Below, one piece after another: positions 1-64,000 of a stretch of DNA of 64,000 bases. The position numbers were made by a program, and so were the translations under genes. Positions within the stretch are counted from its first letter, which is position 1, and every line of letters starts with the position of its first letter. This DNA is from a virus: positions 56,485 to 120,484 of the IMG/VR virus record IMGVR_UViG_3300026097_000013; one strand, written 5' to 3'. The notes below the pieces were generated by a model. It ran no database searches. It was not told the origin of the DNA and was given only the letters and a program-made list of their open reading frames with translations.

Positions 1-1424
1 TGCTTTACAATGTCAATTTCATTGTATACATTATAATTCATACCGTTAGCTATACATACAATACCTGCACGTCCAGTATGACTAAGTGTAAGTGTTTTCT
101 TTACATATAGATCATTAAATCCGCTAGTACTAGTGCGTAAATTTGAATCGTAAACTCTTTCTCTATTTTTATTCCAGTAATCTGAATCACTTCTTATAGA
201 CAAAGCGTAATGCAATGCAACAAATTCTGCAAAATTCTGATAAAAATTTCTTATGTGTGCGTTATACACATCTCGATCAAATTGATTAACTACTGGTCGA
301 TCTACATGACGACAAAATTCTAACAAAAATTCATGAACACTTAATAATCCATTACTTTCTAGTGGCTCAATGAATGCAGCAGCCAACCCAATGCCTAATA
401 CATTTTTAACCCATATACGTTCATAAATACCTGTTTTAAAATTAATGTGCTTAAAATTAAGATCATCTGTAACTCTATTAGGATTGTGCAATGTCATTTT
501 ATCCGAATTAAGATGATTTTTAAATTCTTGCAGAGCATCTTCGTCTGATATAAATTCATCTGAATATACGTATCCTGTACCTATTCTAGACCAAAGCGGA
601 ATATTCCAAACCCACCCGTTACTTAGTGCAGTACAATTTGTATATACTTCTAGTTCTTTTTCTTTATCAGTATACGGTATTTGTACAGCCCATGCCTTGT
701 TATTTGGTAAAATATCTCTATAAGATACAAATGGCTCTTCTAGTGCTTTACCTAAAAGTAAACTTTCAAATCCAGTGCAATCTACATAAAGATCTGCTGT
801 TAATTTTGTTCCGTCTTCTAAAATAATTTTAGATATACCGTTATCGTCTGTAGGAGCGTCAACAACTGTTCCTACTACATGTTTAACTCCACGAGGTATA
901 CAATAGCGATCTTTAAGATATTTTCCGAATAATAACGAGTCAAAATGAAAAGCTGTATGATAATCAAATCTAAAATCATCAAAACTACCGTCTTCATTAG
1001 TTGATATTTTATTTTCGTTTACTAATGCCATTACAGGCCAAAAGTTTTCTGCAAAGTCGCTAGAATGAGTTTCAGGATAGTAAGCTTTTTTTAATTGCCA
1101 ATGATTATAATTAATATCTTCAGTTTCTATAGGATCACCAAACGGATAATGGAATCCTCCGTAGTCTTTATCATAAAAGTCAGTAAATTTGATACTAAAC
1201 TTATAACTACCATTTGTATGTTTTAGAAAATCTTTGTCATCTATTCCGAGGTACGCTGTCCAGTCACGAATAAATCCTAAGGTACTTTCACCCACACCAA
1301 TTTTTGGTATATCATCACTTTCAACTAATGTAATAGATTTATCGGGAAATTTTCTAATCAGTGTTGCAGCAGCCATCCATCCAGCTGAGCCGCCGCCTAC
1401 TATTAATATACTATTAAATGCCAT
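1..1424 (-). CDS. Flavin-dependent (tryptophan halogenase-family) halogenase, 3' end beyond window
   Basis: Absent from the ORF track because there is no stop in the window. Translated by hand from ATG at 1424, with AGGAGG upstream: MAFNSILIVGGGSAGWMAAA (FAD GxGxxG), IGVGEST, GSYKFSIKF (PrnA K79-type Lys), DCTGF, GWVWNIP (WxWxIP halogenase motif), FIEPLES. Frame is open to position 1. Confidence 0.93.
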   Translation of the reverse strand, partial: MAFNSILIVGGGSAGWMAAATLIRKFPDKSITLVESDDIPKIGVGESTLGFIRDWTAYLGIDDKDFLKHTNGSYKFSIKFTDFYDKDYGGFHYPFGDPIETEDINYNHWQLKKAYYPETHSSDFAENFWPVMALVNENKISTNEDGSFDDFRFDYHTAFHFDSLLFGKYLKDRYCIPRGVKHVVGTVVDAPTDDNGISKIILEDGTKLTADLYVDCTGFESLLLGKALEEPFVSYRDILPNNKAWAVQIPYTDKEKELEVYTNCTALSNGWVWNIPLWSRIGTGYVYSDEFISDEDALQEFKNHLNSDKMTLHNPNRVTDDLNFKHINFKTGIYERIWVKNVLGIGLAAAFIEPLESNGLLSVHEFLLEFCRHVDRPVVNQFDRDVYNAHIRNFYQNFAEFVALHYALSIRSDSDYWNKNRERVYDSNLRTSTSGFNDLYVKKTLTLSHTGRAGIVCIANGMNYNVYNEIDIVK

Positions 1425-1452
1425 AAAAAAAATACCTCCTATAATGTATTTA

Positions 1453-1480
1453 ATTATAACATCATAGGAAGCATTGTCAA
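1453..1480 (-). promoter_or_regulatory. Consensus sigma70-type promoter for the halogenase
   Basis: Minus strand TTGACA (1480-1475), 16-nt spacer ending in TGt (extended -10), TATAAT (1458-1453). A late-like TAAATA (1452-1447) follows immediately. Confidence 0.75.
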
Positions 1481-1493
1481 TGTGATTTATATA

Positions 1494-2018
1494 TTACTCT
1501 TCAGGATCTGGATCTGGGCCTGGATCTGGAATCACAACTCCGGGAATTAACGGCCATTCAATCTCAGATTCATGTGATATTGTATCCCAATCAATTGTGT
1601 CGGGCAAGTCTCTTAGTTGCTGTCTATACGTTGCCCATTCTGCTTTTTCTGCATCACTAAGTGGTGCATCCGGCAATTGTGTCCAATCCGAAGCTGGTAA
1701 TAAATTTAGACGGGTACGTTCCATAAATCTAAATCGCTTTTCCAGTATATCAATTGATTTTTCAATCCACTCTTGAGTAAAAGTTCCGTCTTCATTTTTT
1801 ATAATATCGCCTGGCGCTATGTCTACATCAGTATCGCCGTTGACATAGTCTCTAATTGAATCATATACCGGAGCATAACCTTTAGCACGTACTTCTTCTT
1901 CAGTAAAGTCCCATGTTTCTTTCATTATATAATGTATATTTTCGTTAGAAATATATGTAGAGTCAACCATATCTCCATTTTCATCTATTCTTATATAGTT
2001 TACATTTTGTAAATTCAT
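1494..2018 (-). CDS. Tail fibre assembly chaperone
   Basis: C-terminal R..LL.ASDWTQLPDAPLS....AEWATYRQQLRDLP....WP is the phage tail assembly chaperone motif; gene lies directly downstream of a fibre-tip-like gene. Confidence 0.8.
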   Translation of the reverse strand: MNLQNVNYIRIDENGDMVDSTYISNENIHYIMKETWDFTEEEVRAKGYAPVYDSIRDYVNGDTDVDIAPGDIIKNEDGTFTQEWIEKSIDILEKRFRFMERTRLNLLPASDWTQLPDAPLSDAEKAEWATYRQQLRDLPDTIDWDTISHESEIEWPLIPGVVIPDPGPDPDPEE

Positions 2019-2038
2019 TGTGCAGTTCCTTAATCTTA

Positions 2039-3562
2039 TTATAAGTTATGTGTGTTACAGCAAGGCCACGCTCTATTTGCGCCCCAAACAATTCTAACAA
2101 CACCCGGCCCGCCCCAGCCGCCGCCGTGTGACGTGCCGCCGCCTCCGGCGCCGCCGCCGAACTTTCCGCCGCAATTATAACCGTTTCCTCGTCCATTCGA
2201 ATACGGCTCACCTGGATTACCACAGCAACCGCCTGATCCGCCTTGGCCTGCTCCGCCGCTTGTGCCGTGACCTGTTCGTCCATGGCCGCATCTGCCTTCA
2301 CTGCTGCTACTACCATAACAGCACATGCCACATGCGCCAGTGCCGCCACCGCCGCCAGTACCGTAAGTTGAACTGTGATAAGAAGTTGCGCTGCCCCCTC
2401 CGCCACCGCAACCACGATATCCCGGAGTATTAGAGTTAGCAGGTGATCGGCCACAATAGCCAGCTCCGCCGCCGCCTCCGCCAGCAGTACCCGGATAAGC
2501 AACCATTCCGTAACTACCGCAGCATGTTCCGCTGCCGCCATTTACATCACTGAAGCTGTAACATCCGCCGTAACATCCACAACATCCGCCGCAGGCTATC
2601 ATACCCGGCCAGCATGAATATCCACCAAGGTTTTGGCTGTTAGACCAGCATGCTCCACGTCCGACGCGGATACAATAAGATTGACCTGGTGTAACTGGAA
2701 TATTATTAGCCCATACAGAGCCACCGCCGTGCCCGCCGCAGCCTGCCCAGTCGTAACGGCCGCTGCCGCCAGCGCCGATTGCTAGTACATTAACACTTGT
2801 AACTCCATCTGGGGCTACCCATGTATAATTACATGTGCCGCCAGCTTGGCCATATACACCTTCATATTGTGCTTGTCCTTTAACGGCTTCAAAATAGAAT
2901 TGTTTGCTAAATGCTGTAGTTCTATACGAACCTTCAGGCATTGATGTATTACGTACACCTAGTGTAAAGTTATAATTATTAGTTGTTTCGTCACTAGATT
3001 TTCCTGGAAAAGTCATTAGTCCGTTGTTATCAATAGTTACATTAGACGGTAAGTTGCCTCTGTTAGTAATTGCCCATTCTGTAGCTGTACCGCTATTACT
3101 GAATTGAAAAGTTTCCGCAGCAGTAAGTGTTACATTATTGTTATTAGTAGTAATACTAGGATAATCGTTTGTTGTGCTAACAAATATAGTTATATCAGCT
3201 TCGTATACAACATCATATTTTGAATCAGTAATATTTATCGTTAATACTGACAATGGATCCATGCTAGCAGCCGATCCTGATAGTGTTCCACTAGATGATA
3301 GAGTTAGTCCGTATTGTGCGCCATCTCGCCACGCAAAGGTATATTCTGAATCACCAAAAGCACCTGTTACGCTAAGTGTAACATTTAAACTTTCGTTTGC
3401 ATTTATATAATCTGGAAGAGGATCTCTATCAAGAGATGCGCCGCCAGCTAAAACAAATCCTGTTCCGTTACTTGTTAAAATTAGTCCAGTATTTTCAAAG
3501 TCTGCATCCTCGATTGCTAGACCACTACCTCTGTTTTTTGTTAATCCTATAAATCTTCCCAT
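2039..3562 (-). CDS. Gly/Cys-rich tail fibre tip / receptor-binding-like protein with N-terminal Ig-like domains
   Basis: N-terminal half is Ig/cadherin-like (GLTLSSSGTLSG, VTIDNNGLMT). C-terminal half is a glycine-rich domain (YTWVAPDGVTSVNVLAIGAGG...GGPGVVRIVW) with 23 Cys. Followed by a chaperone gene. Confidence 0.65.
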   Translation of the reverse strand: MGRFIGLTKNRGSGLAIEDADFENTGLILTSNGTGFVLAGGASLDRDPLPDYINANESLNVTLSVTGAFGDSEYTFAWRDGAQYGLTLSSSGTLSGSAASMDPLSVLTINITDSKYDVVYEADITIFVSTTNDYPSITTNNNNVTLTAAETFQFSNSGTATEWAITNRGNLPSNVTIDNNGLMTFPGKSSDETTNNYNFTLGVRNTSMPEGSYRTTAFSKQFYFEAVKGQAQYEGVYGQAGGTCNYTWVAPDGVTSVNVLAIGAGGSGRYDWAGCGGHGGGSVWANNIPVTPGQSYCIRVGRGACWSNSQNLGGYSCWPGMIACGGCCGCYGGCYSFSDVNGGSGTCCGSYGMVAYPGTAGGGGGGAGYCGRSPANSNTPGYRGCGGGGGSATSYHSSTYGTGGGGGTGACGMCCYGSSSSEGRCGHGRTGHGTSGGAGQGGSGGCCGNPGEPYSNGRGNGYNCGGKFGGGAGGGGTSHGGGWGGPGVVRIVWGANRAWPCCNTHNL

Positions 3563-3586
3563 TATAATTTCCTTTTATACATGTAT

Positions 3587-3904
3587 TTATGCTGATGTTT
3601 CGATACCAAAAACTACAGCACTAATACTTGCTTCTGATGATAATGCAACTATTTTTTGACCTGCTGCTAACACTAGACCTGTACGTTCTAGTACGTTTTT
3701 AGCAAGTAACCCTGTTTCAAATTCTATGTATTCTCCGTTAGTAGGAGTATCTGCATCTGCAATTGCTAAACTAATATTAGAAGCATCAGCACCTCTATTA
3801 CATATCGATATTGTTGCAACGGCATAAGTGTCTGCTGGACATTCGTATACTGTTGTAAGTGTTGCTGCGCTTAAATCGCTTGCTGCTAATCTTCCTGTAG
3901 CCAT
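3587..3904 (-). CDS. Small beta-rich fibre adaptor-like virion protein (paralog of 13864..14193 and 20758..21114)
   Basis: 105 aa with the shared pattern T.Y..P...A....I.ICN....LVL..GQKI...V.FG.E. Confidence 0.55.
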   Translation of the reverse strand: MATGRLAASDLSAATLTTVYECPADTYAVATISICNRGADASNISLAIADADTPTNGEYIEFETGLLAKNVLERTGLVLAAGQKIVALSSEASISAVVFGIETSA

Positions 3905-3919
3905 TTTATATATTCTCCG

Positions 3920-6900
3920 TTATGATGATAAAAAGTAATTCAATGCAACTGGTGCACCTTTGATTCCGCCAGTAAAATTAACTTTCTGTGTTATATTTAT
4001 CTGTGCATTAGTTGTAGTTGTAATTTCCTGTCCAGAAACTTTAATTACGCCTGCTGTTAAACTATTAACATTTAGTTCGCCTTGGCCTCCGCCAATTTGG
4101 CTAGCAATATAAGTTTTAATTGCCTTTTGTGTTGGAACAATATTATCACTATTAGCAGTAAACGTACCGTCTACACTAAATTCAGTAATAACAGCACCTG
4201 TGCCGCCTAGTGCAACTGCACCAAGTTGTAGCTCATTCAATCCAGTAATGTTAAACGCATCAGCATTAAGTGTTGCTACACCAGTTGATTGTTCAACGTT
4301 GAACAACCCACCAACTCTAAAGTTACCGTCTTGGTCAGTAGTGGTGTAGAACACTCTACCGCCGCCGCCAGTAAATGTTTCTTTTGTTGGATCGATTGGA
4401 TTAACTGGAGTGTTAGGGTAGTTAGTATCTTCAAAATTTCCAGTACCGATATCCAAGAAGTCGTGTCCTGTTAGACGAACTTGTGAATATCTAATTCTAA
4501 ATTCAATAGGATCGTCGTGATCTGGTGCATGAGTTATAGTTATTTCTGGACTTACTTGTAATTGTGCAGTATAAGGACCAGTTCCTTCAACATTTCTAAC
4601 ATTTACAAGTTTATAGTAATCTCCAGGAATTCCTTGGAATGTTAGGTTGGAGCCAGCTTGTGGTATTTCTGTTAATCCACTTACATTAATAAGCGTACCG
4701 GGCTGATATCTATCAGCATATCCGTCACCAACAACGTCAGCTGCTGCTGTTGCCATTCCACTACCACGATTTGTCCATGTAGGCTGTGTTAATACACCGT
4801 CGCCGATTCTAACTTCATGCGGTGCTTCTACTGTATTATTTGGATCAGTAATAGTCATTGTAGGAGCACTTGTGTATCCTTGTCCAGGATTCCATATACG
4901 AATTTCAGTAATCTTACCGTCTTCGACTCTTGCGCGAGCTGCTGTAGTATCAGCATATAATCCGCTAGCAGGTGCAGTAAACGATAATCTAGGTTCAATC
5001 GAATATGATGTTGTTTCGTTTAGCGTAGTCTCAATAGCAACACCAGTTACATGATCCCAGCCTGCTGTATCATCACTCATTTTCTTAATAGTAGCAAGCT
5101 TTGTACCGCTATTGTAAGTATCAATATATCCGTATTGACCTGCGCCTACTCCGGATGTAATATATATTGCCATGCCTACATATGCTGCATCAAGTCTAGT
5201 ATCGGTGTTTGATAAAGTTATTTGTGTAGCATTACCCGATTGTGCTACATTTTCACTAGTTATATAATCAAGGCCGCCAAAGTTTTCAGCTGGATCTAAT
5301 AATCTAACTTCAAATACGCCGCCATTAACTGTTTGCACTTCATCAATGAGAGCGCCGAAGCCTTCGCCTGATGGTGTAATAGTAGTGGCACCAGCTGTGT
5401 AATTTACTCCTGCATTTCCGTATTCAAGTGTAAGAATATTATTTCCGTCGGTCATAACATTTGTAACAAACGCTTCAAGTGCGTTGTTATTAACGTTACC
5501 AGTGATCGGAGTTTCAGTAATATCAACACCTTCAGCAACTGTACCAAATGCGCCGTATGATGAGTTACCGTTTGTAGCGCGAATCTTACCACCGTTCTCT
5601 GCCAAGTAACCGATGTGTCCATAGTATGAGAACACAGATACAAGTTCTGTTCTGCCTAGGTTAGTACACCATACGCCAATACCATCACTGATAATCTGTG
5701 TAAAGTCGTTAGCAACAATTGAGTCGTTACCGCCATCATGTAGATCGCCGTCAATCTTACAACCGACACAACCTGTACCAAATGTAGTTACGTTTTGTAC
5801 GTACGGTGATTTGTTAATAATCCATGCGTCGAGGTGTTCTGGTCCCCAACCTGGATCAAGACTTACAAATGCACCTGCTGTTGGACGTTTTGTGCCGTAA
5901 ACATTTGCAGTAGTTAGTGACCCAGATAGATCTGCTACAGTACAATTGCGCAAACCTGTTCCGTTACGCATATAAAACATATCTTCTGTTGTACTTCCGC
6001 CGACAGCATTTACATAATAACGTGCATATAATAATGACTTATAGTTTCCTGTATAAATTAAATCATGCTTAATAGCGTCAATATATCTGTGGATATCTCT
6101 TTCGCACTTTGCAACATCATATTCATAAGAAGGATATGTATCTGCAATATACGCTGTAACTTCTGCTACTAAGAATGCTCTGTTTGCTTCAAGTGTTTCA
6201 ACAGCATATGTATAGTCAGTAGTAGTATTTGGAGTATTTGATCCTGCGCTTACAGGTACAGTCGAATCGCCAGTTGCACCGTTAACACCGTAGTCAATAT
6301 AATCATAAATTTGTTGCCATAGACCGGCAGCATCAACACCTGCGCTCGCGCTGCCTGCTGGTGACGTTGTTACTGGATCTAATGAATTTCCTGTAGTCTT
6401 TGTAACTACACCGTGTGTAATAACGTTATTTGTAATTGCTTGTAGTCTACTAATCGCATCAAGAGTGTAAGGTGTATCACTACTATCAACTAGTACACCA
6501 GCAGGTGTAATGCGTGTTGATCGTAATTCGTCGCCGATAACTGCTGTGTTTTCAGGAACAACAATCGGCAGTACTTCTGAAAATTGTCCAGTTTTAACAA
6601 ATATACTATTTTGAGGTTTACGTTCAGCTGGAACTTCTGTAGTATTACCAGCAGTAATTGCATCAGTAACAATATTAACTAGTGTTTCTGCAGTCGCTTG
6701 TGCATCAGCTTCTTCTACAAAGTCAGTATTAATATATTGGTTTAATGAGCCTCTAACTGTTGCAGGAGCAAGGTTTGATAAAATTGCATCTGTTAATGTT
6801 TTAATATAATTTAGTCCTGCTGCTGTTTCTGTTTGATTGCCTGCTGTATATGTATCTCCAGCACTATTAAAGTATGTCAATGATTGTACTCTAGAACGTG

Positions 6901-8668
6901 CATTGCCGCCGTGTGACAAGTCCCATATAATTGCATCAACAACAGCACCTGCATCTTCTCTAAATGCTGCTTTATCGTATACTCCTACAAGTGCAGGGTA
7001 TGTTGCATCAATATATTCAACAACTTCATCTTGAATAAAGCTTCTGTTTCTCTCTAAAAGATGTTTAGCATTATAACGTATTGCACCTGCTTGAATTTGT
7101 TCTGTTGCATAACGAATAGTTTTCCAAGGTCGATCTAGTGTAACACCATACAACGGTGCTGGCTCATCAACGCCAGAAATGCTTTCGACATAAAATACAT
7201 TATTAATACGACCAAGATATGCCCACTCTGGAGCATCACCGCTATTATTAACTCTTAATGCTTGTCCTGGCGTGCCTATTGGCAATCTTGTTGCGCCTGC
7301 GCCGCCGTAGTAGACAATGTCGCCCGAAGTAGTTAAGTTACCAGATTCTGCGCCCGCAACTAATAAATTCCAATTAGTGCCAGTAACATCTTGATCTGGT
7401 CTGTTCTGTTCTATAACTTCATCTGATGTATGTGCTAATACACAAATATATGAGTTTACACCATGTTGTATACTATCTCCTGCATCATAAAATGTTGCAT
7501 CAGTCCATGTTCCCTTCCATTCAACACCTTCGTTTAAACGTTCCCAATATGTTGTATTCGGTGGACGGAATCCTTCATGTTTTTCAATACATAGATATGT
7601 ATATCCTCCTAAGCGAACTACGTCACCTTCAATGTATTCTCTATTTGTACTATCATCTTCGTAGTCGCCAATAAAGCGAAAACCTGTTGTAAATAGATCC
7701 CAATCTGCAGGTGTATCGCTTGGCTTAGAGCCGACATTGTTTGTAATTGAAACATAACTATAACCGCCATAAGTTACAAAGTCACCTGGTTGGTAATTTG
7801 TACCGGCATCCCAGCTGTCTTCAAATTCTAAACCTTCTACAAATTGTGCCCAATTAGCTTCATCTGCTGCTAAGTTTGTAGATCCGCTTGTATGCTGTGT
7901 AGTACAAATCCACAAGCCGCCACCATACTTTACTACATCATTAATTTTATAACGTGTTGTAACAGCCCAGTCTGATTTGTATTCAATGCCTTTGTGTAAG
8001 TAATCCCACTTAGCTTGATCTGCTTCTAATCCTTCTGCTTCTGTTGCAGCACTAGTATGACCTGTATTTGCAACATAAAGTGTGCCGCCAAAGCGAACAA
8101 TGTCATTAACTCTATAACGAGTATCTACATCCCATTCACCTGTCCAATAAAAGCCTTCTGAAAATATATCCCAATTAGCTTGATCTAATTCTAATCCTTC
8201 TGCTTCTGTTGCAGCACTAGTGTGTTCTTGTGTACATATGTAAACTGTGCCATTGTACTTTACAATGTCATTAACTTTATAGCGAGTTCCTGTAAACCAA
8301 TTTGTTTTATAATCAAAGCCTTCTGCATAAAGATCCCACTTGGCTTGATCTGCTTCTAATCCGTCATCTGCATTTAGTGTACTTGTATGTGCTTCATTAC
8401 AGACATATAAGTATCCGCCATATTTTACAATATCATTTACTTTGTAGTATGTTTCTACAAGCCAATTTGATTTCCAATCAGTACCATCTGAAATTTTATT
8501 CCAATATATTGATTGCGAATCTGTAAACATTGTCGGAGCAGTATGGCCTGCAATGCATACATATGTGTTTCCGCCATTGCGAACAATATCGTCTTTGTAG
8601 TAGACTGTAGAAGCTGCCCAGTCGCCCTTCCAAATAAATCTAATTCTACCTAATTTAAACTCTGCCAT
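3920..8668 (-). CDS. Long tail fibre / virion structural protein (paralog A1)
   Basis: About eight N-terminal Trp-rich repeats (KGDW...Y..DDIV.YGG..Y.C...HTS, CBM5/12-like), a central beta-helix-like core (PENTAVIGDELRST, SPYVQNVT), helical inserts and C-terminal RLTGHDFLDIGTG. Confidence 0.8.
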   Translation of the reverse strand: MAEFKLGRIRFIWKGDWAASTVYYKDDIVRNGGNTYVCIAGHTAPTMFTDSQSIYWNKISDGTDWKSNWLVETYYKVNDIVKYGGYLYVCNEAHTSTLNADDGLEADQAKWDLYAEGFDYKTNWFTGTRYKVNDIVKYNGTVYICTQEHTSAATEAEGLELDQANWDIFSEGFYWTGEWDVDTRYRVNDIVRFGGTLYVANTGHTSAATEAEGLEADQAKWDYLHKGIEYKSDWAVTTRYKINDVVKYGGGLWICTTQHTSGSTNLAADEANWAQFVEGLEFEDSWDAGTNYQPGDFVTYGGYSYVSITNNVGSKPSDTPADWDLFTTGFRFIGDYEDDSTNREYIEGDVVRLGGYTYLCIEKHEGFRPPNTTYWERLNEGVEWKGTWTDATFYDAGDSIQHGVNSYICVLAHTSDEVIEQNRPDQDVTGTNWNLLVAGAESGNLTTSGDIVYYGGAGATRLPIGTPGQALRVNNSGDAPEWAYLGRINNVFYVESISGVDEPAPLYGVTLDRPWKTIRYATEQIQAGAIRYNAKHLLERNRSFIQDEVVEYIDATYPALVGVYDKAAFREDAGAVVDAIIWDLSHGGNARSRVQSLTYFNSAGDTYTAGNQTETAAGLNYIKTLTDAILSNLAPATVRGSLNQYINTDFVEEADAQATAETLVNIVTDAITAGNTTEVPAERKPQNSIFVKTGQFSEVLPIVVPENTAVIGDELRSTRITPAGVLVDSSDTPYTLDAISRLQAITNNVITHGVVTKTTGNSLDPVTTSPAGSASAGVDAAGLWQQIYDYIDYGVNGATGDSTVPVSAGSNTPNTTTDYTYAVETLEANRAFLVAEVTAYIADTYPSYEYDVAKCERDIHRYIDAIKHDLIYTGNYKSLLYARYYVNAVGGSTTEDMFYMRNGTGLRNCTVADLSGSLTTANVYGTKRPTAGAFVSLDPGWGPEHLDAWIINKSPYVQNVTTFGTGCVGCKIDGDLHDGGNDSIVANDFTQIISDGIGVWCTNLGRTELVSVFSYYGHIGYLAENGGKIRATNGNSSYGAFGTVAEGVDITETPITGNVNNNALEAFVTNVMTDGNNILTLEYGNAGVNYTAGATTITPSGEGFGALIDEVQTVNGGVFEVRLLDPAENFGGLDYITSENVAQSGNATQITLSNTDTRLDAAYVGMAIYITSGVGAGQYGYIDTYNSGTKLATIKKMSDDTAGWDHVTGVAIETTLNETTSYSIEPRLSFTAPASGLYADTTAARARVEDGKITEIRIWNPGQGYTSAPTMTITDPNNTVEAPHEVRIGDGVLTQPTWTNRGSGMATAAADVVGDGYADRYQPGTLINVSGLTEIPQAGSNLTFQGIPGDYYKLVNVRNVEGTGPYTAQLQVSPEITITHAPDHDDPIEFRIRYSQVRLTGHDFLDIGTGNFEDTNYPNTPVNPIDPTKETFTGGGGRVFYTTTDQDGNFRVGGLFNVEQSTGVATLNADAFNITGLNELQLGAVALGGTGAVITEFSVDGTFTANSDNIVPTQKAIKTYIASQIGGGQGELNVNSLTAGVIKVSGQEITTTTNAQINITQKVNFTGGIKGAPVALNYFLSS

Positions 8669-8707
8669 TTAAAAACTCCGCTCTATTTAATATATTTATC
8701 ATTATGC

Positions 8708-11700
8708 TTACTTTCCGGACGCAAAGAACATTTGTGCTAAGTAATCGCCGTCTATTCCATCTGTCATATCAACATCTACAGGAATATTTATGTCAAGTCC
8801 TGAGGTTGTTGAAATACTACTTCCTGTTATTTTTACTTGTCCTGCAAATAATGTATTTGTTACTGCATCTGCGCCGCCTCCGGATATTCTACTTTGTAGA
8901 TATTCTTGAATAGCTGCTTCTGTAGGAACAATATTATTTGAGTTAGCTGCAAATGTTGGTTCTTTACTAAACTCTCTAATCACAACTGCACTTCCGCCTA
9001 ACTGAACTCCGCCTAAACTAAGTTCTTCTAGTCCCGATAGTTCAAAGAAATCAGCATTAATAGATACAACTCCAGTTGCCTGTTCAACTGCAAACAATTC
9101 ACCAACTCGGAAGTTACCGTCTTGGTCAGTTGATGTATAGAACACTCTACCGCCGCCTTCTTGAGTAACTTCGTTAAACGGTTGCGGTTCATTTTCAGAA
9201 ACATATCCTTCAAGATACAGCTGAGGATATGCTGTACTAGTTGTGTTACCGGAACCGATGTCCAAGAAGTCGTGTCCTGTTAGACGTACCTGACTGTATA
9301 ATTCTCTTAATATCAAAGTCTCATTATGGTCTGGTGAGTTTTCATTAGTCAATGGCGGACTAACTTCAATAGTTACGTCAAAGTTAGGCGATGTTCCTGA
9401 CTGCGACACAATCTTCGTTAGTCTATAGTTAATGTCATTAATTCCGTTGATAACAACGTTTGCACCAGGTCCGGGAACTAATGACACATTCTTAAGATTT
9501 ATACGTTTCCCAGTTTGATAAATGTCTGCAAATCCGTCTCCTGTAATTTCTGCTGTAGCAGTAACATATCCTTCACCTCTATTTGTAAACACAGGTTGCG
9601 GTAATACACCATCGAATATTCTCGGTGCATCTAATGCATCAATAGTATTTTCGTTATCAAATACTAATACTCCTGGAGTTGATGTATAGTTGGATCCGGG
9701 ATCATATATTGTAAAGTTTTGAATTCTACTCGAACTTACTGCTACTCTTGATACAGCACCTGCACCAGAAGCATATTTGTAAACATCGTTAGAGTTTTGA
9801 TTCCAATTCCACAATTCGTTATCGAGAGCATATACTCCGTCTACAGGTGATTGTATTGTAAATTGTGTACTATCTTCATCAAAGAATTTCCAAGTATACC
9901 CGTCTTTAGATCTAGCAATAACTTGAGTTCCGGTTGTATCAGGCCAAGCTAAAAATTGACCATTTTGATAAACTACTCTAAAAAAAGCAGATACAATAGG
10001 TAAGTTTGATAAATGACCATCATCGTTATACCAAGTTATGCCGTCAAAACTATAAGCAGCTTTAACCTCGTTTCCTGTACCTCTACCTACTGCAACAAAT
10101 CTTCCATTTCCGTAAGTAAGATCGTCCCACTCAATATTAATAGGTAAAAGTGTTAAACTTTCGGTCCAAGAATTTCCGTTATCAGTAGAATACGCACCTT
10201 TGCCGTCTTGTTTTATAACTACCCAAGTGCTGTTACCGTAAGCTATACCTGTAGTAGATGCGCCGCCGCCGATAGTTGAGAAAGAATTAACAGATAAGTT
10301 GCCTCCATTTTCATCAAATGTTTGCCAAAGACTAGCATTTCCGTCAATGGCAATATGATTACCAATGTCTGTGTTTACTGCCATAACAACATATTGGTTA
10401 GCTGATAAACCTATACTACTCCAACTGTTTGAATTTGTATTATATCTATAAACTGTATTGTTATTTTGATATAAGAAATAAGCACTTGTGTTATATGTTG
10501 TTACCATTTTTGGATAATTATTAAAAAATCCAGTTCCGGTTATATCAGACACATTAGAAACAAAACTAGTTCCGTTTGTACTAATTGCAGAATCGCCATT
10601 TTCGTTTACTGCTATGTAAGTACCGTCAACATACGCCATACTTAATATACTAGAACTACTTGCAAAAGTTCCAGGCCAAGATAATGTATTTGTAGATTCT
10701 GTCCAACCTGGATCATCAATAATTACTCTTGGTTCTAAACTATATCTAGTAGTTGAATTTAACTCAGTTTCGATTGGTCTGCCTGGATATAAGTTTTCCC
10801 ATCCATTAGTATCGTTGTATTCTTTACTGATGATTGCAACTTTAGTTGTTTCGTTGTATCCACTAATATAGCCATATTGTCCTACACCTTTACCAGAAAC
10901 AATTACAATTCTCATTCCTATATATTTTTCAGGTGTACCAGTGTCGTCTGATGCAGCTAGTATTATTGATCCAGTATCTCCGCCTTGGGCATTGTTAAGC
11001 AAATATTGATAATTTATTCCGCCCGGTGTGCTTGAATCAGAAGGATCAATTAATCTAATTTGTGATATAGCATTATCTCTATATTCTTCGTACACTACAT
11101 TTGCATTAATTCCTGTGCCTGCTATTGTGCCAGTTGCACTAGTGTAATTTTGGCCAGCATGTTCATAACCAAATGCAATTAATTCATTACCATTAGTGTG
11201 TACTATATCTACTTGTGCTTCTAGTGTTTGGTTATTTATTTCAGCAGTAATCGGTGTTTCAGTTAAACTAAATCCTTCTGCTCTAGAACCGTATGTACCA
11301 TAAGAATTGTTACCATTTGTAGCACGTAAGATTCCGCCGTTTTGCGCAAAGTATCCAATATAACAAAAATATGTAAACACACTTACAAGTTCTGATCTGC
11401 CGCCATTTAGTGCCCAATAACCAATACCGTCACTTATTACTTGTGTAAAATCATTTGCTACTATGGATTTATTACCGCTGTCGTGTAAACTACCGTCAAT
11501 TTTCATACCAACACATGCTGTGCCAAAAGCAGTAACATTTTGAACATAACACGATTTATTAGTAATCCATACACTTTCGTCGTCTGATCCTGTTCCTGGA
11601 TCGAGACTTACATATGCTCCACCTGTAGGAAGTCGAGTATTATATTCATTTCCTCCAATTGGCAAATCTCCTGATAGCCCTTGAAGTGTCATGTTTCTTA

Positions 11701-13471
11701 TTCCACTACCATTATTAACGAAGAACATGTGACTAGTTTCGTATCCAGCAGCTGGTGTAATCACGGTACTTCTTAATTCGTCGCCGACTAATGCACAATT
11801 TCTAGGAACTTTAATAGGCAATATCTCTTCATATATTCCAGTTTTAATAAAAATAGTACTATTAGTAGTATTAGTATCGACATTATTTAAAACATATTCA
11901 CATGCATACTTTACAGTTCTAAACGGAGTGTTTAATGACTTTCCGGCATATGATTCGTCAATTCCGTCTATGCTTACATAAAAAACATTTTCTACAACTT
12001 CAAAATCTTGCCAATTAATAATAGATCCAGATGAAGATAGTACAGAACCTGCATTACCAATAGCATTGCGTATAGTTGATAATCCGTCGTGTGTTCTTAA
12101 ATCGCCTATTGAGGTTAATACATTACTAGAAGTGCCTTGTAATAGAACTCTCCAATAATTTTCATTTGTATTTTCAATATCTAAATCTGGACGATTATCA
12201 CTTTCAATTCCTAAATGTTCATTAATACAAATATATGCTGTACCTGCGTAAGTAACTACATCACCTAAATGGTATTCAGTATTATCTGTCCATTCTTTTT
12301 TCCATTTTCGACCTGTTACTAAAATTTGCCATTTAGAATCATCTGTATTTGGTTTTACAGCAGTACTGTCGCCTACTGCAATATAAAGATACCCCTGGTC
12401 TCTTATAACATTGCCAGTTTTATATGAAGTTATTTCTGACCAGTCGCCTAAGTGTGTGTAACCTGCAACTAGTAATTCCCAGTCTCCTGTGTCTTGCAAT
12501 ATGCCATTTACACTAGGTACACTATTTAAATTGTTAGTTAACGCAGTATATGTATATCCGCCATATAAAACAATATCACCTTTTTTATATTCTGTAGCAC
12601 TTTCCCATAAACTTTCATATGTTAACCCAGGTATATATACTTCCCAATTAGATTGATCTTCTCTTAATGTTGTAGTTGAAGTGTGTCCTTGTAAAGCTCT
12701 CCATAAAACACTGCCACTTTTAACAATGTCATATTTTTTATATCTAGTTGTAGTAGTCCAGTCGCCTTTATATTCAATACCTTCTACAAATATTTCCCAC
12801 TTATTTTGATCTTCTTCAAGACCTAATGCTAATGTTTCTGCACTAGTATGTCCAGTTAAACATCGATAACTAATAGCACCGTATTTTACAATATCTTTAG
12901 CAACGTATCTAGTGTTAGTTTCCCAATCAGCTTGCCAACTATCTGAGGTAGTTAAAATAGTCCAACTTGGCTGATTATCTTCTAGACCAAGTGCTTCGTC
13001 TGCTGCTGATTGATGTTTGGAAGAACAAATATAAACAATACCGTTGTTTCTAACAACATCTCCTAGATCATAATATGTATCAATTGTCCATTCATTTAGC
13101 CAATTATATGTAGTTGCAACAATTTTCCAATTTGATATATCTGCAGGCAAGCCTAAATTATTTACAATAGTTGAAGTGTGTGCTGTTACACATTCATATA
13201 CATATCCTTTAAACTTTACTATATCACCAGGTGTATAATACGTTTCGCTTGTCCATACATTTTTCCAAGCTTTTCCGTCAAACATTAATTCCCATTTTGA
13301 ATTAGCATCATTAAGGTCAGTACTTAAATTATCAGTATTTGATGTATGTCCGATCAAACAAACATATGCTTTACCATTGTAGTAAACAATATCGTCTTTG
13401 GTATAAGCTGTGTCACCTGTCCAATCACCTTTCCATCTAAATCTGATTCTATCTAAATTAAAATTTGCCAT
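8708..13471 (-). CDS. Long tail fibre / virion structural protein (paralog A2) with propeller-like insert
   Basis: Collinear paralog of 3920..8668 (MANFNLDRIRFRWKGDW vs MAEFKLGRIRFIWKGDW). Extra insert of about 320 aa with Asp-box/BNR-like repeats (STDNGNSW, YSFDGITW, SKDGYTW). Confidence 0.8.
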   Translation of the reverse strand: MANFNLDRIRFRWKGDWTGDTAYTKDDIVYYNGKAYVCLIGHTSNTDNLSTDLNDANSKWELMFDGKAWKNVWTSETYYTPGDIVKFKGYVYECVTAHTSTIVNNLGLPADISNWKIVATTYNWLNEWTIDTYYDLGDVVRNNGIVYICSSKHQSAADEALGLEDNQPSWTILTTSDSWQADWETNTRYVAKDIVKYGAISYRCLTGHTSAETLALGLEEDQNKWEIFVEGIEYKGDWTTTTRYKKYDIVKSGSVLWRALQGHTSTTTLREDQSNWEVYIPGLTYESLWESATEYKKGDIVLYGGYTYTALTNNLNSVPSVNGILQDTGDWELLVAGYTHLGDWSEITSYKTGNVIRDQGYLYIAVGDSTAVKPNTDDSKWQILVTGRKWKKEWTDNTEYHLGDVVTYAGTAYICINEHLGIESDNRPDLDIENTNENYWRVLLQGTSSNVLTSIGDLRTHDGLSTIRNAIGNAGSVLSSSGSIINWQDFEVVENVFYVSIDGIDESYAGKSLNTPFRTVKYACEYVLNNVDTNTTNSTIFIKTGIYEEILPIKVPRNCALVGDELRSTVITPAAGYETSHMFFVNNGSGIRNMTLQGLSGDLPIGGNEYNTRLPTGGAYVSLDPGTGSDDESVWITNKSCYVQNVTAFGTACVGMKIDGSLHDSGNKSIVANDFTQVISDGIGYWALNGGRSELVSVFTYFCYIGYFAQNGGILRATNGNNSYGTYGSRAEGFSLTETPITAEINNQTLEAQVDIVHTNGNELIAFGYEHAGQNYTSATGTIAGTGINANVVYEEYRDNAISQIRLIDPSDSSTPGGINYQYLLNNAQGGDTGSIILAASDDTGTPEKYIGMRIVIVSGKGVGQYGYISGYNETTKVAIISKEYNDTNGWENLYPGRPIETELNSTTRYSLEPRVIIDDPGWTESTNTLSWPGTFASSSSILSMAYVDGTYIAVNENGDSAISTNGTSFVSNVSDITGTGFFNNYPKMVTTYNTSAYFLYQNNNTVYRYNTNSNSWSSIGLSANQYVVMAVNTDIGNHIAIDGNASLWQTFDENGGNLSVNSFSTIGGGASTTGIAYGNSTWVVIKQDGKGAYSTDNGNSWTESLTLLPINIEWDDLTYGNGRFVAVGRGTGNEVKAAYSFDGITWYNDDGHLSNLPIVSAFFRVVYQNGQFLAWPDTTGTQVIARSKDGYTWKFFDEDSTQFTIQSPVDGVYALDNELWNWNQNSNDVYKYASGAGAVSRVAVSSSRIQNFTIYDPGSNYTSTPGVLVFDNENTIDALDAPRIFDGVLPQPVFTNRGEGYVTATAEITGDGFADIYQTGKRINLKNVSLVPGPGANVVINGINDINYRLTKIVSQSGTSPNFDVTIEVSPPLTNENSPDHNETLILRELYSQVRLTGHDFLDIGSGNTTSTAYPQLYLEGYVSENEPQPFNEVTQEGGGRVFYTSTDQDGNFRVGELFAVEQATGVVSINADFFELSGLEELSLGGVQLGGSAVVIREFSKEPTFAANSNNIVPTEAAIQEYLQSRISGGGADAVTNTLFAGQVKITGSSISTTSGLDINIPVDVDMTDGIDGDYLAQMFFASGK

Positions 13472-13482
13472 TTTCTACTCTC

Positions 13483-13854
13483 TTATAATCCGTTAGACGA
13501 TGAATTTTCATCGTATGTGAAACTGTGGTTTACTCTTGCTATTAATTCGCCTTCGTCGTTTACATAGTAAGATATGTTGCGACCATCCCAACGAAATTGT
13601 TCATAATTTAAATTTTCATATACTAAATTATGATCAACATCTCTTCCTTCATAAAAATCTTGTCCTTCTTCAAAACTAGAATAGTTTTGTGACGGATCTC
13701 CGGGTTTATTTATTGTAATCTCGTCAACGGTTGACATCTGATCTATTTTACCAATAAACAACTCGCCGTCGTCAGTTCTACGTAGACCGTAAAAATATCG
13801 ATCAGGTATTGCGCCGTTTATGTGATCTGGTGTTGTTCCTGTGTAATTTGACAT
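13483..13854 (-). CDS. Hypothetical protein in tail fibre cluster
   Basis: 123-aa ORF tightly packed in the operon with a GGAAA/GAG-type RBS; no recognisable motif. Confidence 0.55.
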   Translation of the reverse strand: MSNYTGTTPDHINGAIPDRYFYGLRRTDDGELFIGKIDQMSTVDEITINKPGDPSQNYSSFEEGQDFYEGRDVDHNLVYENLNYEQFRWDGRNISYYVNDEGELIARVNHSFTYDENSSSNGL

Positions 13855-13863
13855 AACTTTTCC

Positions 13864-14193
13864 TTATACAATATCTACGTAACTAATAACTGCATCTAGT
13901 GCGTTGTCGCCACTAGCAACTAAATATAATTGATTAGTTGGAGCAAGTATTAATTTTTCGCCTGCTGCCAGTGCTTTTAAACTACTATTCGGTGGTATCA
14001 TAACATCTTTCATTAAATAACCTTCAACACTTGTATCGTCATGCACTAATACACTTGCATAAACAATAAAATCTGTTAGATTAGCTAAATTAAGTCCAAT
14101 TATAGTTGAACGTGTAACAGCATCTGTTTCTATTGCAAGGATAGGAACATTTCCTACTTCTTTAACTACTTTGTTTTTAAATTGTGTTGCCAT
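13864..14193 (-). CDS. Small beta-rich fibre adaptor-like virion protein (paralog)
   Basis: 109 aa; STIIGLNLAN...KLILAPTNQLYLV...ISYVDI matches the other two small paralogs. Confidence 0.55.
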   Translation of the reverse strand: MATQFKNKVVKEVGNVPILAIETDAVTRSTIIGLNLANLTDFIVYASVLVHDDTSVEGYLMKDVMIPPNSSLKALAAGEKLILAPTNQLYLVASGDNALDAVISYVDIV

Positions 14194-14197
14194 TTCT

Positions 14198-17100
14198 TTA
14201 TCCTAAAGTTAATACATATTCAATTGCTAGATCTTCTGCTGCGTTTACACTAATCGATCCTGTTGCACCTGCAACAGATACCCAACTAAATCCATCCCAA
14301 ATTTCAAGATATCTTTGTTCAGTGTTATATCTTGTCATACCAGTTTCGCGATAAGCTTCTTCTGGACGCTCACCATTAGACCCAACTGGTACAACAAATC
14401 CACCTGTACCTTCAATCTTAAAATATCCACTTCCGCTTTGTTGAAAATAAAGTATACCGTCTGGTGTTCTATTAGTTATTGAACTATCTTTAAATGATAG
14501 TTCGTCTATTACAACTTCGCCTGTACCATTAGCACTTAATACTAAGTCAGTGTTAGTAGTTGTTGTTTCAATAACATTTCCATCAATTGTTATATCGTCA
14601 ACAACAATTTTAGGTGTATTCAATCTATTTTCGTCAATGTCTACAACTTGACTGCCGCCAACATAAAATCTTAGGGTATCGTCATTTGCACCAGGAGTTG
14701 CTTCTGCTGTAATGTATGTGTCTAAGTCTAGATCATATATACCATTGAGTGCAATCCAGTTTCCGTCATACCCTTCAAATAAATTTGTATCAGTATTATA
14801 ACGAATCATACCTAGTTCAGGAGTTGGACGACTTGCTGTATTTCCTGACGGAAGTTGTAGTGAACCGGTGCTGTTTATTCTAATAATGCCACTATCTGCA
14901 TCTAAATCAAGATCGCCGCTTAGACTCTCAATAGTGTTGCCGCTTATTCTTAAATTGCCAGTATCTATTCTATCACCAGTGATAGTAGTTGTACTGCCAG
15001 CAGTATTAATAGTTAAACCGCTGGTTGTATCAATATTAAATTCTGAACTAGTAAAGTCAACGGTTCCGTCTGCTTGATTTACATAAAAGAACTCACCAAC
15101 TCTAAAGTCACCTCTATGGTCAACTGAACTATATCTTATTTTTGCATTGTTTAGCTCAACTACTTCGTTTGCTTGTATGACGGTATTTGGATCGTTATCA
15201 ACTTCTTTGCCATTACCAATATATGCAAAGTTTTGACTGATCAAATACATTAATACGCCGTTGCCGTCGCCGTAAGCACCATAGTTACCGTAGATACTTG
15301 CACTAGCAATTGAGCGAAGTTCGCCGCCGAAGTCTGTTCTATCTACAAGTGATATATAACCGGCAGTTGCTCCTCCACTAAATCTTAGATCCTGCGAGTT
15401 TAGTGCATCGTCTTCTATTACATTTGAACTATCATCACCATTAAAGTGAAGCAGCAATACTGTATTAGTGTCACTAGTAAACTCTGCTAGCGGAACACCA
15501 AAGTTAGCATTATATCTTGCTAAACCTTTTGATATTCTTACTTCATCAATATATCCTTCAAAGAATGATAAAGCACCGGTATATAATGCTCCGATTATTA
15601 AAGGTTTTGCAACACCGTAATCTGTATTGTCTGTCCATGAACCGACACTAGTACCATCAACATAAAGTGTTCCGGTTGTACCGTTTCTTACATAAGCTAA
15701 ATGATTCCATGTGTTAATTGTTAGGTCAGAACTACCTGTTATTTGATAAGCGCCATCAATATATACTTGAGGTGTTAGGCCATTTAAATTTATAGATACT
15801 GCATTATCAACAATTGCTCCGGCTCTAAAATCAAATATTCTAGATACTTGCGATGATGTTGGATAAACCCATGTTTCTATAGTAAAGTCGTCTGTTCCAA
15901 ATCCAAAATCATTATTAGCAGCAATACTTAGATAATCATCAACGCCATCTAAAAATAAACTACTTGCGCCAAACTTTGCTTGATCTGTTTCTAGAGCAGC
16001 ATTACCGTAACTGGTGATAGACTTTCCGCCACGCTCGCCAGCTTCTTCTAATCCTGTTAAATTTCCTGTGATATAAAATTTATCATCAGCATCAACACTA
16101 TCAATAGTTCCACTTGCTAATAGTGTAACACCGTCAGTGTCGTAATATTCAAATGTTTCGCCTGCAACAAACGATCCGTCTAATCCGTCTACTCTAACAG
16201 CAGTTTGACCAGTTCCTTTTAAACCGGTTGCACCGTCTAGCGCATACAAACCTTTGTCTGCAAAATAAGTAAAACAATTTAACCATTCGACTCTTGCGCC
16301 GTTAGTAATAGTAAGTGCATCAACTCCCGGTGTAATAAACGTTACACTATGAAATAACATTGCTGCTTCTCTAGAAGCAGCATCAACTGCACTACCATCT
16401 ATAAGTGCACCTTTACCAGCGTCTCCTTGATCAAATCCTCTTGGATCTTCTGATGATGTTATACTGCCTTGAGTAATTACACTTATGTTTCTTACATACG
16501 GAGAGCGTGTTTGTACGTTACACCCCGGAGCAAACTTAAATGCGTAACCATCATCGTTTATACTATCGTAGTAAAAATCTGCAATAGTAATATCTTCAAC
16601 CGTAGTTTCTCCGTTAAGCATAAATGCATCATTTGACTGGGTTGCAGTTGTAGGTACAATTTTAACACTTCTAATGCTGTGTCCTTTAACCGTAACTCCA
16701 GCAGGAACCGTCATCGGAAACGTTTCTTCGTATACTCCTGGGTAAATGTGGATAGTATCACCGGCAGTAGCCTGTGTTAGTGCGTATGTTAAACTTCTGT
16801 AAGGATCGTTTGGGTGATCTCCGCTATACGTATCGTCGCCATTTTCAGCAACATAGAGTATATTTCCTTGACGTAATGCAAGGTCAACTCCGTCAACTTC
16901 TAGTGCTGTTGTAGTAACCGTTCCTGCAAAAAAGTTGTCTGTATGCACATCAGCCCATTGTTTTCCGCCACTAGCTGGATCACTACCTAAAGAATATACT
17001 CCAGTTACATCAGGAATAATATTACTTGCAATTTCTGCGTTGAATGTAACATTATCCGTGTCGGCATCACCGAGTGTAATATTGCCTTCTGCTGTAACCG

Positions 17101-17539
17101 TGCCACTAGCAGTAATATTACCATAGACGTTTGTGTCTGCAAAAACTTCAACAGAACCTGTACCGTTTGGACTTAAATTAATATTTTTGTTATTGTTGTT
17201 AGTACTAATAACATTATTTTCAACATCAAAATCATCAATAACAAGTTTATTTTGATAGACAACATTGTTAGCAGTACCCAAAGAAAGTGTACTTGTGTTA
17301 GAAAATATTTGATTACCAACAATAGATACATCTGCAATATCTGCTCGTGTAGCAATTTCTAATTGTGGTGCTCGTGTTGTTCCAACAACGTCTAAGTCAT
17401 ATTGAGGAGTATCATTGTTAATACCGATACGGCTGTTATTAACATCTAGATATAGTAAATCGTTCTCAAAGGCTAAGTTTACGTTTTCACGTAAAAGGTT
17501 TGCCTTTAAGAGCGGACCACTTATGCGACCTATAGCCAT
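14198..17539 (-). CDS. Tail fibre / virion structural protein (paralog B1) with LamG/ConA-like lectin insert
   Basis: Beta-helix-like core (YVAENGDD, GDTIHIYPGVYEE, SPYVRNIS). LamG-type segment DFTIETWVYP...WNHLAYVRNG...LYVDG...FFEGYIDEVRISKG. Two G.IRYNT...FEGY.G.W motifs near the C-terminus. Confidence 0.8.
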   Translation of the reverse strand: MAIGRISGPLLKANLLRENVNLAFENDLLYLDVNNSRIGINNDTPQYDLDVVGTTRAPQLEIATRADIADVSIVGNQIFSNTSTLSLGTANNVVYQNKLVIDDFDVENNVISTNNNNKNINLSPNGTGSVEVFADTNVYGNITASGTVTAEGNITLGDADTDNVTFNAEIASNIIPDVTGVYSLGSDPASGGKQWADVHTDNFFAGTVTTTALEVDGVDLALRQGNILYVAENGDDTYSGDHPNDPYRSLTYALTQATAGDTIHIYPGVYEETFPMTVPAGVTVKGHSIRSVKIVPTTATQSNDAFMLNGETTVEDITIADFYYDSINDDGYAFKFAPGCNVQTRSPYVRNISVITQGSITSSEDPRGFDQGDAGKGALIDGSAVDAASREAAMLFHSVTFITPGVDALTITNGARVEWLNCFTYFADKGLYALDGATGLKGTGQTAVRVDGLDGSFVAGETFEYYDTDGVTLLASGTIDSVDADDKFYITGNLTGLEEAGERGGKSITSYGNAALETDQAKFGASSLFLDGVDDYLSIAANNDFGFGTDDFTIETWVYPTSSQVSRIFDFRAGAIVDNAVSINLNGLTPQVYIDGAYQITGSSDLTINTWNHLAYVRNGTTGTLYVDGTSVGSWTDNTDYGVAKPLIIGALYTGALSFFEGYIDEVRISKGLARYNANFGVPLAEFTSDTNTVLLLHFNGDDSSNVIEDDALNSQDLRFSGGATAGYISLVDRTDFGGELRSIASASIYGNYGAYGDGNGVLMYLISQNFAYIGNGKEVDNDPNTVIQANEVVELNNAKIRYSSVDHRGDFRVGEFFYVNQADGTVDFTSSEFNIDTTSGLTINTAGSTTTITGDRIDTGNLRISGNTIESLSGDLDLDADSGIIRINSTGSLQLPSGNTASRPTPELGMIRYNTDTNLFEGYDGNWIALNGIYDLDLDTYITAEATPGANDDTLRFYVGGSQVVDIDENRLNTPKIVVDDITIDGNVIETTTTNTDLVLSANGTGEVVIDELSFKDSSITNRTPDGILYFQQSGSGYFKIEGTGGFVVPVGSNGERPEEAYRETGMTRYNTEQRYLEIWDGFSWVSVAGATGSISVNAAEDLAIEYVLTLG

Positions 17540-17640
17540 CTCTTCTCCTCAATACGGGGATCCTGTCCCTCTAGCCAAATTCTCATCCCTAAGGCTCTTT
17601 GCTGGCTAACCACAGTATGGACCTGTAGAATAGGTCTACT
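17540..17640 (-). promoter_or_regulatory. Structured 5' leader of about 110 nt between a late promoter and fibre gene B1
   Basis: Stems gacct/aggtc (17620-24 with 17632-36), tagcca/tggcta (17572-77 with 17603-08) and ggga/tccc just upstream of the GAGGAG RBS (17545-50). GATAAATA promoter at 17653-60. Confidence 0.45.
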
Positions 17641-17671
17641 CTACATTATAATTATTTATCGTTTTTGAAGA

Positions 17672-20152
17672 TTATCCTAGTACTATGGTATAGATATCGA
17701 CTAATTCTTTGAGGACGTCTTCTGTAACTTCTTCACCCTCGCCGGCACTTCGTTGCCATGCTGTACCGTTATAGGTTTCTAAATAACCTTCCTCTGTATT
17801 CCAGCGAGTGTCTCCAGTATTTGGTGCTACTGGACGTTCTAGTTCAGTTCCGTAAGGAACAACTATGCCTGTTGTTGAGTCGAATTTAACGAACCCTCTA
17901 TCAGTAGTTTTAATAGTAAATGTATCGTTTGTTGTGTTTAATAGATTACTATTTTCAATATCGATATTAAATATTTCAACTATACCTGTACCGTCTCTTC
18001 TTAATTCTATATCAACATTACTATTGACACTAGTTAAATTATTTTCATCAAAATATAAATTTTCGTTAGTTAGACCGTTGAGTCTTAATCCGTAGCTTTC
18101 TATTTCAGCTGTATTAACTTCATTTGCACGTATTAATATTTGATTGTTTGTGTCGTGCGCATCAATGCTAGTTTGTCTGTCTTGAGAATAAATGCCGCCA
18201 AAACTTAGATTAGAACTCGAGTAACCTTCAAATAGATCTGTATCAGTGTTGTATCTAACGCCGCCTTCAACTTCTACAACATTAATAGTTGTATCTCTTG
18301 AAAGCACTAGTCCTGGACTTGTGTCTATATTTAAAATTTCAGTTTGTGGAGAAAGATTTAAATCACCGTCAATCGTTGTTATTTCATTGCCAGCAAATCT
18401 TATGTTACCCGTGTCAACACGTTCTCCATCAATGTATGTAATGTCAACACCGTTTCTTACAATAATAGATCCTACACCACTAAAATCAATTTCGTTAGCA
18501 TCTATACTTGTTGTACCAGTTTCGAAATCTACAAAAAATGCATCTCCAACCCTAAAGTCGCCGTCTGCATCTGTTGATGTATGATATATTTTGCCGCTGT
18601 TTATTTCTACTACTTCGTTTGCCGAAATAGTTAAAGTTCTATCATTAGTAACACTATTGTCAACGCCTATATATGCAAAATTATGTCCAATTAAGTACAT
18701 CAATGTGTCTGCGCCGTCAGCATAAGCGCCATATGTTCCATAAACGTTAGCTGATCCGATTGAGCGAATTTCAGCACCGAATGTAGTTCCATTAGCACCT
18801 AAGCCTAGAATACCCTGTGTTGCATATAATCCTTTGCCTGCAAAATATGTAAAGCTATTAAGCCATTCTACTCTTACACCGTTAGTCATTGTAATACAAT
18901 CTACACCCGGAGTTATGAATGTAGCACTATGAAATAGCATACTACCTTGAGGAGTACTTGTATCTAATATTGCGCCGTCAATTAATGCACCTTTACCTGC
19001 ATCACCAGATAAAAATCCTCTAGGATCGTCAGCAGTTATTGTACTACCTTGTGTGATAACGGTTATGTTTCTTACATATGGAGATCTTTCGGCAATCGTT
19101 GCTCCTGGAGCAAAGCTAAAAGCATATCCTGTATCGTTTAAACTATCGTAATAAAAATCTTTTATAGTTATATTTTCAATAGTTGTATTTTGATTCATTC
19201 TAAATGCATCATTAGTGTTTGTTGCTAGTGTGGGTTTAATAATAGTATTTCTTATATCTTCGCCACTAATAGTAACATTTTCGGGTATTTCTAAGGGAAA
19301 GTTTTCTGCATACTCGCCTGGATAGATATGAATAGTTACTGGCCCAGAACCACTAGCATCTGCAACACTTAATGCATGTTCTAAAGTTAAAAAAGCACCG
19401 TGTTGATGATCTCCAACATTGGTATTATCTCCCAAAGTCGAAACATAAAAAATATTTCCCTGTCTTAGAGCTAGACTAGTATCATCTAAAACTAAAGTAC
19501 CAACTTCTACTCGTTGGCCGTTTAAAAGATTACTATATAAATTACCCCATCGTTTAGTAACACTACCTAAATTTCGTGTACCACCAGAAGAAGGTATTAT
19601 ATCACTATCAAGGTCTGCTTCAAATACTAAACTATCAGCATCACTATCACCGAACTCAATATTACCACCAATAGTAATATCACCGGTTGAATGTAATGCC
19701 CCAGTAATATTCCAATTAGAATTTATTTCTAAAGTGCCAGTGCCGTTTGGCCTTAGTTCTAGGTTAGTATCATTAGATCTACTACTAATAGTATTTTCGT
19801 CAAAGAGTAATTCGTCAGTTGCTATTGTAGTAGCTTGAATTTCAGAACCTGCTGACAATTCGATATTAGCACCTAGGTTATTAATTTCATTATTTTGAAT
19901 GTTAACATTAGGAGCAATGTTAGTTGTAGTGCTTTTTAAGTTTGTTGATTTAACCGTACTAGGAACTTGTAGGGCATCACTAGGTCCATCAATATTAACA
20001 CCTATCTTTTTAGTATTAACATCTAAGTGTAAAAGAGGAGTTGGTGCAGCAACTAGGTTTGTAGATTGATAAAATCTTAAATCAATACCATTTCTTTTTA
20101 AGTTATCTGCTAGTACGCCGCCGCCTATACGGCCATTTTTTGGTTCTGCCAT
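17672..20152 (-). CDS. Tail fibre / virion structural protein (paralog B2)
   Basis: Collinear with 14198..17539 (SPYVRNITVITQGS, GVRVEWLNSFTYFA) but lacks the LamG insert; same C-terminal RYNT/RWNT motifs. Confidence 0.8.
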   Translation of the reverse strand: MAEPKNGRIGGGVLADNLKRNGIDLRFYQSTNLVAAPTPLLHLDVNTKKIGVNIDGPSDALQVPSTVKSTNLKSTTTNIAPNVNIQNNEINNLGANIELSAGSEIQATTIATDELLFDENTISSRSNDTNLELRPNGTGTLEINSNWNITGALHSTGDITIGGNIEFGDSDADSLVFEADLDSDIIPSSGGTRNLGSVTKRWGNLYSNLLNGQRVEVGTLVLDDTSLALRQGNIFYVSTLGDNTNVGDHQHGAFLTLEHALSVADASGSGPVTIHIYPGEYAENFPLEIPENVTISGEDIRNTIIKPTLATNTNDAFRMNQNTTIENITIKDFYYDSLNDTGYAFSFAPGATIAERSPYVRNITVITQGSTITADDPRGFLSGDAGKGALIDGAILDTSTPQGSMLFHSATFITPGVDCITMTNGVRVEWLNSFTYFAGKGLYATQGILGLGANGTTFGAEIRSIGSANVYGTYGAYADGADTLMYLIGHNFAYIGVDNSVTNDRTLTISANEVVEINSGKIYHTSTDADGDFRVGDAFFVDFETGTTSIDANEIDFSGVGSIIVRNGVDITYIDGERVDTGNIRFAGNEITTIDGDLNLSPQTEILNIDTSPGLVLSRDTTINVVEVEGGVRYNTDTDLFEGYSSSNLSFGGIYSQDRQTSIDAHDTNNQILIRANEVNTAEIESYGLRLNGLTNENLYFDENNLTSVNSNVDIELRRDGTGIVEIFNIDIENSNLLNTTNDTFTIKTTDRGFVKFDSTTGIVVPYGTELERPVAPNTGDTRWNTEEGYLETYNGTAWQRSAGEGEEVTEDVLKELVDIYTIVLG

Positions 20153-20179
20153 AACCCTCTCTCCTTTGACATATTGTAT

Positions 20180-20758
20180 TTATTTGTCAAAGTTGTGAAT
20201 TACGGTTACGTCTTTGCCAAAAGGAACAGGACTTGTAAATTCTATCCACCAACCTGTTCCTGTACTTGTGTATGGTGCATTTGGTCCAGTTATATCTACT
20301 TCTGCTGTTTGTCTAATATCGTAGTTATTACCGGGTATTTGTAGTACATTTTCGATAAGAACTAAAATATTTTCACTAGCAGCTGGAACAGGATAATCCG
20401 AATCGCCACTTTGTAATTCTCCAAACACAGTTTCCGTAGCATCGCCTGTTCCGAGATTCTGCCAAATAATTCCCGGATCTTGATTAGGTTCTTTAAAGCG
20501 AATTTCTCTCCAAGCGCCGTTTTGATAAGCTTCTAGTTGATTGTCGGTAGTGTTATATCTTATCTGTCCTTCGTTAGCAGCAGTATTAACAGCAGGATAT
20601 GTTACGTCTCCTGCAAAGCCGGGCTGTTCATTATAAGGTCCTTTAGGAACAACCATCGCACGTTGGCTGTCTACAATAACTTGATCGTCAATATCATACT
20701 GCACACCTTTGCCTGCAATACTTCTAAGATTAGTAGTTTGACGTTTTAATAATCTCAT
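20180..20758 (-). CDS. Fibre-associated virion protein
   Basis: Carries the VVPKG...GQIRYNTTDNQLEAY.NG.W motif shared with B1/B2; C-terminal beta domain (ILVLIENVLQIP...IEFTSPVP). Confidence 0.6.
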   Translation of the reverse strand: MRLLKRQTTNLRSIAGKGVQYDIDDQVIVDSQRAMVVPKGPYNEQPGFAGDVTYPAVNTAANEGQIRYNTTDNQLEAYQNGAWREIRFKEPNQDPGIIWQNLGTGDATETVFGELQSGDSDYPVPAASENILVLIENVLQIPGNNYDIRQTAEVDITGPNAPYTSTGTGWWIEFTSPVPFGKDVTVIHNFDK

Positions 20759-21114
20759 TACACTTCCAAATAACTAATAGTTGCTGCTAAGTTAGTTAAA
20801 CTTCCTCCGATGTCAGGTTCTGCAACAAACACAATTTTATCACCTTCTTCTAATACAACTCTTTCCGAATCAAAAGTAAATGTTTCAGCAGCTGGTAGTT
20901 CTAAATCTCTAACAACTATAGTAACATTATTACTTAGAGGTTTTCCAGCTGGAACAATATGCATGTCAAATTTTGCTGTGTCAGTAAGATCTTGATTACA
21001 AACTAAAATGTTTGTTATAGCAAATGTTTTTCCGACTGGCACACCAGTTGAACCTAGTTCACTTCCGATTATATCTAATTGATTATTTTCTAACTGTGCG
21101 TTTAATACTGCCAT
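20758..21114 (-). CDS. Small beta-rich fibre adaptor-like virion protein (paralog)
   Basis: 118 aa; AITNILVCN...ERVVLEEGDKIV...ISYLEV. Its stop overlaps the next start. Confidence 0.55.
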   Translation of the reverse strand: MAVLNAQLENNQLDIIGSELGSTGVPVGKTFAITNILVCNQDLTDTAKFDMHIVPAGKPLSNNVTIVVRDLELPAAETFTFDSERVVLEEGDKIVFVAEPDIGGSLTNLAATISYLEV

Positions 21115-21123
21115 TGTTTATCC

Positions 21124-22107
21124 TTAAAATAACATTCCAAAAAGTAATGCTCTATTCTTACTTACTAATTCGTCTCGGTTGTCTTCTGAATTTACGAAAT
21201 AAATTCCAGTTTTACCACTATACTGATTGCTTGTATATACTTTTATACCTTCAGTAGGAGCAATAGGCTCTAGTGATACATCATCTGTATGAGGAGTATA
21301 ATCTATTTCTAAAACATCTTCAACTCTTACTGACCCTGTGCCCGGAGCTCTTAAAATTAAATCTTCATTACTCGACATAGTTTCAATAACCGTGCCAGCA
21401 ATTCTTACTTCTTCAAATTCCCAACGATCTCTATAAATTGTTGATATTGTTTCACCGTCTATGTCAAATTTAATTTGACTAGGATTTCCTGTACTTTCAA
21501 AGTCGTCAATTGTTATACTAGTAATAGTATCACTACCGTCACCAATTTGACGAAGGAAAACTGTAGCAAATGCAAAGTCAATTGCATTGTCTACATATTT
21601 TTTGTTTGTAATGTCGTCGTCATCGGTAACGTTTAATTCGTAATCGACGGTCCCGCTTACACTAACAACACCGTTTCCACTATTAATAAGATATAAATCG
21701 CCGCCGCCTGTACTAATAGAATCTGTTCTGATACCAACTAAGTTTGCTGATTCGTTTCTAAAAACAAATCCGCCTGTTTGAAGCACTCCGTCAGACGGTC
21801 TTCTCCAAGAAATATCTTCGTCAAATACAAAATATGCATTACTAAGAGTACCTCTATCTACTTCTAAGCCTGAATCATTTCCGTTAACACTATTAATACC
21901 GTCACCAGTTTCACCTGCGTTTAAAGTTATAATATTATCAGCAATTGTAGTTATAGTTGATTCAACGGTTGTTGTAGTACCTTGAACTAACAAGTCGCCA
22001 GTTATTACAACTTGACCGTCATTGAACCCAGTATCAAGTGTAATCGAGCCGCCATCTTCGACTCTTACTCTATAATCACCATTTGGTACATTTATATATT
22101 TTGACAT
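21124..22107 (-). CDS. Virion structural protein (collar/fibre-attachment-like)
   Basis: 327 aa, beta-rich, with phage fibre-type motifs (VITGDLLVQGTTTTV, IADNIITLN, SGLEVDRG, DITNKKYVD); heads the fibre cluster. Confidence 0.55.
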   Translation of the reverse strand: MSKYINVPNGDYRVRVEDGGSITLDTGFNDGQVVITGDLLVQGTTTTVESTITTIADNIITLNAGETGDGINSVNGNDSGLEVDRGTLSNAYFVFDEDISWRRPSDGVLQTGGFVFRNESANLVGIRTDSISTGGGDLYLINSGNGVVSVSGTVDYELNVTDDDDITNKKYVDNAIDFAFATVFLRQIGDGSDTITSITIDDFESTGNPSQIKFDIDGETISTIYRDRWEFEEVRIAGTVIETMSSNEDLILRAPGTGSVRVEDVLEIDYTPHTDDVSLEPIAPTEGIKVYTSNQYSGKTGIYFVNSEDNRDELVSKNRALLFGMLF

Positions 22108-22122
22108 TTGTTAATTCCTTTA

Positions 22123-22146
22123 ATAAGGGGGATTTCTCCCCCTTAT
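22123..22146 (-). terminator. Strong hairpin (possible terminator or processing stem) after 22150..22590
   Basis: Minus strand ATAAGGGGGA-GAAA-TCCCCCTTAT: 10-bp stem with GNRA loop, but only a weak U-tract. Confidence 0.5.
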
Positions 22147-22149
22147 AGT

Positions 22150-22590
22150 TTATATAGCAGTTAGAACAATCTGATCGCCTGACGAATCGTCGTATTGTGA
22201 CATTTCCCAAGTATAACGATTGCCGCTAAAGTCTGTTGCTACACGCTTTGTAATTTTAGCAATTGCAACTTCTGCACTTCCGTCGTTGAGTGTGCCCAGC
22301 ATTTGAATTTCGCCATTTGCATTTGGTGTAGTTTCTACTAGTGTGCCAGTCTCAAAGTCTGCTGAATCTGGACCTGTAATACTTTCGCCATCTACAAAAC
22401 TATCATTTGCTTCACTTAGTACAACAAATGTTTTTGCACCACGTTGCTTGATAATCATGTAGTCTGTTGCTAGTGCGTCACCGAAGTAGCCGCTTAGTCT
22501 AATACCAGCGTTCTCGTCGCCGGGTGTGTTTGTGCCAAATGTTCTAATTACATCAACACCGTTTACATCTTTTCTTAATGGACGTCCCAT
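22150..22590 (-). CDS. Hypothetical late (probable virion) protein
   Basis: 146 aa, AGGAG RBS, own late promoter and structured leader; lies directly downstream of the capsid gene. Confidence 0.55.
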   Translation of the reverse strand: MGRPLRKDVNGVDVIRTFGTNTPGDENAGIRLSGYFGDALATDYMIIKQRGAKTFVVLSEANDSFVDGESITGPDSADFETGTLVETTPNANGEIQMLGTLNDGSAEVAIAKITKRVATDFSGNRYTWEMSQYDDSSGDQIVLTAI

Positions 22591-22610
22591 AATGATTTCT
22601 CCTTTGTTTA

Positions 22611-22680
22611 ATCATTGCCGTTCTAGGGTCTACGCGGCGAGTACCGCATAAGTCCTACTCGAAGGTAGGCTCCTATATGA
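22611..22680 (-). promoter_or_regulatory. Structured 5' leader with two hairpins and alternative pairing
   Basis: Minus strand CCUAC-CUUCGA-GUAGG and UAUGCGG-UACUCG-CCGCGUA. The U.G wobble forms only on the sense strand. Loop UACUCG is complementary to CGAGUA in hairpin 1. Confidence 0.55.
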
Positions 22681-22717
22681 CAATAGTATTTATCAATCTT
22701 AGTTGATAGTACATTCA

Positions 22718-22748
22718 ATAAAAAAGGGCAGCGTTGCCGCTACCCTTT
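22718..22748 (-). terminator. Rho-independent terminator after major capsid gene
   Basis: Minus strand AAAGGGTAGCG-GCAA-CGCTGCCCTTTTT(A)TT: GC-rich stem, GNRA loop and U-tract. Confidence 0.85.
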
Positions 22749-22772
22749 GTGTGTTTATTAACTAAAAAGTTA

Positions 22773-23945
22773 TTAGCTGAAGCTAACGTTGCCGTTAGTA
22801 ATACCAACTTGACCTAGGTAATCAGCTGCATTGCCTAGTGACGATGCAGTGTTATTCAACTCAACATATCCATAACGTGTCATGAACGATACTGTTGGTT
22901 CGAATGTACTTGGGTCTAGTACAACGCCTGAGCTCATTAGTGGGATGTATGGGCAGTAGAATGCCGCTGCATCTGATTCACTTGAACCTTTGTAGCCGAT
23001 TAGCACTGGGCTATCGTCTGCTGCATATGTGTTTACATATACTTTCATTGCGTTGTTCAATGTACCAACCATCTTAGTGTTAGTTGGTGCTTCGAATGTA
23101 CCTTCTGTTGTACGTGCAAATGCCGAAGTAGTTGCAGATTGTAGTAGTGTTAGCGCGAATGGCGAAACAACTGCCCAGTTACCTGCGCCACGACGTGTAC
23201 GCTGTGCAATCAAGTTACTTACACGGTTGATTTGTACTGCTAGTGCAGCATGCTCGTCACCGACAAAAGTAGCTGTACCTGATACTGCTGCTTGGTCATA
23301 TGTTTCGTATATACTTGCTAGTGTGTTAAGAGATGCTAGGACCTCTTGGTCAATCTCAGCAGTAATCTCTTGTGCAAGAGCTGCCATGATTTCTGCTTCA
23401 ACATCAATGCCATGCATTGATTGTGCGTCTTGAGCAGCTTCGAATGTCCAACGTGCGCTTAGTTTGCGTGTTTTCGCTTCGACAGTTTGTTTCAAGATCT
23501 GGATTGACATTCTGTTACCAGCTGCGCCTTCTAGTGCTGCTGTTGCTGCTGCTTTTGCAGTAGTTGTGTTACCAGAATATGCTTCCGCAATCTTGAATGG
23601 GCTTAGAGCTTCTTCGCCTGCAACTGCGCCACTTGCGCCTGTACCTGCTGTGTCGCTATAGCGAACACGTAGTGTGTGGATTTGACCCACTGGACCTGTC
23701 ATTGGCTGAACACCAACAAGTTCGTTTGCAATAACTGTTGGCATTACACGACGAATAACTGGTAAAATAACTCTGTTTAGAGTTGCGACATTACCGGCAG
23801 AAGTAGCACCAGCTGTTGCAGTTTCACTCAAATACTTGCGAGTATTTTCTAGTGTTGCTGCCATAACTGACTTTTTGTTGCCTTGAAGGCCTTCAAGAAG
23901 TGCTGTCTTCGTGTCCTGCCAGCGACTTTCTAATAGTTCTGACAT
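22773..23945 (-). CDS. gp23: Major capsid protein, T4 gp23 family
   Basis: RVILPVIRRVMP..IANELVGVQPMTGPVGQIHTLR, VEAKTRKLSARWT.EAAQD, EITAEID, AFYCPYIPL, FMTRYG. Confidence 0.95.
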   Translation of the reverse strand: MSELLESRWQDTKTALLEGLQGNKKSVMAATLENTRKYLSETATAGATSAGNVATLNRVILPVIRRVMPTVIANELVGVQPMTGPVGQIHTLRVRYSDTAGTGASGAVAGEEALSPFKIAEAYSGNTTTAKAAATAALEGAAGNRMSIQILKQTVEAKTRKLSARWTFEAAQDAQSMHGIDVEAEIMAALAQEITAEIDQEVLASLNTLASIYETYDQAAVSGTATFVGDEHAALAVQINRVSNLIAQRTRRGAGNWAVVSPFALTLLQSATTSAFARTTEGTFEAPTNTKMVGTLNNAMKVYVNTYAADDSPVLIGYKGSSESDAAAFYCPYIPLMSSGVVLDPSTFEPTVSFMTRYGYVELNNTASSLGNAADYLGQVGITNGNVSFS

Positions 23946-23959
23946 TATTATCTCCTTAA

Positions 23960-25063
23960 TTATAATCCAGCTAGACGACGAATGTCTAATACATTACCAT
24001 CATCTGCTTTTTGTCTACTAACGTTAGTTTGTGACTGAGTGTCACGGTTGCCTGTAATTTCTTTGCCTTCTGCTAATACTGCCTTCTGCTTCGCTGGACC
24101 TTTACTATCAATAACTGACGGTAGATACTTGTTAAACGCCGCATTTAACTTCGGTGTTTGTACTGATTCCAGTAAGTCTGTCATAATCTCTTTTTGATCC
24201 TTTGATAAAGGAGCAATAAGTTCATTAATTGTTTTTTCACGCTTTGCTGATTCAATTAGCATAGTTTTTTCTTTGTTAACTGATTCTGCAAGTGTTTTTG
24301 CTTTTGCTGCAAATGCTTTTGCTTCTGCTAGCTGCTTGTCTTTAGCTGCAAGCACTTGCATTAGCTTTGTTGTTTCTGATTTCTCGTTTAAGTGAGAAGT
24401 CATATACTCGCCTGCAAATGCTTCGAAGATTTTACGACCAAAGTCGTTGCTACGTGCTGTGTCAATATCTTCTTTAAGTGCAGTAATTTCACCTTTAAGT
24501 GTTTTACCGACCATTTCCGATACTGCTGTAGCACTTCTTTCGACAAAGTCTTTTTTGACTTTAGCGAAGTGTGTTTTAGCTTCACGTACAAGACGTACTT
24601 TTGTTTCTGCTAAATCTTTTTTGTCTTCATAAAATTCTGCAATTTCTGAAGATAGAGCTTCTACTACAAACTCTTCAAGCTTGGCATAATTTTCTGCCAT
24701 TGCTTTCTTGTCTGCACGTAGTTCTTGAATTTCACCTTGTAGTTGTTCTACTACAAAGCCTTTTAGAAGATCTGCGTTTTCACGCATTTTAACTGCATAT
24801 TTCGCTTTAGCTTCAGCTAAACCTTTACGGTCTTCAGCAAATTCTGCAATTTCTTCTGCTAGGCGCTCAGATAACATTGTATCGATTGCTTCAACCATTG
24901 TGCTTTTATCATGCTCATACTTCTGTGCGAATTCTTCGCGAAGTTCAGCAGTTGCAGCGCGGCGGTTTTCAGCGACCTTTGCTTCCCAAGCTTCTTCAAT
25001 TTGTGCTCTGACTTCTTCATTAACTACATCGTTTTCAAAGAGTGTTTTCAGTGCATCTATCAT
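23960..25063 (-). CDS. gp22: Prohead scaffolding (core) protein, gp22 family
   Basis: Coiled-coil, Glu/Lys/Ala-rich, 367 aa, located between the protease and capsid genes. Confidence 0.85.
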   Translation of the reverse strand: MIDALKTLFENDVVNEEVRAQIEEAWEAKVAENRRAATAELREEFAQKYEHDKSTMVEAIDTMLSERLAEEIAEFAEDRKGLAEAKAKYAVKMRENADLLKGFVVEQLQGEIQELRADKKAMAENYAKLEEFVVEALSSEIAEFYEDKKDLAETKVRLVREAKTHFAKVKKDFVERSATAVSEMVGKTLKGEITALKEDIDTARSNDFGRKIFEAFAGEYMTSHLNEKSETTKLMQVLAAKDKQLAEAKAFAAKAKTLAESVNKEKTMLIESAKREKTINELIAPLSKDQKEIMTDLLESVQTPKLNAAFNKYLPSVIDSKGPAKQKAVLAEGKEITGNRDTQSQTNVSRQKADDGNVLDIRRLAGL

Positions 25064-25077
25064 TACTCTCTCCTAGT

Positions 25078-25701
25078 TTACTGGAGTTTGTTGATTATGT
25101 TAATCAACGATTCCTTAAGATACTTTTGTGCCTTGTTGTCGTGTTTTGTTGCCTGTGCTAATTCATATGCCTTCATTCCCCCACGTGCATTCATCAAATG
25201 TTCATAAATTGGTGTAGGATATGCACCAGGGGCGCTAGGCTGAGCCACAACGTCCACGGTGATTATTTCAAAGTCAGAAACGGTATTACTGCCGTCTTCT
25301 GCTACATTACCGCTACCACGCGACGAGACACCTAGTTTAACGCCGCTTTCCAGCATTGTTTTAACTAGGTTCCCCATCGGTGTTGGTAAAATTTTCAATT
25401 TTCCGTAACCGTTGTCACCATCCATCCAACATTCAGTTATCATATGGCTTACACGGTCAATGTTTATATTAAGTCCTTCTGGATGATCAACTTCTCCGAG
25501 AACACTAAATCCTCCACTAATTTGATCATTGAGAGTTTTGACAGCCCTGCCAATTTCATTCACAGGATACACTCGCTGATTAGCATTTCGAACACCACCT
25601 TGGATCATAATACCTTTCATATAAAGGTCTTTTCCTTCGTTGGCATTCTCGAGTACTACATTAGCTTGGTCGAATGTCAAATGCTCTCGTAAGTTTATCA
25701 T
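25078..25701 (-). CDS. gp21: Prohead protease, gp21 family
   Basis: LYMKGIMIQGGVRNANQRVYP, LGEVDHP, RVSH, GVKLGVSSRGSG, DVVAQPSAPGAY. Confidence 0.93.
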   Translation of the reverse strand: MINLREHLTFDQANVVLENANEGKDLYMKGIMIQGGVRNANQRVYPVNEIGRAVKTLNDQISGGFSVLGEVDHPEGLNINIDRVSHMITECWMDGDNGYGKLKILPTPMGNLVKTMLESGVKLGVSSRGSGNVAEDGSNTVSDFEIITVDVVAQPSAPGAYPTPIYEHLMNARGGMKAYELAQATKHDNKAQKYLKESLINIINKLQ

Positions 25702-25721
25702 CTAGTTTTCCTTAATCTTGC

Positions 25722-26708
25722 TTACTTAGCGCGACTTGATACTTTGTTAAGAGTACTTGTTGCAGCTTTGTCAGCAGTTTCAGGCTTACCTTTTTTCTCT
25801 GCTCCGTGACCTGGCTCTGTTTTGCCAGCCTTTGAAGCTTTCCCGCCTGGTACATTGATGTTACCTGTGCCTATATCTTTTGGATTCTGGTCATTTAGTG
25901 CTGAACCTTTGACCTTTGATCCTGCACCTGCTTCACCGTCGTTAGCTGTGTCGCCACGTGCGATATTTGCACTTGTTCCACCCATGTTGTTTGGACCAGC
26001 TGTTGCCGACTTAGTGTTTGCACCGTTGTCGCCCATTGTTGCTGATACTTTTTCTACATATTCACGCATTTGCTCACCTGCGCTTTTTGCTGATTCGTCA
26101 GTTTCTTCTTCTGCTTCTTCAACTTCTTCGTCAGCAGCTTCTTCAACTTCTTCGTCGTCTGATTCAAAAGCAAACGCTTCTTTTTCTTCTTCGTCGTCGC
26201 CTTCGTCGTCCATGTCCATGTCGTCGCCTTCGTCGTCGCCTGCCATCATTTTTTCAAATTCTGCTTTAAGGTCGTCAAGTGCGTCTTCAAGGTCTTCTAC
26301 ACGATCTTCAACATCGCCTTCTTCACCTTCGTCGTCCATATCCATGTCGTCGCCTTCTTCGCCATCGTCCATGCCTAGGTCTGCCATCATGTCGTCTGTT
26401 GGATCGCCGCCCATGTCATCGTCTGCTTCAACTTCAAATGAATCCATGTCAAAGTTTTCCTCAACTTCATCATCGTCGTCATCGTCAGCTGCTTCGTCTA
26501 GGTCTTCATCTGACTCATCTACTTCTTCATCATCAGCTTCGTCTAGGTCTTCATCTGACTCGTCTACTTCAGCTTCGTCTTCAAGTAGTGACTCATAGAT
26601 ATCACGTGATTTTTCTACCACAATCTCGTGGAATAATTCTTCTGCTGCTGCCTTATCTTCGTTGATAAGAAGCTCTAGCATTTTTTCAAATTTATTTTGA
26701 TCTGCCAT
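25722..26708 (-). CDS. Highly acidic prohead core protein (gp67-like by position and composition)
   Basis: Long Asp/Glu tracts with a duplicated ESDEDLDEA unit (26491-26516 = 26536-26561); lies upstream of the protease gene. Confidence 0.65.
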   Translation of the reverse strand: MADQNKFEKMLELLINEDKAAAEELFHEIVVEKSRDIYESLLEDEAEVDESDEDLDEADDEEVDESDEDLDEAADDDDDDEVEENFDMDSFEVEADDDMGGDPTDDMMADLGMDDGEEGDDMDMDDEGEEGDVEDRVEDLEDALDDLKAEFEKMMAGDDEGDDMDMDDEGDDEEEKEAFAFESDDEEVEEAADEEVEEAEEETDESAKSAGEQMREYVEKVSATMGDNGANTKSATAGPNNMGGTSANIARGDTANDGEAGAGSKVKGSALNDQNPKDIGTGNINVPGGKASKAGKTEPGHGAEKKGKPETADKAATSTLNKVSSRAK

Positions 26709-26805
26709 TTTAAACTCCTATAAATGTTTTTGGTGTACAGAAGAAAACTCCTGTACGGGGCTGTCATAATGTATTTACATAATTGTCGAAAAAGTATGCA
26801 GAAAT

Positions 26806-26828
26806 AGGCTCAAAACGAGCCATTTTCT
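26806..26828 (-). terminator. Probable terminator after 26828..27421
   Basis: Minus strand GGCTC-GTTTT-GAGCC followed by TATTTCT. Confidence 0.45.
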
Positions 26829-35699: not shown

Positions 35700-36230
35700 T
35701 TATTTGTTTCTGTTAGTTTTGAAAGACGGTTTAGTTGCCGTCTTTTTCTTTGGTGTATTGATATTTTTTTGCAAAGCAGTTAGCAATCTCTTCTTTTCTT
35801 TCATACTAAGCTGGTCAAGCTGACCTTTAACTTGACTATAAACTGTTTTAACTTTTTGATTGTCAACATCATCTTGAGGTTTAGCACCTTTACCTGCCAT
35901 TGCTTCTTTAGACTTATCTAAAAAGATAGTGTTTAGTCTATCTTTGTTCATAGGCTTTGTAGTATCTATGTTTGACGTATCAACATTCTTTCCATCTAGA
36001 AAATCGATAACATCTTGAGTAGTTATATCTTTAGGTGATTTATTTTGAGTGCCAATATAAGTCATAAACTGCTGAGAAAGATTGTTTGCTGTTGCAGCAA
36101 GATTTGTTTTACCACGTAAATTAGCAGCAGTGTCTTTAGCACCAAGAGAACCGAGGGCTTTAGCACCAATCTTCATTGCTGATTTTTTTAATCCACTTAC
36201 AGGTGCTTCTGTTACTTCGTTGATTTTCAT
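35700..36230 (-). CDS. Basic hypothetical late protein, possible internal head protein
   Basis: 176 aa, Lys-rich, starts MKINEVTEA; ATAAATA late promoter at 36254-60 and AAGGA RBS. Confidence 0.5.
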   Translation of the reverse strand: MKINEVTEAPVSGLKKSAMKIGAKALGSLGAKDTAANLRGKTNLAATANNLSQQFMTYIGTQNKSPKDITTQDVIDFLDGKNVDTSNIDTTKPMNKDRLNTIFLDKSKEAMAGKGAKPQDDVDNQKVKTVYSQVKGQLDQLSMKEKKRLLTALQKNINTPKKKTATKPSFKTNRNK

Positions 36231-36269
36231 TTAGATATATCCTTAATACAAAGTATTTATTTTCGAATC

Positions 36270-36800
36270 TATTTAATATCTACTTCGTAGATATTTGTTT
36301 TCGCTAATCGCTCAAACTAAACACTTCGTTTGTTGATAGAAGTAATTAACAAGATATAGATGCATTATGACGAATGTCATAATGTTTAAGTTTCATGTAG
36401 ATCGTTTCAGTCAGACGGAACCTGTTACGGTTCCATCAAACTCGAAAATGTGCTTCATGTGAGTCATGCCACAGCCGAGACTTGGAAGTAGGTAATTTTC
36501 TGCTACACAATGGGCTCTGACCTTTCCCAACCTACGTCGACATCATAATAATATGTTTTTGTAAGCTAACAAGTTAATGTTAGTATACAGAATACATATT
36601 ACTACTACCTCTCGCTTCGTTCCTATTGCTAAAGAGTTTTTATGTGTAATGTGCAGTTTTTCGACAGCCAACATTCCATCTATACCAATCAAACATCCTA
36701 CTACCGGATGCCGCTCAGTATGTTACGTGTGCTCCTATACGGTAGCTTTTTCCACAGCGGTATTTCTAAACTGGCCCGCCAACCTTATGTGTTGGATTGT
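36270..36800 (-). ncRNA. Candidate large structured ncRNA, family unassigned
   Basis: About 530 nt without a credible ORF. Contains many perfect hairpins (36275-95, 36363-84, 36417-34, 36549-601, 36694-710, 36779-95), an 8-bp long-range pair (36355-62 with 36677-84) and a pseudoknot-type pair of helices at 36482-36535. Confidence 0.55.
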
Positions 36801-37234
36801 TTTGCCTGGATGTGATGTTCTAGCAATGCCTGTTTGAGTTTGTCAGACCCGCCTACTCTAACATTGATAATACCATTGTAGTATTCATCTGTTTCAAGTA
36901 CTCTACGATCAAACTGTTCTCGTGCCTCTATGTAGGACATTTCGCCTCTACCTTTACATAGGTATAATATTTCTCTTGTAAACTTGTCTTCGCCTAGTGC
37001 TGCTACATCTGCGTTTAGCCTGTCACTGGATCCCCAGTAAGTGCGCCAATCGCTTTCTTTATAGCCTCGTCTTTTGTTTTTCTTGCCTTTTAGAGGTGGC
37101 TTAGTAGTTTTAAATTTTGCTAGTTTCTTGCCTATGTATTTTTGGCCTGTAGTGGTATTGGTGATAAGATAAACAAAGCCTTCATACTCGTCTGGTATTG
37201 TGTCAATTGTTTCACCTCGGTAAGTCCACTGCAT
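36785..37234 (-). CDS. Minimal GIY-YIG endonuclease (EndoII/Seg-like catalytic domain only)
   Basis: EGFVYLITN..TGQKYIGKK, YWGSS, F.REIL, E..EQF, YYNGII. The start is probably the MQW ATG at 37234. No C-terminal DNA-binding domain. Confidence 0.8.
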   Translation of the reverse strand: MQWTYRGETIDTIPDEYEGFVYLITNTTTGQKYIGKKLAKFKTTKPPLKGKKNKRRGYKESDWRTYWGSSDRLNADVAALGEDKFTREILYLCKGRGEMSYIEAREQFDRRVLETDEYYNGIINVRVGGSDKLKQALLEHHIQAKQSNT

Positions 37235-37255
37235 GAACTTACTTACCAATGCCTA

Positions 37256-37456
37256 TTATTTGCCTTCTTCGTTTTTGGCATGATGATGTTGATATTTTAT
37301 TTCATCGCCTCGTTGTTTTGCTAGTTGCCTAATTAGTCTAATAGATTTTTGTACAGCGTAGTATTTGCGAACACTTTGTTTTTGTTCCCACGCTTCGTGT
37401 GCCTTAAAATATTCTAAATATGCCTGGACCATTAGGTCATGTGTGTCGTCATTCAT
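37256..37456 (-). CDS. Small hypothetical protein
   Basis: 66-aa helical ORF packed between gp46 and the GIY-YIG gene. Confidence 0.5.
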   Translation of the reverse strand: MNDDTHDLMVQAYLEYFKAHEAWEQKQSVRKYYAVQKSIRLIRQLAKQRGDEIKYQHHHAKNEEGK

Positions 37457-37458
37457 AT

Positions 37459-39228
37459 CTATTCAACAAAGTCGATATCATTTGCATAACTAGTAAAGCC
37501 ATTTTCTTTTACAACTTTAAGAACATTATTAACTCTTCCGACTAGTTCATCTTTGTGTGAGATAAGATAGATATTTTTATCTCTTTCTCGAGTCATCTTT
37601 TTAAGAATACCTAGTGAATTTTCTACACCTGCTGTGTCCATACCACTATCAATCAGCTCGTCGATAAACAACAAGTTGATATTTTGATACAAGCTCTCCC
37701 AAACATCACGGAATGCAAAGCTTAGTCCTAAGATAAGTCTGTTACGCTCGCCTCGACTCAAGTTATCAAAGTCTAAGTCTTGTCCTAGCTGAGTGATTTC
37801 AACGTTCAAATCGTTTTGGAACACAACTTGATGAGGCAATCCGATCTTGTCAAGGTAGTATGTAAGTCTGTTGTTAAGGTATGCTAAGTTCTGATCAATA
37901 ATCTTCTTGCGAATGAAACTATCTTTGTTTGTTAGCAACTTTAACAAAAACTCTTGATGTTCTTTGTAGCTTGTAAGTTCATTTACAATGCTCCAATCGA
38001 CTTTTTGGATAGCTGACTCGCTTAATTCTGTAATCTGTGCAGCATACGGATCAGTTTCAACAACTTTATCTTCTAATGTCTTCTTTAGATTGTCTACATT
38101 ACTTCTGTGTTCATATGCTTCTTTAGCATTGTCATAGAATGTTGTAGGCTTGCTGTTGATTTCACCAATTTTTTCAAGTGCTTTCATTACATCAGTAAGT
38201 TTGCCTGCAACTTCTGTTTGATATGCTAGTGCATCAGCAAGTTCTTTGCCCTTACGTTCTGCAATTTCAGCTTTTTTGTCTGCATGCAGTTCTTGACCAC
38301 ATGTGTAACAGGTTGCATCTTCAAGATCTACAATATCTTTCTTTGCTTTGGTTACACTTTTGTCTGCACGTTGTAGAGCAGGCTCAAGTGTGCTTAGTTC
38401 TTTCTTAAGAGCTAGGATAGCATTGTTGTGTTCAGTCCAGTTTGCTAATTTTTCATGTGCATCAAGTTCAGCTTCGATATCTAGTTTTTCTAATTCTTCA
38501 ATAGCATTTGATAAATTTTCTTGGTCTTGTTTATTCTTAGCAATCCAAGCACGTTGAGTACGCTTTAGACCTTCAATACTGCCTTCAATCTTCTCATTAG
38601 CAGTTTGAATAGCGTTAATCTTTAGTGTTTCTTCTGTAATAGCATCTTTGGTCTGACGAACTTGTTCTTTAAGTGTATCGGCTTTCTCTGAAAGGATAGT
38701 AATACCTAACAACTGCTCGATAATTTGTCTTTGATCATTAACACGCATACTTAAGAACGGTTCTGTGTAGGTATTCAGTGCAACGATGTGTTTAAACATG
38801 TCATGACTCATACCTAGCAATGTGTTTACGTCGTCTTGCGTTTGTCTACTGTCGCCTTGTGACTCGTCTACTAGTTTTTCTTGATCATTCATGTAGAATT
38901 TAAAGATATTAGGTGAGCGTCCACGCTCAATACGGTATTCGTTACTATCTTTTTCAAAAGTAAGCGTAACTAACATGCCTTTTGAGTTAGTTTTATTGAT
39001 CAAGTTATTGCGTTTGATGTTTGTAAGTGCTTGACCATATAATGCATAGGACAAAGCGTTGATAATAGTAGTTTTACCTGTTCCGTTGCGTGATCCGCTG
39101 TCATCTCCACCTTGATCTAAGTTCTCACCTAGTACAAGTGTTAGCTGTTCATGGTCAAAGTCTACTGCTTGAGTCTGATTGCCCACACTCATGAAGTTTT
39201 TTACGGTTAAAGCCTTGATCTTAATCAT
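37459..39228 (-). CDS. gp46: Recombination endonuclease ATPase subunit (SbcC/Rad50-like)
   Basis: Walker A NGTGKTT, coiled coil with CYTC zinc hook, LSRGE signature, LLFIDE Walker B, ISH. Confidence 0.95.
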   Translation of the reverse strand: MIKIKALTVKNFMSVGNQTQAVDFDHEQLTLVLGENLDQGGDDSGSRNGTGKTTIINALSYALYGQALTNIKRNNLINKTNSKGMLVTLTFEKDSNEYRIERGRSPNIFKFYMNDQEKLVDESQGDSRQTQDDVNTLLGMSHDMFKHIVALNTYTEPFLSMRVNDQRQIIEQLLGITILSEKADTLKEQVRQTKDAITEETLKINAIQTANEKIEGSIEGLKRTQRAWIAKNKQDQENLSNAIEELEKLDIEAELDAHEKLANWTEHNNAILALKKELSTLEPALQRADKSVTKAKKDIVDLEDATCYTCGQELHADKKAEIAERKGKELADALAYQTEVAGKLTDVMKALEKIGEINSKPTTFYDNAKEAYEHRSNVDNLKKTLEDKVVETDPYAAQITELSESAIQKVDWSIVNELTSYKEHQEFLLKLLTNKDSFIRKKIIDQNLAYLNNRLTYYLDKIGLPHQVVFQNDLNVEITQLGQDLDFDNLSRGERNRLILGLSFAFRDVWESLYQNINLLFIDELIDSGMDTAGVENSLGILKKMTRERDKNIYLISHKDELVGRVNNVLKVVKENGFTSYANDIDFVE

Positions 39229-39229
39229 A

Positions 39230-40246
39230 TTACGATTCTAATCCATTATAAATTTGCAACAACATGCTTTTATCATAGTTGTTAGTGTCTAGTTCTGCAA
39301 TTTCGTTGCTGACAATTTGATCTACACTTTCAAATTGTGCAATATCAAGTTCTGTTGACATCTCTTCAAGATGTTTTTGTGGAATAAGGGTAATTTCACG
39401 ACATTTATACTCTCTTATAAACGTTTCTTTAACAAAACTTGCTTCTTCGTAGCTGATAGGCAAGTCTAGTGTTACTCGCAAGTACATTTTACTTTTTATA
39501 ATAGTATCTGCGTTGTCAATTAGTTCACTTAGTTTAATTGTACGGTACTTAGGACAATCTGGCCAGTTGATATACTCTGGTTCTAGGTTATTTTCTTTAT
39601 CAAGTATCATCATACCGCGATCATCATCGCCTACATCGGCATAATTGTGCGGAAACGCATTACCAATGTAGTGAATAGCACCTTGTTTTTGTCTTTTGTG
39701 GAAGTGTCCACTGAATACATAATCTTGATGCTTAAAGTGTTCAGGTTTTAAGTCACCGTGATCGGGCATACGCACTAGAGCGTTCATATAAAAGCTAGGA
39801 AGTTCAAAGTGTCCAAACAAATACTTTGTTTTGATACTACTCATCTTCTTCCACTCGTCGCCAACCAGCCACGGTACTAGTGCAACGTCATCTTCAATAA
39901 GAATCTCGTCTACAAATGTAATACCTGGAATGTGTTTTGCAAATGCAGTTGAGTTGACGTCACGTTTGTCTTTATAATACAAATCGTGGTTACCATCAAA
40001 GAAATAAAACTTCTCAAACGCTTTGCCTAGCTTCTCCATACTACGAATTGTTGCATCCATAGTAGTTAAGTTTAACGAATTACGATTGTGATGCCAATCG
40101 CCGCAGAAGATTCCGGTTTCGCAACCATGTTCTTTTGCAGTTTCAATATACCAATCAATAAATTCTTCGCAATCTTCGTTATGTACACGACTATTGCCTT
40201 TAAGTCCAAAATGAATGTCTGTAAAGACTGCTGCTTTTTTAAACAA
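39230..40246 (-). CDS. gp47: Recombination endonuclease nuclease subunit (SbcD/Mre11-like)
   Basis: Metallophosphoesterase motifs TDIHFG, GDWHH, GNHD, GHFH, YIGN. Confidence 0.95.
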   Translation of the reverse strand: MFKKAAVFTDIHFGLKGNSRVHNEDCEEFIDWYIETAKEHGCETGIFCGDWHHNRNSLNLTTMDATIRSMEKLGKAFEKFYFFDGNHDLYYKDKRDVNSTAFAKHIPGITFVDEILIEDDVALVPWLVGDEWKKMSSIKTKYLFGHFELPSFYMNALVRMPDHGDLKPEHFKHQDYVFSGHFHKRQKQGAIHYIGNAFPHNYADVGDDDRGMMILDKENNLEPEYINWPDCPKYRTIKLSELIDNADTIIKSKMYLRVTLDLPISYEEASFVKETFIREYKCREITLIPQKHLEEMSTELDIAQFESVDQIVSNEIAELDTNNYDKSMLLQIYNGLES

Positions 40247-40271
40247 ACTGAGTTACTCCATAGTTTGTTAA

Positions 40272-40300
40272 ATTATACGTTAAATCTTAACACCTGTCAA
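40272..40300 (-). promoter_or_regulatory. Perfect sigma70-type promoter for gp47-gp46
   Basis: Minus strand TTGACA (40300-295), 17 nt, TATAAT (40277-72). Confidence 0.8.
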
Positions 40301-40303
40301 CCA

Positions 40304-41146
40304 CTATTTTTTAGAATATGGCGAAATAGTTGCATCCTCATTACGTTTTACACTAGCTTCCCATTCTCCGGCATGTTGTCTAGTATGACTAGGAGATAAG
40401 TCGTTCATTTCTAAGATATCGTCACGAATATTTTGATTGCGTTTTTCTATATTAATAACACGTACAAAACTATTTGTAACGGCTGCGGTGTAGTATGCAA
40501 AAGGATTATTTGACTTAGATTCGTCAAATTGTAGTCCTATTTGTGAAAGTTGCAGGATTGCTTGACCTTTCATCTCGTCATTATAGGTGTATCCACGTAC
40601 ATTACCTCGAGTAGCATAACGATCAACAAGTTTCATCCACATCATAGCAAGTTTGTTAGTTGCCTTTCCGTGATCTTTGGAAAAATGTCCATTTTCCATA
40701 CCGCCTACCCAATGGCTTTTACCTACAAGTTGTAATTCTCCGTCTTCGTCAAATTTGTAGTGTACAAATGGAGGAAAATTTAGTTTTGTTTTTGTATCAG
40801 CAACGGTTTTTGGATTCTTCTTACGACCAGGCTCTTCTGGAATGTGATCAAATGTCATTACACGGAAGATAAGTTCTTCTTTTGTAATTGAAGTGTAAGG
40901 AACTTCACAATCTGCTTGTTTAACTTTCTCTCCAGCTGTTCGTCTTGATTCGTATGCTTCGGTTGAAAGTCGTTTTGCTTTGTTTCTTTTAGCTTCTGCT
41001 ATTGTTAGTCGATTAATTTTGTCTACACTGGGCAAAATAATGTCAAAATGTGCATACTCTGGTGCTACATAGCTATTAAATGTATTTTTTGATCTATGTA
41101 TTTCTGATAGTAAATCTCTATTGTTTAAATAATTTCTTTTTTTCAT
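40304..41146 (-). CDS. gp55: Late transcription sigma factor, gp55 family
   Basis: The start is probably ATG 41146 (GGAG RBS; MKKRNYLNNRDLL). Motifs RGYTYNDEM, FDESKSNNPFAYYT, SFVRVINIEKRNQ. Gene order gp55-gp47-gp46 is as in T4. Confidence 0.85.
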   Translation of the reverse strand: MKKRNYLNNRDLLSEIHRSKNTFNSYVAPEYAHFDIILPSVDKINRLTIAEAKRNKAKRLSTEAYESRRTAGEKVKQADCEVPYTSITKEELIFRVMTFDHIPEEPGRKKNPKTVADTKTKLNFPPFVHYKFDEDGELQLVGKSHWVGGMENGHFSKDHGKATNKLAMMWMKLVDRYATRGNVRGYTYNDEMKGQAILQLSQIGLQFDESKSNNPFAYYTAAVTNSFVRVINIEKRNQNIRDDILEMNDLSPSHTRQHAGEWEASVKRNEDATISPYSKK

Positions 41147-41173
41147 GATCTCTCCGACGGATATGTTACTTAT

Positions 41174-41209
41174 ATAATAATATACATAGTTAATTTTGTC
41201 AACTAAATA
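41174..41209. promoter_or_regulatory. Overlapping divergent promoters: sigma70-type for gp55 and late-type for baseplate operon
   Basis: Minus TTGACA (41202-197), 17 nt, TATTAT (41179-74). Plus CTAAATA at 41203-09 abuts the -35. Confidence 0.6.
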
Positions 41210-41233
41210 TATGTATAGAATATAGGAAAAATT

Positions 41234-41959
41234 ATGAGTGTAGACCTTGGATCTCAAATAAGAATGGCACAAAATGCACTACAAAGCATTAATAGTGGAG
41301 CAAGACCACCTACAGCTGAACGTTCTGTTGCAACCGTTAGTAATGCAACCGCAGATGATGCTTCAATAGACTGGCGTGTTTCATTGTCTGTACCAAATGA
41401 ATTTCAATCTAGTCCTATTTTAACACCTTTTGGAAATACCGACAATAAAATGATATTTCCTTTTAATCCTCAAGTACTTTTAGGGCATACTGCAAACTAT
41501 AATTTGATAGATCCTACTCACAATAATTTTCCTTATCATGCATATCAAAATAGCCAAGTTGATAATATTACACTAACAGGCGAATTTTTTACAGAAAATC
41601 AAGAAGATGCAAAGTATTGGATTGCCTGTGTACATTTTTTAAGAAGTGCAACTAAAATGTTTTATGGTGAAGGCAATGATCCTCAAGGTAATCCTCCTAT
41701 TATTAGTAGATTGAATGGATACGGTAAACATGTTTTAAACAACATTCCGGTTGTAATTACAAACTTTACAACTGATATATCAAATGATGTTGACTACATT
41801 GAATGCGAAGTCGGCAATGGCGAAGTAAATTATGTTCCAACACAAAGTGTTATAACGGTAACCTGCGCACCAAATTATGCTAGACGTCAACAAGCAAGAT
41901 TTAGTCTTAACAAATATGTAAACGGAGAATTTATTGGCGGACCGGAGGGCTTTGTATAA
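41234..41959 (+). CDS. Baseplate tail-tube initiator/cap-like protein (gp48/gp54/P2 gpU-like)
   Basis: MIFPFNPQV, AYQNSQVDNITLTGEF, HFLRSATKMFYG, PPIISRLNGYG, PVVITNFT. Confidence 0.65.
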   Translation: MSVDLGSQIRMAQNALQSINSGARPPTAERSVATVSNATADDASIDWRVSLSVPNEFQSSPILTPFGNTDNKMIFPFNPQVLLGHTANYNLIDPTHNNFPYHAYQNSQVDNITLTGEFFTENQEDAKYWIACVHFLRSATKMFYGEGNDPQGNPPIISRLNGYGKHVLNNIPVVITNFTTDISNDVDYIECEVGNGEVNYVPTQSVITVTCAPNYARRQQARFSLNKYVNGEFIGGPEGFV

Positions 41960-42267
41960 TGGCATTACCTAAATATAAACAGACTAGTGTATATTCAAAT
42001 ACAAAAATAAACAAATCGGGTTATTTAGATTTTTTTAAACCTAATAGTGTACCGATTGCAAGAAACGATGTTAGATATGAAATAACAACTGCTTATACAT
42101 ATAGACCTGATCTGCTCGCACATGACTTATATGGTACTAAAGATCTTTGGTGGGTATTTGCACAACGCAATCCTGAAGTTTTAAAAGATCCTATATTTGA
42201 TTTTGTTGCAGGAACAACAATTTTTCTTCCACAGCGATCTTTAATGCAGGACACAATGGGATTATAA
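41959..42267 (+). CDS. LysM-like baseplate protein (gp53/P2 gpX-like)
   Basis: YTYRPDLLAHDLYGTKDLWWVFA..N....DPIFDF.AG..I.LP. Confidence 0.8.
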   Translation: MALPKYKQTSVYSNTKINKSGYLDFFKPNSVPIARNDVRYEITTAYTYRPDLLAHDLYGTKDLWWVFAQRNPEVLKDPIFDFVAGTTIFLPQRSLMQDTMGL

Positions 42268-45200
42268 ATGTTTAATCTAGGAAATATCAGTAGAACTATT
42301 AACTCAGGATTCAGTCAGTTAAACACTATTACATCAAATGTTAATAGTTTTTCTTCTAATCTAAACACTGCAATAAACAGTAATCTTTCGGGAGTCACTT
42401 CTCAAATTAATCAGTTCACCGGCGGATTAACATCTCAAATTGATCAGTTCACTGGCGGATTAACATCTCAAGTAAACAATCTGACCGGTCAATTTCAAAA
42501 TCAGATCAATTATTTAATTCCTGGATTTAATAATGCATCATTTCCGTTGCCTAGTCCAATCTCTCAATTAAAACAACAATTAAATGGAGTTACACAAGGA
42601 CTAAACAACTCATTAGATCAAGCATTGGGCGGAATTAATGGTCAATTTGATCAAGCTTTTGGTGATATTACTGGTTCATTAACTGGAAAATTAAACGATG
42701 CAATATATAATGTTGATCAACTTACCGGAAGCCTTAATGCAAATCAATTATTACAACCGTTAAATCAAAATCTAGAAAATTTAACCAATCAAATAGATGC
42801 ATTTGGTGATAGTATTACTGATCAAATAGGATCGATATCGGGATCAGTACAACAGGATTTTAATAGTGCATTATCTGGAGCAACAGATAAAATAACCAAT
42901 GTGTTAAATTCTAATATAACTAGTGCTGTTTCTAATATAACTGATCAGCTAGACGCATTTGGCGGTCTTGGATCAGAAATTGAAAATGTATTAGATGCAG
43001 GAATATCAAATGTTGAAGCAACACCTAATAACATTATTAGTGTATTGGGAGGAGATGCGCAAGATATTTTGTCAAGCGCAGGCTCAATAATGTCAACTAC
43101 ACTAGGAACATTTTTTGGAGAAAATGGATTTACAGGGCTAGAACAATTCTTAAATAATCTAGGTAATACAGATATAATTTCAGGCGACGATGCTCTATTT
43201 TCGCAACCAGTAGGAAACGGAAACCAACGTCAAGAAAATCTACTTAGAGAATATAATACTTATAATTATATTATTACTCTTGGTATACTCGGTGTCGACG
43301 AATATAACAATCCTTCTACTTACAGAGAAAGGGGCGGGTTTACTAAAATAATTTTAAAAAGCGGTGGCGGCAGTCTTGACATTAGACAGCAAGTTGCTGA
43401 AGAAGGCAATGATCATGCAGAATATTTTATTGAAGATCTTTTTATAGATAGTGTTATTACTCCTAATTCTAATACAGGTGTTGCGTCCGGAACAACTATA
43501 AGCTTTAAGGTGTTAGAGCCTTATTCAATGGGAAACTTTATACAAGCTATTATTGCTGCTGCGGCTGAAAAAAATTATCAAAACTATGTTGATGCTCCGT
43601 TCTGTCTTAAGATAGAGTTTACCGGATGGAATCAGTATGGTGATACTGCACTTACAAATCGTGTTCCACCTAAATTTATTCCTATTAAATTTACAAAAAT
43701 AGATTTTAATGTTTCTTCCGGCGGGTCTGTTTATCAAGTTGAAGCTGTTCCGATGAGTGAAACAGGACTAGAAGATGGTGTTGCAAATGTAAGAACAACT
43801 ATTAATGTTAATGGAGCCTTTGTTCATGAAATGCTGTTAACATCAAACAATAGTGTAACACAAGCATATAACGATCATATTGCTTCTCTTGAAGACACTG
43901 GGATACTTGCATCTCATGATCGAGTTCTTGTAGTTTTTCCTAAAAACAATAGATCTGTGCTAGAAGCAGTAGAACAGGGTAATGGCCCTACAGACACAGT
44001 AACTGGTGCAGAACAATTAGGAATTGACAGAGGTTCGCAAATACCTAATGCAGACCAAAGTGAAGAACTACAACCAGATGACCCTGATACAATACCGTCT
44101 AATGAATCAACTCCTGAACGAGTAAGACCTAAAGGACAAATATTTACAAGGCTTGAAGGCTGGGCAACTAATACCGAAAATATGAATGAAATTGGTACTA
44201 GTCAGCTAGTTGAAGATCCCAATGCTGCTGGCGATCAAACACAAACTGACCAAGTAGATAGTCACGATGCAACAACTGATGTGCATAACAGAGGAACTGT
44301 TGAAAATAGTGTTAGTGAAACTTCAAGAAGCTTAGACAATGCTCAAAATGAAAATATTTTAAGATTGATCGATCGAGTGGTTTTATCTAGTCAATGGGCT
44401 CGAGAAAAAGTTGATGAAGAAACAGGCCCTACAGGTGTAAGAAATTGGTTTAAAGTTGAGACTAGAGTATTTCTTGAAACTGATCCAGAAGCTGAAATTA
44501 AAAATGGACGTCCGCCTAGATACTATGTTTACGAAGTGTTACCTTATTTTCCTGACGAAGCTAAGTTTTTATCAAACAACGAAAGGCCTAGAGGAACACT
44601 AGCACTAATGGCTGCTGCTCCTAAAGAATACAATTATATCTATACTGGTAAAAATGAAGACATAATTGATTTTGATATAAACTTTAATAATGCATTTATG
44701 CAAACTGCATTTTCTGACTTTGGTACAAATAATGGCGGAATTGCATCAACATTATCAGATAGTGTTAGGTCGCACTTTCAACCCGCAGGTGCAACACGAA
44801 CCAATAGAAATCAAGGCGGAACAAATGAAACTGGTGGAGCAAACTCACTTGCATCAAACGTTAATGCTGAAGGCGGAGCACTTAGATCAGGCGATATTCG
44901 ACAACAAATTGCTCATATGTTCCATCAAAGATTATTACATCAAACCGTAGACATGGTTACTGCTGAAATGAAAATTTGGGGAGATCCTTTTTATATTCCG
45001 CAACTAACAGGAAACTGGGCACCACCACCGTCGAGTAATCCTATGGTAGCACAAGACGGTAGTATGAATTACGGTACTCACGAAATTTTTGTACTATTTA
45101 ACTTTCAAAATCCAGTCGATCAGCAAAAAACTGGACCCTATTATGATTTTCCACAAATTGTAAGAGGTTTTAGTGGATTGTTTAGTGTCAGAGCAGTAGA

Positions 45201-45558
45201 AAATCATTTTAATGACGGAAAGTTTACACAAACGCTAAAATTAATTAGACGCTTTGGTCAAGACGACGATGAAACAACAAACAACAAACCGTTTGTTGAA
45301 ACAGCAGCAGAACAAATTAGAGAAAATTTAACTGGTGATGCACAAACCGACAGAGCAACTGCACTTAGTGCAACCGGTAATAATTCGAATGTAGGATATG
45401 AAGCAGGACAAGTCGACCCAGGCTTAGCTGCTGCCGCTGCACTAGCAAGAGCACAAAGCACTACTACTACAGCAGGTGATGATGTAGTATTTTCACAACC
45501 TGTTGTTCCAGCTACTAGTATAAACACTGGAGGTCCTGGATTTAGACCAGGAGATTAA
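42268..45558 (+). CDS. Baseplate hub protein (gp27/P2 gpD-like) with repetitive N- and C-terminal extensions
   Basis: Core motifs NLLREYNTYNY, ISFKVLEPYSMG, PFCLKIEF, MKIWGDP, FSGLFSVRAVENHF..GKFTQTLKLIR. About 280 N-terminal aa of Q/N/G/L amphipathic repeats. Confidence 0.7.
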   Translation: MFNLGNISRTINSGFSQLNTITSNVNSFSSNLNTAINSNLSGVTSQINQFTGGLTSQIDQFTGGLTSQVNNLTGQFQNQINYLIPGFNNASFPLPSPISQLKQQLNGVTQGLNNSLDQALGGINGQFDQAFGDITGSLTGKLNDAIYNVDQLTGSLNANQLLQPLNQNLENLTNQIDAFGDSITDQIGSISGSVQQDFNSALSGATDKITNVLNSNITSAVSNITDQLDAFGGLGSEIENVLDAGISNVEATPNNIISVLGGDAQDILSSAGSIMSTTLGTFFGENGFTGLEQFLNNLGNTDIISGDDALFSQPVGNGNQRQENLLREYNTYNYIITLGILGVDEYNNPSTYRERGGFTKIILKSGGGSLDIRQQVAEEGNDHAEYFIEDLFIDSVITPNSNTGVASGTTISFKVLEPYSMGNFIQAIIAAAAEKNYQNYVDAPFCLKIEFTGWNQYGDTALTNRVPPKFIPIKFTKIDFNVSSGGSVYQVEAVPMSETGLEDGVANVRTTINVNGAFVHEMLLTSNNSVTQAYNDHIASLEDTGILASHDRVLVVFPKNNRSVLEAVEQGNGPTDTVTGAEQLGIDRGSQIPNADQSEELQPDDPDTIPSNESTPERVRPKGQIFTRLEGWATNTENMNEIGTSQLVEDPNAAGDQTQTDQVDSHDATTDVHNRGTVENSVSETSRSLDNAQNENILRLIDRVVLSSQWAREKVDEETGPTGVRNWFKVETRVFLETDPEAEIKNGRPPRYYVYEVLPYFPDEAKFLSNNERPRGTLALMAAAPKEYNYIYTGKNEDIIDFDINFNNAFMQTAFSDFGTNNGGIASTLSDSVRSHFQPAGATRTNRNQGGTNETGGANSLASNVNAEGGALRSGDIRQQIAHMFHQRLLHQTVDMVTAEMKIWGDPFYIPQLTGNWAPPPSSNPMVAQDGSMNYGTHEIFVLFNFQNPVDQQKTGPYYDFPQIVRGFSGLFSVRAVENHFNDGKFTQTLKLIRRFGQDDDETTNNKPFVETAAEQIRENLTGDAQTDRATALSATGNNSNVGYEAGQVDPGLAAAAALARAQSTTTTAGDDVVFSQPVVPATSINTGGPGFRPGD

Positions 45559-45567
45559 GGAAAACAT

Positions 45568-46635
45568 ATGCCGTATCAAGATTTAGATAGCCCAGAAGAA
45601 AATAGTGCAGGCAATATTAATACACCTAGATCTAGTGATCCTAGAGATGAACGATCTAATATTAATGTTAACCTTCCTAGTAATAAAAATCTAAGTTCTG
45701 TAGTTTCACCTACCGCAGTGTCAAAGTCAAGAGTCACTGGCAGTAGTGAAGGATTAAATCCTGTTAGAGGCGAAACAGAATCTGCATATCTTAATAGACA
45801 GCGTCAAACTACTGGAAATCAAAATTTACAATTAAGTATCGATGCAATTAATCGTGTAATTTCTGGTAGAGAACATGTATGGGATGGAAACAATTTTGTA
45901 GATGTTAATAGTGCTACACTTGATCCACGCGGCAGAAATCAAATACCAAGTCAACAAATTCCGCCAACTGAGTTACCAGATCAGCCAGCTGAGCAATCAA
46001 TGACTGCTTCGTCGAATATTGGATATGGTGCAGGACAAATAGATCCTGCCTTAGCGCAAGCAGCTAAGATTCAAGGTGTAGATGTGGGTTTTGGAGAAGG
46101 TCAAGTAGATCCTGCATTAGCAAAAGCAGCAGGACTAATAGACGGACCAGTTCCTATTTCATCACCGTCTAGTACAGAATTAGGAAATATTAATGCACCA
46201 ACTACACCTGCCGGCGGCAGTAGCGGCGGAGGCGGCACAAGTTCGAGAAGTGCTCCGTCGGGTGTTGCTACTCCTACTAGTTTTAATGATAGATATGACT
46301 TTTTAACTAGACAAAAAGTACGTGAAGGAAAGCATGGAGGACAAGGCGGCGGTGCTGGCACAAGCCAGCCATGCGGAGTAGCACCCGGTGCAAGCGGTGG
46401 AGGGTCTAATGGCACAGGCAGTGGTCAATCTGTCCCACCGGCTACAACGTCAACAACAGCAGGTGATGATGTATTATTTTCACAACCAGTAGTTCCAGCT
46501 ACAACGTCAACAACAGCAGGTGATGATGTATTATTTTCACAACCAGTAAATTCAAAGCCTTTGCCTAGACCTGAAACCCAACAAAATAATGACGCAGGTA
46601 TATCTTCAAATCCGTTTGGATCTAATTTTGCTTAG
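45568..46635 (+). CDS. Low-complexity hypothetical protein sharing repeat motifs with the hub C-terminus
   Basis: 355 aa, S/T/G/P-rich; contains G.GAGQ.DP.LA and TTAGDDV.FSQPV motifs; AAGGA RBS. Confidence 0.6.
   Translation: MPYQDLDSPEENSAGNINTPRSSDPRDERSNINVNLPSNKNLSSVVSPTAVSKSRVTGSSEGLNPVRGETESAYLNRQRQTTGNQNLQLSIDAINRVISGREHVWDGNNFVDVNSATLDPRGRNQIPSQQIPPTELPDQPAEQSMTASSNIGYGAGQIDPALAQAAKIQGVDVGFGEGQVDPALAKAAGLIDGPVPISSPSSTELGNINAPTTPAGGSSGGGGTSSRSAPSGVATPTSFNDRYDFLTRQKVREGKHGGQGGGAGTSQPCGVAPGASGGGSNGTGSGQSVPPATTSTTAGDDVLFSQPVVPATTSTTAGDDVLFSQPVNSKPLPRPETQQNNDAGISSNPFGSNFA
46441..46548 (+). repeat. 57-nt coding tandem repeat (two copies) with a degenerate third copy near 45465-45516
   Basis: gctacaacgtcaacaacagcaggtgatgatgtattattttcacaaccagta occurs twice; acagcaggtgatgatgta.tattttcacaacc also occurs in the hub gene. 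Confidence 0.9.
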
Positions 46636-46666
46636 TGTTAAGTACACAATAGAATAGGATTAAAAT

Positions 46667-49102
46667 ATGGCAAGCTCATCGTATACAAGAACACCTATGT
46701 ATGGTACAAAAATAAGAGACGGAGGCCCTTATGAAGCTATCGTAGTGAACCACTTAGATGTTAAGTATATGGGAACACTAGAAGTTGAAATTCTTCGTTA
46801 TACCGGCGCTGGACAAACTCCCGAACGCAGCGGTCAGCTAATAAATGTAAAATATCTTTCTCCGTTTTACGGTGTTACTCCTACAGCAGGATTAACAGCT
46901 ACAGACGGTTATGCTAATACACAAAAAAGCTATGGTTTTTGGGCAGTGCCTCCTGATATAGGAACTAAGGTACTGGTAGTATTTGCTGAAGGAAATCCAA
47001 ACTATGGATACTGGATTGGTTGTGTTCAAGACGAATACATGAATTTTATGTTGCCAGACGGCAGAGCAGCAACTACAAAAACAACTGATATTACTCCAGG
47101 AAATTTAAAGGGTGCAAAACTTCCTGTAGGCGAATACAATAAAAAGTTTGAAGACAGCGGCGAAGTAGATCCTACACTTTTCCTAAAACCTTACAATAAT
47201 GATTTTACACAAGTTTTAGAAATACAAGGTTTAGTTTTTGATGAATCTAGAGGAACAACAACTTCTAGTGCTAGACGAGACATACCTAGTATGGTTTTTG
47301 GAATGAGTACTCCTGGACCTTTAGATAAGCGTCCTGGTGCTCCTAGAGTTGATTTAGGCGCCATTGGTTCAAAAGCTAACCTAGCATACAACAGACTGGG
47401 CGGACATTCGATTGTAATGGACGACGGAGATGATAAATTTGTAAGAGACACACCTGCTGAACTAGGCCCCCCGATCTATAAAAATAGAGAAGCTGGTGAT
47501 TTATCGGGCGATGTTACAATTCCGCAAAATGAACTATTTAGAATTCGTACTAGAACAGGTCATCAAATATTGCTTCATAATTCAGAAGACTTAATCTATA
47601 TAGGCAATAGTCGAGGAACTGCCTGGTTAGAAATGTCTAGTGACGGAAAAATAGATATTCATGCACAAGATAGTGTTAGTATTATGACTGACAATGATCT
47701 CAATATTACTGCTGAACGTGATATTAATATGGAAGCTGGTAGAAACATTAATATGAAAGCTAGTGCAAGATATAGCGAATATGAAGAAACTGATTCTAAA
47801 GGAAACGAAAGCGGCAGAATACAATTTGAATCAGCATACAACTATAATCTGTTGGTAGGTAAAACTGGTAAAATCTTAGTTGGATGTGATTATCATACCA
47901 AAGTTGCACGTAATCAATTTAACACCACAGGCGAATATCATCACATAAGAAGTGGTAAAGACAATAGGTTAACAGCTGGCGCATATACTCATATACTTTC
48001 AGGAAAAGAACATAGAGAAACTGCGGTTTATATTCATATGAACGGTCCCGCCGCTTCACCAGCTGTATTAGCACAAGATGTTATACAATTAGAAACACTA
48101 AATTTACCATATGTATTTCCGAGTATTCCTACACCGGTTGCATATCCAACAATTGTTCCTAGAGCACCTCAACACGAACCTTGGCCGCATCACGAAAATA
48201 TGGATCCTTTGACCTTTAAAAAGGATCAAACTGATAGAGAATCTCCGGGTGGATTAAATGCAGCAGATAGAATTCTTACTCCAGACACATTCTTAAAAAA
48301 CAAAGAAGGACAACAATCTAGTCAATCAGTCCCAGGCAGCGGCGGCGGAATTTCGTCAGGATTTAACAATAGCGGCGGAAGCGCCCCAGGCGGCGGCGCA
48401 GCAACAGGAACAGGACGACCTGGTAATCCAGATGCGACACCTGAAACAAGTGATTTTTCTTTTTCTGGAGATGGCAGACTAGGTGCGTTATCAGAAAGAT
48501 ACGAGTCTCGTGGCGATCCAACTATTATCGGCAATGATCGTACAGGCGGTCCAAGTTATGGTACATATCAAATTGCTACTAGAACAGGTACATTTAATGA
48601 CTACATGAATTATCTCCAGCAAAACGATCCAGCAGTATACCAAGAATTGCAATCTGCAGGCGGTGCCCAGGCAGCTAGACAAGGCACAGCAGCATTTAGA
48701 AATAAATGGCAACAGGTTATGTCTAATCCGCAGGCAGCAGAAACTCAACATCAGTTTATTCAAGCAACACATTATGATCCTGCGGCACGTAGAATTGCAA
48801 ATTCTACAGGAATTAATATTAGTACTAGAAGTAAAACACTAAATGACGTAGTATGGTCTACTTCTGTTCACCAAGGCGCCGGCGGCGCAAATACAGTATT
48901 TCGCCGAGCATTAGAAAGAACAGGTTCTAGTAATCCCTCAGATGAAGCTCTTATTAATGCAATATACGCAGAACGCGGTGCAGAAAATGGTATGCGATAT
49001 TTTCCAAGTAGTACACCAAATGTAAGACAAAGTGTTGTTAATAGATTTAGAAACGAAAATGCTGATGCACTTGCTTCGTTACGTCAAGAGCAGTCAGGAT
49101 AA
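46667..49102 (+). CDS. gp5: Baseplate central spike gp5/VgrG-like with C-terminal muramidase-like domain
   Basis: OB-fold motifs (LEVEIL, SYGFWAVPPDIGTKVLVVFAEG...GYWIG), RIRTRTGHQILL and beta-helix repeats. After a Gly/Ser linker comes LGALSERYESRG...GGPSYGTYQ...VVWSTSVHQG. Confidence 0.85.
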   Translation: MASSSYTRTPMYGTKIRDGGPYEAIVVNHLDVKYMGTLEVEILRYTGAGQTPERSGQLINVKYLSPFYGVTPTAGLTATDGYANTQKSYGFWAVPPDIGTKVLVVFAEGNPNYGYWIGCVQDEYMNFMLPDGRAATTKTTDITPGNLKGAKLPVGEYNKKFEDSGEVDPTLFLKPYNNDFTQVLEIQGLVFDESRGTTTSSARRDIPSMVFGMSTPGPLDKRPGAPRVDLGAIGSKANLAYNRLGGHSIVMDDGDDKFVRDTPAELGPPIYKNREAGDLSGDVTIPQNELFRIRTRTGHQILLHNSEDLIYIGNSRGTAWLEMSSDGKIDIHAQDSVSIMTDNDLNITAERDINMEAGRNINMKASARYSEYEETDSKGNESGRIQFESAYNYNLLVGKTGKILVGCDYHTKVARNQFNTTGEYHHIRSGKDNRLTAGAYTHILSGKEHRETAVYIHMNGPAASPAVLAQDVIQLETLNLPYVFPSIPTPVAYPTIVPRAPQHEPWPHHENMDPLTFKKDQTDRESPGGLNAADRILTPDTFLKNKEGQQSSQSVPGSGGGISSGFNNSGGSAPGGGAATGTGRPGNPDATPETSDFSFSGDGRLGALSERYESRGDPTIIGNDRTGGPSYGTYQIATRTGTFNDYMNYLQQNDPAVYQELQSAGGAQAARQGTAAFRNKWQQVMSNPQAAETQHQFIQATHYDPAARRIANSTGINISTRSKTLNDVVWSTSVHQGAGGANTVFRRALERTGSSNPSDEALINAIYAERGAENGMRYFPSSTPNVRQSVVNRFRNENADALASLRQEQSG

Positions 49103-49110
49103 ATATTACT

Positions 49111-49548
49111 ATGAGTAATTTAGAAAAAAATCTATACAAACGAGTTGCAGTAAAACCTACAAAGTCATCTGCTAAATCCAGCAGAACCTATAGAGGGTTT
49201 TCTACAGTTAGTGCTGAAAATTTAAACTACTCGCTTTACGATTTTGAACTAATAAAACAAAATTTGTTAAATCATTTTCATATTAGGCAAGGTGAAAAAT
49301 TAACTGATCCTACATTTGGAACAATAATTTGGGATATGTTATATGAACCATTTACTGTAGAAGCTCAAGAAGCTATTATTGAAAATGTCACAGAAATTGT
49401 AAACTACGATCCTAGACTGAGTGTTAATAATATTAACGTCAATACGTATGAACAAGGCATTCAAATAGAGTGCGATCTAACTTATATTCCTTATAATATT
49501 TCAGAGTCATTAAAGTTCACGTTTGATCGTGAAAATGGCTTAGTATAA
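49111..49548 (+). CDS. gp25: Baseplate wedge subunit gp25
   Basis: YRGFST, LIKQNLLNHF.IRQGEK...P.FG..IWD.LYEP, VNYDPRL. Confidence 0.9.
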   Translation: MSNLEKNLYKRVAVKPTKSSAKSSRTYRGFSTVSAENLNYSLYDFELIKQNLLNHFHIRQGEKLTDPTFGTIIWDMLYEPFTVEAQEAIIENVTEIVNYDPRLSVNNINVNTYEQGIQIECDLTYIPYNISESLKFTFDRENGLV

Positions 49549-49604
49549 TAATATACGCACATTTTCCTTTCAGATAAATATCATAGTAATCGAGGAACAA
49601 ACAC

Positions 49605-52600
49605 ATGTCGGCAAGTGATAGACAGTCTAGACTCTTAGTAACCGAAGACTGGAAAAGAATTTATCAAACCTTTAGGAACGCAGATTTCCAAAGCTATGAT
49701 TTTGATAATCTAAGACGTACAATGATCAATTATCTGCGTCAAAATTATCCAGAAGATTTTAACGATTACATTGAGTCAAGCGAATATCTTGCACTAATTG
49801 ATATGATTGCTTTCCTCGGGCAAAACTTATCATTCCGTATTGATCTAAACGCACGTGAAAACTTTCTTGAAACAGCAGAACGTAGAGAATCAATTCTCCG
49901 TCTTGCTCGCATGTTGTCTTACAATCCTAAACGTAACCAAGCAGCAAACGGTCTTTTAAAATTAGAAACTATTAAGACTAACGAAGTAATCACAGATAGT
50001 GCAGGAAGAAGTTTAGCTGGTGTTGTGATCAAGTGGAACGATCAAACTAACAGAAATTATTTAGAACAATTTATTCGTATTTTAAATGCAGCACTACCAG
50101 TTAACAATCAAATTGGTTCGCCTTTAAAAACTGAAAATATTGACGGCGTGCAAACGCAGAAATATCGTTTTAATGCTACTAATACAGGAAGTGCTATATT
50201 TCCTTTTTCAAAACTTATTGAAGGTGTTTCTTCTAGATTTGAAGTAGTTAGTACAGATATTCAAGGAGATAAAATCAAAGAAGAGCCACCTGTCCCCGGA
50301 ACTAGTCCTGCGTTTTTATTTAGAGATGACGGTCAAGGGGCCGGATCAAACAATACTGGGTTCTTTATGCACTTCCGTCAAGGTAGATTAGATAACGGTA
50401 CATTTAGTATTGCAAGTCCTACTCCAAATCAAATAGTTAATATTGATGCAGAAAATATCAACGATACTGATGTGTGGGTATATAATATAGATACTAACGG
50501 TATAGAAACTACTCCATGGACAAGACTAGATAGCCTCGAAGGATCTAATATTATCTATAATAGTTTATTTGACAATATTAGAAATGTTTATAATGTAACA
50601 ACGCGAGTAGGCGACAGAATTAACCTAAACTTTAGTGACGGTGTGTTTGGTAATTTACCTAGCGGTAATTTTAAAATATACTACAGAACTAGTCAAAATA
50701 CCAACATGGTTATTACGCCCGGAGCAATGGGCCAAGTATCGATTACAATTCCTTATCAGACCAAAACAGGTCAAATAGCTGAACTTACACTTGGTCTAAG
50801 ATTAAAGTATACGGTGTCTAACGGGTCGCCAACAGAATCAAATACTAGTATTAGACAAAATGCTCCTGCAACTTATTATACACAGAATAGATTAATCACA
50901 GCAGAAGATTACAATCTAGGACCGTTGTCTATAAGTCAAGATGTGGTCAAAACAAAAAGTGTAAACAGAATCTCAAGTGGCATTTCTAAATATTTTGATC
51001 TAAAAGATGTAACTGGAAAATATTCTAATACTAATCTTTTTGCAGACGATGGAATTTTATATAACGAATATTTTGAAACAAGAACAGATTTTAAATTTTC
51101 TAATCAGCGAGATATAGAAGGAATATTATATAATGTTGTTGAGCCTATACTAGGACTAAGCACGGTTAATAATTTCTATCTAGCTAACTTTCCAAAAATT
51201 AGTGTAACCGATCTAAATGCTACATGGAATAGAACAACCGTGAGTACTAATAGAAGTACAGGTACTCTAAAAGAAGTTGACGGATCAAATTATAAATTAG
51301 GATCATTTACAACAAATAGCCTACGTCTTATACAAGCAGACACATTACTTAAATTTTTGCCACCTGAAGGTAACTACTTTTTAGAAGACGGCACACTAAC
51401 TACAGATTCTAGTGCGTTTGGCGCACGTGATTATAAATGGGTTAAAGTAGTTAGTGTTATAGGCGACGGATCAGGAGAAACTGATGTAAATGATATAAGT
51501 CCTGTAGCAATAAATGATAATATTCCAACTGGATCACAACTAGTACAAATAATACCTAAGTATAGTAAGACTTTAGTAAATGATCTTAAAGTACAACTAA
51601 TTGACCAAATGTTTGCTTTTAGAGATTTTGCACTGCGTTTTGATCCTGAAGTTAGCCAATGGAAATTAATTACCGGACAGAATGTTAATACAATCAATAA
51701 CTTTAGTACAGGAAAAGCTGGCGATGCAACAGGTCAGGCTCTTGACTCAAGTTGGATTTTGTATTTTAAAACAGATGGTACAAAATATACTATTACTCAT
51801 AGAAATTTAAGATACATTTTTGAAAGTGCAAATGATATTAGATTCTTCTTTGATAGCAGTGACAAAATATATGACTCGAAAACAGGGCAAATTATTAGAG
51901 ATAAAATTGATATTCTAAGTATCAACAGACGTTTAGATAACAATCAACCATTTACTCAAAACTTTACTTGGAATATCTCAGATGCATATAGAGATAGTGA
52001 AGGATATACAGATACTAGGAAAATACAGGTTAGATTTTTTGATTTAAACGACGATGGCGTATATGACGATCCGGAAATATTTACAACTCTAGTAAGGCCT
52101 ACTGAAGATCCAAAAACAAAATTAGTATTCCAAAAAAGATATGTTACTAGTGACGGAGTTGAAGATTTTAAATATTATGATAACTCTGACAACACAATAA
52201 TTGTTGTACAAAACGAATCTGAAATAACACCTTCTAATCCTGGTTGGGTAGAAGGACAAGTTTTTTATCTTATAGATGAAGGCGTTTTCAAAACACTTAA
52301 TATATCAAGAAACAACAAAACAATTAATACAAACTGGAAAGCATTTACAGGTAGAGATAAATTAAAGTTCCAGTATGTGCATGTTGCAGATAGCAATTAT
52401 AGAATTGATCCTGCTGCAAGTAATATTATTGACACTTATATACTTTCTAAAAACTATGACACTGAAATACGCAAATGGATTACTGGCGGCAGACCAACTA
52501 AACCATTCCCGCCAAGTTCGGATCAAATTTTTAGAGAATACGGAGATTCAATTAATTCAATTAAATCAATAAGCGACGAAGTTGTTTACCATCCAGTTAA

Positions 52601-53123
52601 GTATAAAATATTGTTTGGCACAAAGGCAGCAGAAGACTTGCAGGTTAAATTTAAAATTGTTAGAAACAAAAACTTAGTTATAAATGATAATGAATTAAAA
52701 GCAGATATCATAACTGCTATTGAAAAATTCTTTGCAATTGAAAACTGGGACTTTGGCGAAACATTTTACTTCCAAGAATTGAGTGCATACATACAAAACG
52801 ATCTAGCACCAAAACTACAAAGTGTAGTAATTGTTCCTAGAAAAGGCACACAGGCTTTTGGTAGTTTATTTGAAATTAAATCAGAAGCAGATGAAATTTT
52901 CCTCAGTGGCGCAACGGTATCAGATATTGAAATTATTGATGAAATCACAGCAACAGAACTTCAAGCATCAGGCGATGTTATTACAAGTGTAACCACAGCA
53001 GTTACATCAGGTATATCTAGTGCGCCAGCAGCATCTACATATTCTTCTTCAACAAGTAATACATCGACTAGTACAACAACTAACACAACAAATAATACAA
53101 GTAGCGGAGGCTATAGTTACTAA
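49605..53123 (+). CDS. gp6: Baseplate wedge subunit gp6-like
   Basis: DFDNLR..MINYL, LIDMIAF, ENFLETAERRESILRLARMLSYNPKR, NRLITAEDY; Ser/Thr-rich tail. Confidence 0.85.
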   Translation: MSASDRQSRLLVTEDWKRIYQTFRNADFQSYDFDNLRRTMINYLRQNYPEDFNDYIESSEYLALIDMIAFLGQNLSFRIDLNARENFLETAERRESILRLARMLSYNPKRNQAANGLLKLETIKTNEVITDSAGRSLAGVVIKWNDQTNRNYLEQFIRILNAALPVNNQIGSPLKTENIDGVQTQKYRFNATNTGSAIFPFSKLIEGVSSRFEVVSTDIQGDKIKEEPPVPGTSPAFLFRDDGQGAGSNNTGFFMHFRQGRLDNGTFSIASPTPNQIVNIDAENINDTDVWVYNIDTNGIETTPWTRLDSLEGSNIIYNSLFDNIRNVYNVTTRVGDRINLNFSDGVFGNLPSGNFKIYYRTSQNTNMVITPGAMGQVSITIPYQTKTGQIAELTLGLRLKYTVSNGSPTESNTSIRQNAPATYYTQNRLITAEDYNLGPLSISQDVVKTKSVNRISSGISKYFDLKDVTGKYSNTNLFADDGILYNEYFETRTDFKFSNQRDIEGILYNVVEPILGLSTVNNFYLANFPKISVTDLNATWNRTTVSTNRSTGTLKEVDGSNYKLGSFTTNSLRLIQADTLLKFLPPEGNYFLEDGTLTTDSSAFGARDYKWVKVVSVIGDGSGETDVNDISPVAINDNIPTGSQLVQIIPKYSKTLVNDLKVQLIDQMFAFRDFALRFDPEVSQWKLITGQNVNTINNFSTGKAGDATGQALDSSWILYFKTDGTKYTITHRNLRYIFESANDIRFFFDSSDKIYDSKTGQIIRDKIDILSINRRLDNNQPFTQNFTWNISDAYRDSEGYTDTRKIQVRFFDLNDDGVYDDPEIFTTLVRPTEDPKTKLVFQKRYVTSDGVEDFKYYDNSDNTIIVVQNESEITPSNPGWVEGQVFYLIDEGVFKTLNISRNNKTINTNWKAFTGRDKLKFQYVHVADSNYRIDPAASNIIDTYILSKNYDTEIRKWITGGRPTKPFPPSSDQIFREYGDSINSIKSISDEVVYHPVKYKILFGTKAAEDLQVKFKIVRNKNLVINDNELKADIITAIEKFFAIENWDFGETFYFQELSAYIQNDLAPKLQSVVIVPRKGTQAFGSLFEIKSEADEIFLSGATVSDIEIIDEITATELQASGDVITSVTTAVTSGISSAPAASTYSSSTSNTSTSTTTNTTNNTSSGGYSY

Positions 53124-64000: not shown

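Follow-up and report, generated by a model that had tools for sequence, protein, structure and literature searches.

Large, highly conserved and pseudoknotted RNAs are rare, and those known earlier have proved to be either ribozymes or the RNA component of a programmable enzyme. One of them, HEARO, was later recognised as the guide RNA of IscB. In both the TnpB (omega RNA) and the IscB (HEARO) systems, the 3' end of a small nuclease gene is overlapped by a large structured RNA encoded on the same strand. Among phage-carried, non-coding RNAs, GOLLD (RF01998) and ROOL (RF03087) are several hundred nucleotides long and contain many helices and pseudoknots. T4-like phages also harbor free-standing Seg-type cassettes (such as SegB beside tRNA genes), in which a GIY-YIG domain (PF19835) is placed between phage genes, and the IS110 bridge RNA and the archaeal C/D box sRNAs read nucleic acid through two separate short unpaired stretches. 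Here, we describe a phage locus that shares each of these traits in turn, the last of them as a prediction: a large structured RNA, termed twin-box RNA, directly behind a Seg-type GIY-YIG nuclease gene.

The locus was analyzed within a window of 64,000 nucleotides, taken from an IMG/VR virus record of 120 kb. This record is estimated to be 33% complete and is therefore assigned to a jumbo phage. All genes around the locus, and all features described below, are on the minus strand. A gp47-like SbcD gene (39230-40246) and a gp46-like SbcC gene (37459-39228) are followed by a 66-aa ORF and then by the nuclease gene (36785..37234). The nearest cultured gp46 genes, at 50% amino-acid identity, are those of PA5oct-type jumbo phages; in PA5oct, convergent structural genes come directly after gp46, and both the nuclease and the gap behind it are absent. 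As an earlier note on this DNA had observed, this gap is a long non-coding stretch; between the nuclease stop codon (36785) and 36230, it exceeds in length every other ORF-free gap between real genes of the window. It is also GC-richer in parts (45-49% at 36400-36549 and 36650-36799, versus a window mean of 36.8%). Outside the RNA follows the next gene (35700..36260), with a T4-late-type ATAAATA box (36254-60), an AAGGA Shine-Dalgarno sequence (36240-44) and a 176-aa ORF (35700-36230) whose family evolves fast. In most relatives, ORFs of 157-466 aa start directly after the RNA, and homology of this ORF is still recognisable via the N-terminus in 39 of 97. ARAGORN detected no tRNA or tmRNA gene in the window or in the 120-kb record.

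A structured RNA behind the nuclease gene

Relatives of the locus were collected from viral contigs, in which about 600 stretches matched the nuclease peptide pattern and 597 encode a relative of the nuclease. Across 80 loci, DNA similarity extends from the end of gp46 through the nuclease gene and the whole gap, ending at about 36250-36300, and the conserved unit begins ~12-27 nt before the nuclease ATG and ends with the terminal hairpin of the RNA. No reading frame within the gap is conserved across 80 relatives. The possibility that the gap is a decayed C-terminal domain of the nuclease was rejected, since stop codons fill the three frames, no ORF is kept in relatives and the homologs are equally short.

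When 49 distinct RNAs are aligned, blocks of 90-97% identity alternate with variable, indel-rich stretches. Helices were derived from covariation in 91 distinct sequences, and the resulting fold (92 pairs in 16 helices, pseudoknots included) was tested on 49 relatives. In this fold, 95.1% of cells are paired, compared with 35-45% when the 3' partners are slid along the alignment. Covariation downstream of homologous nuclease genes, by which the earlier note had proposed to judge the RNA, is strong: 50 pairs have changed on both sides (versus 16-22 when slid), a number reached by 0 of 500 shuffles. Independently, RNAalifold found compensatory changes in 26 of 67 predicted pairs. Because many of the pairs are G-U, the sense strand of the RNA can be assigned to the minus strand, the same as the nuclease. 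The conserved blocks and the covarying fold indicate that the gap is a real non-coding RNA of ~523 nt, running from 36796 to 36274 (36274..36796). It overlaps the last four codons of the nuclease gene, so that an overlap with the nuclease stop codon, already suggested by the earlier note, is borne out. No covarying helix was found 5' of 36796, and thus no structure appears to reach deeper into the nuclease ORF.

The 5' domain of the predicted fold is closed by H1, the 5' strand of which (CCAACA, 36790..36795) lies in the last codons of the nuclease (150-153) and pairs with 36668-36673 (6 bp, 100% paired, 3 compensatory). H1 forms a pseudoknot with hairpin Hf (36663..36680; 36676-80 with 36663-67; 5 bp, 99% paired, 3 compensatory), which carries the H1 3' strand (36668-73) in its loop. 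A 5-bp hairpin that had been drawn at 36779-95 gives way to this arrangement, as covariation pairs 36790-95 with 36668-73 instead. Helix Hd (36682..36721; 36715-21 with 36682-88; 7 bp, 99% paired, 3 compensatory in 12-17 of 49 sequences) encloses a variable hairpin with short and long alternative inserts. The region 36727..36780 contains three helices: GGCGG/CCGCU (36776-80 with 36756-60) and GUG/CAC (36753-55 with 36727-29), both based on the covariation test, and a hairpin at 36731-46 in which every one of the 5 pairs is compensatory.

The 5' and central domains are joined by H6 (36643..36647 with 36505-36509; 5 bp, 100% paired, 5/5 compensatory), which also closes the central domain. Within it are hairpin H7 (36609..36636; 3 pairs compensatory), with its near-invariant 12-nt loop A.UAGGAACGAA, a peripheral hairpin (36546..36604) and an invariant single-stranded 19-mer, GGGAAAGGUCAGAGCCCAU (36510..36528; identity 0.89-0.97). 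The 19-mer stays exact even beside a nuclease at only 56% amino-acid identity. The peripheral hairpin corresponds to an extended stem listed in the earlier note at 36549-601; its closing pair does covary (UA 31, CG 13, AU 2), but the element is of variable length, with 0-120 nt in relatives, an identity of 0.15-0.36 and gaps of up to 71%. In RNA-library contigs of relatives, short replacements are seen at this position. Helix H8 (GUAGGU at 36530-35 with ACCUAC at 36488-93, within 36474..36541; 99-100% paired, 2 compensatory pairs) is stacked under a GUCG/CGGC helix (36538-41 with 36474-77; 99-100% paired) that never varies on both sides. Both cross H6, H8 thereby creating a second pseudoknot. 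Of the pseudoknot topology that the earlier note had proposed, the GUAGGU/ACCUAC part is thus retained, whereas changes in UUGGGA/UUCCAA break the pairing and are never compensated.

The 3' domain consists of H9, three further hairpins and the two boxes after which the RNA is named. H9 (36414..36437; 9 bp, 99.5% paired, 1 compensatory pair), between the boxes, extends a shorter hairpin recognised previously at 36417-34, which holds and covaries. Its flanks, GA and UCUGA, are (nearly) invariant, and a K-turn-like arrangement may be a candidate here. The three other hairpins are CAUUAUGAC/GUCAUAAUG (36363..36384; 9/9 pairs compensatory), GUUUGAGC-loop-GCGAAAAC with a symmetric GA/GA internal loop (36297..36317; 4 pairs compensatory) and the terminal hairpin (36275..36295; 9/9 pairs compensatory), in which the sequence is variable, the stem is kept and the loop is of GNA type. 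The terminal hairpin is likely to form the 3' end of the RNA. The hairpins at 36363-84 and 36275-95 had both been predicted from the single sequence, and both hold and covary among relatives; an 8-bp long-range pair predicted in the same way (36355-62 with 36677-84) is present in 1 of 91 relatives and is attributed to chance.

The twin-box RNA family is uncatalogued in Rfam 15. No relevant match at E<=10 was obtained for 35500-37800 and none at E<=1 in five divergent loci, and at gathering score no match for the RNA was returned from the whole window. RNase P, GOLLD, ROOL, tmRNA and group I/II introns, all named in the earlier note as families to be compared, are thus without a match, as are HEARO, T-box and the other families of the catalogue. 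An RNase P RNA was rejected: the likeness to CR-I that the note had remarked upon is loose and confined to one 19-mer, and no RNase P model scores at E<=10. A group I intron was rejected as well: the RNA interrupts no gene, and on either side of it lie separate genes, which are not the same from one relative to the next. With regard to a group I P3-P7 core, H6 does cross H8, but 20 invariant nt separate the would-be P7 and P3' strands. A search for the invariant 19-mer word yielded no paper, the supplements of a 2023 survey of viral structured RNAs lying outside that search.

In four metatranscriptome studies, of marine, marsh and salt-marsh metagenome samples, contigs were found that cover the nuclease gene and the RNA, and several of them bridge the junction. 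Being assemblies with possible DNA content, these contigs show presence and continuity only. They leave the flanking genes uncovered, which is uninformative because the flanks are not conserved and the contigs carry no expression levels. Promoter-like sites number 6 in the region versus 3.9 +/- 1.8 in shuffled sequence and are not above expectation. The suggestion of the earlier note that this is an independent large phage RNA co-transcribed with upstream genes is supported by the strong covariation, the lack of an Rfam model and, more weakly, the junction-bridging contigs.

The exact 19-mer occurs in at least 119 IMG/VR viral contigs, and GenBank records of cultured phages show no similarity to the RNA. 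Among 185,579 prokaryote genomes, a single match to the 19-mer was found, in a Lachnoclostridium MAG; it was rejected as a clue to the host and regarded as a chance match, as the rest of the RNA is missing. Each of five records of 120-236 kb contains one copy of the RNA, and no second or paralogous copies with other words were detected in them. The carriers are uncultured marine jumbo T4-like phages.

Two boxes that change in parallel

Two identical unpaired words, 52-62 nt apart, flank the conserved hairpin H9. Box 1 (36454..36460) and box 2 (36392..36398) both read ACAUGAA in the window, and they change in parallel. In 91 distinct RNAs, the two boxes agree at word positions 1, 2, 3 and 5, apart from 2 exceptions, the parallel variants being AUAAU, AUGAU, GUGAA, AGGAA, AUGAG and AUAAA. 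Parallel change extends to positions -2 and -1 of the word (GUAUGAA, GCAUGAA). When mapped on a tree of the non-box columns, box 1 and box 2 each undergo 10 changes, but the joint state undergoes only 11; for independent pairs on the tree, 8 of 8 change in the same direction in both boxes. The divergent RNAs are of the same kind: those of the L120 type have AGAAA in both boxes, and L113 has an unrelated 10-mer, AUCAUCAAGU, which is present exactly twice. Across the RNAs, the word varies at 6 of 7 positions. We know of no described RNA class with two boxes that mutate in parallel and not complementarily.

A partner for the boxes was searched for at several levels. Within the RNA, a 6-mer complement to the boxes is found in 0 of 89 sequences, and column covariation revealed none either. 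No complement was found at a fixed position in the flanks, and no inverted or direct repeat of the box word occurs elsewhere in the 120-kb record. The lack of a box complement in the RNA or its flanks therefore points to an external partner. A phage-encoded tRNA is unlikely to be this partner, as no tRNA was found in five related records of 116-236 kb. The sequence UUCAUG is present at the nuclease start in the window, and this is the only real gene start with UUCAUG in the 120-kb record. Pairing of the boxes with the nuclease start was rejected because the start context varies within one box type and ignores box changes. Start codons of mini-ORFs were also rejected as an explanation of the boxes, in view of the AUA, AGG and AGA variants and of downstream indels. 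The simplest reading is that both boxes would base-pair with one external sequence, which would differ between phage lineages; the case for base-pairing comes only from the programmability of the words.

The neighboring GIY-YIG nuclease

The nuclease ORF, as delimited mechanically, starts with a TTG at 37249 and encodes 154 aa (36785-37249), and an ATG at 37234 gives 149 aa. Since relatives align from residue 6, with residues 1-5 not conserved, the ATG at 37234 is probably the real start. The product matches Pfam PF19835 (SegE_GIY-YIG; E 7e-35), over residues 8-128 of the 154-aa ORF, and phrog_447 (E 6e-39). Relatives are 146-156 aa long, and no separate DNA-binding domain is recognisable by Pfam or in relatives of this length. 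The ORF is intact (153-156 aa) in 80 relatives. In 87 distinct nuclease genes, the catalytic motif regions are conserved at 0.96-1.0 and third codon positions are free, indicating that the nuclease is under purifying selection; amino-acid conservation overall is 0.9-1.0. Third-position freedom falls in the last 15 codons.

Homologs at 44-70% identity reside at other loci in cyanophages, Methylophilales phage Melnitz, Sinorhizobium phages and other phages, the Melnitz homolog being 146 aa long and 70% identical. The ~148-aa family is present in 459 cultured phage records, mostly of T4-like cyanophages. By these matches, the nuclease is intact and free-standing, and the short family to which it belongs (~148 aa) appears to be mobile among unrelated lineages of phages. 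Within the RNA-bearing clade, the gene is fixed (104/106 contigs) and old. The mean p-distance of the nuclease is 0.21, against 0.24 for both the RNA and gp46; the nuclease has thus diverged about as much as its neighbors, suggesting an old, selected resident and not a sporadic or recent invader. Such a status would fit a functional pair of nuclease and RNA too.

The nuclease lies directly upstream of the RNA, on the same strand, in 104 of the 106 contigs with room upstream, at 56-98% amino-acid identity. Pairwise distances of RNA and nuclease are correlated with a Spearman coefficient of 0.47, compared with only 0.31-0.32 for each versus gp46, and the two lie in a recombining region. The linkage that the earlier note had looked to is therefore seen within the clade, but it does not extend to all genomes. 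None of the 459 cultured records with the nuclease family shows similarity to the RNA, and nhmmer found nothing of it behind the Melnitz homolog. Conversely, a divergent but complete RNA lies behind unrelated ORFs in five contigs, namely L113 and the four of the L120 group, which represent two types; the 165-aa ORF upstream of nuclease-less RNAs has no match in Pfam, PHROG or the ESM Atlas. The occurrence of the nuclease without the RNA and of the RNA behind other genes makes an obligate nuclease-guide pair unlikely, and both observations speak against the proposal of the earlier note that the RNA partners or guides the GIY-YIG domain. No nuclease residues tracking the box state were found, which is a weak argument, as guide-using nucleases do not track their guides. 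In the literature, no paper linking GIY-YIG with guide RNAs in the nuclease-guide sense was found.

Possible roles and comparison with known systems

Several explanations of the locus give the adjacent nuclease gene a central part. An RNA-assisted or RNA-guided nuclease, in which the RNA binds the GIY-YIG protein and the two words select its target, would parallel TnpB and omega RNA; a double-strand break could result if the words read an inverted repeat on both of its strands, or a pair of direct repeats. The same-strand adjacency in 104 of 106 contigs, the overlap of the RNA with the 3' end of the ORF, a protein lacking a recognisable DNA-binding domain and boxes that behave as programmable guides all agree with this explanation. 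We nonetheless consider it quite unlikely, because the family is found in 459 cultured phage records without similarity to the RNA, the RNA also occurs without the nuclease, the 120-kb record holds no inverted or direct repeat of the word elsewhere and the flanks hold no box complement; that no nuclease residue tracks the box state weighs little. A cis-acting 3' UTR, the fold of which controls nuclease expression or mRNA stability, is unlikely too. In one variant, ribosomes ending the ORF would melt H1, so that translation and RNA folding would be mutually exclusive, and indeed the H1 5' strand occupies codons 150-153 beside the stop codon, third-position freedom falls in the last 15 codons and contigs bridge the ORF and the RNA. 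However, an RNA of 520 nt that contains several pseudoknots and invariant single strands of 19-35 nt is much more elaborate than 3' UTR control would require, homologous nuclease genes manage without the RNA, and the RNA is found behind other genes. Moreover, the boxes do not match the nuclease start, the context of which is free within one box type.

Other explanations leave the nuclease aside. CsrA dimers bridge two sites, and identical unpaired words 52-62 nt apart around a hairpin could likewise be half-sites for a dimeric RNA- (or DNA-) binding protein, with the RNA as a protein sponge or scaffold; this would also fit the searches of the RNA and flanks, from which no nucleic-acid partner emerged. 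Yet 6 of 7 word positions change, and L113 has an unrelated 10-mer, which is easy for base-pairing and hard for a protein to follow, and no candidate protein is linked to the RNA, which makes this explanation distinctly improbable. Least probable, and to our minds very unlikely, is a divergent known ribozyme, namely a group I-like intron remnant, an RNase P-like RNA or a self-processing ribozyme. The context of a phage GIY-YIG gene, two pseudoknots, long invariant single strands and the loose resemblance of the 19-mer to RNase P CR-I are all in keeping with such an origin, but they are set against the lack of any Rfam model at E<=10, flanks that are separate, variable genes with no gene interrupted, the 20 nt between the would-be P7 and P3' strands, and RNA-library contigs in which no joint is seen at the boxes.

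The explanation we favor, with modest confidence, is that the twin-box RNA is an autonomous trans-acting RNA, the boxes of which read an external nucleic acid. The conserved core would act as a scaffold, and the working surface would be the two identical unpaired 7-10-nt words beside the conserved hairpin. These would base-pair with two copies of one external sequence, which could be host RNA or DNA, or could reside elsewhere in the phage. The nuclease would be a long-resident neighbor on a common transcript and not the effector of the RNA. We infer both that the RNA works independently of the nuclease and that the partner of the boxes is external.

A bolder version, which is also quite unlikely, is a new programmable RNA whose two words hold or mark two copies of a target for an effector, possibly the adjacent GIY-YIG nuclease; the targets could be two strands or sites of DNA, or two host RNA molecules. 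If true, GIY-YIG nucleases would have their first RNA-directed system, or phages a new counter-measure based on RNA. Even if unrelated to the nuclease, the RNA would represent a new class of phage RNA, one that is abundant in marine viromes yet absent from RNA catalogues and cultured phages, and its parallel boxes offer a direct experimental handle on what it binds.

In comparison with known systems, the twin-box RNA resembles GOLLD and ROOL in its size, its many helices and pseudoknots and also its long invariant unpaired stretches, a likeness that is an analogy at most. It differs from them in that it has no match to their sequence or structure models, possesses twin boxes, is tied to a nuclease gene where GOLLD and ROOL are tied to tRNA clusters, and has uncultured marine jumbo T4-like phages as its only known carriers. 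With TnpB omega RNA and IscB HEARO, it shares the overlap with a small nuclease gene and short variable words that look programmable. However, the nuclease here is of the GIY-YIG type and those of TnpB and IscB are RuvC/HNH; in an omega-type system, the nuclease would be expected always to occur with its RNA, whereas here the nuclease family is often seen without the RNA, which in turn is found without the nuclease. Furthermore, the variable words are internal and duplicated here, compared with a single guide at one end in omega RNA and HEARO, and the locus lacks IS200/605 ends. As to an omega-type guide match to a DNA target, the boxes look programmable and no match was found in the flanks or the 120-kb record.

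The nuclease gene itself is best compared with free-standing Seg-type cassettes. As in these, its GIY-YIG domain lies between T4-like phage genes, close relatives are found at other loci in unrelated phages, and the gene adjoins a highly conserved RNA gene. Unlike them, it encodes only ~149 aa with no recognisable DNA-binding domain, is fixed in its clade (104/106) and not sporadic, and has diverged as much as its neighbors; its cleavage activity and its role as a homing endonuclease are putative. For the boxes, the closest comparison is with the IS110 bridge RNA and the archaeal C/D box sRNAs, with their two separate reading stretches. The twin-box RNA has no recombinase, fibrillarin or Nop5 context and no Rfam match. 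In the bridge RNA, a match is required between the loop parts reading the shared core; in the twin-box RNA, unlike in either of these systems, both sites carry one and the same word over its full 7-10 nt.

Leader, recurring motif and assembly breaks

The conserved unit that contains the nuclease gene and the twin-box RNA overlapping its 3' end starts, on its 5' side, with a conserved leader ahead of the nuclease ATG (window 37235-37262, minus strand). This leader is also found in relatives, with the form TAGGCA-NN-GGTAAGTA-N4-5-ATG, and may represent a ribosome binding site or a processing site.

Within the twin-box RNA itself, the word CGAAG occurs three times: in the near-invariant loop of hairpin H7 (36613-36622), in AAACGAAGUG (36316-36327), and in the loop of the terminal hairpin (36283-36287).

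Many viral contigs of relatives either stop 128-146 nt past the nuclease stop codon or start within ~90 nt ahead of the invariant single-stranded 19-mer (L008, L010, L013, L044, L052, L053 and others; L083, L096, L129, L141 and L144). These positions indicate that assemblies break within the RNA, near its variable hairpin, which fits the presence of many co-existing, recombining strains.

RNA loci without the nuclease

In the nuclease-less type (L120 and L202-L204), the 5' helix of the RNA overlaps with a 65-aa ORF in which the motif WGIPWPPPKGWRKELL occurs (L120:1700-1897, minus strand), and a 165-aa ORF lying upstream had no match in Pfam, PHROG or Atlas. At L113, a gene for an HNH endonuclease is located ~1.5-1.9 kb upstream of the 19-mer.

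Other features of the genome and its clade

Another RNA, at window 22588-22670 (minus strand), is a member of the known freshwater-2 family (Rfam RF02980; 54.6 bits versus a gathering score of 49.9). An open reading frame of >3626 aa (53123-64000, plus strand) continues past the window end and probably encodes a giant fibre or structural protein. Six large records from this jumbo-phage clade (the 120-kb source record G000, and G001-G005 at 116-236 kb) yielded no tRNA gene, an unusual absence in phages of this size.

ORFs directly 3' of the RNA

Directly past the twin-box RNA, both in the window (35700-36260, minus strand) and at the corresponding site in L003-L198, begin ORFs 157-466 aa long, preceded by a T4-late-type TAAATA box. 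They have a common N-terminus of the MKINEVTE-AP type and are wholly divergent in the remainder, with homology still recognised in 39 of 97. The shared N-terminus is reminiscent of the leader that targets T4 internal proteins to the capsid, and this likeness would suggest that the ORFs occupy a candidate hypervariable locus for injected proteins.
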